Origin: a virus
IMG/VR virus record: IMGVR_UViG_3300042673_001035
Span: 52,681 to 116,680 of that record
Strand: one strand, 5' to 3'
Length of the DNA: 64,000 bases
A model generated the notes under the pieces. It saw only the letters and a program-made list of their open reading frames with translations. It did no database searches and was not told the origin of the DNA. Below, in pieces: positions 1 through 64,000 of the stretch. Numbering within the stretch: position 1 is the first letter of the stretch; every line of letters starts with the position of its first letter. Made by a program: the position numbers and the translations under genes.

Positions 1-118
1 TTTAAGGTTTGCAAGTGGTGTACCAATAGGCAGGTATATAGGTTTAATATCGTTTGATGCAGATATCTTCCAATTCTTGCCATCGGTTGTATATCTTTCC
101 GAATTTTGATTGATTAAC

Positions 119-418
119 TTAATACTCATTACTTATTTCTTTATATGCCTTTCTATATAACTTTAATTCATCCTTAATAGTAGTTTTACGATTTACTCTT
201 ATATCGTATATCGTTCTTTGTAGTTCTTTATACAATCCCATATAGATTGCATCTGTTATTATATAGTTAATAGTTAATTTTCTTTCATATTCTTTATACT
301 CTTTCTTTTCAAATTCATCTCTTACTTCCTCTAATGGTTGCAAAGAAAAGATTTTTGCAACTCCAATAGATGTGCCAAACTCTTGTGCAGCTTTGTCAAA
401 GACTTCTTCTTTTAACAT
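119..418 (-). CDS. hypothetical phage protein
   Basis: 99-aa ORF, co-oriented with neighbours, typical composition. Confidence 0.6.
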   Translation of the reverse strand: MLKEEVFDKAAQEFGTSIGVAKIFSLQPLEEVRDEFEKKEYKEYERKLTINYIITDAIYMGLYKELQRTIYDIRVNRKTTIKDELKLYRKAYKEISNEY

Positions 419-855
419 ATAGAATAGATTTAATAAGGTTTCTTTTTGGTTGGAATTGGTATAACTAATTTTTTTTGCATGATAGTAGACATGTGTGGAG
501 TAAGATTGATGCCTACACCTCCGTCATTACCCCATCCCTGATTACCACAACGAGTTATAAAATCCTCATCACTCTCTCCTTCTAATCTTTCACACCTACC
601 CTCTAACACTTTAACCAATACCTCTTTTAACTTAATCATTTCTGAATGTTTATTGTACACATAAATATCTTAGATAAAAGAAATTCAGTTAAAGGGTATA
701 TGTGTGTATCATACATCATGTCAAAAAAGAGCTATAGGTAAAAAATTGGACCCCGGTATTCGCACGTATCCGACCCGGTTTTACAACTCGCGCTTTTTTT
801 GAGCGACATGAAACTGTTACTCGTTTCTCTCCAACCCCGCCACAAAAAAATGAGC

Positions 856-913
856 ACAAAGAGACCGACAGCATTTACGCTATCGGTTCATCCTATGATT
901 AGGAGCTCTTTGT
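856..913 (-). terminator. three-way-junction hairpin followed by U-tract (terminator-like or small structured RNA)
   Basis: Minus strand: ACAAAGAG/CTCTTTGT closes hairpins TCCTA-ATCA-TAGGA and ACCGATAGCG-TAAA-TGCTGTCGGT; T7 tract follows. Confidence 0.5.
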
Positions 914-954
914 AATTAAAATAAAAATATGAAAACCAATGAAAACTTTTCTCT

Positions 955-1167
955 TTAAAATTGTCTACTTACCCACTTAGGATAATTACTATATTGTTGC
1001 ATGAGTTCAGTTGCTCGATAATCTTTCACTTCTACTCTACAACCTATATTCATCTCTTTGCACCAATGTTGAAAGTTCTCATCTGCTAATACCTTCTCTC
1101 TTTCTTTCTCTATACTATGTAATCTATCTATGTCTATACTATTGATTGTCTCTACTATTGTATTCAT
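955..1167 (-). CDS. hypothetical protein
   Basis: 70-aa ORF in the minus-strand gene run. Confidence 0.55.
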   Translation of the reverse strand: MNTIVETINSIDIDRLHSIEKEREKVLADENFQHWCKEMNIGCRVEVKDYRATELMQQYSNYPKWVSRQF

Positions 1168-1218
1168 ACTACTATGTTTTATAACTTAACTGAATTTATT
1201 TTTATTAAGATTGTCCGA

Positions 1219-1449
1219 TTAAGCTTTTGCTTTGGGTGGACTCTGCGTGAATAACTCTTTAAGGTATTCTTCCTCATCCTCCATTTGTTCAGCGGTCATC
1301 TCATTGTATCTATCTAACAATGCAATTGCGGACCTGATTTCACTTAACTGCTCACTAGCAGCCCACTTCGGTTTGCCGTCTTGCAGACCTTTAATCTTCT
1401 TCATCAATACTATCTCGTCTTGTTTTAACTTCTTAATTGCGTAGTCCAT
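1219..1449 (-). CDS. hypothetical protein (helical/coiled coil)
   Basis: 76-aa ORF overlapping the stop of the upstream gene. Confidence 0.6.
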   Translation of the reverse strand: MDYAIKKLKQDEIVLMKKIKGLQDGKPKWAASEQLSEIRSAIALLDRYNEMTAEQMEDEEEYLKELFTQSPPKAKA

Positions 1450-1918
1450 CTTTATACTTTTTATTTATCTTATCTTTAATTTGTTTCCACACTATCGGTG
1501 TATACTTATCTTCGTTTCTTCTTGCTTGTCTCTCATACGGGTTTCTACTATATGAACCGGGGTACTTATAGTATTTCGTTCTTATTGGTTGTAGTTGGTG
1601 TGTCCATTCGTGTATACACGTATTGATTAACTCTCTCACATCACTACATTGGTCCCAGTATATCCATACCTCATTGTCGTCCGCGTCATATGCACCACAA
1701 TCGGTGTCATATCCTTTCACTACGGACCAGATAGGGTCAAACTTCTTTCGTTTGTTTACTCCCATATTCGTGCGACACCATCTCAGGACCATATTTGCAA
1801 TTCGCACTGCAGGTTCTCTACCTAATTTTGTTATAGGCGTTTTTAAATATATCATATTCGTTTTAATATGGTTATAAAAAAAGTGGTACTCTCGGGGTAC
1901 CACTTTGTTAACTATCAA
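1433..1918 (-). CDS. HEXXH zinc metallopeptidase-like protein
   Basis: CIHEWTHQLQ...NPYERQAR motif; the real start may be the internal MIYLK. Confidence 0.65.
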   Translation of the reverse strand: MIVNKVVPREYHFFYNHIKTNMIYLKTPITKLGREPAVRIANMVLRWCRTNMGVNKRKKFDPIWSVVKGYDTDCGAYDADDNEVWIYWDQCSDVRELINTCIHEWTHQLQPIRTKYYKYPGSYSRNPYERQARRNEDKYTPIVWKQIKDKINKKYKDGLRN

Positions 1919-1985
1919 AGTTTTTCTTGTAAAGTAAATCGGAGAATAACCTATTTGTAAAGTAACCGAGATAACTTTGATATAG

Positions 1986-2084
1986 AGCGGTGAGCTAGAT
2001 TTGAACTAACCCCTTTAGTCTGGATGACTATCGTGCAACCCATGGGCTTTTACGTCCGTGAGGTAACCATTACACTTTCACCGC
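1986..2084 (-). tRNA. tRNA-Gly(TCC)-like RNA with ~27-nt hairpin insertion in the D-loop
   Basis: Acceptor GCGGTGA/TCACCGC-T; T-arm GTTAG-TTCAAAT-CTAGC; anticodon arm around TCC (loop CA-TCC-AG); extra ACCTCACGGACGTAAAAGCCCATGGGT in the D-loop. Confidence 0.65.
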
Positions 2085-2116
2085 TTCATTGGTACGAACT
2101 AATAGTCCGTACTAAA

Positions 2117-2440
2117 TTATTTTACTTCAACAACTTCAGCTGAAGGTGTTTGTAAAGTATCAACTGTTTGTGTTGTAGTTGTATCTACTACTGCTGTTGT
2201 TGAATCAGTTGTTGCTTCAGTTGAAGCAGAACCACAACTAGCCAAACCTAATACTAATACTAAAGACATCGCACCTACTTTTGCTTTATTCAAAATAGAT
2301 GATAATCTTTTTGCGTTGTAAAGAGCTTTAGTTGTATAAAAATCTCTCTTTTGTTCACTCAAAGTCGTACTCGCTTCGTTTAAGTTGTTTACTAATTCAG
2401 TTACTTGATAGTTCACTTTTGTTGCAATTTTCTTTGCCAT
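2117..2440 (-). CDS. putative lipoprotein with Thr-rich tail
   Basis: Hydrophobic stretch plus lipobox LASC at residue ~69; DST/DTT/DTL motifs after the Cys. Confidence 0.6.
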   Translation of the reverse strand: MAKKIATKVNYQVTELVNNLNEASTTLSEQKRDFYTTKALYNAKRLSSILNKAKVGAMSLVLVLGLASCGSASTEATTDSTTAVVDTTTTQTVDTLQTPSAEVVEVK

Positions 2441-2550
2441 GTTATTTTTTTGCTTCCCATTAAGTTATTAATTGTTCAAACTCCATTGAGGCGGGTCGCT
2501 TTTACCTCAGCTTCGTTTGTATCTTTATTGTGTTAATGTCTTTGTTATAT

Positions 2551-2583
2551 GTAATATACGACAAATATTTGACATTACCAAAT
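2551..2583 (-). promoter_or_regulatory. Bacteroidota sigma-A-type phage promoter (TTTGG-N~17-CGTATATTAC)
   Basis: One of ~15 similar copies; resembles the Bacteroidota -33 TTTG / -7 TAnnTTTG consensus. Confidence 0.8.
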
Positions 2584-2844
2584 TTATTTTGCCCATTGGA
2601 ATTGGATATTATCCACTCGGTCTAATTTCTTTTGCATTTTCATATACAATTCTGCAACTTCAAGGTTTCCTTTGTCGGATAATGTACCTGTGAAAAATTC
2701 TTGTAATACGATATTTAATGCTTTTTCTTTTGCTTCATATTCATATTGCATTGCTTCATCAAACATATCACTTATTAATTCTTGAATACGTGTTTGACTC
2801 AATTTGGAATAGTTTACTTTTTGTTTCTTTACTTTCTTACTCAT
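2584..2844 (-). CDS. hypothetical protein
   Basis: 86-aa ORF. Confidence 0.6.
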   Translation of the reverse strand: MSKKVKKQKVNYSKLSQTRIQELISDMFDEAMQYEYEAKEKALNIVLQEFFTGTLSDKGNLEVAELYMKMQKKLDRVDNIQFQWAK

Positions 2845-2871
2845 TTTGTTTTATTTTGTTTTGTTTATAAT

Positions 2872-3255
2872 TTATTTTCTTTTAGCTACTACATTATTGA
2901 TTGCAGTTCTTGATTTCGTACGTTTATCTGAAAATTGATAAGCTAATTCATTACTTTCTTTTGATTTTCTCCAAGGTTTCTTACTAAGTCTATTGGTATT
3001 TAGGTATATACACAATGAACCGATACCAGGTACATATTGCCTACCTGAATTGATTAAATAATTTTGTACCAATTGAAGTGTTGAATTTGAAAATTCCCTA
3101 TCTTCTCTTAAAGCAGAGTTATCATATATATTTGCAGTCTGCATGCAAAGATGATAGAAGTCTGTGTATTGTTTAGTATATTTATCTGTCCATGTATTTG
3201 GTGGCATTGTTTCACCAATAATTTGTTTTACTTTTGTTGTTTTCACTTTACTCAT
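2872..3255 (-). CDS. hypothetical protein
   Basis: 127-aa ORF. Confidence 0.6.
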   Translation of the reverse strand: MSKVKTTKVKQIIGETMPPNTWTDKYTKQYTDFYHLCMQTANIYDNSALREDREFSNSTLQLVQNYLINSGRQYVPGIGSLCIYLNTNRLSKKPWRKSKESNELAYQFSDKRTKSRTAINNVVAKRK

Positions 3256-3278
3256 TTTGTTTCTTTTTTATTTATTAA

Positions 3279-3677
3279 TTATTTATCGGTGTCCTCACCA
3301 TTTGCGGTTGTTGATTCTACATTGATACTACCACCATTGTAGTATGTACTATAAGCGGTGTCCAATGACAATTTGTTTGAAACCAATGCACCCTCTAATG
3401 CATTAGTTGCAATCAATTCCTTTTTATCTTTCTTACTCAATACATTTTTTATCAATGAGGTTTCTAACTTATCCATTTTAGTTTCTACTTCAATCTCACC
3501 TACATACTTACGAACACTTTCTTCGTCAACAAAGATACGAGGTTTGTCCATCTTGGGACCTGATAACTCAATCACTTCGTAGATATGTTTACCATCACCG
3601 AAATTGAATTTCTTATTCTTCACTACAGCTTTATAACCTCTCTTACCTAGCTTAATTTCTTTTACTTTCTTATTCAT
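3279..3677 (-). CDS. hypothetical protein (similar to 4704-4970)
   Basis: Shares EV-x-x-x-x-GPK...F motif with 4704-4970. Confidence 0.6.
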   Translation of the reverse strand: MNKKVKEIKLGKRGYKAVVKNKKFNFGDGKHIYEVIELSGPKMDKPRIFVDEESVRKYVGEIEVETKMDKLETSLIKNVLSKKDKKELIATNALEGALVSNKLSLDTAYSTYYNGGSINVESTTANGEDTDK

Positions 3678-3741
3678 ATATTATCTTTTAATGTTTTTAA
3701 TTACTTCGTTCATTGGGTACCAGGGTATTGACCTTTGCATA

Positions 3742-4059
3742 TTAATGTGTTGAATTTAATTCATAATGAAACTTTTGTAATTGTTTCGTTTCATATTCGT
3801 GAGCGGATTTCTTTCCTCTAATTACTTTGAGGATAAACAAATCATAAACTGACTCACTATGTTCTCTCATATCGTTGTATAAGGACCAGTTTTTGTTTTC
3901 TTTTCTCGCTCGACTAAAGTGTTTTTGTAATCTTAATTTCGCAGAGTAGTGGAAACGTCTACCTATTGCGGCAGTAATACCAATATAACTCTTACCATTT
4001 TCAGTATTGACTATCTCATATACTACATGGTTTCTATCGTTTCGTTTCTTTCGTACCAT
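3742..4059 (-). CDS. GIY-YIG family endonuclease
   Basis: VVYEIVNTENGKSYIGIT, RLQKH, conserved E and C-terminal N. Confidence 0.75.
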   Translation of the reverse strand: MVRKKRNDRNHVVYEIVNTENGKSYIGITAAIGRRFHYSAKLRLQKHFSRARKENKNWSLYNDMREHSESVYDLFILKVIRGKKSAHEYETKQLQKFHYELNSTH

Positions 4060-4309
4060 TTCTTAATCTCTTTATCTATTGAAAAATTTGTTTCTTCTTT
4101 GTTCGTATATTGCACAATTAGTTTTTGTGGTTTCTTACGACAAAGATAAGTTTGTTTTTTCGATTTTAGTTTTTTAATTTTCCCTAATACAAATGCAAAC
4201 CAAACTTTATCCGATTGGTGAACTTCAGGTAATACCTTCTCCCACACTTTTAATTGGTGGTTGATAAGGTGTAATGTTAAATGCTTACTCATATTCTATT
4301 TTATTTATT

Positions 4310-4702
4310 TTATTTTACTATTGTACCATACCCACCTGAATTTGTGTTAGTTCTAAACCAACTCCAATCTTCATCACTATAAAACCTATCCCAATTCTCA
4401 CCTTTCTCCAATCCCTTACGACCATTGTATTTGATTACTTTGATATCTTTTAAATTCTTTCTAATCGTTGAATAGTATCCGTTTACTTTCACTTCATGCA
4501 ATCTACCATCTTCTTTTAACATTAAACTAATGATTGTAGTCCATGCTGGTTTATTCATTAACTCCATTGCATTGTATAAATGTTTATATACTTTTGCAAT
4601 CATTCTTTTGTTAATACTATCATATCCTACTTTTGACTCCCATATTTCGTTTGGTGTATCAATTGGACTTTGTAAATGTGTTGGTGTTATATTCTTATTC
4701 AT
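4310..4702 (-). CDS. hypothetical protein
   Basis: 130-aa ORF. Confidence 0.6.
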   Translation of the reverse strand: MNKNITPTHLQSPIDTPNEIWESKVGYDSINKRMIAKVYKHLYNAMELMNKPAWTTIISLMLKEDGRLHEVKVNGYYSTIRKNLKDIKVIKYNGRKGLEKGENWDRFYSDEDWSWFRTNTNSGGYGTIVK

Positions 4703-4703
4703 A

Positions 4704-4970
4704 TTATTGTATTATTTTAATTGGTAATTTAATATTTTCTATTCTTTTGATTTCAGTAAACACATCAACGATATTCATTTTTGTATCGGTATGTTTTTTA
4801 ACGAACTCACTCGCGTCCTTTCTATTACTGAAAAACTTTTTGATACCTTTAGGACCTGTTACTTTATATACTTCAAATTCAGCAGGTTTAAAGTTCTCAC
4901 TTTTCATTCTCAATACTCTTTTGACTTTCTTTATAGAGTAGTTACTCTTTACATTTTCTTTACTTTTCAT
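4704..4970 (-). CDS. hypothetical protein (similar to 3279-3677)
   Basis: FEVYKVTGPKGIKKFF vs IYEVIELSGPKMDKPRIF. Confidence 0.55.
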   Translation of the reverse strand: MKSKENVKSNYSIKKVKRVLRMKSENFKPAEFEVYKVTGPKGIKKFFSNRKDASEFVKKHTDTKMNIVDVFTEIKRIENIKLPIKIIQ

Positions 4971-5009
4971 ACTTTACTTTTTTAATGATTAAACAAAAAT
5001 AGTGTTAGA

Positions 5010-5384
5010 TTAACCTAACACTATATCAATAGCTCGTTTTGACAAACCTAAAGTTTGTTTCAACTCTTTACGACATTGACTAACAAACTTCTTTTCTACT
5101 TTACCCAATTTGATAGGATAAGATGAAATAATTTGTGAAATAGTCAAAGACTCTTTTTTCAACTCAGCGAAAAACTTCATCTGTTTTTTCACTTCGGTAT
5201 TATTTTTACACACTACCTTATGTGTACGACCCATAAAGTCTTTAAACTCAACAATACTATTCGGTTTTGTAGGTATGTTAAACTTACTAGCCGAAAAATT
5301 ACGATATTGAGGTTTTTCGTTACGAGACGTATTATACGCGACTTCCGTATAAAAGTTAAATTCATTTGTCATTCTATTATTCAT
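5010..5384 (-). CDS. hypothetical protein, first gene after the duplicated promoter module
   Basis: 124-aa ORF downstream of promoter 5431-5460. Confidence 0.6.
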   Translation of the reverse strand: MNNRMTNEFNFYTEVAYNTSRNEKPQYRNFSASKFNIPTKPNSIVEFKDFMGRTHKVVCKNNTEVKKQMKFFAELKKESLTISQIISSYPIKLGKVEKKFVSQCRKELKQTLGLSKRAIDIVLG

Positions 5385-5400
5385 ATTACAATTTTTTATA

Positions 5401-5525
5401 TGTGATAGGTCATTCTCTCAACCCAATACATAAAGATACGACTATTTAAGGTCCTGGCAATGGACTTTTGAAACTATTTTGAAAAGTTTTTATGGGCAAT
5501 CAACCAGTTGCACATATATTTTTTT
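5401..5525 (-). repeat. ~125-bp promoter/5'UTR module, direct repeat of 28295-28419
   Basis: Shared blocks tcaacccaata, aaagatacgac, ctggcaat, tgaaactattttgaaaagtttttatgggcaatcaac. Confidence 0.85.
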
Positions 5526-5533
5526 ACTATGTG

Positions 5534-5740
5534 TAAGTCATTAAGAATCAATCTGTTATAACTCATTGAAAATCAACCAGTTACGGGCCGGGATTTAACA
5601 TAATATCAGTTATATGTCTTTTTGAGCATAACTCATTGATACTGAATAAGTTACTCATTTAACATAATATCTTATATAAGAACACTCTAATGCGTTGAAA
5701 ATCAGTCAGTTATACCAACATATTGATTATCAACGAGTTG
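5534..5740. repeat. cluster of five 25-bp palindromes, consensus TAACTCATTGATTATCAATGAGTTA
   Basis: Copies at 5534-5558, 5559-5583, 5629-5653, 5688-5712, 5716-5740. Confidence 0.85.
5593..5620 (-). other. dif-like XerC/XerD recombination site
   Basis: Minus strand AAGACATATAA-CTGATA-TTATGTTAAAT: exact canonical XerD arm with 6-bp spacer; a second XerD arm at 5657-5667. Confidence 0.65.
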
Positions 5741-7005
5741 CACAGGTCAACCTTTAACTTTACTTTTCCGGGATTCGGTAAAGGGATTACTTTACTTTTT
5801 TAAATATATTTGACTAATATCAGCAGGACCCGTGCAACCCTTGCCCACATTGAGTTTCAGAGGACGACTAAAATAAATTCACTTTACTAAACCCGTGCAA
5901 TCCACTGCCAGTAAGGGTTTGACAGAATATTTTTCTACCAGGTCCGTGCTACAACAGAATATTTTTCGGTGTATTATTTCGTATGGAGAAAAAATCCGTT
6001 TCAATGTGTGAATGTGCAGGATATATTGACTTTGTTTGATATACTTTTATTGATATGTTCGTTTATGTAGTGTGTAAGTATGTAAGTATTTTATTTTGAT
6101 ACATAAAAACTTTTGACACTCTTTAACACAATTTACCACTTTCACCCACAAATTAACACTGAATTATTTATTTTGATATACCATTGATTGATATACTAAC
6201 TAAATAAATGTTTGTATTGTTTAAATATCTTTGAGGCTTTCTTTTTTCGTTTCACACCTACTATCTTTTTATCTTTAATTTGTACTATCTTGCCTGCTCG
6301 TATAGTTTCATTCTCTTTTAATAATATCATATCTTATTTACTTTCTCATTGTTATACTTCTAAAGTTACTTGCATCCTTTGTAAGTTCTCTTAACTCCTT
6401 CACTTCATATAGTACACATACCATACCTATTATCGCAATACACATTAATATAAACGATATTCCCTCTAATATATCTTTTGTTTTTAGTTCGTTACTCATA
6501 CTATTTTGTTTTTGTTTTAATTCTACTCCAACTCTCAATGATTAGTTCCCCTATAATCAATAATGCAAAGTAATCCTTTACAACAGGTACCTTATTCCAA
6601 TCCTTTAATATAACTTGCCAAAAGATACTTACAATCAATATCAATTCAATTAGAACTATCCACTTATTAATTCCTTTCATATTATCTTATTGTTGCTCTA
6701 TGTCTCTAAATCGTTTCAGTAATTGATTCTCTCGCTTATTGTAGTATTCCTCTAATCTTTCCTCTAATTCCTTTATTCTTTTCTTATCCTTTATATAGTT
6801 CTTATGTTGGTTATACATTACTATTACACTTACTATCATTACTACTATTATTCCTATCATATTGTTTTATTTATTTCTTTTATTCTTTATATACACTCTT
6901 AACCATATCAGGTATACTATCATTATACTGACTACATATAGTATTGTTTGTCTTATATACATTATTCTTAGCTGAATTTATTTTATCTCATTTTTCAAAT
7001 TTGAA

Positions 7006-7227
7006 TTAGTTTATTATACACTTACTACCTTCCCAAATAATTGTATCACTTTCACACGTTATGTGCCACTTATACCCTACTCCTTCAATCCAATCTTTTG
7101 TAGTCCTTAACTTTACATTGACTTCTACTTCACTTGCGAGATACTCTACTTCATTAATCAGGACTCGCCAATGTAGTGTGTCAGTTTCTAAAGCTTTTGT
7201 ATTATATCTTATATTTACTTTATTCAC
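7006..7227 (-). CDS. hypothetical protein
   Basis: 73-aa ORF. Confidence 0.55.
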   Translation of the reverse strand: MNKVNIRYNTKALETDTLHWRVLINEVEYLASEVEVNVKLRTTKDWIEGVGYKWHITCESDTIIWEGSKCIIN

Positions 7228-7497
7228 TATCTTTATTTATTGTTTCATTTGTCGCAAATAGAATAAATAAACAACCTAATCCTACTTCACCCATTAACAT
7301 ATACATTCCACCCAAAAAGAATGCAGTCGGTGCGCATACTACATTCCAAATCCTTTTAATCTTTTCCATTTTACTATTGTTTTATTTGTTATTACTATCT
7401 TATTACTGTTTTTGACTTTGCATGACTATCAAAAAAATTTCCTTAAACGACTCACCCCCAACCCCCGCCCCTTCGGTTCGTGGATCGTGGTTTCGTA

Positions 7498-7803
7498 TTA
7501 ACCTAATGCAACTAATCTTAATTTATCAATGAATATATCCATATTACGAATATCTAATAGGGTTATATAAAGTACATGTCCTGTACTACTTTGTAATTTG
7601 TATGTATTGGTATTCCATTCATTCCTATTCAATGTAACTGTTATTGCGTATTTCATGTTAGATAATTCAAATTTGTATTGATATTCACTTTTACTATATG
7701 TAATATTATCAATACTAAATTGTTCCTCAATTCTTGCAACATAAAAGTTTTTCTTACCCAATCCTTTATTGTTTAGTTTATTTAAGTTCTTAATCGTTAA
7801 CAT
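7498..7803 (-). CDS. 'MLTIKN' paralogue family member
   Basis: MLTIKNLNKL...YKFEL...VTLNR...YKL...DIRN pattern. Confidence 0.7.
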   Translation of the reverse strand: MLTIKNLNKLNNKGLGKKNFYVARIEEQFSIDNITYSKSEYQYKFELSNMKYAITVTLNRNEWNTNTYKLQSSTGHVLYITLLDIRNMDIFIDKLRLVALG

Positions 7804-8003
7804 ATACTATCCTTTTATTTCAAATTCTTTATTGTAGATATTGTTTTCTTTTATCCATTCTATCGCATAGTTTATACCTATTCCCTTTTGATACATTCCT
7901 GCATCTTCTATCTTACTACCCTTATCCATCAATTCATCTGCCAATCCTTGTAATTGATTTAATTCCTTTCTTTCAATTGTTATAAATTGTTTAAAGTCTC
8001 CTA

Positions 8004-8528
8004 TTAATTGATTTGTCTTGTCCATAATCCGTTTATTAATTTATAATGTTTAATTCTATCTATTCCGATTGAGTAAGGTATTGTTATAAATGTTCGCTCA
8101 CTTTCAATACTCCATTCTTTTTTTAAACTATTAGCAGTATATTGATTGTTGATATATTCTTTTATTAGTTTATAATCATACCAAAGTAATTCATCTAAGT
8201 TATTATTGAGAAATTGTATATAGTCTACATACCAACCTTTATACTTGTTTGTCCATACTGAATTATCAGTAGCTGTATATGTGTCCGAATTATTCCAATA
8301 CTTTTGTTTTCTTACGGGTATTCTAAAATGATTATATTGTTTAATCCTATCCATTCCGTAACTAATCATCTCAACATCACATCCTCTTTTAAATTTGTTC
8401 ACCTCTAAGTCTAAATCCCATTTGCCACCTATTTGAATGTCGTACCAATTATTTTCCTCTAAAAATTGTTTTGCAACTTCCCTATCTTTTGTATCGTCGT
8501 GAGAAAGTGCATCCTTTCTATTTACCAT
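8004..8528 (-). CDS. hypothetical protein, possible PD-(D/E)XK nuclease fold
   Basis: Helical E, WDLDL...CDVEM motif spacing; weak. Confidence 0.4.
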   Translation of the reverse strand: MVNRKDALSHDDTKDREVAKQFLEENNWYDIQIGGKWDLDLEVNKFKRGCDVEMISYGMDRIKQYNHFRIPVRKQKYWNNSDTYTATDNSVWTNKYKGWYVDYIQFLNNNLDELLWYDYKLIKEYINNQYTANSLKKEWSIESERTFITIPYSIGIDRIKHYKLINGLWTRQIN

Positions 8529-8534
8529 TTCGTT

Positions 8535-9077
8535 TTATATTAATTTTCTTTTTGCTTTGTTTCTATTCCTCAATCTATTTGTGTTATCCAATAGGTGTTC
8601 ATACCTTGTATTCATTATACCTATGTAATCCTTTATTCTTTGTATGTCCTCTTTTGTATTATATATCCTTTCGTATGTAACTTGTAAGTCAATTTCTTTT
8701 ATTCCATTAATTAGTTCGTTACGATTATAAATCACATTTTCAAATTGTTTTATATATATTTCGTTTTCTATTATCCATTCATCACTTACTTCATATCCAT
8801 TACGCCATTCCTTTCGTTGTGATGCTCTGGTTTGAGATATTGCACATTCCCTTGCATCCGTTCTAGTCAATCCAATTATCTTGTCCCAATTACTGAAATC
8901 AATATCTTTTATATTTTCTATTTCATTTATCAAATATTTCACTACGATATTATCACCTTCAATAGATTCATTTGTTCGTATTGGTTCGTGTATCATTTTA
9001 TATCCCAACTCCAATGCTAACCATTCATTCAATTGATACCCACCACTTCTCGCCAATGCTATAATTAATATTCTCAT
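8535..9077 (-). CDS. sulfotransferase-like P-loop protein
   Basis: ILIIALARSGG, HEP and VTYE motifs. Confidence 0.65.
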   Translation of the reverse strand: MRILIIALARSGGYQLNEWLALELGYKMIHEPIRTNESIEGDNIVVKYLINEIENIKDIDFSNWDKIIGLTRTDARECAISQTRASQRKEWRNGYEVSDEWIIENEIYIKQFENVIYNRNELINGIKEIDLQVTYERIYNTKEDIQRIKDYIGIMNTRYEHLLDNTNRLRNRNKAKRKLI

Positions 9078-9349
9078 ACTATTATTTTATTTGTCCATTT
9101 CGTTTTCAAAAGCTTTCATCGCTCTTTTTACATTATCCATTTCGGGTATATCTAACTTTTCACCCAATGAAACGAATCCTATTGTTAATATTGCAAATAC
9201 AATACCAATACTAAATTCAACCGCTCGTTCACTATACAATGTGTCATTTTTTGCAGTCACTCCGTTATGTGTGGTTATTTGCAACCCTAATAGTGTTTCT
9301 CTTTTACTTAAAAAGCTAAATCCTAATTCTATTTTCATATTATATTGTT

Positions 9350-9997
9350 TTATATTATTTCTTTGTTTTTAATTCTGTTATATTTTGCTTCTAATACTTG
9401 GGATAATTTTAATTGTCCTTGTTCACTAAAATGTTTATTATCTATTTCACCATTGGTTTCATTTTTGATTATTTCAAACTCATTTAAACAATCTGCTTCT
9501 AAAGTATTTTTAAATGCTGTCCAATGTATCACATAGTTATTCTTTAATGTATGGTTTATTAAATTTATCCAATTATTAACCTCACTGTCATATTTTTTAT
9601 TACTTCTATTTGCTAATAGTTTCTTTATACTATCCCTATCCATATATTCCGCATCCCTTAACATTCCATTATCATTGGGTAAATAGTTTATCCACTCTCC
9701 ATTCTTATCGGTTAATCTAAATCTAGCACTATTTGACCAACCAAATATAATTAAGTCATCTTTTTTAATTTCTTTTACAACTTTGCAAAAAGATTCAAAT
9801 ATAGAATAGTTATCCCAACCACCTACACCATAATTCATTAACTTCATACCCAATCGTTCCGATAATAGTTCACCATATACTTTTGGTACATATCCTTTCC
9901 AATTTATATAATGGTGTCTCCAATGAATTACTTTACAATCTTTATTTGGTAAAAAACTTTCAGTAAAACTATCACCAAATGTCCACAATTTTAACAT
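9350..9997 (-). CDS. SGNH/GDSL hydrolase-like protein
   Basis: FGDSFT, NYGVGG, C-terminal HFSEQG. Confidence 0.7.
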   Translation of the reverse strand: MLKLWTFGDSFTESFLPNKDCKVIHWRHHYINWKGYVPKVYGELLSERLGMKLMNYGVGGWDNYSIFESFCKVVKEIKKDDLIIFGWSNSARFRLTDKNGEWINYLPNDNGMLRDAEYMDRDSIKKLLANRSNKKYDSEVNNWINLINHTLKNNYVIHWTAFKNTLEADCLNEFEIIKNETNGEIDNKHFSEQGQLKLSQVLEAKYNRIKNKEII

Positions 9998-10064
9998 ATT
10001 ATTTTATTTATACTATCAAAAAAATTTTCACAATTCGAATGGTACTCAACCCTATCCTTTTTTA

Positions 10065-10412
10065 TTAAGATGGAAAATAGTTTATATTGTTATTCATTTG
10101 CGTTTGTGCTTTTGGTTTACATTTTACTATCAATGCTTCAAATATTAATGCGGTAAGTTCAAATGATTTTAATTTTCTACCTACAATCCATTCTCTGCCG
10201 TATTGTGTTATATCTGCACCATCCCTTAATACTATTTCATATTCTTTTGTCGTAGTTCCGTTTCTAAATATTTTTATTGTGTATGGCATAGAATTATATG
10301 CAACTTTAAAACTATATTCCGTTTCGGTTTCTCTTACTTCACCTATTCTAAAGTCTTTGTAGTCATGTGACCAACCTTCTAACTTTTTATAGTTATTTAT
10401 TGTCAAACTCAT
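10065..10412 (-). CDS. 'MLTIKN' paralogue family member
   Basis: MSLTINNYKKLEG...EVRE...YSFKV...IKIFR...YEI. Confidence 0.7.
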   Translation of the reverse strand: MSLTINNYKKLEGWSHDYKDFRIGEVRETETEYSFKVAYNSMPYTIKIFRNGTTTKEYEIVLRDGADITQYGREWIVGRKLKSFELTALIFEALIVKCKPKAQTQMNNNINYFPS

Positions 10413-10543
10413 ACACTAAATAGTTTTGTTCTTTGTGTGTTTCAACTCTTGTAGGTTTTTGTTTTAGTAAACTATCTACTGACAATTCAATTTCATTTTT
10501 AACAATCATTTCAATTGTCCTTTGCATGTATATTATTTTCACA

Positions 10544-11113
10544 CTATCCTTTTAAATCGTTTCTAATATCTTGTTTTACTTTTTCCAAATATACCATTCT
10601 TTCATTATGTGAAACAAAGGGTACACTCCAAAATTGACGGGTTTTTGTTTTAAACCAACCGAATACAAATGAATATACACCCATAACCAACCTCAATTTA
10701 ACTGAATTAAAATACATTGTTAATACAGGTAATGCAGGTGCTCCATGTGTCAAATAAGTTCTAACTTTTTTATCACTCAATAAAGGTGTCGGATATCCAT
10801 ACACTTTTGTAACGGGTGTAAACTTATATGCAAATCCTGGTGTAAATATTTGGTCAAAGAATGCCTCCATTGCCGGCGTACATCTAAACCACCAAACGGG
10901 AGATATAAAGTAAATTCTATCTGACCATGTTATCAACTCTTTATATTTTTTTATTTTATCCTTTCCAAAATCAAATGTTATATTTTCTTTGTATAAATCA
11001 ATAACACATGTTTCCTCTTTATTTTCTTTTAAAAAGCTTTCAATAGTTTTTTTAATACCATTGTAGCAGAAACTCTTTTTATCAGGGTGTCCTATTATAA
11101 TTAAGTTTTTCAT
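10544..11113 (-). CDS. flavodoxin-like NAD(P)H-dependent oxidoreductase
   Basis: IIGHPDKKSF, IDLY, SPVWW..P...FFD..FTPGFAY. Confidence 0.85.
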   Translation of the reverse strand: MKNLIIIGHPDKKSFCYNGIKKTIESFLKENKEETCVIDLYKENITFDFGKDKIKKYKELITWSDRIYFISPVWWFRCTPAMEAFFDQIFTPGFAYKFTPVTKVYGYPTPLLSDKKVRTYLTHGAPALPVLTMYFNSVKLRLVMGVYSFVFGWFKTKTRQFWSVPFVSHNERMVYLEKVKQDIRNDLKG

Positions 11114-11114
11114 T

Positions 11115-12002
11115 TTATATAAATTTTAATATTGCTAAATCTTTTTGTTTTGCTTCAACCATTATGTCCACGTCGTTATTATATGTTTCAGGTAATTTTT
11201 GAATGTAATCACTATGAGCTTGTGGTTTTACTTTTATATTGTTTTCGTGTAATGCTTTTGATTCGGAATAGTGTACTGCGGGTGTTATACCTTTGGGCCA
11301 TGTTGTAATTGCTAGGTCTAATGCATGTTGCTCAATCAAATCACCCGTACAAAATTGGTGGTGGTGATAATCAAATACAATAGGTATGTTAATCTTATTA
11401 TGAATATACATTAAGTCTTTAACCGAATACATACTTGCTTTGTCATCATTTTCAATTGTTAGTCTACTCTTTACTGAATTAGATAGTTTTTCAAAATTAG
11501 TACAAAACCTATCCATTGCTGCAATCTTGTCACCATACACTCCGTTACAATGTATATTAATTTTATTGTAAGGTGTTTTAGATAAGTTCATTGCGTCCAT
11601 TATTTTACCATGCACCTCCAAATCTTTAATCGTATTCAATACCACATTTTCTTTTGGGGATACTAATACATTGAAAGGTCCTGGGTGAAATGATAATCTT
11701 TGTTTATACATTGTTGCCTTTGCACCACATCTTTGTAGTATCTTTTGTATTTCGTTCCAATCTTTAAGGTCAGTAAATTCGTATTCGGTTGCCCACGGAA
11801 ACATATCACTACTCATGCGATACATTTTAATTCCCATTTCCTCATTCCAATCTATAATCTTTTCTAAGTCTGCAACATTCTGCAATACCAAATCCGATAC
11901 ATAGTCAACTCCCTTTGCTATGAAAGTTCGTTTGACCATTGTTCTATTCGTTGTAATCTTTTTACCTAATGAAAGGTTAATACATGCATATCCTATACTC
12001 AT
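11115..12002 (-). CDS. uvsE: UV damage endonuclease
   Basis: IGYACIN, YRMSSDMFP, RLSFHPGPF, LTIENDD, FDYHHH, HYSES, AHSD, MVEAKQKD; start placed at MSIGY just after a promoter. Confidence 0.92.
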   Translation of the reverse strand: MSIGYACINLSLGKKITTNRTMVKRTFIAKGVDYVSDLVLQNVADLEKIIDWNEEMGIKMYRMSSDMFPWATEYEFTDLKDWNEIQKILQRCGAKATMYKQRLSFHPGPFNVLVSPKENVVLNTIKDLEVHGKIMDAMNLSKTPYNKINIHCNGVYGDKIAAMDRFCTNFEKLSNSVKSRLTIENDDKASMYSVKDLMYIHNKINIPIVFDYHHHQFCTGDLIEQHALDLAITTWPKGITPAVHYSESKALHENNIKVKPQAHSDYIQKLPETYNNDVDIMVEAKQKDLAILKFI

Positions 12003-12005
12003 ATA

Positions 12006-12039
12006 GTAAATATACGACAAATTTTTCACTTTACCAAAT
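12006..12039 (-). promoter_or_regulatory. phage promoter copy; uvsE mRNA probably leaderless
   Basis: TTTGGTAAAG...TCGTATATTTAC ends a few bp before the ATG at 12002. Confidence 0.75.
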
Positions 12040-12308
12040 TAGATAGTCTGCATGCAAATGATAATCTTATCCGTAGTATCAAACTCATTCGTATTTAACC
12101 AAAGGGTTTTATTGTTATACTCCATTATATACATTCCGTTATCGGTTTGCTTTCTATGTAGTAATATTGTTTCTACTGCCGGTTTTATAGTAGCATCATA
12201 TCCTAATGTAAATTCGTAGTGGTCTTTATGTTCTTTAACTCCAATAATATTAAACACTTCGTTGTATTCTTGTCCGATTATGGTTTGTATATTTTTTATT
12301 TTTAGCAT
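12039..12308 (-). CDS. 'MLTIKN' paralogue family member
   Basis: Internal start MLKIKNIQTIIG...GVKE...YEFTL...LLHR...YIM. Confidence 0.7.
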   Translation of the reverse strand: MLKIKNIQTIIGQEYNEVFNIIGVKEHKDHYEFTLGYDATIKPAVETILLHRKQTDNGMYIMEYNNKTLWLNTNEFDTTDKIIICMQTI

Positions 12309-12568
12309 ATCAATCTTTTTATTTGTGCACAAAATAAATCCAAATTGTGTATGTCTGAAAATTTCAAATATAAACAATGATTACCATGTGATATTGTGTA
12401 TTTACCTCGTCTACTTTTCATACGATTAAGTTTTAAGTCTCTACATCCACCTTTACCATCTATTAAACTGATATGATAATTTGTATGTCCACATACCATT
12501 GACTTAACACGAAAGGAATATCCTATTGGGTATCTAACTATTTTATTTAAATTATTTATTGTTAACAT
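12302..12568 (-). CDS. 'MLTIKN' paralogue family member
   Basis: MLTINNLNKIV...YHISL...LKLNR...YTI...DIHN. Confidence 0.7.
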   Translation of the reverse strand: MLTINNLNKIVRYPIGYSFRVKSMVCGHTNYHISLIDGKGGCRDLKLNRMKSRRGKYTISHGNHCLYLKFSDIHNLDLFCAQIKRLIC

Positions 12569-12571
12569 ATC

Positions 12572-12871
12572 TTACCATTTACTTAATGGACATTTACTTT
12601 CAGGACTTAAAGTCTTTGCTGATATATTACATCCACATCCTTTTGTTTCTTGTTTTGTTATTTCGTTTATTCCTATATTTTTAGGACTACATGTATTATT
12701 TATCCTCATATAACATGAATTACATAATATCAATCTATTCTCTGCCATTTGTTTTATATTCGGGTCCAATGTTCCAATTCTGTCTTTTACTACATTTGCC
12801 CATCCATTTATTATTTCATTTAACTTTGACATATTATGTATTTTTACATTAATTATATAATTGTGTTGCAA
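12572..12871 (-). CDS. small Cys-rich zinc-binding phage protein
   Basis: CNSC...C...GCGC...AK...CPLSKW. Confidence 0.65.
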   Translation of the reverse strand: MQHNYIINVKIHNMSKLNEIINGWANVVKDRIGTLDPNIKQMAENRLILCNSCYMRINNTCSPKNIGINEITKQETKGCGCNISAKTLSPESKCPLSKW

Positions 12872-13226
12872 TTGAATAACTAACTGGTGCCGATGTTAAT
12901 TGTATTTTCAATATTTCATCCACCATATCTTCAAATGTTTGTCTAAAATTTGAAATAGACTTCATCATTTGTTTATTCATTTTACGACTTGTACTAAATC
13001 TATTATCATCCCACATTGATATAAAAAATATACCATCTGCATCATCAGCAATATTAAATTTGTGTTGAGGTGTCAATACTGATAATTCCCATTTTGGTTT
13101 TTGTGGTAAGTTTAAGTTTAATATTGTTGCCTCATACTTTGTTTCATGTGCATTGTGTATTGGGTTAACTATACAATAACCTTTATATGTAATCCCACTT
13201 AATTTTTCCCAACCTTTTATTTTCAT
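12849..13226 (-). CDS. divergent 'MLTIKN'-like protein
   Basis: MKIKGWEKLSG start with similar strand/helix pattern. Confidence 0.5.
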   Translation of the reverse strand: MKIKGWEKLSGITYKGYCIVNPIHNAHETKYEATILNLNLPQKPKWELSVLTPQHKFNIADDADGIFFISMWDDNRFSTSRKMNKQMMKSISNFRQTFEDMVDEILKIQLTSAPVSYSIATQLYN

Positions 13227-13227
13227 A

Positions 13228-13668
13228 TTAATATTTTTTGACTGCTTCAATCATTCTATTTATCAATTCATCCCTATCTTGTATTACATCAATTGGTAAA
13301 TTACTAAATTCCATACTTTTACCGGCATTCCAAATATTAAATTGTACTTTGTTATCTATTATCTTAGTATGTATTTCAAATACTACATTGATTGTATGTG
13401 AACCATTTTTAATTCCACAAAATTTGTAAAAAGTATATGGTTTATTATCTGATGCGTTGATTGCCGTTTCATGTCCAACATAATTTATTTGAACCTTTGT
13501 GCCATCTAAACATAAATTCGTTGTATTAATCTTTTCGGGATTACTTATTTTTAGTTTTGTTTTCATTTTAATATTACTTAATGCACATGATAAATGGTCA
13601 TACCCATCTAAATAATCGTAATCAATATCGGATGTATCTTTACCACAATATCTACAAATCCAATTCAT
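13228..13668 (-). CDS. N-terminal Zn-finger-like segment fused to an 'MLTIKN'-like domain
   Basis: CRYC...HLSC followed by LKISNPEKI...YKF. Confidence 0.5.
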   Translation of the reverse strand: MNWICRYCGKDTSDIDYDYLDGYDHLSCALSNIKMKTKLKISNPEKINTTNLCLDGTKVQINYVGHETAINASDNKPYTFYKFCGIKNGSHTINVVFEIHTKIIDNKVQFNIWNAGKSMEFSNLPIDVIQDRDELINRMIEAVKKY

Positions 13669-14508
13669 TATTTTTTTCCACTCTTTTCTCTTATCCACTT
13701 ATACATAAAATCGATATCTGCTTTTTCAATTTCTTTTTGGGATTCTAATTCATGCCCAACACAGGGTTCTATTTTTGCATGTTCTCTTTGATAATCGGTT
13801 TGTGTTTTTGGTTTACTACCTATTGTACCATACTTTGTAAGTCTTTTTTGTTCTTGTTTTGCACCCACTAACCAACCTATCAAAAATGATGCAATTAATA
13901 ATACTACCATAACTTATTTTTTAGATTTTAATTCTATTATTTGTTTTTCTACTTTTGCAAACCTTTCTTTCAATCTTTCTAATCTTATACTACGACCCCA
14001 CTTACCTAACCAATTCACTCCCTGAAATTTCTCCCAATAAATGATTTGTTCTTGCAATTCTTTTTTTCTTTTATAGAGTGCCATAACTTTTTCCGATTTC
14101 ATTCTTTACTTCTTTTGTAATGTGAAATAGTAATTCCACTTCAACCAACTAATTGCTATTCCAAATGCCGGTGTAAATGTATTCGGCCCTGCATAATATT
14201 TTTTACTATACCACAATTTTACTATTGGTAAAACCACTACAATATCTTTATTCTTTTGTAGTTTGTTGTTGTCAATAACCCATTCTAATTTTCTCATTTT
14301 ATTTTGTATTTTGTTTTGTATTTTCTATTGTTTCATTTTGACTTACTACTTTTGCCTTATACATTTGTCTGATTATTTGACCTAATTGTTGGTCGGTAGT
14401 ATTTTCGTCTAATATAATTTCTTTACGGATAGTCAAATATTGTTTTGCTTCCTCTGCCCATTGTATTATTTGTTTTGCGTATTGTTCTTTCATAACTTTA
14501 TTTATAAT

Positions 14509-14541
14509 GTAATATACGAAATTTATTCCATTCTGCCAAAT
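14509..14541 (-). promoter_or_regulatory. phage promoter copy
   Basis: TTTGGCAG...TCGTATATTAC. Confidence 0.75.
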
Positions 14542-14577
14542 AAAAATGGGATACCTCAATTAAGAGACATCCCATTT
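14542..14577 (-). terminator. intrinsic terminator
   Basis: AAATGGGATG...TATCCCATTT hairpin followed by T-rich tract. Confidence 0.55.
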
Positions 14578-15128
14578 CGCATGGCATGCAAGATTTTTTA
14601 TGTATGTTTCCTATAAGATTTTGCTTTTAATTGCTCACTTCTAGTTTTATTTCCCATCTTTTTTCTATTCAGGGATTTTGTTTCTTTCTTAGTCATTTAT
14701 TTATGCTGGTTCGTTAAATTGAGAAACAGGCATAAATATATATTTAGCTGTATCTGCACATTCTGCAGTTTCCTCAAGTTGTTCATTATCATTGTTTGCA
14801 AACCACTCTTCAACTTGAGCCATAGTCATTGATTCACATCCAGATACAACTGGTCCACCACATGCTTCTCTGATACAAAATAATTCTTCCATTTTTTTTA
14901 ATTTTTAATTGTTCGTATATAAATATCAAATAATTTCCAATTCATCAATTTTATTTACAAATAAATATTCCATTGTTTGATTAAACTTCAATATCTTTTC
15001 AACTCCATAATACTTTTTTAATGCCTCTGCATATTCACCCGTCACTTCTCTACTAAATCTTTGTATTGGTAATTTTTTTACTATTTCATATAAGTCCTCA
15101 CCAACTTTAGCTGTTTCTATTTTTCTCA

Positions 15129-15470
15129 TCATTTCCAAAATATTTGAACTAATAAAATACTTGCTGCCAATAATAAACAAACCAATGTTTTAAGTGTTAA
15201 TGGTTCTTTAAATAATATCATACTCAAAAGTACAAATACAATCATACCAATACCAAATCCAATAAGACGAGAGGGCCATAATTGACCATCACCCCACGCA
15301 ACTAAATGTTCTACTGATTTAATGTAAAACCATGCCGCGGGTATCGAACTCAATAATATTATAATTGGATATTTTTGATACCAACCATACTTTATACTTC
15401 CCTGTAATTGCATAAAGGAAAAAACCTGCCCAAAGATACCAAAAAAGATACCCAATAATAACCTATTCAT
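15129..15470 (-). CDS. small multi-pass membrane protein (DMT/SMR-like)
   Basis: Four hydrophobic segments; FKEPLTLK motif. Confidence 0.6.
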   Translation of the reverse strand: MNRLLLGIFFGIFGQVFSFMQLQGSIKYGWYQKYPIIILLSSIPAAWFYIKSVEHLVAWGDGQLWPSRLIGFGIGMIVFVLLSMILFKEPLTLKTLVCLLLAASILLVQIFWK

Positions 15471-15481
15471 TTTCTTTTGTT

Positions 15482-16462
15482 TTAAAAATATTCTTTCATT
15501 AAATGATTAACAATTAAATCCTGATATATTTGTGTTGTGGGGTGTTGACCAAATAAATTTTGGTCATTATTTCTATTATCATATGCGGATATGCCATATT
15601 TGTCAATTGCAAATTCATCTATCCCACCCCAAATAATATTTTTTTCTTCATTTTTATAAAACCACCAATTACTCCAATCAATCATATTATATAATATTTT
15701 TATCATAGAGTTTATGTCCCAAATTTGTTTTGAATTTATGTAATCTTGAAATAAACAATGTTTCCCATCAATAACTTTGGTTTCTTTATTGGTCTGTAAA
15801 CCATTTTCGGAAAACATTGAAAATTGATTATTTATCAAACAAAACTTATATTTGATTCCTTTGGATTTTAAATATTGTTCCGTTGTTAAAATGTTTTGAA
15901 AATATTGGATTGCTCTATCCACAAATTCAATATTTCTTCTATCCATTGATTTTATATCTAAACCATTAACATAACTATCTAATATTGATTGGACTATTTG
16001 GTTTGGAAAGTTTGGTATATTTTCTTTTTCAGGATTTATTACATAATAATTTCTGAATTTAGGATAATCTCCAGGGAATATTTTTTTAACTACTATTTTT
16101 TCCAAAACAGTTTTTGAAAAATCGGTGTGCTTTACGATAACTCTGTCTGGATAATTTATCGGTTCTACTTTAAATGATTCGTCTATTTGATTAACTAAAA
16201 ATTCGTTTTGAATTACAATATCTTTTCTATGTATTTCTGAAAATTCAGCTAGAACAAATATATCATCTATATCTACTCCAATTGAAATTAATTTATCAAT
16301 AGTATCTACGATGGATATCATTTGAAAATTAGAGCCCATAGACATTGAATGCAAGTCTATAACCAATTCCAAATTTTGGATATCTTTTGTAAAATTTTGG
16401 TTAAAAACATCTGCAAATTTGCCATAACTACATCCGGTTGTAACCAGAATTTTTGGAACCAT
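15482..16462 (-). CDS. SGNH-like protein
   Basis: VTTGCSYG near the N terminus, HPT near the C terminus. Confidence 0.55.
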   Translation of the reverse strand: MVPKILVTTGCSYGKFADVFNQNFTKDIQNLELVIDLHSMSMGSNFQMISIVDTIDKLISIGVDIDDIFVLAEFSEIHRKDIVIQNEFLVNQIDESFKVEPINYPDRVIVKHTDFSKTVLEKIVVKKIFPGDYPKFRNYYVINPEKENIPNFPNQIVQSILDSYVNGLDIKSMDRRNIEFVDRAIQYFQNILTTEQYLKSKGIKYKFCLINNQFSMFSENGLQTNKETKVIDGKHCLFQDYINSKQIWDINSMIKILYNMIDWSNWWFYKNEEKNIIWGGIDEFAIDKYGISAYDNRNNDQNLFGQHPTTQIYQDLIVNHLMKEYF

Positions 16463-16597
16463 ATTTGTTTTTTTATTTAGTAATCATCATCTTCAAATGA
16501 TAATGCGTTTGCTTGTGCATCATCTTCATAGATTTCATCTTCAATCAATTCTAATTTTTCGTAGACATCATCAATTAACGGGTGAGAAATTCCTTCT

Positions 16598-16966
16598 CTA
16601 TCCATTGATTTTAGATTTTCTTTGATTTGATTTACCAGTTTTAATATTTCCTGCTTCATTTTCTAAGTTTTGAATAAGTATATCCAAATCACGAATTTCA
16701 GCACATTTTTCATATTCTTCTATTTCCATAAAATATTCCATTGCTTTTTCCAAAGTCAATTTGAGATTTTCTTTCTTTAGAATGAATACCAAGTTGTCAT
16801 AATGATTAGAAACCATTATAGCTTGTACATTATCCAAATCTTCAGTTAGTAATTTTTTAGAATACCTAACTAATTCTGAAAAAATGATATAACGATTTTC
16901 CTCTAACCAACCATTAACCGATTGATTTTCTAAGTCTATATGTAATATAATTGGAATATCTTTCAT
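16598..16966 (-). CDS. protein with C-terminal UVR (UvrB/C) motif
   Basis: AMEYFMEIEEYEKCAEIRD. Confidence 0.6.
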   Translation of the reverse strand: MKDIPIILHIDLENQSVNGWLEENRYIIFSELVRYSKKLLTEDLDNVQAIMVSNHYDNLVFILKKENLKLTLEKAMEYFMEIEEYEKCAEIRDLDILIQNLENEAGNIKTGKSNQRKSKING

Positions 16967-17458
16967 CTACAATAAATATTCCAAACCTTTAATATTCGGC
17001 CGTTTTAATTGTATGTCAGTTTCCGACTTTGTAGTTCCAATTTTACATTGTTTCTTATACCAATTATATAAATCCTCCAATGTACCTTTACCTCTACTTC
17101 GTTCCATTGCTTTATCCCACAAATCTTTACCAAATTCCTTAGTAAGTTCACTTCGTAGTTTATACAATATCATATTCTCATCTCTATTTGCTTCAAATTC
17201 TAACTTCAAAGCTTTAACTCTTTTCATTTGAGATGCTTCCAATGCAGCCTGTATTCTATTTTGTTCGTCCGTTCCACCATAGTTTTTGTAAGCCTGTTCA
17301 TATACTTTTTGTGATGTTGCTCTCATTTCTTTTGCTTCACCAAACATATATGAATAATCAAAATCACCATTACGAATTTTCAATAGTAAAGGTGCATCTG
17401 CTTTTAGTGGATTATGTGTTTTACCCTTTGTCCACCAACGAAATTTATTGTATGCCAT
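16967..17458 (-). CDS. hypothetical protein
   Basis: 163-aa ORF. Confidence 0.6.
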   Translation of the reverse strand: MAYNKFRWWTKGKTHNPLKADAPLLLKIRNGDFDYSYMFGEAKEMRATSQKVYEQAYKNYGGTDEQNRIQAALEASQMKRVKALKLEFEANRDENMILYKLRSELTKEFGKDLWDKAMERSRGKGTLEDLYNWYKKQCKIGTTKSETDIQLKRPNIKGLEYLL

Positions 17459-17460
17459 AA

Positions 17461-18873
17461 TTAAAATGTTTTGAATATAGATAAATGTAAACTCCTTTCA
17501 AGTATTAAGAAAATATTTACTCCATTTTTTTCATCCGTAAACGCTTTATAGGTATAATGTTTAATTTTACTATCATGTACATTTCCTATCCAACCTGTGT
17601 GGTATAATTTCAATTCATATCTACCATTTATCAATTTATAATAATATGTATCGTTTCCTTTTTTGTGGCCAACACCACTTGCAGGGAATATTTCCATTAT
17701 TCCGTCATTGTCCATATCTGCAAATGTATAAAAAATAAATCCAGTTTGCCAACTGCCAATCCAATCGAATTGTTCATATGTAAGTGGTTTTGTTAATTCA
17801 CTATCCATATATTTATTACTCACATCATTACCATTCTCATCTACAATCATTAAATATGGTGTTGCAGGTATCGTATTGTCTGAATTTTCAGATATCCACA
17901 TTGGTATTATGTATTCCATTTTTCCATCATTGTCCAAATCTTCTATATGAATTTTTTGTGGAGGGCCTGAATTAAGATACCTTGGTTTAAATTTTATTTT
18001 TGGTATTAGTTTATTGTTTTCAACTTTTAAAATAAAATAACTTTCACCAAAAATGTTTTCCGATATGAAAATCATACCTATATTTTTATCTGCATATTTT
18101 GGAGTTATAACATTTAAATTATAGTTTATATTTTTGAAATTGTTATCTAAATATAGATTATTTCTAACAAAGGAATTACCGTTAAATTCAAAATAACATA
18201 GACAAGATTGTGAATATATTTCACTCATGCCATTTTTATTATTATCAAAAATTATTGATTCGGTTGAAGCACCATCATTTTGTATTGGTAAAATATATTT
18301 TGTAAAATTTTTATTTTTATTATTCATAAATACAAAACTATTCATTCCACCTCTACCATTATTATTATAATAAGGTGGTTTTAAAAAGCTCTCGCCTTTC
18401 CAATATCCGGTCATTTGATATATGTCTAAATACCCATCGTTGTTTATATCTGCAACCGATATATCACTATATCCACCCAAATATGAATACACCAAATTAG
18501 TATCTAATTCAAAATAAGTTTTATGGTTTATAAATACACCAACCACAACTCTACTAGAGTCATGTCTTTGAAATTGATATTTAGATTCCGTATTCGTTGC
18601 AAACATAACAACTAAATCTTTTTTACCATCACCATTGAAATCACCTTCACCCTTTCCATTATGTGTTTCAATCCAATATCCTGTAAATTGTTTTTTAAAC
18701 CAATTACTATCAATAACAAATCCAACTTTTGAGGGAGTTGGATTGGTTGTAGGTAGTATCGGTTTATTAATTAAATCAAAGTTTTCTTTTGTTTTCAATC
18801 TCCAAGTATCTGGAGCCACTTTCTCACATCCAAACAATATTATCACCACTATCAGTATCAATAACCTTTTCAT
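17461..18873 (-). CDS. FG-GAP/VCBS-repeat lipoprotein
   Basis: Signal peptide plus LFGC; repeated GDFNGDGKKDL, ADINNDGYLDI, EDLDNDGKMEY, ADMDNDGIMEI. Confidence 0.8.
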   Translation of the reverse strand: MKRLLILIVVIILFGCEKVAPDTWRLKTKENFDLINKPILPTTNPTPSKVGFVIDSNWFKKQFTGYWIETHNGKGEGDFNGDGKKDLVVMFATNTESKYQFQRHDSSRVVVGVFINHKTYFELDTNLVYSYLGGYSDISVADINNDGYLDIYQMTGYWKGESFLKPPYYNNNGRGGMNSFVFMNNKNKNFTKYILPIQNDGASTESIIFDNNKNGMSEIYSQSCLCYFEFNGNSFVRNNLYLDNNFKNINYNLNVITPKYADKNIGMIFISENIFGESYFILKVENNKLIPKIKFKPRYLNSGPPQKIHIEDLDNDGKMEYIIPMWISENSDNTIPATPYLMIVDENGNDVSNKYMDSELTKPLTYEQFDWIGSWQTGFIFYTFADMDNDGIMEIFPASGVGHKKGNDTYYYKLINGRYELKLYHTGWIGNVHDSKIKHYTYKAFTDEKNGVNIFLILERSLHLSIFKTF

Positions 18874-19029
18874 ATTCTTTTATTTTACTTTCTAAGAAAT
18901 TAATTGCATCAGAATCACCCGACCAACTATCGTAGTTTCTAAATCGTTTATATAACATTTCCAAACCAAATTCATTATAGTATTTAGTCAATTCAGTTAA
19001 GTTCGGTATATAACAATTATCAAATCCCA

Positions 19030-19626
19030 CTATTTTTTATCTTTTTTCTTTTTAGATTTCATTTTTTTCACTTCACTTTTATATCTTTCATTTGCAGCTT
19101 TTAAGTTTTCATTTGTTTCCCACTCATCACCTTCAAATAAATTGTCATCTTCTGGTATATCACCCCATTCAAAACCAACTCTATCTTCTGGAATTCTCAT
19201 ACCATAGTCATCAAATTCAGCTTCATCTTCATCGGTTGCTCTATAATGTAATCCTTCATTTCCGTTTTGTCCTATGATATCCATTCTCTTTTCATCAATA
19301 TCCAATCCTCCAAAGAAATCATTTTCTAATTCGTCTAGACTTTCATATCCCTCACTATCTTTTAAATAACGATGTCTCAAACCATTATAATCATCTTCAA
19401 ACTTCCATGCTTCTAACTTTTCTTTTAAGTCCTCTGCATCGGTTTCATTATATTCATTTGCTCTATCTATTACCCAATTCTTAAATGAATTTTCGTGATA
19501 TCCCATACCAATAATTAAAGTTTGGAATGCATCCATAACTTCATCTAAACTCAAATCACTATGGTCTATCTTTACTTTGATTTTTGTTCCGTAGGTTTCT
19601 GCTATAAACTTTGATGGTTTATTCAT
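19030..19626 (-). CDS. acidic hypothetical protein
   Basis: 198-aa ORF. Confidence 0.6.
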   Translation of the reverse strand: MNKPSKFIAETYGTKIKVKIDHSDLSLDEVMDAFQTLIIGMGYHENSFKNWVIDRANEYNETDAEDLKEKLEAWKFEDDYNGLRHRYLKDSEGYESLDELENDFFGGLDIDEKRMDIIGQNGNEGLHYRATDEDEAEFDDYGMRIPEDRVGFEWGDIPEDDNLFEGDEWETNENLKAANERYKSEVKKMKSKKKKDKK

Positions 19627-20515
19627 TGTTTTTTCTTTTTATTTTGTTTATTAAAATATCCTTACCCATTTTATCATGTTGGTCTGCAATTTCTTTTACT
19701 TTATTGTAGTCCAATTTCTGAAACATATCATCCGTTCCTTTGTCATTTTTAGATATCGCTTGGCCAATGTGAGCAAATCGTTTTGTTTGATAACTACTTA
19801 ATGGTGCAATATGTTGTTTTAAGTGTAATGCTTTTGCATCCAAATATTCAAACAATTCATCATCACTCATTCGTTTTAATTCTTCATCAGTCTTGCTGAA
19901 AGTCATCATCATCTTTTTCCCATTCATAATCTTTATTTGCTGAATACACTATTTCACCATCTTCATTTATACTCATATTAAGTGCACCCTTATCTACTAA
20001 ATCTTCAATCGTTTTACCAATTTCATTATTAGAAACACTTTGACAAACATCTAAAAATTCGTCATCAGTTAAAAACATATCATCTTCTTGTTCCCACTTT
20101 TGTTGCATTCTAATTTGTAATGCTCTCTTTAGAGGTATTTGTTCTAAAAAAGGATTTTCTAAAAAGAAATCACTCTCTTCTAAAGCATCTATCATATGAT
20201 TTGATGCTTCAATTATTTCATTAAGAATGTCCATCTTGTTTTATTTGTTTAAAGTTTTCTGCCTCCTCGTCGGGTGTTGGTAAATAACTTGATTTATAAT
20301 ATTCATCATCATATTCCATATCATCTGGAAATATAGAATGACTTTGTGCATTTTTCCATTGCCAATATTCCTCATTCATTTGTTCTTGAGCAATGTATTG
20401 TTCATATAAAAAATCTTCATCACCACCAATAGAACCTGTCAATTGTTGTTTCATAAATTCTTCGTTTGTCTTACTCATAATTATTTTCTTTTAGTAAATA
20501 TACACCAATTATTTG

Positions 20516-21235
20516 TTATTTCAAAATTATTTTTTGGATAACTAAAACCGAATCCGATTTCCATGCAGTTTCAAACATACCATTCTTTTTAGTTGCATAT
20601 GTATATTTTACTCTTGCAGTTATCGTCATTGTATCACCTCTCATTTCACTCACCGGTGCAATGTTTGTGTTTATCTCACCCGTTTCTCTATTAGAATAAC
20701 ACGACTTATTTATCGTAGGTATCACATAGTCAGCTTGTGCAATTACATCAGGTAATTGTGAGGTTGTCCATTGACCATTGTATTGGTTTAAGTAATTCTT
20801 ATATACTTTGAAAACCGTACTACCGGCTTTTAATAACCAAAAGTGTGAACTTTCCCAATTTACTATTACGGGTTCTGGACTTGGTGGTAAACCATCTATC
20901 AATACTCTACCACTTATTCTATGAATATTTTGTCCGTCTGGATTATATAAAGTAAAATACGGATAACCATTTTGGTCAATAGGTAATCTCGTATTTAATA
21001 CCAAACTAATAACTGGTTTCTTTATCGGTGGTTCTACTTCTTTACTACAACCCATAAGTCCTGCAGCTATAAGTGCAAATAATATACACAATGCTAATAG
21101 AGCACTAAGTTTTAAATCTTTTTTATCACTTTCTTTACCTTGCATTTTATTTCTTTTTTCGTTTGTCATATCCAACTGGATAGTAAGATATTCCATCCAA
21201 TTTAATATTAAGAACTTTGAATCCATTGTCCTCAT
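20516..21235 (-). CDS. putative lipoprotein
   Basis: Hydrophobic stretch plus LMGC; the real start is probably the internal MQGKE. Confidence 0.6.
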   Translation of the reverse strand: MRTMDSKFLILNWMEYLTIQLDMTNEKRNKMQGKESDKKDLKLSALLALCILFALIAAGLMGCSKEVEPPIKKPVISLVLNTRLPIDQNGYPYFTLYNPDGQNIHRISGRVLIDGLPPSPEPVIVNWESSHFWLLKAGSTVFKVYKNYLNQYNGQWTTSQLPDVIAQADYVIPTINKSCYSNRETGEINTNIAPVSEMRGDTMTITARVKYTYATKKNGMFETAWKSDSVLVIQKIILK

Positions 21236-21356
21236 CTTTCACTTCGATTGCTTTATCTGGGTTTTTATCCCATACCAATCCATCTAATACAATTCTATCA
21301 TTGTCTAATTTTCTAAATTCATTCATTTGTGTTTGTACTACTTTTGCCATGTTATT

Positions 21357-21950
21357 TTATTTTGTTTTAAGTTGTTTAATATGTTTACATTCATTTCCAC
21401 CTGTGTATGTATAAGATGGACAATCACATTCCCAATTACCATTATCTTCAGTTACATTGTATTGAACATTCGGGTCTTTTGAGGATTGGATTTTATACTT
21501 TTTAGTTTCCGATAATCCTTTATCTTTTAATTTTTGTTTAATCAAATCATCTACGGCATCATTGGTACTCCATTCCGCTCTATTCTTTCTAAACTCCGAA
21601 AAGAAATATTGGTCATCAAATAATGCATCCAATACTTTTACCGATATGTCCTCACCTTCATTACTTGCTACATTGTAAAGATTTCGGTCAGCTTCTTTTA
21701 CAAACTTACCTTCATCGGCGTAATCACCTGCAACAACAATGTTATCACCTGCCCAACTACCTACGATACCATTTGTACTATGTAAGTCTCCACCACCTCT
21801 ACCATTTCCGTCAGCAAGTAATATTGCTAAACCGGCCATTACACCACTAGCTGACATACTAAATTCCATTAACTTTGAACCATCACCAAATGTGTGAGGT
21901 GATATGTATTGTTTCTTTTTGATATTTACTATCTTGTAATATTGTCCCAT
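21357..21950 (-). CDS. phage protein with C-terminal SWIM zinc finger
   Basis: MGQYY...GSWAGDNIVVAGDY; YNV...WECDCP...CKHI. Confidence 0.75.
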   Translation of the reverse strand: MGQYYKIVNIKKKQYISPHTFGDGSKLMEFSMSASGVMAGLAILLADGNGRGGGDLHSTNGIVGSWAGDNIVVAGDYADEGKFVKEADRNLYNVASNEGEDISVKVLDALFDDQYFFSEFRKNRAEWSTNDAVDDLIKQKLKDKGLSETKKYKIQSSKDPNVQYNVTEDNGNWECDCPSYTYTGGNECKHIKQLKTK

Positions 21951-21953
21951 GTT

Positions 21954-22364
21954 TTATAATTTATATACTTTTACTTTTTTTAATTTTGTTTGTTTGTCGT
22001 TATGTCCAATCAATATATCAATTCTATTTCTATATCGTTTGTTCATTACATCATGTACTCTATAAGTTCCGTTGTATTTTCCTGCACCTGTTATCCTAAC
22101 CTTTTGTCCGAATTTATACTTTCGCTTCAGGTCTCTACTAACTGCAATTATTCTATGTTTCTTTGGGTTAGTAATTTTAAACCCACTTGCTGTAATATTT
22201 GGTGTCGAATCCGTTTCACTTTCACTTGCTTTGTATGTAGTTAGTGTTACAATTTCAGGTGTTATTGTTTCTATCATTTTGTTTACTCTAATTTCCTCTT
22301 TCTCCATTTCGTAAGGTAAACATATCAATACCATTGAAAGTATTATATTGTAATTCATAATCAT
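21954..22364 (-). CDS. 3D-domain (peptidoglycan-related) protein
   Basis: TASG, IAVSRD, VHDVM, IDIL. Confidence 0.75.
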   Translation of the reverse strand: MIMNYNIILSMVLICLPYEMEKEEIRVNKMIETITPEIVTLTTYKASESETDSTPNITASGFKITNPKKHRIIAVSRDLKRKYKFGQKVRITGAGKYNGTYRVHDVMNKRYRNRIDILIGHNDKQTKLKKVKVYKL

Positions 22365-22369
22365 AACTT

Positions 22370-22717
22370 TTAATTTTGGAATGTTCCATCTTTAATTTCA
22401 TTTGAAATACATTTTGAAATATATTGAATAAATGTATCTTTTGTTTTCATCCACTTTGGGTGTATCAAATCATCTTGAAATATATAATTACCCGTTGTAC
22501 CTTCACCTAATACACATTTTTTCATACTATAACAATCATGTTCCCATTTTAATTCAAATAGAATTGCATACTCACCTAATATTTGTCCGTTACAAAATAC
22601 CCATACCCAACTACTTTCTTTTCTATTTTGTAAGGTATCTAAATCGGTATAAAACGAATTACCCATCATTTCAAAATCCACCGCATCTATTGTTTCAAAG
22701 TTTACTGGTCGTTTCAT
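22370..22717 (-). CDS. hypothetical protein, possible divergent 'MLTIKN' paralogue
   Basis: Similar length and pattern (PVNFETI...FEL...YSM). Confidence 0.45.
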   Translation of the reverse strand: MKRPVNFETIDAVDFEMMGNSFYTDLDTLQNRKESSWVWVFCNGQILGEYAILFELKWEHDCYSMKKCVLGEGTTGNYIFQDDLIHPKWMKTKDTFIQYISKCISNEIKDGTFQN

Positions 22718-22723
22718 ATTATT

Positions 22724-23035
22724 TTATTTACTATTTACATAATCGGTTTGCATTTGTTTTATTCTCATTATTTGTTTACAAAATAACTTCAAATCTTTAA
22801 TGTGTTCCATTGGTAAATCCAATTCTCTTGTTGAACAATGTAATTTATACCATACACCATTGGGATTTTTATCCAATTCAAAATGCCAACCTCCATCACC
22901 TATTGTAAATCTAAAATGATATTGATTTGTATCATCCTCAATTGAAACTTTAGATATACTTCCACCTAATTGGTTTTCCATCAAAATTCCAAATTTATGT
23001 ATTGATTGTTCGTTTATATCTAATTTTAATCTCAT
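22724..23035 (-). CDS. 'MLTIKN' paralogue family member
   Basis: LDIN...YHFRF...FELDK...YKL...HIKDLKLFCKQI. Confidence 0.6.
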   Translation of the reverse strand: MRLKLDINEQSIHKFGILMENQLGGSISKVSIEDDTNQYHFRFTIGDGGWHFELDKNPNGVWYKLHCSTRELDLPMEHIKDLKLFCKQIMRIKQMQTDYVNSK

Positions 23036-23038
23036 AAC

Positions 23039-23398
23039 TTATAATTTTCTTTTATGTCTTTCTTCAAATTTATCTTCTACTAATTGTGCAGCTTTGGTAT
23101 ATCCCTTATCTTTTAGTAATATGATTGCAAACATATCAGCTGCAATTTCATCATCATCATTTCTATCCTTTGTATGTTTCAACATTATGTGTGCTAACTC
23201 ATGTGCTTCAACCCACCTTAATTCATCTTTGGTTAACTTCACTTCACCATCTATGAATACACAACCCGAACTTGTCTCAGCAAAACCAAAACCACATTGT
23301 TCAAATAGTGGTTTCATCACTTCATATCGGTAGTCATCTTTGGTTAGTATTGCAACTGCAACATCACTTTTGAACTCACTAAAATATGTCTTACTCAT
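23039..23398 (-). CDS. ImmA/IrrE-like HEXXH metallopeptidase
   Basis: AHELAHI...EIAAD. Confidence 0.7.
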   Translation of the reverse strand: MSKTYFSEFKSDVAVAILTKDDYRYEVMKPLFEQCGFGFAETSSGCVFIDGEVKLTKDELRWVEAHELAHIMLKHTKDRNDDDEIAADMFAIILLKDKGYTKAAQLVEDKFEERHKRKL

Positions 23399-23582
23399 AA
23401 CTTATATATTTTGATTTAGTAGGTGATAATTAATCCATTCAAATTTATCAGAATGTTCAAATGAAAAATTTGCACTCCATACTTTAATTCCCATATCATA
23501 TTCAGTAAATGGGCCAAAGTATTCTACACTTCTATCATTCCATTTTACTTCTGCAATCCAAATTTGTTTCATAACTTTGTTT

Positions 23583-23957
23583 TTAATATACTATGTGTAT
23601 TGGTTCTTTAATTTTTACATTACCACCATTATAGTCACCCCATCCCTGGTCGGGGTCTCCTTCACTTTGTTCAGTTGGTATCGTATCCCTAAAATACTTT
23701 TCTAATACTACTGCGATACCATCACCTACATTATCATTAAACATCATATCACATACATCACTCCAATGCATTTTCCATTCAAACGAATCCTCACATATTC
23801 TATCTTTGAATACTCTACCATAAGAGTCGTAATGACCTCTCATCTCCTCTATAACCTCACCATTTTTTAATAGATACAATCTTACCGCATCACCACTAAA
23901 AGAGTCTGATGCAACTGGCAATCCACTCTCTTTACATATAAAACTAAAACATCCCAT
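23583..23957 (-). CDS. hypothetical phage protein
   Basis: MGCFSFIC...YDSYGRVF...DPDQGWG. Confidence 0.6.
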   Translation of the reverse strand: MGCFSFICKESGLPVASDSFSGDAVRLYLLKNGEVIEEMRGHYDSYGRVFKDRICEDSFEWKMHWSDVCDMMFNDNVGDGIAVVLEKYFRDTIPTEQSEGDPDQGWGDYNGGNVKIKEPIHIVY

Positions 23958-23960
23958 AAC

Positions 23961-24299
23961 TTATTTATTTTTTATTTCTTTAATGTGTTTACAATCTCTA
24001 CCTCTACCAAATCCATGTGCAGGACAACTACAACTCCAAAATCCCTCATCATTTACTACCTTATATACATTGTCTTTACTTCCTTTGACTTTGTATTCAA
24101 TTTTCACTTCGGTCTTTTTGAACTCTTTTGGTTTTATGTAGTCAATTTTATCCCACATCTTTTCCAATTCGTTCCAACTATACCATCTATTTACTTCTAT
24201 CCACCCACTACTTTCTTTACCACCCGTACATACGATATATGTCTTACCTGATAATGTTGATTCAAAACAAATGGGTGGTAATGTTGATTTAATTCTCAT
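23961..24299 (-). CDS. SWIM zinc-finger protein
   Basis: YKV...WSCSCP...CKHI. Confidence 0.75.
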   Translation of the reverse strand: MRIKSTLPPICFESTLSGKTYIVCTGGKESSGWIEVNRWYSWNELEKMWDKIDYIKPKEFKKTEVKIEYKVKGSKDNVYKVVNDEGFWSCSCPAHGFGRGRDCKHIKEIKNK

Positions 24300-24300
24300 A

Positions 24301-24609
24301 CTATAATAATTTTGGTTTCCAATCGTCAGTCATTAATTTAAGTTTGTCCATTAGACTATTTATATTCACTATGTCCTCATGCTTTATCCAATAGGGATAT
24401 CTTACACACATTGCTTCATTACTCCATTTTCCAATTTTGTAATAACCATTTTCTACCGGCCTTCTTTCTAAAATAATAAAATGTCTCATATGTTCTCTCC
24501 ATACATTAATTCTATATTCATTCCTATTTTCATCAATGTCCTCAATGTAGTTTTTATCATCCCATTCTTTACGGAATAGTTTTTCATAATTCTTTATAGT
24601 CAATTTCAT
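24301..24609 (-). CDS. 'MLTIKN' paralogue family member
   Basis: MKLTIKNYEKL...DIDE...YRINV...ILERR...YKI...DIVN. Confidence 0.7.
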   Translation of the reverse strand: MKLTIKNYEKLFRKEWDDKNYIEDIDENRNEYRINVWREHMRHFIILERRPVENGYYKIGKWSNEAMCVRYPYWIKHEDIVNINSLMDKLKLMTDDWKPKLL

Positions 24610-24619
24610 AACTTATATT

Positions 24620-24997
24620 TTACCACCAACTTGTATAATAAACTGTCTTACCTTCTTTGATTGCTTCTCTCGCTTTACTAACGAACTCTAAATCGTAATC
24701 ATTTTCTTCATCATTGTTAGAACTTTCACCAAAAAAGAAACCCGATGTATCGGGTAAATTACCATCCTTAATATCTTGTTCTAAATTGTCTAAGTCTTCA
24801 CTATCTAATACAACACAATCACCATTAAAGTCGTCTGATGTTCCACCCTTTGCGTCATATAAGTTCTGCATCCAACCATGTAAGTTAGGGTGCTTTCTCC
24901 AATAGTGTAATTCATCTTGTTCAAAGTTCTTCGTTGAAAAGTCTACATCCGTTTCCGGTTTTGCTTTTGTAGCTAAAGCGTACATATCTAATCCCAT
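24620..24997 (-). CDS. conserved phage protein (MGLDMY...YWRKH family)
   Basis: MGLDMY, YWRKHPNLHGWM, GFFFG, YYTSWW. Confidence 0.7.
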   Translation of the reverse strand: MGLDMYALATKAKPETDVDFSTKNFEQDELHYWRKHPNLHGWMQNLYDAKGGTSDDFNGDCVVLDSEDLDNLEQDIKDGNLPDTSGFFFGESSNNDEENDYDLEFVSKAREAIKEGKTVYYTSWW

Positions 24998-25272
24998 CTT
25001 AATTTAAGTTTATATTGTTTGTTAATACTTCGTTTAATATTCTATCTCCGTTTAATTGTCTAACGATACTTTGCATCTCATTGTCCATTGCTGTTGATAA
25101 CTGAATTAGTTCATCATTCAAAAACGGACTACCTTCCTCACCAATCAAATGTTGAAATGTTGATATCGTTGCTTGTTTAGTTGCTTGCGGTGTGTGTTCA
25201 CTTTTAACTATTGAACATAATACACCGAATAATTGTGCTATTGCTTTTTCACTATTTGTCATTTGTTTTAAT

Positions 25273-26004
25273 TTATATGTTACTAACTTTATATTTTCCA
25301 TCGGTATCTTTATACAAATACCTACCACATCTTCTACCAATTGCATTACGCATATCAATCAAAGAATGTAAATGATGTATGAAACTTCCACCTTTTTGGA
25401 TAGTTGCATTACCTCTCATTACAATATCATAATGACTTTTCAATTGTGAAAATGATACTTTATTACATAGGTAAGTGTAGTCTAATAACTCTTGTGCTAT
25501 ATAACCCCAATCACCTTTTTGTAATTTGTAAGTCTTATTCATATACTTTCGTTTCATTTCCTTTCTTTGAAACTTTGGGTCTTTCATTTGAGTTTGATAT
25601 TGTAATTCCTTAATTGCCATTAAAGGAGAACTCGGACGAGATTGTTCGGTATGTTTAACACCATCTGCTAAACTATAACCCATACTACCCAATGTCCTAG
25701 CAATCATTACATTGGTATCATTCAATTGTAAGTTCTTTCGTTCCATACCTTGCTTTTTCCATATCCTCATACGATTTGGATTAGCAGCGTGTAAGTAAAT
25801 GTCAATGTATTGTGCTACTCTCCACGGCACATCATTTTGTTTACTTCTACCCCAACCTTTCACTACGGATTTTCTATCACTATGACGACCTCTCAATGTA
25901 ACCCAACCAAATATTTGTTCTAATACTTTTTTCACTTCTAACACTTGCTCCTCATTCTTCATTGGAATAGTTGCAATGTAGTTTGATGTTCTATTTGCTG
26001 CCAT
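25273..26004 (-). CDS. hypothetical protein
   Basis: 243-aa ORF. Confidence 0.6.
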   Translation of the reverse strand: MAANRTSNYIATIPMKNEEQVLEVKKVLEQIFGWVTLRGRHSDRKSVVKGWGRSKQNDVPWRVAQYIDIYLHAANPNRMRIWKKQGMERKNLQLNDTNVMIARTLGSMGYSLADGVKHTEQSRPSSPLMAIKELQYQTQMKDPKFQRKEMKRKYMNKTYKLQKGDWGYIAQELLDYTYLCNKVSFSQLKSHYDIVMRGNATIQKGGSFIHHLHSLIDMRNAIGRRCGRYLYKDTDGKYKVSNI

Positions 26005-26176
26005 ATTATTTTATTTTTTTATCGTATTGTTTTGTAATTGTGATTGATTTTAATTCAGTATTATTACTTGCTATGTTCATAATAGTTGAATAACTCAATC
26101 CCTTAATTGTAATTGTGTCACCTGATTGAGATACTATTTCAATGTCGTGCATCGTTTTGTAATTCATATAATTGTA

Positions 26177-26524
26177 TTAAAGATATTCAGGTCCGTATAT
26201 ACCATAACGAGCAGTTCCGTCAATGATATTTCCTCTCGCATGTTTTGCTGGTGCTTTCCACGTTGCACATTTTAATAAATCACCTTTCTTAATTGGTGAA
26301 CCTTTTAAGTCTCCATCAACTCTACTAATGAAACCCCAACAAGTAGTACCCACCCATAAACGAATATACTTTTGTCCAACCTCAACCGTTAACTCTTTCC
26401 ATTGATTAACCATATCTGCTTTCACATAGTGGTCTTTTCTTTGGATGTTTAGTTTGTTTATAAAGTTTGCTACAATAGGATTACCTTTAAGATACTCCAT
26501 TGCTTTTTTATCAGTCGTTCTCAT
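26177..26524 (-). CDS. conserved phage protein
   Basis: GDLLKCATWKAPAKHARGNI motif, typical of large phages. Confidence 0.65.
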   Translation of the reverse strand: MRTTDKKAMEYLKGNPIVANFINKLNIQRKDHYVKADMVNQWKELTVEVGQKYIRLWVGTTCWGFISRVDGDLKGSPIKKGDLLKCATWKAPAKHARGNIIDGTARYGIYGPEYL

Positions 26525-26754
26525 AATATTATTTAATCTATGTTATCTAATCTATTAACTTCATCATACAGAGCAGTTTGAATTTTATGTAACAACTGAA
26601 CTGACTTACTTAATTCTCTATCAAAATAGTTTTCCAATTCAGGTGTAGTTCGTTTAGCTATTTCAACTAACTCTTTATGAGACTCTACTCCTTTATTAAC
26701 CACATAATAAAGGTCATTCAATTCCATTAAACTTAATTCCAAATTCATATTATA

Positions 26755-27018
26755 TTATTTATAGTTTCCTTTAATTCCTTTACTAACTCCATACCCTTGT
26801 CTTTGTGATAGTGTGTATAATCTATCAGCATCTTCTTTAGGCATAATTTGTATTTCGTTACCCGTCTTATGATTTGCAATTGCAACACCACCAACTTTTT
26901 GAATAGTGGAACAATCAACACAACTTTTGTAACCATACTTCACTACTCGCAAAAGTGGCATCTTACCACCACACTTAATACATTGTGTCATTTCTAATTT
27001 TACTTTCACTCCTTTCAT
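26755..27018 (-). CDS. DksA/TraR-type C4 zinc-finger protein
   Basis: CIKCGGKMPLLR...SCVDC. Confidence 0.6.
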   Translation of the reverse strand: MKGVKVKLEMTQCIKCGGKMPLLRVVKYGYKSCVDCSTIQKVGGVAIANHKTGNEIQIMPKEDADRLYTLSQRQGYGVSKGIKGNYK

Positions 27019-27431
27019 ATTATCTATCGTTATTTAATGTGAATAATTTTCTTTCAGTTTCGGTATAAGGTTTGAACCAACCTTTAATTACTCTATGTGT
27101 TAAATCATCTCCGTTACTATCCTTATCATTGTATTCTTGTTTGACAATGGATAAAACTCTATCTAACAAATCATCAGCATCATATCTACATACCGAAATT
27201 AGTATGTGTAGTTTTTCTTCAATTTGTCTTTCAAAACTACGACCTCTCATATAAACATTGTGGTCATCACTCATCATATAAGAATAGTCGTGCAGTTTCA
27301 CTTCATCCATAAACTCACCATACAATTTACTTTCTTCATTATACGCATCATTGATAAATGCATCGTTATTTACTTTCATATTTTCTTTTTTTAATTGTTG
27401 TGCAAATGCAACTATTTGATAATAATTCATA

Positions 27432-28277
27432 CTATTTTATTTTAAGTTTACTTTGTGCTGCTTTTGTTATCATAGGATTAACATCATACACACTAAATTG
27501 ACTATCCATTGGTATAATGAATTTGTTGTTTGCTGTGTCAATCTTATTACGGACAAACTTAAACTTCAATCCTACAATAACACCTTGCTCATCCAAATAT
27601 CTCATATCGTATTCATCACCATCAATTACCTTATAACCCATAAATGATTTGGGTAATTGTTTACCTTCAAATACCATTGCAACTCTACCTTTATTTTCAC
27701 TTAACAATTCTAATGATTGTAACATATTATAACCACTAAAAGAATAAGTCAAATCATAGTTAGGATATTTGTCCATTAACTTAAATCGTTTACTTACCTT
27801 TGTATAATCATAGAATTGAGTATCGTTAAACAATTCTAATATGTTTCGTTTACCATTTAATTTGAAAGTAGTAATGTCAATATCACTCGTACCATTGATA
27901 CGAACTGAAAAACGATAACCTAATTGTTCCGCGTTGTACTTAGCTTTCTCAATTTCGGTAACTAACCAACTCATAAAGAAATTTCTATGTTCAAAGAACA
28001 ATTTAGTTTTTGCAATCCTTGCTTTATTAATATTATTCTTTTTGACATCAATACGATTATGTCCACTTTCAGTTAAACACGCGGTACGACATTCTTCCGT
28101 ACTCATAGGACAAACATTGTAACCCGATTGACTAGCGGGAGCGAGATACAAAATGTAAGTCATTTCGTTATACTTTAACCCTTTAGCGATTTTTGAACTA
28201 CTCGCGACACTACCTAAATAAGATAACTTAGTTAATTTCTTCGCGGAACTAATTGTTGTAAATTTCATTGTATTCAT
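27432..28277 (-). CDS. GP88-like phage protein
   Basis: LAPA..SG.NVCP...C...CL, RINGTSD, FYDYTK, YDLTYS, DGD..D.R..D...VGLK. Confidence 0.8.
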   Translation of the reverse strand: MNTMKFTTISSAKKLTKLSYLGSVASSSKIAKGLKYNEMTYILYLAPASQSGYNVCPMSTEECRTACLTESGHNRIDVKKNNINKARIAKTKLFFEHRNFFMSWLVTEIEKAKYNAEQLGYRFSVRINGTSDIDITTFKLNGKRNILELFNDTQFYDYTKVSKRFKLMDKYPNYDLTYSFSGYNMLQSLELLSENKGRVAMVFEGKQLPKSFMGYKVIDGDEYDMRYLDEQGVIVGLKFKFVRNKIDTANNKFIIPMDSQFSVYDVNPMITKAAQSKLKIK

Positions 28278-28294
28278 ATTATGATTTTTTTTAA

Positions 28295-28419
28295 TGTGAG
28301 TAGGTAGTCTTTCAACCCAATAACCAAAGATACGACAATTTAGGGTACTGGCAATACCATTATGAAACTATTTTGAAAAGTTTTTATGGGCAATCAACGA
28401 GTTACATATATGTTTTTTT
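28295..28419 (-). repeat. promoter module, direct repeat of 5401-5525
   Basis: Contains TTGCCAG...CGTATCTTTGG, a perfect TAnnTTTG element. Confidence 0.85.
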
Positions 28420-28429
28420 GTAATAAGCA

Positions 28430-28555
28430 TAACTCATTGAGGGCCAATAAGTTAGAATTTGAGGTCTAAAGCGTTATGGGCCATTGGGTTATACATAGAA
28501 ATAACCCCAATTCATAACTCGTTGATTATCAATAAGTTATAAAATGGGGTTATTT
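28430..28555. repeat. three 25-bp palindromes, the last inside a larger inverted repeat
   Basis: 28430-28454, 28467-28491, 28515-28539; the last flanked by AAATAACCCCA/TGGGGTTATTT. Confidence 0.8.
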
Positions 28556-28588
28556 TAGGGTATATTATAAATTTTTGTTATATGATTA

Positions 28589-29701
28589 TTATTCGTAACT
28601 TTTTCTATCAATATTCACTACATACGGAAAACGAGGTATACCGGCCGGCGTTAAGTTGAAATACTTAATCGTTGCTTCCTTACCTATCAACTTCTTTTTG
28701 TTCTTTAACATTTCAGCAGTTTCTTCCCAAGAACCTTTTACATTACTTTTGAATCTATCACCATTTTCAGTTTCAAATACCATATATCCAGCGGTACCAG
28801 TTCGGTTTCCTTCCCCTTCCACAATATCCAAAATAGTATATTCCTCATCTATGAATGACTTATGCTTCATTAAAGACTTACTTCTCTTATTTTCGTATTT
28901 TTTATCTAATCGTAACATCTGACCTTCGAATCCTTTATCTACATATTCACCATACAATTCCATCACTTCATCCTCATTGTTACAAGTATCGGTTTCAACT
29001 AATACACAATGTTTTTCAAATGATTCTAATTCGGTATCAAACAATTCATCTAATGCATAACACCTTTCACCAAAGTTTTGGTCTTCACTTGGTATATCGT
29101 AAATCCAATACTGAATATTCTTTTTACTTTCTTTTAAGTCAGCATCCGTTGGTTTTGTTTTCTTTACCAACGATACAATCTTATTAAAGTCATTTGCGAA
29201 CTTGTCAGCATATAACTCACCATCCAATATCAATTCAGGATATGATTCAAATACTTCACTTAAACTTTCTATAATATGTGGTGCTGAAATGATTGGTTTA
29301 CCATTACGACTAAACATTCCATCTTTTGTAACGATACATCTAATACCATCCAATTTAGGTTGAGAGAATATTGGGTAAGTAATCTTATCTTTACTATCCT
29401 CCCACTTACTCGCTAACATTGGTTCAAAGTATTGTGTTTTGTTTATGTGTTTAATGTTCTCAAAGTAACCACTCTCTAATTTCTTTGTTCTCTTTGCAAT
29501 AGCTTCTTTAAGAGCTTGTTCATTATCGGTAGTACCATTTGCCTTACCTTCGTTCTTACCATACACTAATGTCCATGCATTTGTAGTAATTATACCACCA
29601 ACTTGTCCACTATGAGTTCGGTATTTATTATCCGATACTTCAATTGTCCATTCTTGTGTTGCACCCGTCTTTGTCTTTTTATATATTGTTTCTAATTTCA
29701 T
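28589..29701 (-). CDS. ATP-dependent DNA ligase
   Basis: PMLA, QPKLDGIRC (motif I), LDGELY, FEGQMLR, LMKHK, PRFP. Confidence 0.93.
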   Translation of the reverse strand: MKLETIYKKTKTGATQEWTIEVSDNKYRTHSGQVGGIITTNAWTLVYGKNEGKANGTTDNEQALKEAIAKRTKKLESGYFENIKHINKTQYFEPMLASKWEDSKDKITYPIFSQPKLDGIRCIVTKDGMFSRNGKPIISAPHIIESLSEVFESYPELILDGELYADKFANDFNKIVSLVKKTKPTDADLKESKKNIQYWIYDIPSEDQNFGERCYALDELFDTELESFEKHCVLVETDTCNNEDEVMELYGEYVDKGFEGQMLRLDKKYENKRSKSLMKHKSFIDEEYTILDIVEGEGNRTGTAGYMVFETENGDRFKSNVKGSWEETAEMLKNKKKLIGKEATIKYFNLTPAGIPRFPYVVNIDRKSYE

Positions 29702-31337
29702 AATCTATTTTGTTACTCTTTTTTGCATTTGGTATACCACCGACTAATCTTAAATTTTCAAAATCATTGGTACCACCATTGTCTATTGCTAAATCATGGT
29801 CAACTTCGTATCCAGTAGTTCTATCCGTATTATATACTTCTGAAAAAGGTATTTGTAAACCAGTTAATGTGTCTATTCCCTTTTGTTCATTCCAAAGTGC
29901 CAATCTAATTTCGGGTGTATTAACATTTGCAGTTCTATCATCCTTTATAACAAAAAAGTTCACTTTGTTATTTTGTAAAAAATCAGATAAAAATAATTCT
30001 AAAGATTCAGACCATTCAATTACACCCGTTTGTTTATCTCTATAAGTAAAATAACCTATACCACCACGATATGCGGCCCAATCACCTCTACCTTTACCTA
30101 CTTTATAAATGTTACCTTTTTTTCTTTGTTGTTCCATCCATTTTGCATGTAATTTCATTACTCTTTCCCAACCTTTGTTATTTCCTGTTTTTTCATCAAC
30201 GTCCGCGTCAATTAACGATGTAGCTATTTTATTTTGAACCATCCATTTAGCTATTGCAAAAATATCTACAAATAAAGCCTTATGATTTAAACTATTTGTT
30301 TGTGTGTTTGACAATTTGATAAAAGTATTCCATATTTCATTTTCAAAAGTTGAAAAATATGAATCACGTGTTTCTTTCCAAAATTTGTCTAATCCACTTG
30401 CATTTAATTTTCTTCTACCATTTTTAAGAGAGGTTTCATGTTGAAGATAGTACATACAAAATCCAACCATTTCGTGATGTGTTCTATCTAAAAGAGATGC
30501 TGAATTCATTTTTTGTTCAAAACACCTACTCAATTCTGGAGAAATGTTTCTAACAGAATTGGACATACCACAATCGAACGCGTTTCTAATATCCTGTCTA
30601 TTTATAATTTCATTTAAGTTATAATGAATAAATAAATTATGCATTTCCGGTTTGGTTATTTTTCCCCAAATTTCTATGTTAAATTTAATACTAGATGTAT
30701 AATATTCATACATTTCAATTAGATTATTAATATCACTTTTATCCAATTCTATTTTTTTATTACCATTGTATTTAATTAAACCTTCTTTTTTAATTGTTTT
30801 TTCATCTTTAATTTGATATAGTGCAAATGATGGATATATGGATTTATTTTTAGACTTTTTTGTCATTAATGCAATTGTTCTTGTGAATTTTTTGTCTTTT
30901 GGTAAATCATTATAGTCCCAGGGATACTTTAAATTAAAGTTTTTATTGTGTATATCCGTTTTTGGCCCTTTGATATTATCTAATATTTGTTTTGTAAATC
31001 CTGAAATAAATAATGAGTTCCATGTAGTTCTAGAATTACCATCTAATGAAACATATTTATAACCATCTTTTTTTAATTTTGTAAAATATACAAATGATTC
31101 TAAATGATTTATTTCCTTTGAATATTCCAATGCACTATTTACACAAACAACACGTATTTCAACATTTCCAAGTCCGTCTATAACAGAGCTAAAGTATTGA
31201 AATCCCCTAATAGAAGCCCATCTAGTCCATCTTTGGAAATCCAAATCAAGATAAGTTTCTAAAAAGAATTGAACCATCTCTTTTTGTGTCAACAATTTTG
31301 ATTCTTTAATTCTATCTTCTTTGAATAAACTATTCAT
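29679..31337 (-). CDS. GmrSD-like protein (DUF262/ParB-like N terminus plus HNH)
   Basis: DFQR..RW, SLDGNSR; C-terminal EVDH...GG.N...NL......N..K. Confidence 0.65.
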   Translation of the reverse strand: MNSLFKEDRIKESKLLTQKEMVQFFLETYLDLDFQRWTRWASIRGFQYFSSVIDGLGNVEIRVVCVNSALEYSKEINHLESFVYFTKLKKDGYKYVSLDGNSRTTWNSLFISGFTKQILDNIKGPKTDIHNKNFNLKYPWDYNDLPKDKKFTRTIALMTKKSKNKSIYPSFALYQIKDEKTIKKEGLIKYNGNKKIELDKSDINNLIEMYEYYTSSIKFNIEIWGKITKPEMHNLFIHYNLNEIINRQDIRNAFDCGMSNSVRNISPELSRCFEQKMNSASLLDRTHHEMVGFCMYYLQHETSLKNGRRKLNASGLDKFWKETRDSYFSTFENEIWNTFIKLSNTQTNSLNHKALFVDIFAIAKWMVQNKIATSLIDADVDEKTGNNKGWERVMKLHAKWMEQQRKKGNIYKVGKGRGDWAAYRGGIGYFTYRDKQTGVIEWSESLELFLSDFLQNNKVNFFVIKDDRTANVNTPEIRLALWNEQKGIDTLTGLQIPFSEVYNTDRTTGYEVDHDLAIDNGGTNDFENLRLVGGIPNAKKSNKIDYEIRNNI

Positions 31338-31402
31338 AATTATTTTTTTTTAATTTTTTGAAAGGTAATAATAATTTTTTACATTTCCAAATTTATTTTA
31401 CA

Positions 31403-31744
31403 TTAATTTGTTTTTTGATTTTCCCACCAATATTTTGTTGTTCGTAACACTTCGGATATTTCAACTAATAAGGATGTAAAATGTTGTATTTCGGCTAAAA
31501 CAAGTCTCCTTTCCGTTGCTACTTGTAATCCCATAGTAAATAATCCATATGTTCCATCAAACTCATTACGAACTAAATGAACTTCTTGTGGTGCATTCCA
31601 TCCACCAAAACCACTATCATGTATATCAAATTCAAATACATATGCACCTTGTCCGACACTATTTGTAAATTCTCTTACATGATAAATCGGTCTACCATAA
31701 CAGGTCATATTTATTACCTTATCTATATTCTTAATTGTTAACAT
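31403..31744 (-). CDS. 'MLTIKN' paralogue family member
   Basis: MLTIKNIDKV...HVRE...YVFEF...VHLVR...YGL. Confidence 0.7.
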   Translation of the reverse strand: MLTIKNIDKVINMTCYGRPIYHVREFTNSVGQGAYVFEFDIHDSGFGGWNAPQEVHLVRNEFDGTYGLFTMGLQVATERRLVLAEIQHFTSLLVEISEVLRTTKYWWENQKTN

Positions 31745-31745
31745 A

Positions 31746-32036
31746 CTATAAATCTTTTAATGCTTCTGTAAATGTAAATTTCATATTCCTAATTATACCA
31801 AAGTATTTAGCTGATATCCAATGGTTGTCAAATTTACCATTATCAACTCTATACATATTTACATTTTGTTCACTATCCCATTTTGGGTATCTATATACAT
31901 CAACATATACCCACCTACTGGTTTCCTTAAATGCAAATCTATACTTCTCATAAAATATTTCAACACCTCTTAATGTAAATCTACCATCTACAAAATTCAT
32001 TCCTTTTATATCATCTGGGTTTTTAATCACTAACAT
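31746..32036 (-). CDS. 'MLTIKN' paralogue family member
   Basis: MLVIKNPDDIKG...YRFAF...VDVYR...YRV. Confidence 0.65.
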   Translation of the reverse strand: MLVIKNPDDIKGMNFVDGRFTLRGVEIFYEKYRFAFKETSRWVYVDVYRYPKWDSEQNVNMYRVDNGKFDNHWISAKYFGIIRNMKFTFTEALKDL

Positions 32037-32405
32037 ATTATATTGATTTTGCCATATTATAAAATACTTTTTTTAGTCCACCTAATGAACTCAATTTTGA
32101 TTTAGTAACCATTACTTTTGTCAAAACAACATCACGACCTTTTGGGCGGGGTTCAATCATATGTACGTGTGCGGGTTCACCATTTGCATCGGTGGTGGGT
32201 ATAAACAAATCGATAGTTATTCTTTCTGGAACCGAATAGTTTTGTTTTACTTCACTTAAAGAAATAGTGTAATCTTTACCACCCGGTGAGGATGCTATTT
32301 CGGAAACATCTGTGCAAACATACATTTGTGTTGCTGCATTGAATAAAGGAATATTAAACTCCATATCAATTAAACTATTCGGACTTTTTTTTGTCATCTT
32401 TCTCA

Positions 32406-32927
32406 TTATCTATTTAGTTTTGTTATACATTCATCAACCTTATCTCTTAATTTACCACCATATCCAAAATCACCATTAACTTGTACATGCCTCCATTGTG
32501 GAATACCTAATGACTTATATCCAAAGTTTAACTTCATATCATCAATAGAAATCCAATTGGTAGGTTTGAATGACTTAACCCACATTTCAATCTCACATGC
32601 TCTATCCCATTCTAACGATGAACTCATTTTCTTTTTGGGATTAAAGTTTGTTGTAGTATCTAATAAGTTCCACCTACCAATACCATAGTGTTCAAATATC
32701 ATACTCAACTGAATAAAACCATAATGCTTTTTCCAGTCAGACGATACTACTAATCTTGCATCAGTTTGTTTTATAATCTCACTCAATGCATCACACTCAG
32801 CTTTGTCCCATGCGTAAGGTATTGTAAACTCATTCATCGTTCCTTCCATTATTTTCACTTTACCATCTCCCCAATTACCCCACGATAATGGGCCATCTAT
32901 GTCTATGAATATTGCTTTACCTCTCAT
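32406..32927 (-). CDS. HAD-family phosphatase (Swiss-army-knife RNA-repair type)
   Basis: FIDIDGPL, VVSSDWK, R..EI..W, WISIDD. Confidence 0.8.
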   Translation of the reverse strand: MRGKAIFIDIDGPLSWGNWGDGKVKIMEGTMNEFTIPYAWDKAECDALSEIIKQTDARLVVSSDWKKHYGFIQLSMIFEHYGIGRWNLLDTTTNFNPKKKMSSSLEWDRACEIEMWVKSFKPTNWISIDDMKLNFGYKSLGIPQWRHVQVNGDFGYGGKLRDKVDECITKLNR

Positions 32928-33154
32928 AACTTATTTCATTATCTTATTAACTAATTCATTCCATTCTTGTCTTTCTATCTTGTCTGCATTAAACATTTCA
33001 AACTCATCTTCATCTTTATTATTTCTCAATGTTATGATATGATAGTCATCTGCTAATGGTGACTTAAATAATGTATCTTTACATTTTGAAAATTCATAAT
33101 CATCCATTGACATACGAAACTTCATTATGAATATTGGTTTTGCCATAATCTATT

Positions 33155-33472
33155 TTATTTATTTGTTACATTATCCCAATCATACAATACCTCTTTCAAA
33201 TAGTTGAGTAATGTGAATGGGTCTTTTACATCATGCAATCCAAAATTATATTCTAATGGTGTAGAATTTATATCATCCCATAATTTCATTTTATATGAAT
33301 CGTTATCACCTTTATCGGGATATCTACTCATATGAACTTTGAAATTGGTTGAATAAATATTATCATGTTCAAATATAAATTGATAATAATCAGGTTCACA
33401 TTCCCAACCCATCACTTCAATATTTTGTGAATTGATTGATAATATTTTTTCTATATTGTTTATTGTTATCAT
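33155..33472 (-). CDS. 'MLTIKN' paralogue family member
   Basis: MITINNIEKI...YQFIF...VHMSR...YKM...DVKD. Confidence 0.7.
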   Translation of the reverse strand: MITINNIEKILSINSQNIEVMGWECEPDYYQFIFEHDNIYSTNFKVHMSRYPDKGDNDSYKMKLWDDINSTPLEYNFGLHDVKDPFTLLNYLKEVLYDWDNVTNK

Positions 33473-33473
33473 A

Positions 33474-33776
33474 TTATTTTTTTAATAGTTCATCCATATG
33501 CTCTAATAATACCCATTGGTTTTCAATATCTTTTTTTGGTATCTTTAATCTTTTAGTTTTAACTCTACGAGATGGTTTTGGTGATGGTTGTCTTATCCAT
33601 AATTCATAATCACCATTAATACCCAATCGTTCTAAACATATTGTAAAACGTGGGTTTTTATCATCATATAAAATTATAGTATATTGCGTTGGTAATTCAT
33701 CCACACCTACAATTTTATGGCCTTTATCACCCACATGTTGTCCACATATCTCACTATAATTCTTTATTGTTAACAT
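33474..33776 (-). CDS. 'MLTIKN' paralogue family member
   Basis: MLTIKNYSEICG...GVDE...YTIIL...ICLER...YEL...DIEN. Confidence 0.7.
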   Translation of the reverse strand: MLTIKNYSEICGQHVGDKGHKIVGVDELPTQYTIILYDDKNPRFTICLERLGINGDYELWIRQPSPKPSRRVKTKRLKIPKKDIENQWVLLEHMDELLKK

Positions 33777-33777
33777 A

Positions 33778-34041
33778 CTATAATTTTTGTATTTTTTCCA
33801 TTACTTCGGTTACATCTATTGGTCTTAAATAACCAATCACATCATCCGTAATTGGTGTATCGTAACATATCTCACCATCTTTGAAAACTGCTAATTCATA
33901 TAATCCTGTTTCACCACCATAAGAGTATTTACTTTTCACTACTGATACTTCATACCCATTGTCAAATTTTGTTCTACTTACAATTCCATATTCTTCACCC
34001 ATTGGGTTTGATTTGAATATTATGTCGTTAAATGTTTTCAT
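33778..34041 (-). CDS. conserved phage protein
   Basis: [10 protein letters not shown]...SYGG..GLYELAV...[13 protein letters not shown]. Confidence 0.7.
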
Positions 34042-34042
34042 T

Positions 34043-34636
34043 TTAAATACTTTGTTCTTTATATAATTTTAATAATCTTTCACTCATCTGTGTATATCTC
34101 ATATTGAATTTGTTACTCATTTTAGATACAATCATTTGGTTTGTGTAAGGTGCGTTATTAGGATTTGACCACTTACGAGAATGATACATATAGTTGTAAA
34201 ACATCACATACGCATTTGCCTTTCTAATGTAATCATCTATGTCAATGTTTAAACCCCACTTCTTCATTAAAGCAACCGACCTCTTTTCGTTATCCAATTC
34301 CAAGTCTCTACTTTTAGCAAGTGCTGTTTTGATACCTCTCACATTTTTACCATCTAACCATTCTTCAACTTTCTCTAAACCTTTACAACCATCAGTCCAT
34401 ACTTTCACTCCTTCCAACCATTGTGTCATGTGACAATATTCATGTACGACTACACCCAACGAATCATTACTATTCATAGCAACTACTAATTCTTTACTTT
34501 CTTCGTCAAAGTAACCACTACATCTAATATTACCACTTAACTTCAAATACTTCACTTTGCGTAAATCACACTTTACACCATTCTCTTTACATTGTTTTTT
34601 CACCCATTGTATAAATCTCTTTTCTTTTGCTCTCAT
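34043..34636 (-). CDS. HEXXH metallopeptidase-like protein
   Basis: [10 protein letters not shown]...ELDNE. Confidence 0.65.
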
Positions 34637-34723
34637 ATAATTTTTTTCGTTACCAAATTGGTAGATAAAATGATAGGGGATAGAACTTAATCTACCCCCT
34701 ACACATTCTCACCATTAAAACTA

Positions 34724-36016
34724 CTACCAAACGATAGTTTCGTCATCGGTTGTCTCATCATCTTTCACTTCATTGAAAAGTTGAGACTCATCATCCGACT
34801 TAATATATTTTTGTAGTAATTGAGTCATAAATACTCTCTCACTATCTAATCCACCATCATTACTGAAATAAGGTAAGATTGCAATGTTTGCTGCTTCAAA
34901 CAATGTGAAACCATCATAGATAAGTCCAGCAGCTTCTACATTCACACGGGTAGAAACGATAGTTGAAATCTTACTTGCGTCAGTCTTAATCAATTGACGA
35001 GTAGTGTCAGCAATCTCTGCTAATGCGTTCAATGAATACTCATCAGCTTCAGGAAACTTAAACTTCAATAAGGCAAGTTCACCCTCTTTGTCCAATAAGT
35101 CCATTTCAATTTGAACAAATCTATCCATCAATGCTCTATCCATTACTCTCGTAGCGGTGTATTCTCCACCAATATTGGCCGTCGCGATAAACGTCACGCC
35201 ATTTGCAACTTTTACAATTGGTGAACCTTCCGCCTCATCCAAACGTAAGTATCTTTGACCAGCATCTAACACAGTCATTAAGATATTCGCAGCTTCTGGG
35301 TGAGCTCTACTCAACTCATCCAATAAGATAATTGCGTTCGGTGTTTTGATTGCTTTAACGAATGCTGATTCACTAAAGAAAGTACCACTCTCTTTGTTGA
35401 AATGTGTGTTACCGATTAAGGTTGCTCTCGCATCTTGTGTAGCACCTAAGTTGAAATAGAAATCAGGTCGTTTCAAAGACTTCACTAACGATTGTGCAGC
35501 TAATGTCTTACCACAACCCGTTGGACCTGTCATTAAGATATTCTTACCTCTAACTGCTGAACGGAGTAAATACTTCCACTTCAATTCTTCAATGAATAGT
35601 CCGTTTGGTTTTAAGTCCTTACCCTTTGTATGGATAAATTCTTTTAGTAAGTCATGTGTTTCAAATGCTTCTTGTACTGAATCACACGCCTCATCCGATA
35701 TAGTAGCTGAATGTTTTTTGAACTCATCCATCTCTACCATTTTGTAGGATAACTTACCTGTTTTACCTATGTAAGCTTGGATTGCTTTATTCTCATCCAT
35801 TGCTTTTTTCATAGTTTGTTTACTTACACCGGCTAACTTAGTTACCGGTTGATTGTTTGTGGTTAACATTGCAAATGTTCTACCGACTTGAATTACTTTG
35901 TAAATTTCATTTGTGAAACCCACTGTGAAATCTTTCACTTTTGTTGTTGTTCTTTTTACCATTGTTTTTGTAGTTTTAACTTTATTAACTTTTTTGTTAG
36001 TTTGATTAGTTCGCAT
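34724..36016 (-). CDS. MoxR/CbbQ/CobS-like AAA+ ATPase
   Basis: Walker A GPTGCGKT, Walker B ILLDE, ATAN, MDRALMDRF, STR. Confidence 0.9.
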   Translation of the reverse strand: MRTNQTNKKVNKVKTTKTMVKRTTTKVKDFTVGFTNEIYKVIQVGRTFAMLTTNNQPVTKLAGVSKQTMKKAMDENKAIQAYIGKTGKLSYKMVEMDEFKKHSATISDEACDSVQEAFETHDLLKEFIHTKGKDLKPNGLFIEELKWKYLLRSAVRGKNILMTGPTGCGKTLAAQSLVKSLKRPDFYFNLGATQDARATLIGNTHFNKESGTFFSESAFVKAIKTPNAIILLDELSRAHPEAANILMTVLDAGQRYLRLDEAEGSPIVKVANGVTFIATANIGGEYTATRVMDRALMDRFVQIEMDLLDKEGELALLKFKFPEADEYSLNALAEIADTTRQLIKTDASKISTIVSTRVNVEAAGLIYDGFTLFEAANIAILPYFSNDGGLDSERVFMTQLLQKYIKSDDESQLFNEVKDDETTDDETIVW

Positions 36017-36049
36017 AACTTTATAATGTTTAATTGGTGAATTGTTTAC

Positions 36050-36184
36050 ACAATATACGACTTTTTTCCCGTATCACCAAATCTATTTTTAATTGATTGA
36101 TTATTAATGAGTTATAGGCAGTAAAAAGACCTAATACATAACTCATTGATTATCAACGGATTAGTGTTTTTAGGTCTTTTTTAC
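36050..36184 (-). promoter_or_regulatory. promoter plus two 25-bp palindromes
   Basis: Promoter 36050-36082; palindromes 36090-36114 and 36139-36163, the latter inside the inverted repeat 36121-36184. Confidence 0.8.
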
Positions 36185-36242
36185 CTATATTTGTGAAAAA
36201 TGGGACCCGAAAGTCCCAAATTTCACTTTGGGCTTTCCGAGC

Positions 36243-38537
36243 CTATTTTTTGTTTTTAGATAGGAATAATTCGTTCATAGTTTTAGCGACTTCAAACATA
36301 TTTTCCACGTTGACATATTTTGCGTCATTTCCATACATTGTTTTGAATGCTCTCCAATCGGATGAATGTTCAAAGTTACTACCATAATCGGTAATAAAGT
36401 ATGAAAGGACATCTATACCACTATCTCTAATTTTTTTCACTTGCTTTTTAGTGTGTAATGCAGCAGGTTCACCTGAATACTGAATTTCATCACTACCTCT
36501 ACTAATTGAGTAAGAGGGTTGACCATCAGAAAAGTTTAGGAAATACGATTGACTTTCATTCGTTGACGGAACTAATTGTTTCAATATTGCCTCAAAACAC
36601 AATCCTTCTGGTGTAGTGTTGTTTGCTTGTAAGATAGACATATATCTTGCGAATTGTCTAAATGAATCTCTACGACTATCGTGGATAATTGCAACATATG
36701 GTAAACAAGTACTACCTCTATCAGTAGAACGAATTGAAACTTGTACATTGATATTACGAGCCATCTCACATGCTTTCACAATAGCGACAGTTGATACAAT
36801 ACATTTTCTCAATTTATCACCACTCATTGAACCAGAATAGTCAATTGATATATGTAGGTTTGCTTTTTTGAATTGGTCAACTTCGTTTGTGAAAAACACA
36901 TTCTCATTATCATAACCCAATGACGCAACCATACGACCATCAATCTTACCTCTTTTCAATCTACTGAATACCGTCTCACGACTTTCACTACGAACTTGTA
37001 GTTTCTTACCCAATAGTGTACCTAATGTTGTACCTCTACGAACTTCGTCAGCTGCCCATATCTTTGGTTCACTTGTGTTCCAATCATTATGTGAGAATGG
37101 AAAGTCATCCGACTTCAACATATTTTCGGTCAATCGTTTCACTACGATACAATCAACACCTTTCATCACACTACCATGTCTATCCATACCATTACCAACA
37201 CGAACCAATTCGGTATCTGATTCTTGAATGTCTTTCAGTTTCTCCAATTCATTCTTTTGGACATTCTTCTTTTTGATATTACCATCAATAAAGTCTTTTT
37301 GCTTTTGGATTTTCTTATCCAATTGTTTTTTAGCAGCATCGGATAACTTCACTTTGGTATTACCTTGCTGACCTTGTCCGTCATCGGTGTTACCCAATTT
37401 AGCAGTTACTTGACCACTCATTTGTCCATCCGTTCCACCCATATCACCGTTGTCATCATTATCATCATCTTCATTGATATCGGCAATTTCTATTTCACTA
37501 TCACCATCACCATCCGTTCCACTTTCACCTTTACCCTTACCTTTACCTTTCATCATTTGTGCGTTATCGTAAGGGACAGTTTTAAGTATCTCAGCAAGAA
37601 TGTCTACTGCTAATTGGAAACTATCTTTTGTTGATGTCAAACGACTAATGTCCTTTAAGTTCACTAAACGATAGATTGCTCTCAATCCTTTCAATTTAGA
37701 TAGGTCAGTTTTCTCATTCATCAAGTTAATGATACGGAACATATAGGCTTCGAATGTCTCATCCGTATATTCATCACTCTCAATACCTTTAGTTACAATC
37801 TTATCGTTGAAATAGTTATCATACATTTGAGTATAATAATCTCTATAACCAGGTGCAGTTTTGAATATGTGCATATCAATACGTCTATCCTCTACCCAAT
37901 TGGTAAGAGAACTAATGATATTGAATATCTCATCATTCATACTACCCTTACTACCAATCTTACCCGTTGACAAATACATCTCATTGAATAGATTTTCGTA
38001 TATTGGATATTGACAAGTATATTTTCTAATCTGAGCATCCACTTTATCAATAGTCCAACTGATTGGTAGATTGTTCTCAATTTCATTTTGAGTATCACTA
38101 TTGATTTGTCTTTGTACTCTTTCGTAGTTAGATAACATATCGTTCATATTAGACAACAACTTAAAGTCCGACAATATAATGTGTGAACCTTCGTGTAATG
38201 CTAAACCAACCGACACGTCGAATTTGTCATCAACATCGGCCGAAAGAATAACTCTCTTACCATCCGTTTTACTATCACTTTTTGTAGCGAATGTAACGGG
38301 TATGTTTTTTTGTGTAACGATTTGTACGAAGTTAGAAATAGCTCGTCTTACTGATGCTAACTTATATAGGTTGTTAGTCTTTTTATACAAGTCTAAATCT
38401 TGTTTTTTGAAACCACCATAGGTTTCTAATACATCATACGAAGTGTCATAATCATCATACCAAAATGATGATGCGTAACTTTTACCTTTTGTTAGGTAGT
38501 CTTTCGTACCTGTCTTGAATTTGTCATACCAACTCAT
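36243..38537 (-). CDS. vWA-domain protein with N-terminal HEXXH domain (CobT-like AAA partner)
   Basis: LALHEGSH, NWVEDRRID, acidic/Gly linker, MIDAS DYSGSM, TPE, FSDGQP. Confidence 0.88.
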   Translation of the reverse strand: MSWYDKFKTGTKDYLTKGKSYASSFWYDDYDTSYDVLETYGGFKKQDLDLYKKTNNLYKLASVRRAISNFVQIVTQKNIPVTFATKSDSKTDGKRVILSADVDDKFDVSVGLALHEGSHIILSDFKLLSNMNDMLSNYERVQRQINSDTQNEIENNLPISWTIDKVDAQIRKYTCQYPIYENLFNEMYLSTGKIGSKGSMNDEIFNIISSLTNWVEDRRIDMHIFKTAPGYRDYYTQMYDNYFNDKIVTKGIESDEYTDETFEAYMFRIINLMNEKTDLSKLKGLRAIYRLVNLKDISRLTSTKDSFQLAVDILAEILKTVPYDNAQMMKGKGKGKGESGTDGDGDSEIEIADINEDDDNDDNGDMGGTDGQMSGQVTAKLGNTDDGQGQQGNTKVKLSDAAKKQLDKKIQKQKDFIDGNIKKKNVQKNELEKLKDIQESDTELVRVGNGMDRHGSVMKGVDCIVVKRLTENMLKSDDFPFSHNDWNTSEPKIWAADEVRRGTTLGTLLGKKLQVRSESRETVFSRLKRGKIDGRMVASLGYDNENVFFTNEVDQFKKANLHISIDYSGSMSGDKLRKCIVSTVAIVKACEMARNINVQVSIRSTDRGSTCLPYVAIIHDSRRDSFRQFARYMSILQANNTTPEGLCFEAILKQLVPSTNESQSYFLNFSDGQPSYSISRGSDEIQYSGEPAALHTKKQVKKIRDSGIDVLSYFITDYGSNFEHSSDWRAFKTMYGNDAKYVNVENMFEVAKTMNELFLSKNKK

Positions 38538-38585
38538 AGCTCGGAAATTTTATGTGTTTTTGTTAAATAATTGTTGAATATACCT

Positions 38586-38709
38586 CAATATACGACAAAT
38601 AATTGACATTACCAAATATTTATTAAACTTTTTTTTAATATGTTGATAGTCAATGAGTTATACATAAAAAAAGACCTACATATGTAAGTCTTTGATTATC
38701 AATGAGTTA
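38586..38709 (-). promoter_or_regulatory. promoter plus two 25-bp palindromes
   Basis: Promoter 38586-38617; palindromes 38636-38660 and 38685-38709. Confidence 0.8.
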
Positions 38710-38896
38710 TGAAAATACCCCTTTATAGGGTAAAATCCTCGTTAGTTTGCATCCCTTTTGGGATTTTTGTATTATTTTGAGGTTTATTACCTACTACGGT
38801 AATTTTCGTTTGAGGTTGTTTGTCCTCTTTCAATAAATCCCTTATTTCTTCTAAAAGACTTTTGATAATTGTAAATTGTTCTACATCCATATTTGT

Positions 38897-39967
38897 TTAA
38901 TTTAATAACTTTTTAATGATTTCTTCACTTTGAGAATAATCGTTTAAATGATGAAATAACATTTTTCTATTGTTTTGTGATTTTTCTAGCCAAATATTAT
39001 ACATTTTTTCAAATTCTTCTTCGGTGGCCAGTTTTATCCAATTTTTGAAATTATTAAAATTATGATTTAAATCTGTAATAGAATCAAAACTACTTCCAAA
39101 TTCAAAATTTAATAAATAAAACCCTCTAGATTTTAAATAAGATATTATATTCACAGGTGCAAGTAAATAAAAGGGTTTTGCAAAAAATAATCCTTTATAT
39201 GTTTTTTCTGTTAAAAATGCCTCAGCTTTATTATCACAATTAATTGTTTCAAATATTAAATTGATATTACAATTCGTATAATCAAATATTGTTTCAAAAT
39301 GTTTATACTTTGGATATGTTAAATCATATGCATCGTTTGCAGAATTTTTAGGTGTTAAATCTTCTCCAAGTTGTAAAATATATTCATTTCTCCAACTACT
39401 AGAATTATATGCTCTACTATAACTAAATAATCTTGGAGAATTTCTATTGTATTTTGTATAAATAAAATTATTCATCAAATCTTCAATCCAATAATAACCT
39501 ATATAGTATCTAAAATATCTAAAAGGTAATAGATAATCTATTTCACATTCTAATTCTGGTCTATTTGAACCTAATAGAATTTTATCGTATTTTATTTTTT
39601 CAAATGATTTTAAAAATTGTTTAGTAAATACTTCACCAAAATACCATATAAATATTTTCTTTGAATTTGGTATTTTTGATATTTTTTCATCGAATAAAAA
39701 TTCCTTTCCATCAATTAAATCCATAGAAAAAATCTTAACATCATATTCATCAAATATTTCATTTGATTCTTCTAAAAAATAAAAAGTATCCGCATAAATC
39801 AAAATATCACAATTCAATTTAGTATGATAATACAATTGTGTTTTACTTTCATCAAAAATAGTTGGGTTAAACTCCGATTTATATTCTAAATTTTCTTTTC
39901 CAAAAAATCCCAAAATAAATGGAATATGAGATTTGTAACTTCCTACAAAAACTATAACACTTTTCAT
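38897..39967 (-). CDS. glycosyltransferase-like protein (GT10-like C-terminal motif)
   Basis: NLIFET...FLTEKTYK....KPF. Confidence 0.55.
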   Translation of the reverse strand: MKSVIVFVGSYKSHIPFILGFFGKENLEYKSEFNPTIFDESKTQLYYHTKLNCDILIYADTFYFLEESNEIFDEYDVKIFSMDLIDGKEFLFDEKISKIPNSKKIFIWYFGEVFTKQFLKSFEKIKYDKILLGSNRPELECEIDYLLPFRYFRYYIGYYWIEDLMNNFIYTKYNRNSPRLFSYSRAYNSSSWRNEYILQLGEDLTPKNSANDAYDLTYPKYKHFETIFDYTNCNINLIFETINCDNKAEAFLTEKTYKGLFFAKPFYLLAPVNIISYLKSRGFYLLNFEFGSSFDSITDLNHNFNNFKNWIKLATEEEFEKMYNIWLEKSQNNRKMLFHHLNDYSQSEEIIKKLLN

Positions 39968-40485
39968 TATTTATTCGGTTTCAGTTTCCATAAATCTTTG
40001 AAATTCTAATCCCGCACTTTGATTCACTTCGTGTAAATGTTCTAAACTTAATTCATATCTCCCATTCATAGTTTGAGACATGAATAATTCAGTTTCTAAA
40101 CTATCTACTACTTTTTGCAAACTATCCGTTGTTTTTGGTGTAGATATAACTACTCTTTCACTTCTAAGTTTACTTAATTCTTTTTGTTGGAAATAACAAA
40201 TCAATAATACTGATACTGCACCTGTTCCAATAATTGCTTTCTGATGTTTTTGTATAAATTCTTTCATACTGTTTTATTTAAAAGTCTCCTTCCGAATGTA
40301 TGTTATTGTCATCCCAACCATCTCTACCAGCTGATGTTAGAAAATCACTTTCATCAACATCAATTTCATCTTCAACCATATAATCAACACTCTTTACCCA
40401 TGCCCAAATGAGAAAAGATAATCCAATTAGGATAAAACCATAAACCAACAACATAAAATATATACTTTAACAATTAATAATCCTT

Positions 40486-40995
40486 TTAATCCCACCAACC
40501 TCTCATTCCGCCTTTCAAATTTTTCCACAATTCCTTCCATTCAGCCTCTTGTATTTCGTGAGACCTTTTGAATACTTTTGAATTATGTTCTCTTTGTTCG
40601 GGTGTATCTTCTATTTCATCAAACCACCAATCTTTGTTTTGGATTTCTCCTAATTCCGTTTCAGCATCTTTAAGATATTCATCTTCTCTAATTCTATCAA
40701 TTAAGTATATTACTCTTTTGATTTCTTTAACTTTCTTTAATCTACTTTCATCCACCTCCTGTCCATAAAACTCCAATGTGTGAGCAAGTTTAGTCAAAGA
40801 ACGTCTTAACATCATTAGTGAGAAAATATAATCCCAACTACGATACTCCCATAATTCTTTTCTAAAATACCAAACATTGTCAACGAAACATGGTATTTTA
40901 TATCTAAATAATTCATAGGTTTTATACCACCAAGTTTGGTGCCTATTCATTGTCTTTAAAGATTTCAAAAAACTATCCGTAAATTGAACATCCAT
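40486..40995 (-). CDS. hypothetical phage protein
   Basis: 169-aa ORF ending GMRGWWD. Confidence 0.6.
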   Translation of the reverse strand: MDVQFTDSFLKSLKTMNRHQTWWYKTYELFRYKIPCFVDNVWYFRKELWEYRSWDYIFSLMMLRRSLTKLAHTLEFYGQEVDESRLKKVKEIKRVIYLIDRIREDEYLKDAETELGEIQNKDWWFDEIEDTPEQREHNSKVFKRSHEIQEAEWKELWKNLKGGMRGWWD

Positions 40996-41160
40996 AACTA
41001 TTTGTTTTTATTTTTTTTCTTAAAAAAGTCGATTATTTTCTTTTCTTTTCTTATCGTAGTCCACGAACCATCAGGATTTTCTCTTAAAAGTGGTGCTTTC
41101 CACATCTCAAATGCAATCCATAAAAATGTACCGACAACTCCAATTAAAATATATTCCATA

Positions 41161-41643
41161 TTATACAAATTTTAAAAATCTACTTTCGGTAAACTTATAA
41201 GAATACTTTATAACAAATCCCCAAAATAAATCACCAATGATAGAATATCCAAAGAAAGGAATTGCTAATGTATAACACATAGTCAATCCCTGAATTGTAT
41301 GTGGATAGTCCATAAGCCATACTCCAAAATTTGATACTATAAAAAATATTAAAGATGATAATAAGATTGATTTAACATTCATCTGATTTAAAATCCAACC
41401 CAACATTGTAATCATTATAAATGCAGAATATACCCACAAAGATATCATTCCAAATCCTAATACCATATCCGATACGAACATTGCAACCAATGGTACTAAT
41501 ATACTCAACCATCTTTTTTGAAACATTAGTCCTGAGAATAATGCCAATGAGGTTATTGGTGTAACATTTGGTGGATGTGGTATTAATCTAAACCACACTG
41601 CAATTAGGATAAATATCACTAATAGATTTTGTTTTTTATTCAT
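41161..41643 (-). CDS. membrane protein, DUF6580/ECF S-component-like
   Basis: RLIPHPPNVTPI..LALFSG, SD..LG, FFIVSNFGVW, CYTLAIPFF. Confidence 0.75.
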   Translation of the reverse strand: MNKKQNLLVIFILIAVWFRLIPHPPNVTPITSLALFSGLMFQKRWLSILVPLVAMFVSDMVLGFGMISLWVYSAFIMITMLGWILNQMNVKSILLSSLIFFIVSNFGVWLMDYPHTIQGLTMCYTLAIPFFGYSIIGDLFWGFVIKYSYKFTESRFLKFV

Positions 41644-41644
41644 A

Positions 41645-42160
41645 TTATTTGTTTTTATATTTTTCTAATATTTTATATCTTCTATTTCTTTCCTCTTCTG
41701 TCGTAATTGTATCAGGTGCATATGTATGTTCAATATTCACTTTTACACATACTTCCGGTAATTTATTATTTCTAAAATAGTTGTTTACATATCCTATTAT
41801 GTTTGCTGCACCAATTGGATTTGCAGAATGGACATAGACAGTTGGTAATGGAATTTTTTTATTCATTCCTTCTGCAACCAAATACCTTGCACAATCCATT
41901 CCTGTTTTTTCAGGTATACGATTGTAGTCTAATTCGTAATTTGGTTTTACATTTGTATAGTATTCTACCATTGCACCTTCACCTAAATCGTGGTCTAAAC
42001 TAATCACTTCATAATTTTCTATTCCATTCATTTTTATATGAGCAACAAATTCATCATAGTTTCTCACTACTTCCCATTCACCTTCGGTTGGTATTCTTAC
42101 ATCATCCAAATACAACCATATTTTATTCTTTCTCATTTTGTAATTTTTTAATGTGTTCAA
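41645..42160 (-). CDS. cyclic-phosphate-processing receiver-like domain protein
   Basis: LYLDDVR, ISLDHDLG, TGMDC, VHSANP. Confidence 0.75.
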   Translation of the reverse strand: MNTLKNYKMRKNKIWLYLDDVRIPTEGEWEVVRNYDEFVAHIKMNGIENYEVISLDHDLGEGAMVEYYTNVKPNYELDYNRIPEKTGMDCARYLVAEGMNKKIPLPTVYVHSANPIGAANIIGYVNNYFRNNKLPEVCVKVNIEHTYAPDTITTEEERNRRYKILEKYKNK

Positions 42161-42956
42161 TTACTATATTCGCAACTCTACGATGTCCTTCTATGGAGCC
42201 ATGATCTTCTTTAAAATTGTATTGATAATTACCATTAAATGCCTTTGCTTTATTCCAAACTTGTATTTTTTGTTGTAATTGAAAATCGTATACCGATAGA
42301 TATTTTTTATTATTTTCTACAATTGGAATAATATTTTCCTTTAAACTAAATTCATTAGGTATTGAATCACGATTAAAATGCCAAGGTAATATTAAAAACT
42401 CAATTTCTTTATACTTTTCTTTCAAATAAAATATTTTCTTATAAAGTTCATTCATATATGTAGATAAATCAACTTCTTGTATCCATTGCAATGTTTTTGA
42501 TACAATAGTTATATCACTTTTTGGATTATTTATTAAATTAATCATTTCTTGAATAGTGTTTGGGTATTTATCACCATCTTTACCTCCATGCAAGTTCTCA
42601 TCATACCATCTAATATATCCTATTTCTAATATAACATATTTTGTTTTTTCTAAAATGTGTTTTATTTTTTCCTCATCTCTAACCATCATCCATATCGTTT
42701 CAACTGCATTACCACCTATTTTAATATCATTTTCCATATCATGGACATTGTATTGCACATACCCCAATTCATTACAAACCAATGTTGGCCATCTCTTTTC
42801 TCTCCAATATTTTTGATAAACATCTGGTCTTGGAATTGGTAAGTTTACTCCCTTTTGTAAATATTCTTCACTATTTAATATTGGGTCTAATTCCCATTCC
42901 AATCCCAATCCAAATGTATGTGATGCACCTGAAAATATAATTGTATTTCTTTCCAT
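42123..42956 (-). CDS. SGNH-like protein
   Basis: FSGASHTFG; C-terminal DHGSIEGH. Confidence 0.55.
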   Translation of the reverse strand: MERNTIIFSGASHTFGLGLEWELDPILNSEEYLQKGVNLPIPRPDVYQKYWREKRWPTLVCNELGYVQYNVHDMENDIKIGGNAVETIWMMVRDEEKIKHILEKTKYVILEIGYIRWYDENLHGGKDGDKYPNTIQEMINLINNPKSDITIVSKTLQWIQEVDLSTYMNELYKKIFYLKEKYKEIEFLILPWHFNRDSIPNEFSLKENIIPIVENNKKYLSVYDFQLQQKIQVWNKAKAFNGNYQYNFKEDHGSIEGHRRVANIVIEHIKKLQNEKE

Positions 42957-43717
42957 TAAATAAATTCCAATTGTCTTGTTATAAAATCATAGTCAAATGT
43001 AATTGGATTATTATCAATATCATATCTCAAATTACAACTACATCCGTTAAATGTATAAATATCACCCCACTCATCTTTATATGGAATAGTTCCCCAACCA
43101 TATGCTTCGTGAATATGTCCTGCAAAGTGTAAATGTGGTTTTACTTCTTGTAATCTATGATATAAATCTTCACAACCTACTTTTTGATTTGTATTAGATG
43201 CTCTATCACAATAACCGTGAATTGGTGTATGTGTAATTACGATATCGGTGTCCGTTGGTATTCGATTCCATATTTCATTTATATCATGTCCCCTATCTTT
43301 ATTGAAGGCCCAACCGTATCCAAAACTAGGACTGATAGGTGAACCCCATATTTTAATATTGTCAAATTCAATAGAACTATTCTCTAAATAAAATACATCA
43401 TCATCTAATTCGGATATTAAACCAACTAACCAATTCGGTTTACCATCAACGGGTGGTTCAAAATATTGTTTCCTATCAAAGTGGACTGACTTATCTCTAA
43501 ATAAAACATCACTATCGAATGGTAAATCGTGGTTACCTGCAATGAATATCTTAAATCTATAAGGTTGTTTACTAAACCATTTGATAAAATCTTCAACTTC
43601 GTGCTTTCTGCCAATTGAACTTATGTCTCCACTATGTATTAAAATATCCCCACCAGGTGTAATTACCTTATTGTGTTTATTATGTGTATCACTAATGTGC
43701 GTTATTCTCATCTTCAT
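42956..43717 (-). CDS. calcineurin-like metallophosphoesterase
   Basis: ISDTH, HSGD, AGNHD, ITHTP, GHIHE. Confidence 0.9.
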   Translation of the reverse strand: MKMRITHISDTHNKHNKVITPGGDILIHSGDISSIGRKHEVEDFIKWFSKQPYRFKIFIAGNHDLPFDSDVLFRDKSVHFDRKQYFEPPVDGKPNWLVGLISELDDDVFYLENSSIEFDNIKIWGSPISPSFGYGWAFNKDRGHDINEIWNRIPTDTDIVITHTPIHGYCDRASNTNQKVGCEDLYHRLQEVKPHLHFAGHIHEAYGWGTIPYKDEWGDIYTFNGCSCNLRYDIDNNPITFDYDFITRQLEFI

Positions 43718-44081
43718 AAAATCCTTCTTTATTTCCTATTAATTGGTATGCATCCCATAATGCATCTAATGCAATTTCAAATTTTTCTTTTAAGTCATTT
43801 TCATTATCGGTTAGTGGATGTTCTAATAGATGTGAATTTATATTATCCATTATTACATGTGTCCTATCCATTAATTCTAAATAATGTCCAGCATTAATCG
43901 AATTTTTTCTTTGTTTCTTTGATGACATCTGATATTGATTTATTTGGGTTGTCTTTCATTATTCTTAAGGCCTTAACAATGAATTGACTTAATTGATTTT
44001 TTTTATCAATCTTTTTAATTAATTCATTAAGAGTGTCCAAATCTTCATAGAATTTTCCCATATTGTTGTTTTATTAGATAT

Positions 44082-44113
44082 GTAAGATACGAAAAAAACC
44101 CCACATTACCAAA
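44082..44113 (-). promoter_or_regulatory. phage promoter copy
   Basis: TTTGGTAATG...TCGTATCTTAC. Confidence 0.7.
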
Positions 44114-44149
44114 ACTATTTTTAGTAACATTGGGGTTCAATATATTTTG

Positions 44150-44234
44150 CGGAAGCTCAGGGATTCGAACCCCAGATACCTTTCAGTATGACGGTTTTCA
44201 AGACCGTTCCATTCAACCACTCTGGCAAGCTTCC
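44150..44234 (-). tRNA. tRNA-Ser(TGA)
   Basis: Cloverleaf with long variable arm; ACGGT-CT TGA AA-ACCGT. Confidence 0.92.
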
Positions 44235-44241
44235 TATTCTA

Positions 44242-44514
44242 CTAATAGATATGTGTTTCTTCGTTTCTGAAAGTATCTGCATCTAAAAAAGTATTATCCG
44301 ATTGTCTCCTTCTAGCCTCTTCAGCTTTTTTATACCAACTAATCCAAGTCATACCAAAATCAATTGGTGCTAATAACCAAGCTAATGCAACAACCATAAT
44401 GGCATCCAAACCAGGATTTAATCCAATCATACCATCATTATATCTTTCTTGATATCGGGTGAATAATTGATAGAAACAATAGATAACACAAATAACATAA
44501 TAAGTCCAAAACAT
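44242..44514 (-). CDS. small membrane protein
   Basis: Two hydrophobic segments; promoter copy at 44535-44568 directly upstream. Confidence 0.6.
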   Translation of the reverse strand: MFWTYYVICVIYCFYQLFTRYQERYNDGMIGLNPGLDAIMVVALAWLLAPIDFGMTWISWYKKAEEARRRQSDNTFLDADTFRNEETHIY

Positions 44515-44575
44515 AATTTTCTTTTTTAATTTTAATAAATATACGATAATATTTTTATATTACCAAATTTTTTTG

Positions 44576-44649
44576 TGGGAAAGACAGGGCTCGAACCTGT
44601 GACCTCAAAATTATGAGTTTTTTGCTCTAACCAACTGAGCTACATTCCC
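44576..44649 (-). tRNA. tRNA-CAT (elongator Met or lysidine Ile2)
   Basis: Cloverleaf; CT CAT AA loop; G1-C72 paired. Confidence 0.88.
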
Positions 44650-44743
44650 TAAAGAAAATAAGCAGGTGTGGAGTCACCTACCTATTTTAGTGAATGAGAA
44701 ACATCTGTCTCTCTTTGTGGCTCTATCACTTTAGCCCATAAGG

Positions 44744-44851
44744 TGCCGGTGGAGGGATTGATTACCCACACGATGTCCATTTCGGATACATCACCTTTCT
44801 AGAATTACGGGACGTCTAATAACTGTACAATTATCATTCCGCCACACCGGC
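44744..44851 (-). ncRNA. tRNA-Leu-like RNA with D-loop hairpin insertion and degenerate anticodon/T loops
   Basis: Acceptor GCCGGTG/CACCGGC-A; TGGCGGAAT...AGACG D-arm flanks; long variable arm; T-loop TAATCAAT. Confidence 0.6.
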
Positions 44852-44857
44852 ATATTG

Positions 44858-44929
44858 TAGTCCGTCGTGGAATCGAACCACGAACATCTCATTAGAAGTG
44901 AGAAGTTATATCCATTTAACTAACAGACC
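44858..44929 (-). tRNA. tRNA-Arg(TCT)
   Basis: TCTCA-CT TCT AA-TGAGA. Confidence 0.9.
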
Positions 44930-45171
44930 ATTAGTTGTTCTAACTTGCAAGTTTACTCTTAACATTTCTTTCTCTACAACGACTGAACTTAATCACATTT
45001 GTAGTCCGAATGTTGCTTTGGGTAATTACTCCATGCATCTATGTAACTCTATATACCTTACCTTGTCAATAGGTGTGTTAAGTGTATAGAACAACTTTAA
45101 AACACAATCACCTCACATCTTCAGGTGTCCAAATTGCCGAGCTAATTGCATAACAATTTAATTGTGTTTTG

Positions 45172-45245
45172 CGGACGGGACGGGACTCGAACCCGCGACC
45201 TTCGGCGTGACAAGCCGACATTCTAACCAACTGAACTACCCATCC
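45172..45245 (-). tRNA. tRNA-Asp(GTC)
   Basis: TCGGC-TT GTC AC-GCCGA. Confidence 0.93.
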
Positions 45246-45251
45246 AATTTG

Positions 45252-45324
45252 AGCCCAAGATAAGAATCGAACTTACGACCTACTGATTACAAATCAGTTG
45301 CTCTACCAGCTGAGCTACTCGGGC
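45252..45324 (-). tRNA. tRNA-Thr(TGT)
   Basis: ACTGA-TT TGT AA-TCAGT. Confidence 0.93.
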
Positions 45325-45329
45325 TATTG

Positions 45330-45401
45330 TACTCAGTACGGGATTCGAACCCGTATTACATCCGTGAAAGGGATGTGACCTAACCCTTAGTCGAACTGAG
45401 C
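45330..45401 (-). tRNA. tRNA-Glu(TTC)
   Basis: CATCC-CT TTC AC-GGATG. Confidence 0.92.
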
Positions 45402-45533
45402 ATTAAAGGAAAGTAAAAGATGGGTGCGTGGACATTTACTTTTATGATTGGCTTTACTAACCGGTAGTAGTATATTAGATTTTCACTAACTCGATTTAGC
45501 GGACTACTTTTGTTCCCAATCAACCTTATAAAT

Positions 45534-45566
45534 TAAATATACGATAAATAATTTACTTTACCAAAT
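45534..45566 (-). promoter_or_regulatory. internal promoter within the tRNA array
   Basis: TTTGGTAAAG...TCGTATATTTA. Confidence 0.75.
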
Positions 45567-45570
45567 ATTG

Positions 45571-45645
45571 TACCCGTAATAGGACTCGAACCTATAATTG
45601 TATGGCTTCTAAGACCACTGCGTATGCCAATTCCGCCACACGGGT
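45571..45645 (-). tRNA. tRNA-Leu(TAG), short variable arm
   Basis: GTGGT-CT TAG AA-GCCAT; Leu-type D-arm GGCGGAATTGGCATACGC; 75 nt. Confidence 0.88.
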
Positions 45646-45647
45646 GT

Positions 45648-45722
45648 TGGGGTGTAAGGACGGTACCGACCCGTCTTATCCGGCTCCACAAACCGACGCA
45701 TCACCTTAATGCTTCAAACACC
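45648..45722 (-). tRNA. tRNA-His(GTG)
   Basis: TCGGT-TT GTG GA-GCCGG; G-1 and encoded CCA; atypical T-loop. Confidence 0.85.
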
Positions 45723-45727
45723 ATTTG

Positions 45728-45797
45728 AGGTCAATGTTGGAATCGAACCAACTCCATAAGATTTGCAGTCCCACCGGCCTCCACGACCAAACTGACC
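45728..45797 (-). tRNA. tRNA-Cys(GCA)
   Basis: TGGGA-CT GCA AA-TCTTA; U73. Confidence 0.85.
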
Positions 45798-45803
45798 ATA
45801 TAG

Positions 45804-45876
45804 TAGTCCTATTAGGAATCGAACCCAAACTAAAACATCCGTAGTGTTTCGTGCTATCCAATTACACCATAGAACT
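45804..45876 (-). tRNA. tRNA-Arg(ACG)
   Basis: AAACA-CT ACG GA-TGTTT. Confidence 0.88.
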
Positions 45877-45881
45877 AATTG

Positions 45882-45950
45882 CACGCAGTGAAGGAATTGA
45901 ACCCTCTCCTTTGGTTTTGGAGACCAATTGGCTGCCATAGCCTACCACGC
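45882..45950 (-). tRNA. tRNA-Trp(CCA)
   Basis: TTGGT-CT CCA AA-ACCAA. Confidence 0.87.
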
Positions 45951-45955
45951 ATTTG

Positions 45956-46029
45956 TTGGGAATGCAGGATTCGAACCTACGGCCTCTAGCTCCCAAAGCT
46001 AGCGCGATACCTGACTACGCTAATTCCCA
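45956..46029 (-). tRNA. tRNA-Pro(TGG)
   Basis: CTAGC-TT TGG GA-GCTAG. Confidence 0.92.
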
Positions 46030-46035
46030 TTTTTG

Positions 46036-46106
46036 TTATTCGGGCTGGATTCGAACCAGAACTAATTGCACCAAAAACAATTGTGCTACCGTTACACCAC
46101 CGAACA
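46036..46106 (-). tRNA. tRNA-Gln(TTG)
   Basis: ATTGT-TT TTG GT-GCAAT. Confidence 0.88.
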
Positions 46107-46111
46107 ATTTG

Positions 46112-46183
46112 AGCAGATGAGAGGAATCGAACCTCCGTCTCCTACTTGGAAGGAAGGAGTAATGGCCATTATACGACATCTGC
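46112..46183 (-). tRNA. tRNA-Gly(TCC)
   Basis: CCTTC-CT TCC AA-GTAGG; U73. Confidence 0.88.
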
Positions 46184-46188
46184 TTTTG

Positions 46189-46260
46189 CGCTTTCTGAGA
46201 ATTACGATATCCCGGCCCCATCATTAACAGTGATGTGCTCTACCTCTGAGCTAAGAAAGC
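46189..46260 (-). tRNA. tRNA-Asn(GTT), atypical T-arm
   Basis: CATCA-CT GTT AA-TGATG; T-loop ATCGTAA. Confidence 0.82.
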
Positions 46261-46264
46261 ATAT

Positions 46265-46300
46265 AAACAAAAAAACCCCTAACTTTTCAGTCAGAGGTTT
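46265..46300 (-). terminator. intrinsic terminator (candidate attenuator) directly upstream of tRNA-Asn
   Basis: AAACCTCTGACT-GAAA-AGTTAGGGGTTT followed by TTTTGTTT. Confidence 0.85.
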
Positions 46301-46328
46301 CTTAATATTATTCAAAAATTATTACATT

Positions 46329-46418
46329 TTATCCTACATCCGTATCCTCTAACTGCACGAAATTGCCATCCCAATTTTGATTAGGTTGGCTACAAAGTGT
46401 ATGTGTTAGAGTTCTCAT
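46329..46418 (-). CDS. putative leader peptide MRTLTHTLCSQPNQNWDGNFVQLEDTDVG
   Basis: 29-codon ORF ending ~28 nt before the terminator; contains CAGTTAGAGG, complementary to the terminator 5' arm. Confidence 0.7.
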   Translation of the reverse strand: MRTLTHTLCSQPNQNWDGNFVQLEDTDVG

Positions 46419-46528
46419 TGTTAATATATATCTAATTCTTTTATTTAATATTCAAAAAGTAATTTAATTTCAAAATACGCCATCCAAGTCATGCTCTGGT
46501 TAATACAAGCCTCATTAAATTACTATTG

Positions 46529-46599
46529 AGCGGGACTAAAGAATTGAACTTCAACTTCCCCCCTGGAAGAGGGGTGTGCTACCGTTACACTAATTCCGC
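46529..46599 (-). tRNA. tRNA-Gly(TCC), second copy
   Basis: CCCCT-CT TCC AG-GGGGG; acceptor GCGGAAT/GTCCCGC. Confidence 0.8.
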
Positions 46600-46607
46600 T
46601 TATAAAT

Positions 46608-47472
46608 AGATGAGAATACTCTATTTGGTGAACCAGCTTTAGAAAGATTATTTGTTTCCTTCCGTTTCCACTACCTTTTGAGTAGTACCAATTCAATGTG
46701 GATGATTTTAGACTATCAGTCTTTAAGTTGCCGATTACTCTCTACTTACTTATTTTCTTCAAGCCTCGCAGCCTGATTAATTCTTGCGGAATTAGAAACC
46801 TTTCGATAGAATCACAGACCTCTTGCGGAGGTATCGTGGCTAAGAACATCTCTTAACTATGTACACACCTTTCATCTGCAACTGGTAAACACTCATGCTT
46901 AATTTTTAAATTGTAGTTTTTACACCTTAGTAAAAATTGAGTTTTAGTTTATAGAATCATTCAGGTAGTGGTTTACCACTAGCTCCCCCATCTTTTGAAC
47001 GAGAGAATACTAAACTACCCGATGCAATATCCCTACTGCGGTTTTTTAAGTCATCTTCATTTATAGGTTTTGGTAAACTCTATAAAAGGATGGTAACAAC
47101 ACCACTTGTACACTATCTTATCTTGCGTCCTTTCGGATGGCTTGATGTTAAGATAACTTTGAAACTGAATACCGCAATGATGTAGAGGGATTAAGTCTAC
47201 ACTTCTTACTGATATTCTATGGGTTATTCTTATTGTTGTTCCCAACTCAGTCGGAGTATCTATACTACCCCAACTATTCAAACTCTTCCGATATAGTGTT
47301 ACCCTTTCGTACAAAGCTCAAATAATATCCCACTTGCCTACTCAAGCTAGTCTCTCCTTACGGGGAGAGTAGCCGCAGATGTATCACTTAATACACCCAC
47401 TTTATCCTACTTTCGTAGTTTATTTGACCACCATAGGCGGCGGTTGTTTACTATGTGAGACGAACTCACTAT
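46608..47472 (-). ncRNA. large structured ncRNA, probably GOLLD-type
   Basis: ~865 nt, GC-richer, no credible ORF; many GNRA hairpins on the minus strand; promoter at 47515-47548; adjacent to tRNAs. Confidence 0.7.
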
Positions 47473-47514
47473 GTAAAATATTTTAATCTTTAAAAGAACT
47501 TCTTTTTGGTTTTA

Positions 47515-47652
47515 ATAAATATACGAATAATTTTTTATTCTGCCAAATTTATTTAAAACTTTTTTTTGTAAATTTGATAACGAGTATCTTTCATCACCTA
47601 TTGTTTCTCATTTACTTATGTAATATACGAAACATTTTTTACACTACCAAAT
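47515..47652 (-). promoter_or_regulatory. two tandem promoter copies
   Basis: 47515-47548 and 47620-47652. Confidence 0.75.
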
Positions 47653-47744
47653 TTATTTTCAAAAAACTTTTTAAGATAATCGGTGTCCGGCTTTAACACA
47701 TAGTCGGTTTTATTACTATTGGCTTCAACCAATCATCTTATTTG

Positions 47745-47816
47745 TTGCAGGAGAAGGATTCGAACCTCCGACCTTGTGGTTATGAGCCACGTGAGCTACC
47801 TCTGCTCTATCCTGCG
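47745..47816 (-). tRNA. tRNA-fMet(CAT), initiator-like
   Basis: C1:A72 mismatch; CT CAT AA loop; own promoter at 47826-47858. Confidence 0.88.
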
Positions 47817-47867
47817 ATATTAAATGTAATATACGATAACTTTTTCAAATTACCAAATATATTTTTT

Positions 47868-48234
47868 TGGTGGAGATGAGGGGAATCGAACCCCTGTCTT
47901 ACAAAGAACTAATAATATCAGCATTTCACACGTTTAGGATAAAGTTTAATCTTATTAACTTTCCAAAATAATTGAGGTCGGATGGTTAGTCCAACTTTCC
48001 ACCAACTGATTTAAGGTTTCAGTAAACTCATCTCACATTCTATTTAAAGTCCCATGATGTGTACGGGATTGGTTAGGCTGCTACAGCGTAATCCATACCT
48101 ACAAATGCCATAAGGTCATTGTAAGTCATTGTTGACTTTTCGTCTTTTGTTGTTTTGCAAGTATTTAAAGACATTCATGCTTTGTCTACGTGTGATACTA
48201 CCATTTACATTGCAATCAAGTCCATGGCATCCCC
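47868..48234 (-). ncRNA. ssrA: tmRNA
   Basis: 5' GGGGATG; 3' T-arm plus CATCTCCACCA; tag ORF 48144-48073 DEKSTMTYNDLMAFVGMDYAVAA*. Confidence 0.92.
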
Positions 48235-48246
48235 AATTTGTTTACA

Positions 48247-48310
48247 CAATATACGATAAATATTTGATACTACCAAATAAATTTATAAATTGTTAATAAT
48301 CAATGAGTTA
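48247..48310 (-). promoter_or_regulatory. tmRNA promoter plus upstream 25-bp palindrome
   Basis: Promoter 48247-48278; palindrome 48286-48310. Confidence 0.75.
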
Positions 48311-48324
48311 TATATTATAAATAT

Positions 48325-48750
48325 TTATATTAATGTATTTTTATAAAGCTCAAAATCATCATCAAAATTTTCATAACATACTACTATTTCTTCATTTGGA
48401 TAAATATCTCTGGCTGCTATCATTTTATCTTTACCCAATTCAATAGAATTTGGATTATTACTATGATTTTGAAAAATCGAATGGTCACATGATGAATAAT
48501 AGTAATCTCCCTCTCTCCAAAAATATTTATCGATATGATTTTTTTGAAGTTCAGTTAGGGTTTCATATTTTTCTTTATGAACTTTTATATCAAATCCTTC
48601 AATAAATTGCCAAATTATGGTATTTTTTGGAATAAATTCTTCAGCAAATAAACCCAATCCTTTATTTAAAGACTCACCCAAATATGTTTTTATTAATAGC
48701 ATTTTATGTATTATTCCGTGTAATCCCAATTTGTATCGGATGGTCTCCAT
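48325..48750 (-). CDS. SET-domain protein
   Basis: GLGLFA..FIPK, FQNHSNNPN, AARDI...EEI...Y; start probably MLLIK. Confidence 0.85.
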   Translation of the reverse strand: METIRYKLGLHGIIHKMLLIKTYLGESLNKGLGLFAEEFIPKNTIIWQFIEGFDIKVHKEKYETLTELQKNHIDKYFWREGDYYYSSCDHSIFQNHSNNPNSIELGKDKMIAARDIYPNEEIVVCYENFDDDFELYKNTLI

Positions 48751-49364
48751 TTACCAAAATCTTCACATTTCCACACTTTTGTAGAATATCTAAAATATGG
48801 TATTTGAGTAATATCTACCGTTCTACTGGGTTGATAAAATCTTGTTCTATTATTTGGTTGTGCACAAAACTGACCATTTTCTAATTTAGATATGTTATAA
48901 CACTTGTGTTCGTTTGGGGTTTCACTCCACCCACAATCTATCTCATTTGGGTCAGAATGAGATGTATCAATTGTAAAAAGATAATCACCACCAATTACCG
49001 AATGGTCTTTCATTGTAGTATAGGTTTTAACACCCCTTAACACCCTTTTTTCGATGACTGATATGTTATATGATAGACAATCCCAAAGTTGTAAGAAGTC
49101 CAAAGGAAACACCGTATCTGTCGATTCTAATGGTCTCCAACGGAATGCATGGATAGGTAATTTGTCATATACTGCACCAAATGTGTCAATGTATGTTTCA
49201 AATAACAATGCACGATTTGGAATTGATTTAACACTTACCCAATGTCCTCTTTCCCATTCACCATCTCCCAAATAATTACCCTTCTCATCTTTTTGAAAAT
49301 CGTATAGAAATTTCTTATCAATTAAGACTTCAATTGGTGGTATGTTGGCAACCAAATAACTCAT
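48711..49364 (-). CDS. conserved large-phage protein
   Basis: YLVANIPP, YDKLPIHAF, LQLWDC, EHK, GQFCAQPNNR. Confidence 0.65.
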   Translation of the reverse strand: MSYLVANIPPIEVLIDKKFLYDFQKDEKGNYLGDGEWERGHWVSVKSIPNRALLFETYIDTFGAVYDKLPIHAFRWRPLESTDTVFPLDFLQLWDCLSYNISVIEKRVLRGVKTYTTMKDHSVIGGDYLFTIDTSHSDPNEIDCGWSETPNEHKCYNISKLENGQFCAQPNNRTRFYQPSRTVDITQIPYFRYSTKVWKCEDFGKWRPSDTNWDYTE

Positions 49365-49805
49365 TTAGAATTTTTTCTTTTTGAATACATCCGTAAATTT
49401 AGACTTTAGGCCTTTTTTGAAATTTCCACTATCCAATGTGTAAAACTCACTACCATTTCTATCTATAAATTGCCAATGTGCTTCTTGTAAACCAAACCAA
49501 TCGTCTATATGATTCAATACCTGTTTTGGTGTAAAATCCGAACAACTATATAAGTCAAATTGAAACATAACAGGATTTATATTATCCCAAATATGAATTG
49601 ATGCATGTGATGTTGCCAATGTTACCGTTCCGGTCAATCCTTCATTACCAGGTTCATCAACATATACCGATGTGGGCCCTGCTACCACTTTCATTCCTAC
49701 ATTTTGTACTAATTGTGTAAACCATATGTTTAACACTTTTTCTGTTTTTGGTGGTGTCTTAATATACCCCTTTACTAGTAGGTGTAAGTGGTTTGGTACG
49801 AACAT
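49365..49805 (-). CDS. S-adenosylmethionine decarboxylase-like proenzyme
   Basis: HLL, GLTGTVTLATSHASIHIW, FDLYSC. Confidence 0.8.
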   Translation of the reverse strand: MFVPNHLHLLVKGYIKTPPKTEKVLNIWFTQLVQNVGMKVVAGPTSVYVDEPGNEGLTGTVTLATSHASIHIWDNINPVMFQFDLYSCSDFTPKQVLNHIDDWFGLQEAHWQFIDRNGSEFYTLDSGNFKKGLKSKFTDVFKKKKF

Positions 49806-49807
49806 CT

Positions 49808-50443
49808 TTATTTAAATTTTAGGCCTGTTAATTTTTCTATATCTTCTCTTAAAACTTTATTGTTATTTATTCCGTCTGGATTTGATTGGTCATTTTCAAA
49901 TAAGAAAAACATCCACTCTTTTGTTTTTTTAATGTATACAACTTTCCAACATTGTTTTGGAACTGCAACTTTACCTATCCTTCTAATCTCACCTACATTG
50001 CCTGCCCATATACGAACTGAATCATTTTTGACTGCAATTTCTCTTGTTAGGGTTTCCAATGATTTCCAATCTCCCGCATTCAATCTATGTGTTTGTGCAG
50101 CCATATTTGAATAATAGAAACATTCATCTTGTACTACTTGAGTTTGACATTGGTTTGATTTTGCTGGCATCAAATGCCCTCTATCTAAACCACTGCCAAC
50201 ATAGTCGTTTCCAATATTAGTTTCAACTGGTAACAATGGGTCTGGTTTGAAATTATCTTTACGAGGTAATGGAGTTGGACAACCTACTTTTGCTTTGGTT
50301 TCCCACCACTCTACCATTACTGGATATTTTTTTGACTTACTGAAATGTGATGTATAATTTGTATGTTTTAATACTACAACATCTTGTGCAAATAATGTAA
50401 CACTAATAACTAATAGTGTAACTAACAATAATACTTTTTTCAT
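49808..50443 (-). CDS. secreted DNA/RNA non-specific endonuclease
   Basis: Signal peptide; DRGHLMP, NMAAQ..RLN...W..LE, VP...WKV. Confidence 0.9.
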   Translation of the reverse strand: MKKVLLLVTLLVISVTLFAQDVVVLKHTNYTSHFSKSKKYPVMVEWWETKAKVGCPTPLPRKDNFKPDPLLPVETNIGNDYVGSGLDRGHLMPAKSNQCQTQVVQDECFYYSNMAAQTHRLNAGDWKSLETLTREIAVKNDSVRIWAGNVGEIRRIGKVAVPKQCWKVVYIKKTKEWMFFLFENDQSNPDGINNNKVLREDIEKLTGLKFK

Positions 50444-50480
50444 CCTCTTTTTACTTTAGGATAAATATAACATTTTTCAA

Positions 50481-51983
50481 TTATAACATCATTCTACTAC
50501 CTACTAAAAACATATGTAATAGTGGTGTTCCTGGTTGTGTAGAACCATTGAATTTGTAGTTAAAACTGAATCCAAATCTTTTACTTAATTTATAGTCAAA
50601 AGATGAACCCATTAAAAATCCTGCATGTCTATTTACCGTTGTTCCACCCGTTGATGAATTATAAGATAAAGGTGATGACATTACAAATACTTGTGGTGAT
50701 ATTGTAAGTTTCTTCGAATACTGATATGGTTTAGTCCAGAATGCAACAGCTGATGTTATGATAGAATAATCAAATTTATTGTCTGCATTTTTTAAGAATA
50801 AGTTTACCATACCCACATTATAACCATATGTTCCGTATTTAGGATGTGGTTTAATCCACGTATATCCTAACAATCCCATGTAGTTTCCATCCAAATATGC
50901 ACCAGTTACTCCGTAAGAGTGTATTGCATCCAATTTACCCTCATTAAATTCCATTTTAGTATAACCACCACCCAATGCAAATTGTTTCAAATTAGACCAT
51001 ATCATTGCGTTTGCAGAGAACATTTCATCACCCGCCATACTTGCTCTACTCCAACCCAATCCCAATATAGAACCAAACTTTCTATCTGCACTTTCTACAA
51101 CTGAGTAATCCGATGATACTAACATTGGATTTAAGTTACCACTTTTCTTTTTTTCTTCTTTTTTCTTTTCCTCCTTCTTCTCTTCTTTCTTTTCTTCCTT
51201 TTTTTCCTCTTTCTTTTCTTCTTTTTTCTCTTCAGATTTTTTCTCTTCTTTCTTTTCTTCACTCTTACTTTCAGATTTCTTTTCTTCACTCTTACTTTCG
51301 GATTTACTTTCTGATTTCGATTCACTCTTTGTTTCCGTTTTCGTCTCCGATTTTGTTTCAGATGATGAAGAAGAACTACTACTAGATGATGAACTCTCTC
51401 CAGATGATGATGAAGAACTACCCCCACTTTGTGACGAAGATGATGAAGAACTACCCCCACTTTGTGTAGAACCACCACTTGCAGGTGGAGGATTCGATGA
51501 ACTACTACTTGCCGGAGGTGGTGCCGATGCCGTTGGTGCAGGTGGTGGAGGTGCCGATGCTGCCGGTGGTGGAGGTGGTACATTTATAGTAGGTGGTTTT
51601 GCTGCGGTAGATGCTGCCGTACTTGCTGCAGCGGATGCTGCATTACTTGCTGCACTACTTGCGGCGTTTGATGCCGTTTGTGCTACTGCATTGGTTACCG
51701 TTTGTTGAACTACTACATTTGTAGGACATGCCAATGTTGAATATCTAAGATAGACTTGGTTTATCCAAATTTGTAATTGTCCTGTTTGAACTTCTATTGG
51801 TGAAAATGTTCTTACCTCATTGTAAAAAGAAACCGTTGCACTACCATTTATCATTGTTGTAGTTGCAACCTTTCTCTCACCGGTACACTTATCTATAAAT
51901 GATTGGGTATAAGTTTGTCCTTCAGCTTTGTATGCTGTTAGAGATATAACAATTATTATTAAACTTAGTATCCATTTTTTCAT
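50481..51983 (-). CDS. secreted protein with low-complexity linker and probable C-terminal outer-membrane beta-barrel
   Basis: Signal peptide; Ala/Pro/Ser/EK-rich linker; amphipathic strands at the C terminus. Confidence 0.7.
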   Translation of the reverse strand: MKKWILSLIIIVISLTAYKAEGQTYTQSFIDKCTGERKVATTTMINGSATVSFYNEVRTFSPIEVQTGQLQIWINQVYLRYSTLACPTNVVVQQTVTNAVAQTASNAASSAASNAASAAASTAASTAAKPPTINVPPPPPAASAPPPPAPTASAPPPASSSSSNPPPASGGSTQSGGSSSSSSSQSGGSSSSSSGESSSSSSSSSSSSETKSETKTETKSESKSESKSESKSEEKKSESKSEEKKEEKKSEEKKEEKKEEKKEEKKEEKKEEKKKEEKKKSGNLNPMLVSSDYSVVESADRKFGSILGLGWSRASMAGDEMFSANAMIWSNLKQFALGGGYTKMEFNEGKLDAIHSYGVTGAYLDGNYMGLLGYTWIKPHPKYGTYGYNVGMVNLFLKNADNKFDYSIITSAVAFWTKPYQYSKKLTISPQVFVMSSPLSYNSSTGGTTVNRHAGFLMGSSFDYKLSKRFGFSFNYKFNGSTQPGTPLLHMFLVGSRMML

Positions 51984-52282
51984 TATCTATTTCTTGGTAC
52001 TCTTGGTGGTAAAGTTCTTTGTGGAGTACTAGGCCTAATCCATCTATTTGGTTGTACTATTGGTCTACGTGGAACTAGGATAGGTCTTTGTCTTTGTATA
52101 ATGATTGGATTGTAAAATGGTACACCCCATCCGTAATTAAAAAAGAATGGTGATGGAACATATAAATCATCATATACTACTCTTTGTTTTTTTACAACTG
52201 AGTCCTTTTGGTCTACATACACATATCTAACAGGTGTACATGAACTTAATATCAATAATAATCCTAATAATAATTTTTTCAT
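51983..52282 (-). CDS. small Pro/Arg-rich lipoprotein
   Basis: LSSC lipobox. Confidence 0.7.
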   Translation of the reverse strand: MKKLLLGLLLILSSCTPVRYVYVDQKDSVVKKQRVVYDDLYVPSPFFFNYGWGVPFYNPIIIQRQRPILVPRRPIVQPNRWIRPSTPQRTLPPRVPRNR

Positions 52283-52294
52283 ATTATTCTATAT

Positions 52295-52810
52295 TTAGAA
52301 GTTTCTAATAGCCCTGTAGAATATATTTGCGGTTTTTGCTGGCGTTCTCCAAGAACCATCAAATAAAAATATAGCATATGCATTTGTACTATTAAATTGG
52401 GTTGAAGACCAGAACTCAACTTCACCACCAAATCCGCCAATAGCATTTCTATTTACATATAATTGATACAACTCGTCGTAACTTGGTAAGTACCAATCAG
52501 AATAACCTCCTTCTGTTAAATCGCTAGCTAGTTTAGCAGCAATATTGCTTTGATTACAAGCATTTACAATTGCAACTGTATTTGCTGCACCTGTACCTAT
52601 TGCAGTAGCTGTTGCTCCGGGAATGTCTGTACCTTCACATCCCCAATTACAATTTGAGCCTAATGATAATGTTGCTACTAAACCTGACGTACCTGTTGAA
52701 CCTCCTCCGTTTATATAAGCTATAACGCCACCTAATGCAGTTTGACCTATTGTATATGTTGGTGGTGGTACTTTTGATAAACTAAATCCGTTTGTAAATT
52801 CTATTGCCAT
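52295..52810 (-). CDS. DUF1566/Lcl-like domain protein
   Basis: GGYSDWYLPS.DEL, FWSST, RAIRNF. Confidence 0.75.
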   Translation of the reverse strand: MAIEFTNGFSLSKVPPPTYTIGQTALGGVIAYINGGGSTGTSGLVATLSLGSNCNWGCEGTDIPGATATAIGTGAANTVAIVNACNQSNIAAKLASDLTEGGYSDWYLPSYDELYQLYVNRNAIGGFGGEVEFWSSTQFNSTNAYAIFLFDGSWRTPAKTANIFYRAIRNF

Positions 52811-52828
52811 TTTGTTTGTTTTTTATTT

Positions 52829-53551
52829 TTATTTGGTGAATACACCCTTTTTAATCATCTTATCCAAAATATTTGCACATGCAATATCTAATGCTTTCTT
52901 TGTTGAAATACTGATTGTTGATTGATTAAATTTAATTGGGTCTATTGAAGCATCTGATAATAGAGTTAATTGTCTATTTGTTTTAGCTTCACCCAATCCA
53001 CTTGCTGCTATAATAGTTCCGTTCTCTGCATTTGTAAATCTAACCTGCAAACCTAAACGAGTTACTAAGTTATCTTTGATACCATCCTTTAAGTTGATAG
53101 TTTCATCTTCGGATACTGAATAATCATATACTTCAATCTCTACAAAGTAATGTGCTAACTTAATCTTTCCTCTACCATCTAATTTGTTTTCGGAAATACC
53201 AGCTGCTGATGCCTGATATTGCTTTACCATACGATTCTTAATCTCAGTCTTATCTTCGGTAAATTCAAATCTATTAAGGTTATCCAAATATTCTAATACG
53301 ATATTTGCAACACCCAATCCAACTCTTTTTTCTTTTAGTTCAGGGTACATTTCATATACTTCTTCACCAATACCACATTTTAGGATTTGAATATTTTTTT
53401 TAGGGCCTTCATAATCCATAAATTGTGAAATGTCTTTCTTCTTTTCAAAATCTGCTTTGAAATCTTCAGTCTTTGTGCTTCCTATTGTTTGAGCAACACC
53501 CACAACACTGCTTAACAAACAAAAACTTAATAATACTAATAATTTTTTCAT
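52829..53551 (-). CDS. CsgG/HfaB-like secreted protein
   Basis: Signal peptide; L...NRF...E; LGLQVRFTNAENGTII; KKAL pattern. Confidence 0.6.
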   Translation of the reverse strand: MKKLLVLLSFCLLSSVVGVAQTIGSTKTEDFKADFEKKKDISQFMDYEGPKKNIQILKCGIGEEVYEMYPELKEKRVGLGVANIVLEYLDNLNRFEFTEDKTEIKNRMVKQYQASAAGISENKLDGRGKIKLAHYFVEIEVYDYSVSEDETINLKDGIKDNLVTRLGLQVRFTNAENGTIIAASGLGEAKTNRQLTLLSDASIDPIKFNQSTISISTKKALDIACANILDKMIKKGVFTK

Positions 53552-53557
53552 ACATGA

Positions 53558-54280
53558 TTACTTTTCATATAAATATATCTTTCCGATATTATCTATACAA
53601 ATAGCACTCATATTCTCAACCCAATCCCCACTATTGAGATATCTTTTTCCATTAATCATTCTATCCGCAGGTTGGTGGATATGTCCACAAATCACCCCAT
53701 TACATCCTTTTTTGGTGGCCATACTCAATGCAGTAATTTCAAAATCGTTTACATAGTTTGTAGCTACTTTAACACTCCCCTTAATTTTTTGAGATATTGA
53801 AATGTATGGCAATTTTCTCCATTTACGATATATGTTATAAACTCTATTTAACCAAAGTGCAAAATCGTAACCTACTGAACCTATTTTTGATAACCATTTA
53901 TATTTGGTTATAAAAACATCAATAACATCTCCGTGGAAAATATAATAACTCTCCATAGTATTATTGATATCCAACTTATAATCTTCTCTAATTTCAATTG
54001 CTCCCAAATGTGTTCCGATGAACTCTTGTACAAATTCGTCATGGTTACCTCTTATCCAGATAATTCTGGTTTTGTTTGATAATTTTAATAATTTTGAAAT
54101 AACCTTTGTATGTTGTTTTTTCCATTTAGTTCCTCTATTCAAAGCCCAACCATCTATGATATCCCCATTAAGAATAAGTAAGTCGGTTGGATGTTCATCT
54201 AAAAATTGTATAAACTCTTCTGCTTTACTATCTTTAGTTCCCAAATGTAAATCGGATACAATTACTGCTTGATATTTCAT
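53558..54280 (-). CDS. LpxH-like metallophosphoesterase (UDP-2,3-diacylglucosamine hydrolase family)
   Basis: SDLHLG, GDIIDGW, GNHD, HGD, GHIH, NSGDW. Confidence 0.85.
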   Translation of the reverse strand: MKYQAVIVSDLHLGTKDSKAEEFIQFLDEHPTDLLILNGDIIDGWALNRGTKWKKQHTKVISKLLKLSNKTRIIWIRGNHDEFVQEFIGTHLGAIEIREDYKLDINNTMESYYIFHGDVIDVFITKYKWLSKIGSVGYDFALWLNRVYNIYRKWRKLPYISISQKIKGSVKVATNYVNDFEITALSMATKKGCNGVICGHIHQPADRMINGKRYLNSGDWVENMSAICIDNIGKIYLYEK

Positions 54281-54972
54281 TTCCAGTAATTGTGGTGTTT
54301 TTTGAAAAATTCTGTATTGTTTCGGTTGATGTAGCATTTGATACTTAATATAAACATATAAAAAAATCCTTTGTTTTTAAATCTTCTTGCAGATGTCCAC
54401 ACACCTTTTGTATTGTGTATTTTCATACTATCTGCTTTTTGTGAAACCCAATAATCTTCTGCAAATAAATGTGTTTCATCATATCCACCCGTTTTCCAAT
54501 ATGCATCAGTTTTCCATAATTGAAAACCACCAATAGCAAATGGAGTTCCTAACCAATTACTCATTCTTTGTTGAATATCAAATAATCTAAATATCCAATT
54601 GAATCCTTTTTCAGTTTGAAATGGTACAGTCACTAAATCGATATTATATGTTAAACATTCACCCAATATAAATTTATCCTGCAACATTATGTCTGCATCC
54701 AAAAATAAAATGTAGGGTGTAGTTACTAATTTACTGCCATCCAAACGGGCTTTTGCAGGAAAACCACCTTGTATAATTTCTATGTCCAATGAGTATTTAA
54801 AATCTCTTTTAACATAATATAAAAAATCTAAACTATCACCTTCATCGGAGTTATCTGCAATAATAACTTTAAGTCCTGCGGAACCCACTTGCTTTGCAAT
54901 ATATGCAATACACTCATATATGTTATCTCTTTCATTCTTACAAGGTATTACTATCGTTAATAAGTTATCCAT
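54277..54972 (-). CDS. glycosyltransferase family 2
   Basis: IVIPCKNE, FLDAD, GGYDE...AED, TSARR. Confidence 0.9.
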   Translation of the reverse strand: MDNLLTIVIPCKNERDNIYECIAYIAKQVGSAGLKVIIADNSDEGDSLDFLYYVKRDFKYSLDIEIIQGGFPAKARLDGSKLVTTPYILFLDADIMLQDKFILGECLTYNIDLVTVPFQTEKGFNWIFRLFDIQQRMSNWLGTPFAIGGFQLWKTDAYWKTGGYDETHLFAEDYWVSQKADSMKIHNTKGVWTSARRFKNKGFFYMFILSIKCYINRNNTEFFKKHHNYWK

Positions 54973-54982
54973 ATCAATAAAT

Positions 54983-55010
54983 AAAAAACCCCCACCTAAA
55001 GTGAGGGTTT
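54983..55010 (-). terminator. intrinsic terminator
   Basis: AAACCCTCAC-TTTAG-GTGGGGGTTT followed by T tract. Confidence 0.75.
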
Positions 55011-55026
55011 CAATGTTAAGAAATTG

Positions 55027-55302
55027 TTATCCTAATTCTTCGGTTTCAGCTTCTAATTTAGCTGCATCATGTTCTGCTTTCTTATTGATAAATTTATCAA
55101 CTGAAGCGATACCAAATGAACCCAAAGTGATTACCAAAAATCCGTTAAAGATGTATTCGTTAATCAATAATGGTTTGCCCATATATCCTGTTACAAGGTC
55201 AACTACTAAAGCTAAGACCATACAACCGAAAGATGCAAACCCTACAACTGATTTCTCATTAATGTCGTTGCTATCACTAAATAATTCTCTAAAAAATCCC
55301 AT
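55027..55302 (-). CDS. small two-TM membrane protein (holin-like)
   Basis: Two hydrophobic helices and a charged C terminus. Confidence 0.55.
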   Translation of the reverse strand: MGFFRELFSDSNDINEKSVVGFASFGCMVLALVVDLVTGYMGKPLLINEYIFNGFLVITLGSFGIASVDKFINKKAEHDAAKLEAETEELG

Positions 55303-55339
55303 AGTTTTTAATTTAAATTGTTAATACTATGTAACCGAT

Positions 55340-55999
55340 TTATCCTGCCATTTCAGCATCTTCATCTTTTATCTTTCCACACTTCAAACATTCTTCATCA
55401 CCATCACCATCTGCATCACCCCAAATATGTTCACATTGTCTGTGTGCAAAATACATATCAATTTTACCATCACCATCAAAATCAATACCATCCATTGTAC
55501 CATCACCATCTTCATCAACTTCAACACCAGTTCTTGGTTGTGGTTTGAAAGGAGTTTCGATATGTTGTGGGTTATTTGGTTCCGATTTTACATCTACTTT
55601 GTTTGCTTCGATTAAATTGATTTCATGTGCGTTTTTTGCAGCTTGTACAAATGCTTCTGGAATTAATGGAGTATTGTTTGGTGGAGTTACAGGCATATCG
55701 GCAGTATTACTTAATGATGTACCATCTTCCTCATCCATCTTTTGTACTAACATCTTATCCTTATCGGTATCACTAAACCAATAGTCAATGATTTTACCAT
55801 AACTACCAATGAATGCTCCCAATAACAATAATAGAAGTTCTTTCCACTCTCCTGCTATTTCTGATTTAGAAAATATAGCAAAGAACATTCCTCCTATAAT
55901 AAACATAAATCCTCCCAATACTAACGCAGTAATGTACCATCTGCGTTTCATCATATTACTCAATAGGTCTTTAAAACCACTTGGTGTTTGTTCTGCCAT
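55340..55999 (-). CDS. membrane protein with Ca-binding DxDGDG repeats
   Basis: Two TM segments; DEDGDG, DFDGDG, DADGDG; C-terminal Cys cluster. Confidence 0.65.
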   Translation of the reverse strand: MAEQTPSGFKDLLSNMMKRRWYITALVLGGFMFIIGGMFFAIFSKSEIAGEWKELLLLLLGAFIGSYGKIIDYWFSDTDKDKMLVQKMDEEDGTSLSNTADMPVTPPNNTPLIPEAFVQAAKNAHEINLIEANKVDVKSEPNNPQHIETPFKPQPRTGVEVDEDGDGTMDGIDFDGDGKIDMYFAHRQCEHIWGDADGDGDEECLKCGKIKDEDAEMAG

Positions 56000-56025
56000 T
56001 TTATATAAATTTTTATTTTTCTAAA

Positions 56026-56337
56026 TTACCAAGCTGCAGGTTTCTCTTTAAACTCATCACCATCTTTCTTTTTTACAGGAGCTGGTTTTTCTTTTTCAAC
56101 TACTCTTTCTCTTTCGATAACTTTAGTTGTTCCACCTGCAGATTGTGCTTGTTGGTTAGAATTTGTAATGTTAATTACTGGAGCTGCTTGTTGAACTGGA
56201 GCTTCTTTTTCGTCACCACCTGTTAACTTTGTTGTGAACCAACCACCCACACCTAATGTGATTGTTGATACTAAACCGATAAGTATATTCTTAATTGAAC
56301 CACCGGTTGATTCTGATTTTTCTACTTCTTCTGACAT
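56026..56337 (-). CDS. single-pass membrane protein
   Basis: One TM segment near the N terminus. Confidence 0.6.
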   Translation of the reverse strand: MSEEVEKSESTGGSIKNILIGLVSTITLGVGGWFTTKLTGGDEKEAPVQQAAPVINITNSNQQAQSAGGTTKVIERERVVEKEKPAPVKKKDGDEFKEKPAAW

Positions 56338-56349
56338 AAATTGTTGTTT

Positions 56350-56733
56350 TTATAATTTGTTAAAATCTGTTATTCCTAATTGTTTACCACTCATATCATA
56401 TATTCCAATTCTATAAGCAGATGATGGTAGTGCATTTGTATATACTTTTAATACATTGTCACCCACATTTACATCACTTGTAGATTTTGATACAACTTTG
56501 TTTGCAATATCAAATATTCTAATAGTCACAGTTTGTGCTACATCACTTTTTACATTCATTGCAACTTCTGATGTTACGAATGCAGTTTGTAATTTAATAC
56601 CTACTGAATTTGATATTTTTAATTCCGTTGGTAATTCTTGTGCAACTGGTGCAGGTAAGTCTATCTTTCTACAACTCAATGCCAAAAGGGTTACCAAAAA
56701 TCCCAATCCTAAAATTTTGTCGATTTTTCTCAT
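56350..56733 (-). CDS. lipoprotein with Ig-like (T9SS-CTD-like) domain
   Basis: ALSC lipobox; TIRIFDI...LPSSAYRI pattern. Confidence 0.6.
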   Translation of the reverse strand: MRKIDKILGLGFLVTLLALSCRKIDLPAPVAQELPTELKISNSVGIKLQTAFVTSEVAMNVKSDVAQTVTIRIFDIANKVVSKSTSDVNVGDNVLKVYTNALPSSAYRIGIYDMSGKQLGITDFNKL

Positions 56734-56734
56734 T

Positions 56735-57106
56735 TTACTTTACTATTATTATTGTTTTTCCTACTTTACTTTTGTTTTCATCCTCCAATAACAGATATAA
56801 ATATTTAACTGAAAGTGATTTAGTGTATATTTTCTTTTTATTTTGTCCAATTTGTCCGATAAATCTTTCTCTTGTCAAAACTTGGTTATTCACACTATCA
56901 CCTAAAGTCAATGTATACGCACCACTTTTAGGTAATTCAAATTGTATTTCTTGTCCGTTTGATACATTACTTTCTTTAACACTAAATATGTTTGGAACAG
57001 GTTGTGGTGTAGGCATAACTTGTGTTTTTCTACAACCACTAAATAATATTACAAATGTGGTTAAGAAATAAATTACTATGAATGATATTAAATCTTTTTT
57101 ACTCAT
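56735..57106 (-). CDS. lipoprotein with Ig-like domain
   Basis: FSGC lipobox; resembles the neighbouring gene (KIYTKSL vs KVYTNAL). Confidence 0.6.
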   Translation of the reverse strand: MSKKDLISFIVIYFLTTFVILFSGCRKTQVMPTPQPVPNIFSVKESNVSNGQEIQFELPKSGAYTLTLGDSVNNQVLTRERFIGQIGQNKKKIYTKSLSVKYLYLLLEDENKSKVGKTIIIVK

Positions 57107-57999
57107 TAAAATTGAAAGTTTGTTCCTATCATAAATAGGATTGGGTTACTCTTTTTATATCCAACCGATTTACTTAATTTATCCCAAGTTGTGTTATATC
57201 TGATATTGGTATTTAATACAAATCTTTTAGTTATTTTCCAATCCATAGATACACCATAATATAAGTCCAAATTAAAATCATCTACATATGCTAAATCCGA
57301 TTCAGTTCCATCTTTAAATACTTTATATACATCACTCATTGCAAATACTTGCGGTGAAATATCTACCCTCTTTGTTTTCAATGTGTAAGTGTACATCACC
57401 ATACCTCTATAAGTAAGTTCGGATGATGCGGGCATTTGTGGATATATTAAATCTTTAAAATCACCATTTTCATCTACCGTGTATTTCCCTTCCCACTCAC
57501 CCTGATAAGTTCCCCAAAATGATTTTGATGCAATTACACTATAACCAAATGTTCCCCACTTTTTAGTTCTGAACACATCGATAAATGATAATGTAATATC
57601 TTTTTGAAAATCAAAATCAGTTGAGTAGAATGTTTGTATTGTTGTTGTTCTCTTTTCGGTATTTTTACTAAGACCATATCCCACACCATAATAGTTCCAT
57701 ATAGGGTTTATTGATGCTGCGAATGAATGTCCCCACTGCCCATTCATAGATGATTTGTGATATCCTAAATTAAGTGTGGTAGATACTTGTCTCCCAATTA
57801 CACCAACTGAAAGGTTTGATGATGAGAGAACATCTTTTGAGAAATTAACATAGGATTGTAATATACCCACATCGTTCCAGTCATCACTTTCCCCAAATAG
57901 TTCTTTTGGAGATAGTTGCAATGTATCAGGTTTTTGTATTTGGGCATTTGATACAAATCCAATTAAAAGTAGTGATATGATTAATAATAGTTTTTTCAT
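57106..57999 (-). CDS. outer-membrane beta-barrel protein
   Basis: Signal peptide, amphipathic strands, terminal Phe (GTNFQF). Confidence 0.7.
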   Translation of the reverse strand: MKKLLLIISLLLIGFVSNAQIQKPDTLQLSPKELFGESDDWNDVGILQSYVNFSKDVLSSSNLSVGVIGRQVSTTLNLGYHKSSMNGQWGHSFAASINPIWNYYGVGYGLSKNTEKRTTTIQTFYSTDFDFQKDITLSFIDVFRTKKWGTFGYSVIASKSFWGTYQGEWEGKYTVDENGDFKDLIYPQMPASSELTYRGMVMYTYTLKTKRVDISPQVFAMSDVYKVFKDGTESDLAYVDDFNLDLYYGVSMDWKITKRFVLNTNIRYNTTWDKLSKSVGYKKSNPILFMIGTNFQF

Positions 58000-58305
58000 T
58001 TATATAATAAATCTAATATTTTACTTTTGAATTCTCTGTAAAAAACTGATTCGATACTCCATCTCATAAGTTCGTCTTTTCTTTTTCTATATCTTTCGTC
58101 AAATATCCATTTTTCAGTCTCAATATCATCTATTAGGTAAGCCACTTCCATATCTACTTCTTCTTCTTCTCTTCTAAATTGATTATACCAACTACTAGGA
58201 ACTTGAATAAAACACTTAACATTTACAATTTTATATTTACCCGTGTGAGAGATAAAATTCTTCATCTCATTATAGTCAAATAATATATTCATAATTTTCT
58301 CTTTT

Positions 58306-60588
58306 TTATTTCATTATTACTTTTAACGTTTTTCCACTTTTATTAACCACATCCACAAATTTAACCGAAACCAAACCCAATATATTATCCAATTTAGTTT
58401 GTGGTTTGAAAGTGATTTTATATTCAGTTGTATTATCTAAAATTCCACCATCCGTAATCAATGAACCGAAATTTACATAATCACCTTTATCAGTTCCGTA
58501 GTTAGTTGGTGAACCTTTTGTTTTATAAGATACACTACTAAATTTCAATAAACTATTATCATAATTTAATTGGAATTGTGTACCAACCAATTCTTGTTGT
58601 AATGGGTCGATATTGATATATGCATATACACTATCACCAATTAATTCAGTTATGATTGTTGCATTGATTTCATTTGATATTGGTGAGGATGATACACCCA
58701 TACTTCTATATGAATTAGTTGCAACACTACTTACACTTTGTTGTGCAGAATGTGATAAATTCACATCACCTAACCAAGTTACACTTAAATTATATGTGTT
58801 ATTCAAACTACTCAATGTAAAAGGAATTAAGTTACGAGTATAATTAAATTGAGTTCCCCAATTTGATGTTGTTATATTATCGTAGTCCGATTTGTTATAT
58901 AACTTCATCAAATATGTTAATGCAGTAGATTGTGAAAGTGACTCTACACCGGTTAGATGTCGTAATAGTTTGTAGGTATCTGCCTCATTAAATACACCAT
59001 TACCATCCACATCTGCATTTAAATATTGAATACCATTCGTTAATCCTAATCCACTTTGGTTTCCCAATATACCTTTATCTGCCAATTCTTTGAATGCCAA
59101 AAATACATCCGATACGGTCACAATACTACTATACAAAGTGTTTAGTTCCGTTTGATTTGAATGTGTTAATTCTATTCCATGTGATTTGTATGACATTATT
59201 GGTGAGAAAGTAAATTCGGCTCTAGTCCCATACCAACCATCTTGTAATCTTAATTGTGATTGAAATGTTGATGAAGTTATTTTCGTTGTCAAATTACCAG
59301 GCATTACATATGTTTTCCACCATCCACTTACATTGTTAACACTAACTGGCCCATCGTATATATCAAATAATTTAATTGATGTTATATCGTTTGGAGATAC
59401 TCCTGTTCCATCAAATTCTCTTTCATCTATTAATAATTGATGCCCACCTAAATTTGCATCATATGGATTTATTATTGCCCATTCAACTTGTCCGGCAGAT
59501 GTTAATGCTCTATATCCATTACCGGCAATTTTATTAGTATCCAATAAAGTAGTCAAATCAACTTTACCCAAACCACTCAATTGTCTAGCAGTTCCGTTTA
59601 CTATATTCCAATTATTGTTTGTATATGTGTATCCTCTTGCTGTAAATTTAGTTTCATCTACATTCGTTCCAAAATCAATATTGAATGCCGCTCTTAATAC
59701 TTCTCCGTTTGAGTGAGTTACTGAATTGGTGTAAAACTCTGTAAATGTTGCATCATCAGGATTAGTCCAAGTTCCGTATTCAATTACATAAGGATTTGAA
59801 AAATGGTTTGGTAAATCATTCCATTGAGAACCATTCCATTTCGTTACTGCGTAATCCTCATTACCACTATCATTTGGTTCACCAGGTGCCCAGTTGTTGT
59901 ATTGACCAGGAATGTTACCATTTAATTGACCATTGTTGATTTTAATTAAAGTTCCTTTTTCAGGTCCTGCATCAATTGTCCATCTTGCTTCACTTGCTTC
60001 ATCCGTTAATGCAAACCAGATATTTGATTGAGGTACATTTGCAAAAATAAATGCATCTTCCGATGCTGATGTTATAGTAACTAAATACCCTTGTTGTCCT
60101 TTGAATGTTGTCAATAATGCTGCTGCTCTTGCGTTTGTATAAGTTGCTCCGGTCGATATTGGTCTGTAAAAGTGTCCGTTTACACCATTGTAAAAAAATC
60201 CAACGGGATTGACAGTTGCTGCTACCGATATTTGAACATTACCAACTACTGAACCTGTGTTTATTTTTAGGGATGCCAATGCATTATTGATATTATCCAT
60301 TGTACCGGTTACCACTAAACGAATTTTATTACCACTTAAAGTAAACCCACTTGCTGCGGTTAAACCTGTTGTTGTATTAAGGTAGAATGTAGTATTTGTT
60401 GATGGGTTGATTAAACTGATTGATGCTAGTAAAGTAGATGTTGCTGTAAATCCATTTAATACAAACCCACTACCATCTTGTCCGCTTGTGGATGGTATAA
60501 ACGATTTAGAGTCCGGAGCAGATACACTCTGTCCGAACCCTAAAAATGATGTTAATAAAAATAATAATGTAACAAATAATTTTTTCAT
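58306..60588 (-). CDS. secreted C-type-lectin / dockerin-like / cohesin-like protein
   Basis: Signal peptide; YNNWAPGEPND...WNDL; ADVDGNG; GTQFQLNYD. Confidence 0.75.
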   Translation of the reverse strand: MKKLFVTLLFLLTSFLGFGQSVSAPDSKSFIPSTSGQDGSGFVLNGFTATSTLLASISLINPSTNTTFYLNTTTGLTAASGFTLSGNKIRLVVTGTMDNINNALASLKINTGSVVGNVQISVAATVNPVGFFYNGVNGHFYRPISTGATYTNARAAALLTTFKGQQGYLVTITSASEDAFIFANVPQSNIWFALTDEASEARWTIDAGPEKGTLIKINNGQLNGNIPGQYNNWAPGEPNDSGNEDYAVTKWNGSQWNDLPNHFSNPYVIEYGTWTNPDDATFTEFYTNSVTHSNGEVLRAAFNIDFGTNVDETKFTARGYTYTNNNWNIVNGTARQLSGLGKVDLTTLLDTNKIAGNGYRALTSAGQVEWAIINPYDANLGGHQLLIDEREFDGTGVSPNDITSIKLFDIYDGPVSVNNVSGWWKTYVMPGNLTTKITSSTFQSQLRLQDGWYGTRAEFTFSPIMSYKSHGIELTHSNQTELNTLYSSIVTVSDVFLAFKELADKGILGNQSGLGLTNGIQYLNADVDGNGVFNEADTYKLLRHLTGVESLSQSTALTYLMKLYNKSDYDNITTSNWGTQFNYTRNLIPFTLSSLNNTYNLSVTWLGDVNLSHSAQQSVSSVATNSYRSMGVSSSPISNEINATIITELIGDSVYAYINIDPLQQELVGTQFQLNYDNSLLKFSSVSYKTKGSPTNYGTDKGDYVNFGSLITDGGILDNTTEYKITFKPQTKLDNILGLVSVKFVDVVNKSGKTLKVIMK

Positions 60589-60589
60589 A

Positions 60590-62233
60590 TTATTCTATTG
60601 TCAAATCAACTTTCTTACCCAAACCATCAACTGCATCTGCTAATATAAAGTAGAATAGTCCTGCAGTATTTGTTAAAGTTTCTTTTGGTGTGAATACTAA
60701 TCTATATGGCGTTCCCACTTTGATTCTTGCCGTTTTTAATTGGTCAATTGAACCAAATGTTAATCTACTACCATCACGAGTTGAGAAGTTTGTAATTGTA
60801 GACCCTGCATCAAATGATACATTATCCAAAGTTAATTTACTTTCGTCATAATTCATAATAACTTGTAAACCTGCTAATCCTTCTTTTGTCAACGTTGCGG
60901 TTAATACGACTTTACCATTTTCCAAAGTAGAGTTAATACCCAATGTTGCCTTTTCAAATGTAGGTTGAGTATATGACATTGACTTTACTGAGAATGATTG
61001 GAAGTTTCTATCGTTTATTGAATTTGTAAAATTACCTTGTGTAATTCTAGTTGCAATTGTGTCAGGATGAGATGAGTGTGACCAGTTTAAATCACCACCC
61101 CATGCAAACACCGCATCAACGGTTTGTGATGGAGCCGTAACATATACTCTATTCTTAGTAACACCATCTAACCAACTTTGATTCAATAAACCACTATGCC
61201 ATCTCCAAGAAGTTGCAGTTGATGTTGGGATAAATGCATTTGTAGATACATCTTGTCCGATTACATATGCAAATAAGTTATATGAGTCAGCTTCATTAAA
61301 TGTCATATCATTCTTTGTTACATTACCTATTTTTCTTTCCAAAACAGGTCTTGTAAAGAAGTTTGCAGTTCCACTAATATCAGTTTGAGAGTGTCCTAAG
61401 AATGCTTTATATGCATCTGAAACTGTGATTACATTATTCATCCAAGTCTTTTGAGAAGCAGGTGATACAAATACACCAACACTATCACCAACTTTAATAC
61501 CTGATGTGAATATTACCTCACCACTTGCATCCAATGCAGCCTGGGTAATAGGTTGTTGTGACCAATCTATATCACCACTACCATCTGTTTTCAATCTCAT
61601 TAATTGAACATTGTGGTCAGCAATATTATATCCTTGTGGAAATAACACTCTTACTTTAAATTGTGATGTATTACCCGTTACATTTGATATAGATGAAAAC
61701 CCACCACCGGTAATAGTTCCTACATTTGCACCAGTTGTATCAGTACCAGTTGCTAAATCTATTTTAAAAATGTTGTTGTAAGTGTTTTGGTCTTTTAAGA
61801 TATATTTTTGTGTTGCCAATAATCCGGTGATAGAACGGTCTGCTCTTTGAATAGTCAATTGGCCAACATTCCAATCTGCATTTACTGCATAATTCCAAGG
61901 ACTCAATGTATATTGTAAATTCAAAGAGTTATCATTTGCACCTGCATTTGGAGTGAACTTATAATTAGCCCAACCTGTGTAGAATGTTTGTGTTGATGCA
62001 CCTTGATTAAATTCAGTTGAAAGGTAAGTTAATGCCTTATTGTTAAATTGGTATCTAAACCAAAGATAACGAGGATTAACAATAGTGTCTCCTTTTGTTA
62101 GATTATATCTAATCGTAATCGTATCACCAACTTTTAATCCAGTTGTTGGAGTTAATGACTGACTGATTGTTAATTGACTAAATGCCGATAGGGATACAAA
62201 TAATACCCCAATTAATAAAATGATTTTTTTCAT
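60590..62233 (-). CDS. secreted protein with cohesin-like domains
   Basis: Signal peptide; ITVSDAY..F, GDLNWSHS, GLQVIMNYD, shared with 58306-60588. Confidence 0.65.
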   Translation of the reverse strand: MKKIILLIGVLFVSLSAFSQLTISQSLTPTTGLKVGDTITIRYNLTKGDTIVNPRYLWFRYQFNNKALTYLSTEFNQGASTQTFYTGWANYKFTPNAGANDNSLNLQYTLSPWNYAVNADWNVGQLTIQRADRSITGLLATQKYILKDQNTYNNIFKIDLATGTDTTGANVGTITGGGFSSISNVTGNTSQFKVRVLFPQGYNIADHNVQLMRLKTDGSGDIDWSQQPITQAALDASGEVIFTSGIKVGDSVGVFVSPASQKTWMNNVITVSDAYKAFLGHSQTDISGTANFFTRPVLERKIGNVTKNDMTFNEADSYNLFAYVIGQDVSTNAFIPTSTATSWRWHSGLLNQSWLDGVTKNRVYVTAPSQTVDAVFAWGGDLNWSHSSHPDTIATRITQGNFTNSINDRNFQSFSVKSMSYTQPTFEKATLGINSTLENGKVVLTATLTKEGLAGLQVIMNYDESKLTLDNVSFDAGSTITNFSTRDGSRLTFGSIDQLKTARIKVGTPYRLVFTPKETLTNTAGLFYFILADAVDGLGKKVDLTIE

Positions 62234-62883
62234 TATTTTTCTCCTAATAGTTTGGTGATTAATTTATCAGAACCTTTTTTAAGTGCGTTACTCAATGATG
62301 TCTGATTAAACTTACCACCCTCATCTATTATGAGAGTCGACATTGAGATTTCTGACGAACTTTCTTCTACTATAACCTCTTTGTCTTTCTTACCATCTTT
62401 GTATAATGTACCTTTCAAACGAATTACCACTTCTTCTTCTCCTTTATGGAAAATAGAAATGTTTGTTTTTGTAGATAACACATCCAAATATATAATTGAA
62501 ACTTTTAATTTTCTTGTTGCATCTGGTGCTAAATCCAAACCTCTTTCTTGTAAATATTCTTCTAAAATATTCTTAACACCAAATTCTAATTTTCTATTAC
62601 CTGCTAATTTACCAATCTTAACTTCGTTGGTAACCGATTCAACCCAGATGTGGTCTTCGGCATTGTAAAATATGTTTTCTGGACTATTTTTAAAAGTACC
62701 ATTAAATTTGTGGTCAAACCAATTTCCAACTTGGGTAGGAATATCACTTCCACTATAATGCATTCCAATCATTGTAAACTGAAATAGTAATGCAATTATT
62801 ACCCATGCTACTCCAATGTATGCAAGAAATGATATAACTATATCATTCCAATTTTCTTTTAATTCTAATAATTTTGCCTTCAT
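62233..62883 (-). CDS. membrane-anchored periplasmic/outer-membrane-associated protein
   Basis: N-terminal TM; FGVKNILEEYL and KFNQTSLSNALKK resemble the CsgG-like gene. Confidence 0.55.
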   Translation of the reverse strand: MKAKLLELKENWNDIVISFLAYIGVAWVIIALLFQFTMIGMHYSGSDIPTQVGNWFDHKFNGTFKNSPENIFYNAEDHIWVESVTNEVKIGKLAGNRKLEFGVKNILEEYLQERGLDLAPDATRKLKVSIIYLDVLSTKTNISIFHKGEEEVVIRLKGTLYKDGKKDKEVIVEESSSEISMSTLIIDEGGKFNQTSLSNALKKGSDKLITKLLGEK

Positions 62884-62940
62884 TTATAAACGATTTTAAC
62901 TTTACGAATATAAATATAAAGGAGTAACTATAATCAGTAT

Positions 62941-63129
62941 TTATTCTATATTATCTTTTCCTATTGTATTGAAATAATGATGTAGAGGTGTCCAAAGACA
63001 ATATACACCAACTGCTTCTAAAAATGAAAGTTTAGGCAATACTGATATCAATTGTGTCAAATAAGATATTGCTAAACCTATTACACAGGTAACAATAATG
63101 ACATTTAATGTAATTTTTAATTTTTCCAT
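62941..63129 (-). CDS. small membrane protein, probably leaderless
   Basis: Promoter copy 63134-63166 directly before the ATG. Confidence 0.55.
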   Translation of the reverse strand: MEKLKITLNVIIVTCVIGLAISYLTQLISVLPKLSFLEAVGVYCLWTPLHHYFNTIGKDNIE

Positions 63130-63167
63130 ATAAGTAATATACGAAAAATTATTTAATACACCAAATT

Positions 63168-64000
63168 TTAAGATAATAAATGATAATACTCTTTGAAATG
63201 TTTGATTCTATCTGCTAATCCAATAGTTCCACCATTTACTCTTTTAGTAATTGAGGTTACTACTGCATCAGTTGCTCCACCATCTGCCATTTTGTGTAAT
63301 CCGTTTTTATTAAAGAACCATGCTGCTGATAATAATGCATATTTTTCAGCTACTACTTGTGGGTTAGCACAAACATCTTCACCGATTGATTTACCAAATG
63401 CAGTATAGTTATCCTTTCCTGTCAATTGAATATATCCTCTACCACAAAATTTTGCACCATCACCACTTGATTCAGGTCCGTTACCCATTCTACCACCATA
63501 TACTTTGTTTGCAATCTTTTCAGGCTTTCTTTCGTAAGGTAAAGCTGATTGTAATGTTGGGAAGTATTTCTTAAAGATACCATTCAAACCTTTAGCTGAA
63601 TAGTTTAAGTTTTCTTTTGTAAGTCTAAATCCACCACTCTCATGTCCACATTGTGCTAAGAAGTGTGCTAATCTCAATGCAGAATCAATTTGAAACTTTT
63701 GTGCTACTGCAGGAATCATTGCGATAACTGCATCTGGAATATGTCCTTTTAATTTTTCTAATTTTAATCCACCTGTTGATTGTGGTATTGGAGTTTCTAC
63801 TGGAGCAGGAACAGATTGTCCTTCTGCCATAATCATTGCCCATGTTTTATCACCAACTATTCCGTCAGCATCTAAACCATGTGCAGACTGCCAAGCTTTT
63901 ACTGCAGCTTCTGTTTTTGGGCCAAAGTTAGTAACAGCTGGTTCAATACCCAACTTTTGTTGCATTAACTTTACATTCTCATTATTATCACCTTTTCTTA
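63168..64000 (-). CDS. endolysin: peptidoglycan-binding domain plus GH19 glycoside hydrolase (5' end outside window)
   Basis: Frame stays open to the edge (RKGDNNENVKLMQ); DGIVGDKT; FLAQCGHESGG, ENLNYS, GRGYIQLTG, TKRVNGG. Confidence 0.92.
   Translation of the reverse strand, partial: RKGDNNENVKLMQQKLGIEPAVTNFGPKTEAAVKAWQSAHGLDADGIVGDKTWAMIMAEGQSVPAPVETPIPQSTGGLKLEKLKGHIPDAVIAMIPAVAQKFQIDSALRLAHFLAQCGHESGGFRLTKENLNYSAKGLNGIFKKYFPTLQSALPYERKPEKIANKVYGGRMGNGPESSGDGAKFCGRGYIQLTGKDNYTAFGKSIGEDVCANPQVVAEKYALLSAAWFFNKNGLHKMADGGATDAVVTSITKRVNGGTIGLADRIKHFKEYYHLLS

What the first reader, a model, noticed from the sequence alone, without database searches (positions are those of the whole stretch)
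46189..46440. Leader-peptide attenuator that appears to sense many tRNAs at once and gate the phage tRNA array
Seen: (1) a strong intrinsic terminator (46300-46265) lies only ~4 nt before the first of nine tandem tRNAs, with no promoter copy between them. (2) A 29-codon ORF (46418-46329, MRTLTHTLCSQPNQNWDGNFVQLEDTDVG) ends ~28 nt upstream of it. (3) Codons 22-25 contain CAGTTAGAGG (46355-46346), which can form 10 bp with the terminator 5' arm CCTCTGACTG as a mutually exclusive antiterminator. (4) Codons 2-19 use 12 amino acids (R,T,L,H,C,S,Q,P,N,W,D,G). These include all nine of the immediately downstream tRNAs (Asn, Gly, Gln, Pro, Trp, Arg, Cys, His, Leu), and the other three (Thr, Asp, Ser) have tRNAs further down. 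(5) K, I, Y and A are absent from the peptide although K and I dominate this proteome, and the window has no Lys, Tyr, Ala or Ile(GAT) tRNA. Established: trp/his-type attenuation works by ribosome stalling that frees an antiterminator. Inference: a stall at any of these codons, from starvation or host tRNA-cleaving defence, allows read-through into replacement tRNAs. I know of no described phage system like this. Caveats: AGC and GGC are not read by the encoded Ser(TGA) and Gly(TCC), and an internal promoter at 45534 can drive the distal tRNAs independently.
Basis: partly seen in the sequence, partly recalled or inferred. Interest (0 to 1): 0.93.

Follow-up and report, generated by a model that had tools for sequence, protein, structure and literature searches.

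The report
Leader-peptide switch gating phage tRNA genes
Between a giant GOLLD RNA and a block of nine tRNA genes, this lake phage has a tiny gene, spelled in the amino acids those tRNAs carry, wired to a switchable transcription stop, so it probably makes these tRNAs when ribosomes read slowly.

Summary
On the minus strand lie a 29-codon ORF (46418-46329), a strong terminator hairpin (46303-46270, T-run to 46269) and tRNA-Asn 8 nt later, heading nine tRNAs. No copy of the phage promoter motif lies between 47546 and 45564.

In 86 non-redundant related phage fragments of this layout, 85 keep the ORF, at 22-53 codons. The terminator's 5' arm, its 3' arm and an ORF-end segment ("region 2") co-vary with double compensatory changes, some costing amino-acid changes. 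Region 2 keeps a fixed distance from the stop codon.

The leader's amino acids match the downstream array. On average 97% of first-array tRNA isotypes occur in the leader, against 64% for random proteome windows. Gains and losses go together in phylogenetically independent pairs (about 28 same, 6.5 opposite).

Against: Gly and Arg(ACG) codons do not match at the codon level, there are counter-example loci, and no transcript or translation data decide it.

Most likely this is a trp-type ribosome-mediated attenuator acting as a tRNA-supply feedback, always downstream of GOLLD (50 of 50 loci). Six literature searches found no description.

This scan has reported the same design before on other phage DNA; those notes are not independent evidence.

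The parts
47518..47650 (-). Two tandem copies of the phage promoter motif (47650-47622 and 47546-47518), the last promoters upstream of the switch
   Evidence: TTGGTA/TTGGCA-17-TATATT inside the extended motif ATTTGGTA-N15-TCGTATATT. The next copy downstream is at 45564.
46607..47497 (-). GOLLD RNA. The conserved 3' domain is 47022-46607. The 5' limit is taken from RNA-library contig cover.
   Evidence: RF02032, 281.5 bits (gathering score 150), E 1.9e-80; contigs of four metatranscriptomes cover 46610-47497 at word depths of hundreds to thousands; a homologue lies 151-452 nt upstream of the leader ATG in 50 of 50 related loci.
46529..46599 (-). tRNA-Gly(TCC) between GOLLD and the switch, upstream of the terminator
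   Evidence: 12 of 50 related loci have a tRNA at this place.
46459..46523 (-). Conserved 65-nt hairpin element: a 10-11 bp closing stem around a near-invariant core. Role unknown.
   Evidence: The closing stem is paired in 16-21 of 21 distinct arm pairs at each position, with both-sided changes (for example T-A 7 / C-G 14 at the innermost pair). No Rfam family at E<=1. The same core lies in another context in 9 metagenome loci.
46329..46418 (-). Leader ORF: 29 codons plus TAA (MRTLTHTLCSQPNQNWDGNFVQLEDTDVG)
   Evidence: Homologous ORFs of 22-53 codons occur in 85 of 86 related fragments. pN/pS is 0.29 in frame against 1.14 and 1.96 out of frame for the 29-codon group. 56 protein clusters exist in the public protein collection, none named and none with Pfam.
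46405..46411 (-). Region 1 (CTCTAAC, codons 3-5), a candidate anti-antiterminator that can pair with region 2
   Evidence: best complement of region 2 in most leaders, 7-11 bp, at +7 to +10 of the ORF. L031 and L131 have TTGAC here together with GTCA in region 2; matched duplex energy -9.38 against -7.01 permuted. It is weak in the 22-codon forms.
46346..46355 (-). Region 2 (CAGTTAGAGG, codons 22-25): antiterminator strand, complementary to the terminator 5' arm
   Evidence: Region 2 sits 22-24 nt before the stop in all but one (L103) of the ORFs of 29 codons or more. In the 22-codon forms AGTTAGG sits just after the stop; the automatic scan ranked an equally long site 19 nt before the stop first in 10 of those 14. 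It co-varies with the 5' arm.
46269..46303 (-). Intrinsic terminator: 5' arm CCTCTGACT 46297-46289 (region 3), loop GAAA, 3' arm AGTTAGGGG 46284-46276 (region 4), T-run 46275-46269
   Evidence: 15 pairs.: -16.6 kcal/mol here and -14 to -20 in 73 relatives. A tRNA always follows within a few nt.
45570..46260 (-). The gated array: tRNA-Asn, Gly, Gln, Pro, Trp, Arg(ACG), Cys, His, Leu(TAG)
45536..45564 (-). Next copy of the phage promoter motif. It drives the distal tRNAs (Glu, Thr, Asp, Arg, Met, Ser) independently.

Best explanation
This is a ribosome-mediated (leader-peptide) transcription attenuator placed between the GOLLD RNA and a block of nine tRNA genes.

Transcripts start at the GOLLD promoters (47650/47546) and run through GOLLD, tRNA-Gly, a conserved hairpin and the 29-codon leader. 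The terminator 5' arm (region 3) can pair either with its 3' arm (region 4), which stops transcription 8 nt before tRNA-Asn, or with region 2 at the end of the leader ORF, which allows read-through. A third segment at codons 3-5 (region 1) can sequester region 2.

The proposed logic is as follows. A ribosome that is slow or stalled between regions 1 and 2 leaves region 2 free, so 2:3 forms and RNA polymerase reads into the tRNAs. A ribosome that runs through to the stop, or no ribosome at all, favours 1:2 and 3:4, and transcription ends.

The leader holds about one codon for each amino acid whose tRNA lies in the gated array, and this set changes with the array in relatives. The switch therefore most likely works as negative feedback on tRNA supply: a shortage of any of these tRNAs gives more array transcript.

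Shown here: the anatomy, conservation of the ORF, covariation of the pairings, and the match between leader and array.
Inferred: translation of the ORF, stalling, regulated read-through, and the physiological trigger.
For: Anatomy.

Conservation: of 100 non-redundant stretches bearing the upstream hairpin core, 86 have this layout and 85 of those keep an ATG-started ORF. The exception is L130, which lost the ORF and keeps only one tRNA gene before the next promoter motif. ORF lengths of 22, 26, 29-31, 38-43 and 51-53 codons arise by in-frame changes.

Position: in the scan, region 2 lies 22-24 nt before the stop in all but one (L103) of the ORFs of 29 codons or more, although the C-terminal peptide varies (LEDTDVG, LEEASGW, LRDINKG and others). 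In the 22-codon forms AGTTAGG lies just after the stop; the scan itself picked that site in 4 of 14, and an equally long alternative 19 nt before the stop in the other 10.

Covariation of 5' arm / region 2 / 3' arm:
- CCTCT[GA]AC / GTTAGAGG / GTTAGGGG
- CCCTTAAC / GTTAAGGG / GTTAAGGG (Glu to Arg in the peptide)
- CCCTAAC / GTTAGGG / GTTAGGG (Glu to Gly)
- CCCTGAC / GTCAGGG / GTCGGGG (Leu to Ser)

Matched against permuted duplex energies over 52 haplotypes: 2:3 -11.95 against -9.74+-0.27; 1:2 -9.38 against -7.01; 3:4 -15.86 against -12.93. In each case 0 of 5000 permutations reached the matched value.

Coding signal: pN/pS 0.44 (52-codon group) and 0.29 (29-codon group) in frame, against 0.95-1.96 out of frame.

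Folding: before region 4 exists the window's leader folds into 2:3. With a ribosome placed on the last codon it folds into 1:2 plus the terminator.

Leader against array, 44 distinct loci:
- 619 of 880 presence/absence agreements, against 590.6+-5.6 when arrays are permuted within leader-length classes (0 of 10000).
- Phylogenetically independent pairs: same direction 27.7, opposite 6.5, no change 45.7; median one-sided sign p 1.6e-4.
- 96.9% of first-array isotypes occur in the leader before region 2, with full coverage in 33 of 44 loci. Random proteome windows of equal length give 63.6+-2.1%, with 0.95 loci fully covered.
- Examples: L183 lacks Q and P in the leader and Asn, Gly, Gln and Pro tRNAs in the array. 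L122 has QP changed to IT and lacks Gly, Gln and Pro tRNAs. The window has NQNWD and no tRNA-Ile, where L182 and L198 have NQIWI with tRNA-Ile.

No Shine-Dalgarno is expected in this phage: 3 of 74 ORFs have one, and upstream regions are 55% A.
Against: No experiment or read-level transcript data bear on termination, read-through or translation. RNA-library contigs barely cover the leader.

At the codon level the match fails for Gly(TCC): a cognate codon is present in 6 of 31 loci, and the rest use GGC/GGT. It also fails for Arg(ACG): 7 of 39, mostly AGA. Leu(TAG) matches in only 18 of 29.

Leaders also hold A, D, E, T, S and K without a tRNA in the first array.

Counter-example loci keep Q, P, I or Y in the leader though the array lacks those tRNAs: L172, L135, L006, L134.

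The F/K/V/M signal reflects a few joint events (about 3-4 independent pairs each). Without these four amino acids the pooled pairs are about 15.8 same against 6.4 opposite. The marker tree is short (about 270 nt, quick search).

The 30- and 22-codon groups show no in-frame pN/pS advantage: 0.78 against 0.85/0.64, and 0.71 against 0.84/0.62.

Region 1:2 is weak in the 22-codon forms.

The full window leader's minimum-energy fold is 2:3 nested in 1:4, that is, antiterminated. The off state would therefore depend on kinetics.

By footprint arithmetic (my inference), a ribosome at the stop covers only the last few bases of region 2 in the forms of 29 codons or more.

Loci were collected through the hairpin core or the peptide N-terminus, so family counts are conditional on those motifs.
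Confidence: 0.62

Rival explanations
1. The RNA switch is the same, but it is a general translation-capacity or nascent-peptide arrest sensor. The conserved N-terminal peptide (M-K/R-x-L-x-L-H-T-x-C/Y-x-x-P-...-W-x-G) stalls the ribosome, or any slowing of translation opens the gate. The likeness to the array's amino acids is then secondary.
For: H, T, P, W and G positions are conserved across length classes, with synonymous variation at Thr and Pro codons. Codon-level mismatch for Gly and Arg(ACG). Leaders contain several amino acids without array tRNAs. Antibiotic-sensing leader attenuators work through arrest (listing and abstracts only).
Against: Leader content changes with array content within length classes and in independent pairs. 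Conserved positions are themselves replaced where the tRNA is missing: H to Q in L128, which has no tRNA-His, and QP to IT in L122, which lacks tRNA-Gln and tRNA-Pro.
Confidence: 0.2
2. The ORF encodes a small phage protein with a job of its own. The hairpin is simply the terminator of the GOLLD-ORF unit, and the tRNAs are made by constitutive leak-through.
For: The 52-codon forms show purifying selection (pN/pS 0.44). Gene callers have predicted the ORF in 56 protein clusters. GOLLD is far more abundant than downstream RNA in RNA libraries, though tRNAs and short mRNAs are poorly captured.
Against: The middle 23 codons are dispensable (29- and 22-codon forms). Radical substitutions are accepted where they keep pairing with the terminator. 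The stop codon's distance to region 2 is kept while the C-terminal peptide varies. This explanation gives no reason for composition to follow the array.
Confidence: 0.08
3. It is a translation-independent RNA switch. The alternative pairings respond to a factor, a tRNA or a metabolite bound by the conserved upstream hairpin, and the ORF is incidental.
For: The 65-nt hairpin with an invariant core is conserved just upstream. The 30- and 22-codon groups lack a clear coding signal.
Against: L010 has the ORF, switch and terminator but lacks the hairpin. The hairpin core occurs without any leader in 9 loci. The ORF is open in 85 of 86 fragments through many in-frame length changes. No T-box or other riboswitch family was found at E<=1.
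Confidence: 0.07

Closest known systems
Leader-peptide transcription attenuators of amino-acid operons (trpL, hisL, leuL, thrL, pheL of enterobacteria; recalled textbook knowledge)
   Same: A short ORF lies ahead of the regulated genes. There is an intrinsic terminator and a mutually exclusive 2:3 antiterminator, a 1:2 pairing at the start of the ORF, and a stop codon placed next to region 2. The ORF is enriched in residues related to the product.
   Different: The regulated genes are tRNA genes, not biosynthetic enzymes. There is no tandem run of one regulatory codon; about one codon is present for each of 4-16 isotypes. The element is phage-encoded and lies inside a non-coding RNA operon downstream of GOLLD. 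No Rfam leader family matches at E<=1.
Multivalent ilv leaders (ilvGMEDA, ilvBN; Leu/Val/Ile; recalled)
   Same: One leader senses several amino acids at once.
   Different: They sense three related amino acids through clustered codons. Here nearly the whole isotype set of the array is represented, and that set changes with the array.
T-box riboswitches (recalled)
   Same: They sense tRNA status through a terminator/antiterminator choice and control genes of the translation apparatus.
   Different: T-boxes bind one uncharged tRNA directly and need no ORF. None was detected here.
Drug-sensing leader-peptide attenuators of resistance genes (vmlR, msrD, yxjB, titles and abstracts only)
   Same: A ribosome stalled on a short leader ORF turns a terminator off. 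They act as sensors of translation trouble.
   Different: Stalling there depends on an antibiotic and a specific nascent peptide, and the target is a resistance gene.
GOLLD RNA next to phage tRNA islands (Kretsch et al. preprint 10.1101/2024.12.08.627333, passages read; PMC6582537, passages read)
   Same: GOLLD lies beside tRNA genes in phages and prophages, sometimes with tRNAs in its linker. Here GOLLD is directly upstream in 50 of 50 loci.
   Different: The passages read mention no ORF, terminator or regulatory link between GOLLD and the tRNAs. 'Terminator' occurs 0 times in the preprint.

Membership tests
Ribosome-mediated (leader-peptide) transcription attenuator | Short ORF in the transcribed leader upstream of the regulated genes, kept open in relatives | tested here: met
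   85 of 86 related fragments; in-frame length variants of 22-53 codons.
Ribosome-mediated (leader-peptide) transcription attenuator | The ORF is translated | not testable with these tools
   Only indirect evidence: pN/pS 0.29-0.44 in two groups and no signal in two others. No ribosome profiling is available.
Ribosome-mediated (leader-peptide) transcription attenuator | Intrinsic terminator between the ORF and the regulated genes | tested here: met
   11-16 bp stem, -14 to -20 kcal/mol, T-run of at least 5, in all 73 distinct leaders.
Ribosome-mediated (leader-peptide) transcription attenuator | Antiterminator (2:3) mutually exclusive with the terminator and placed where the ribosome controls it | tested here: met
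   7-10 bp complement at a fixed distance from the stop. Both-sided compensatory changes at three positions.
Ribosome-mediated (leader-peptide) transcription attenuator | Anti-antiterminator (1:2) that gives termination without translation | tested here: inconclusive
   Present at codons 3-6 in most leaders, with TTGAC/GTCA covariation. It is weak in the 22-codon forms and in L101 and L129. It cannot be told apart from 1:4 pairing.
Ribosome-mediated (leader-peptide) transcription attenuator | Regulatory codons: a run of codons for the amino acid being sensed | tested here: not met
   There is no tandem run. Instead the leader covers 96.9% of the array's isotypes. Codon-level matching is mixed.
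Ribosome-mediated (leader-peptide) transcription attenuator | Read-through rises when the sensed tRNA is scarce or uncharged | not testable with these tools
   This needs reporter or Term-seq experiments.
Rfam leader families and T-box (sequence/structure membership) | Match to a curated covariance model | tested here: not met
   E<=1 over 43500-48500. In 46261-46528 there is only a chance-level match (Rev39 5'UTR, 16.5 bits against a gathering score of 88).
GOLLD RNA (RF02032), upstream neighbour | Score above Rfam's gathering threshold over the full model | tested here: met
   281.5 bits against 150, model positions 1-416 of 416.

The most novel reading that the evidence does not exclude
A phage-encoded tRNA homeostat. 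The leader is a 'pangram' peptide that samples, codon by codon, nearly every isotype of the tRNA block it gates, and it co-evolves with that block. Loss of any one of these tRNAs in the infected cell (by codon-usage mismatch, host shut-off or a host tRNA-cleaving defence) would then open transcription from the strong GOLLD promoters into replacement tRNAs. This would make GOLLD, the switch and the array one regulated module.
Probability: 0.4. Interest if true: 0.9.

Novelty: new variant of a known kind. Interest (0 to 1): 0.82.

Why it matters
How phages regulate their tRNA genes is largely unknown. Attenuation by leader peptides is a textbook mechanism, but it is known for amino-acid and a few synthetase operons, not for tRNA genes.

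A leader that samples many isotypes and tracks the content of its array would be a new kind of sensor of decoding capacity. It would also give a testable reason why phage tRNA sets differ. It offers a first functional link for the neighbourhood of GOLLD RNA, whose function is unknown. It would also provide a compact, tunable part for sensing tRNA supply.

The design is widespread in freshwater phage fragments: 73 distinct leaders were found here.

Tried and rejected
- Phage GenBank search with 44000-48300 found only tRNA-length matches and no annotated relative.
- RNAalifold on the MAFFT alignment A1 of 73 leaders found only 3 pairs, because the arms are out of register by one base between haplotypes. 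I used position-anchored counts instead.
- The first anchored table failed through a regex error. In the corrected one, 12 leaders of the 30-codon class are anchored 5 nt too early (rows GTTGTTAG). These rows cause part of the mispairs at positions 5-8. L103 was skipped.
- RNAalifold on the hairpin alignment missed the closing stem. I counted it with anchors.
- Short ORFs beginning MEFSFHT or MKSSYHT in L011, L014, L017 and L034 are antisense to a coding gene and have no tRNA nearby. Rejected.
- The sigma-70 promoter scan gave 24 sites against 23.8 expected, so it is not informative. The site overlapping the ATG (46424-46396) is at chance level.
- I saw no copy of the phage promoter motif between the hairpin and the ORF. 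A start site there cannot be excluded and would not change the model.
- RNA libraries (contigs of four metatranscriptomes): there is no usable cover over the tRNAs and almost none over the leader. One 151-nt contig of X15 at depth 2 lies on 46405-46270 and ends at the foot of the terminator stem, with 15 letters unaligned. This is too thin to count, and RNA libraries can hold DNA.
- The output (independent pairs) was cut. The call was repeated compactly.
- ARAGORN misses tRNA-Asn and tRNA-His of the window. I filled these in with a lowered threshold and by homology.
- I did not use structure prediction, complex prediction or the protein atlas, because the peptide is too short for them to be informative.
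- Supplementary files of the papers were not opened.
Full report
WHAT IS THERE

The window is part of a 116,680-base virus record rated 52% complete. It has 31% G+C, nearly all genes lie on the minus strand, and Shine-Dalgarno motifs are almost absent (3 of 74 ORFs; upstream regions 55% A). This fits a Bacteroidota-type host, which is an inference.

On the minus strand, Rfam and ARAGORN give this order:
- tmRNA 48234-47868
- tRNA-Met 47816-47745
- GOLLD RNA (RF02032, 281.5 bits, 47022-46607)
- tRNA-Gly 46599-46529
- a 268-nt spacer
- tRNA-Asn 46260-46189
- Gly, Gln, Pro, Trp, Arg, Cys, His, Leu (to 45570)
- Glu, Thr, Asp, Arg, Met, Ser

A strongly conserved phage promoter motif (ATTTGGTA-N15-TCGTATATT) occurs about a dozen times on the minus strand. 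In this region it lies at 48276, 47856, 47650, 47546, 45564 and 44566. Nothing like it lies between 47546 and 45564. The nine tRNAs from Asn to Leu can therefore only be reached by transcripts that start before GOLLD and pass the spacer.

The spacer holds three things:
- a 65-nt hairpin (46523-46459)
- the 29-codon ORF (46418-46329)
- a 15-pair hairpin followed by seven T (46303-46269), 8 nt before tRNA-Asn

RELATIVES

A neighbouring protein brought 80 related viral loci. Exact or degenerate patterns from the terminator, the peptide start and the hairpin core brought further viral and metagenome loci.

Of 100 non-redundant stretches bearing the hairpin core with at least 330 nt downstream:
- 5 are chance hits in G+C-rich DNA.
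- 9 carry the core in another context.
- 86 have the layout hairpin, short ORF, terminator, tRNA.

Of those 86, 85 have an ATG-started ORF homologous to the window's. L130 has lost the ORF and keeps only one tRNA gene before the next promoter motif.

Collecting also the loci without the hairpin gave 73 distinct leader-plus-terminator sequences. ORF lengths are 22 (14 sequences), 26, 29 (12), 30 (20), 31, 38-40 (10), 43 and 51-53 (15) codons. The window's ORF is an in-frame deletion form of the 52-codon version. The first 18 or so codons and the last 8 are kept.

In all 50 loci with at least 900 nt upstream, a homologue of the GOLLD 3' domain ends 151-452 nt before the ATG. In 12 of these a tRNA lies in between.

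Public gene calls include the ORF in 56 protein clusters. None is named beyond 'hypothetical protein' and none has a Pfam hit.

THE SWITCH

In every leader the terminator is strong: -14 to -20 kcal/mol. The best complement of its 5' arm upstream is 7-10 bp long. It lies 22-24 nt before the stop codon in all but one (L103) of the ORFs of 29 codons or more. In the 22-codon forms AGTTAGG lies immediately after the stop, although the automatic scan ranked an equally long site 19 nt before the stop first in 10 of those 14. L103 has only 6 bp.

The three strands change together:

| 5' arm | Region 2 | 3' arm | Peptide change |
|---|---|---|---|
| CCTCT[GA]AC | GTTAGAGG | GTTAGGGG | (common form) |
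| CCCTTAAC | GTTAAGGG | GTTAAGGG | Glu to Arg |
| CCCTAAC | GTTAGGG | GTTAGGG | Glu to Gly |
| CCCTGAC | GTCAGGG | GTCGGGG | Leu to Ser |

Amino-acid changes are therefore accepted where they keep the pairing. The C-terminal peptide as such varies freely, while the stop stays in place.

Matched duplex energies beat permuted ones for 2:3, 1:2 and 3:4, with 0 of 5000 permutations reaching the matched value in each case. This test is not corrected for relatedness.

Region 1 sits at codons 3-6 (CT[CT]TAAC). It changes to TTGAC exactly in the leaders whose region 2 has GTCA. It is weak in the 22-codon forms.

The window's leader behaves as follows in folding:
- Before region 4 is made, it folds into 2:3.
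- With a ribosome placed on the last codon, it folds into 1:2 plus the terminator.
- With ribosomes at codons 10 or 14, 2:3 persists.
- The unconstrained full-length optimum is 2:3 nested in 1:4. The off state would thus have to be kinetic, as in the trp leader (recalled).

CODING SIGNAL

pN/pS in frame is 0.44 (52-codon group, 10 sequences) and 0.29 (29-codon group, 8 sequences), against 0.95-1.96 in the other frames. The 30- and 22-codon groups show no such difference.

LEADER AGAINST ARRAY

I called tRNAs in 3 kb downstream of each terminator, using ARAGORN at a lowered threshold plus homology fill-in. 48 of 73 loci reach the end of the first array, giving 44 distinct leader/array combinations.

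Presence of an amino acid in the leader goes with presence of its tRNA in the first array. Counts are leader+array+ / leader+array- / leader-array+ / leader-array-:
- F: 15/2/0/27
- V: 15/4/0/25
- M: 13/4/1/26
- K: 15/15/0/14
- C, I, P, Y: weaker, p 0.01-0.03
- Q: p 0.07
- G, D, E, A, S: no association

Overall there are 619 of 880 agreements. Permuting arrays over all loci gives 535+-12. Permuting within leader-length classes gives 590.6+-5.6. No permutation of 10000 reached the observed value in either test.

I built a tree from flanking non-trait sequence (125 nt upstream, stop to terminator, and tRNA-Trp). On it, pairs that differ in an array isotype differ in the leader in the same direction 27.7 times, in the opposite direction 6.5 times, and not at all 45.7 times. 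The median one-sided sign p is 1.6e-4. Without F, K, V and M, which move as a block, the counts are about 15.8 against 6.4.

Taking all codons before region 2, the leader contains on average 96.9% of the first-array isotypes and all of them in 33 of 44 loci. Random windows of equal length from this phage's proteins give 63.6+-2.1% and 0.95 loci. With a stricter window ending 4 codons earlier, the figures are 87.4% against 58.4%, and only 5 of 44 loci are fully covered, which 2000 random draws also reached at their maximum.

For the window itself, 1 of 14,245 proteome windows of 18 residues holds all nine isotypes.

Results against this reading:
- Codon-level matching is good for Val, Thr, Ser(GCT/ACT) and Pro. 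It is poor for Gly(TCC) (6 of 31) and Arg(ACG) (7 of 39), and partial for Leu(TAG) (18 of 29).
- Leaders also contain A, D, E, T, S and K without first-array tRNAs.
- L172, L135, L006 and L134 keep leader residues whose tRNAs the array lacks.

EXPRESSION

Contigs of four freshwater and river metatranscriptomes cover 46610-47497 (GOLLD) at word depths of hundreds to thousands, and almost nothing downstream. GOLLD is therefore an abundant RNA whose cover ends just before tRNA-Gly. Contigs cannot show ends or levels, and tRNAs and short unstable mRNAs are poorly captured, so this neither supports nor contradicts the switch.

LITERATURE AND EARLIER NOTES

Six full-text searches found no description of a leader-peptide attenuator for tRNA genes:
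- GOLLD + tRNA + phage
- leader peptide + attenuation + tRNA genes + bacteriophage
- phage-encoded tRNAs + attenuator
- tRNA array + leader peptide
- bacteriophage T5 + tRNA genes + attenuator
- transcription attenuation / ribosome stalling / viral tRNA

The GOLLD cryo-EM preprint (passages) and a mycobacterial genome paper (passages) state that GOLLD lies near tRNA islands and may carry tRNAs in its linker. Neither mentions a terminator or an ORF. Subscription journals and supplements were not searchable.

This scan has reported the same design on other phage DNA at least nine times. I read those notes after forming my reading. They agree, but they are AI notes on related sequences, not independent evidence.

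VERDICT

The most likely reading is a trp-type ribosome-mediated attenuator that gates a phage tRNA array from the GOLLD promoters. Its leader mirrors and follows the array's isotype set. The mechanism is classical, while the target, the pan-isotype leader and the GOLLD linkage are new. Translation, stalling, regulated read-through and the natural trigger remain to be shown.

Noticed in passing
window 46607-47497 (-): GOLLD RNA with two tandem phage promoters upstream (47650, 47546). It is covered at very high depth by contigs of four metatranscriptomes, and the cover stops just before tRNA-Gly.
   Followed up: partly
window 47868-48234 (-): Phage-encoded tmRNA (Rfam RF00023, 79.8 bits) with its own promoter-motif copy at 48276. 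ARAGORN did not call it.
   Followed up: no
window 46459-46523 (-); also L142, L146, L147, L157, L178, L189, L213, L219, L226: A 65-nt hairpin with a co-varying closing stem and a near-invariant core (...TTAACCNGAGCATGACTTG...), with no Rfam match. In 9 metagenome loci the same core, with a different closing stem, precedes another structured RNA instead of the leader.
   Followed up: partly
window about 45402-45530 (-); L130 and the nine loci above: A conserved non-coding stretch begins AAGGTTGATTGGG right after the promoter copy at 45564 and ahead of tRNA-Glu. It recurs in distant relatives. It looks like a small structured RNA of unknown kind, with no Rfam hit at E<=1.
   Followed up: no
window 46189-46260 (-): tRNA-Asn(GTT) has a non-canonical T-loop (ATCGTAA in place of TTCGAAT-like). 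ARAGORN misses it, but Rfam scores it at 50.8 bits. The same odd T-arm is conserved in many relatives.
   Followed up: partly
whole window, minus strand: The phage-specific promoter motif ATTTGGTA-N15-TCGTATATT occurs in about a dozen copies. Shine-Dalgarno motifs are nearly absent (3 of 74 ORFs) and upstream regions are A-rich, which suggests a Bacteroidota-type host.
   Followed up: partly
related loci (for example L162, L097, L185): ARAGORN reads a tRNA-Ser with anticodon ACT (A34) between His and Leu in many relatives. The window has lost this tRNA but keeps the AGC codon in its leader.
   Followed up: no
L130 (metagenome locus): A natural deletion. The hairpin is followed directly by the terminator with no ORF, then a single tRNA gene and the next promoter motif. 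The leader and most of the array are missing together.
   Followed up: partly
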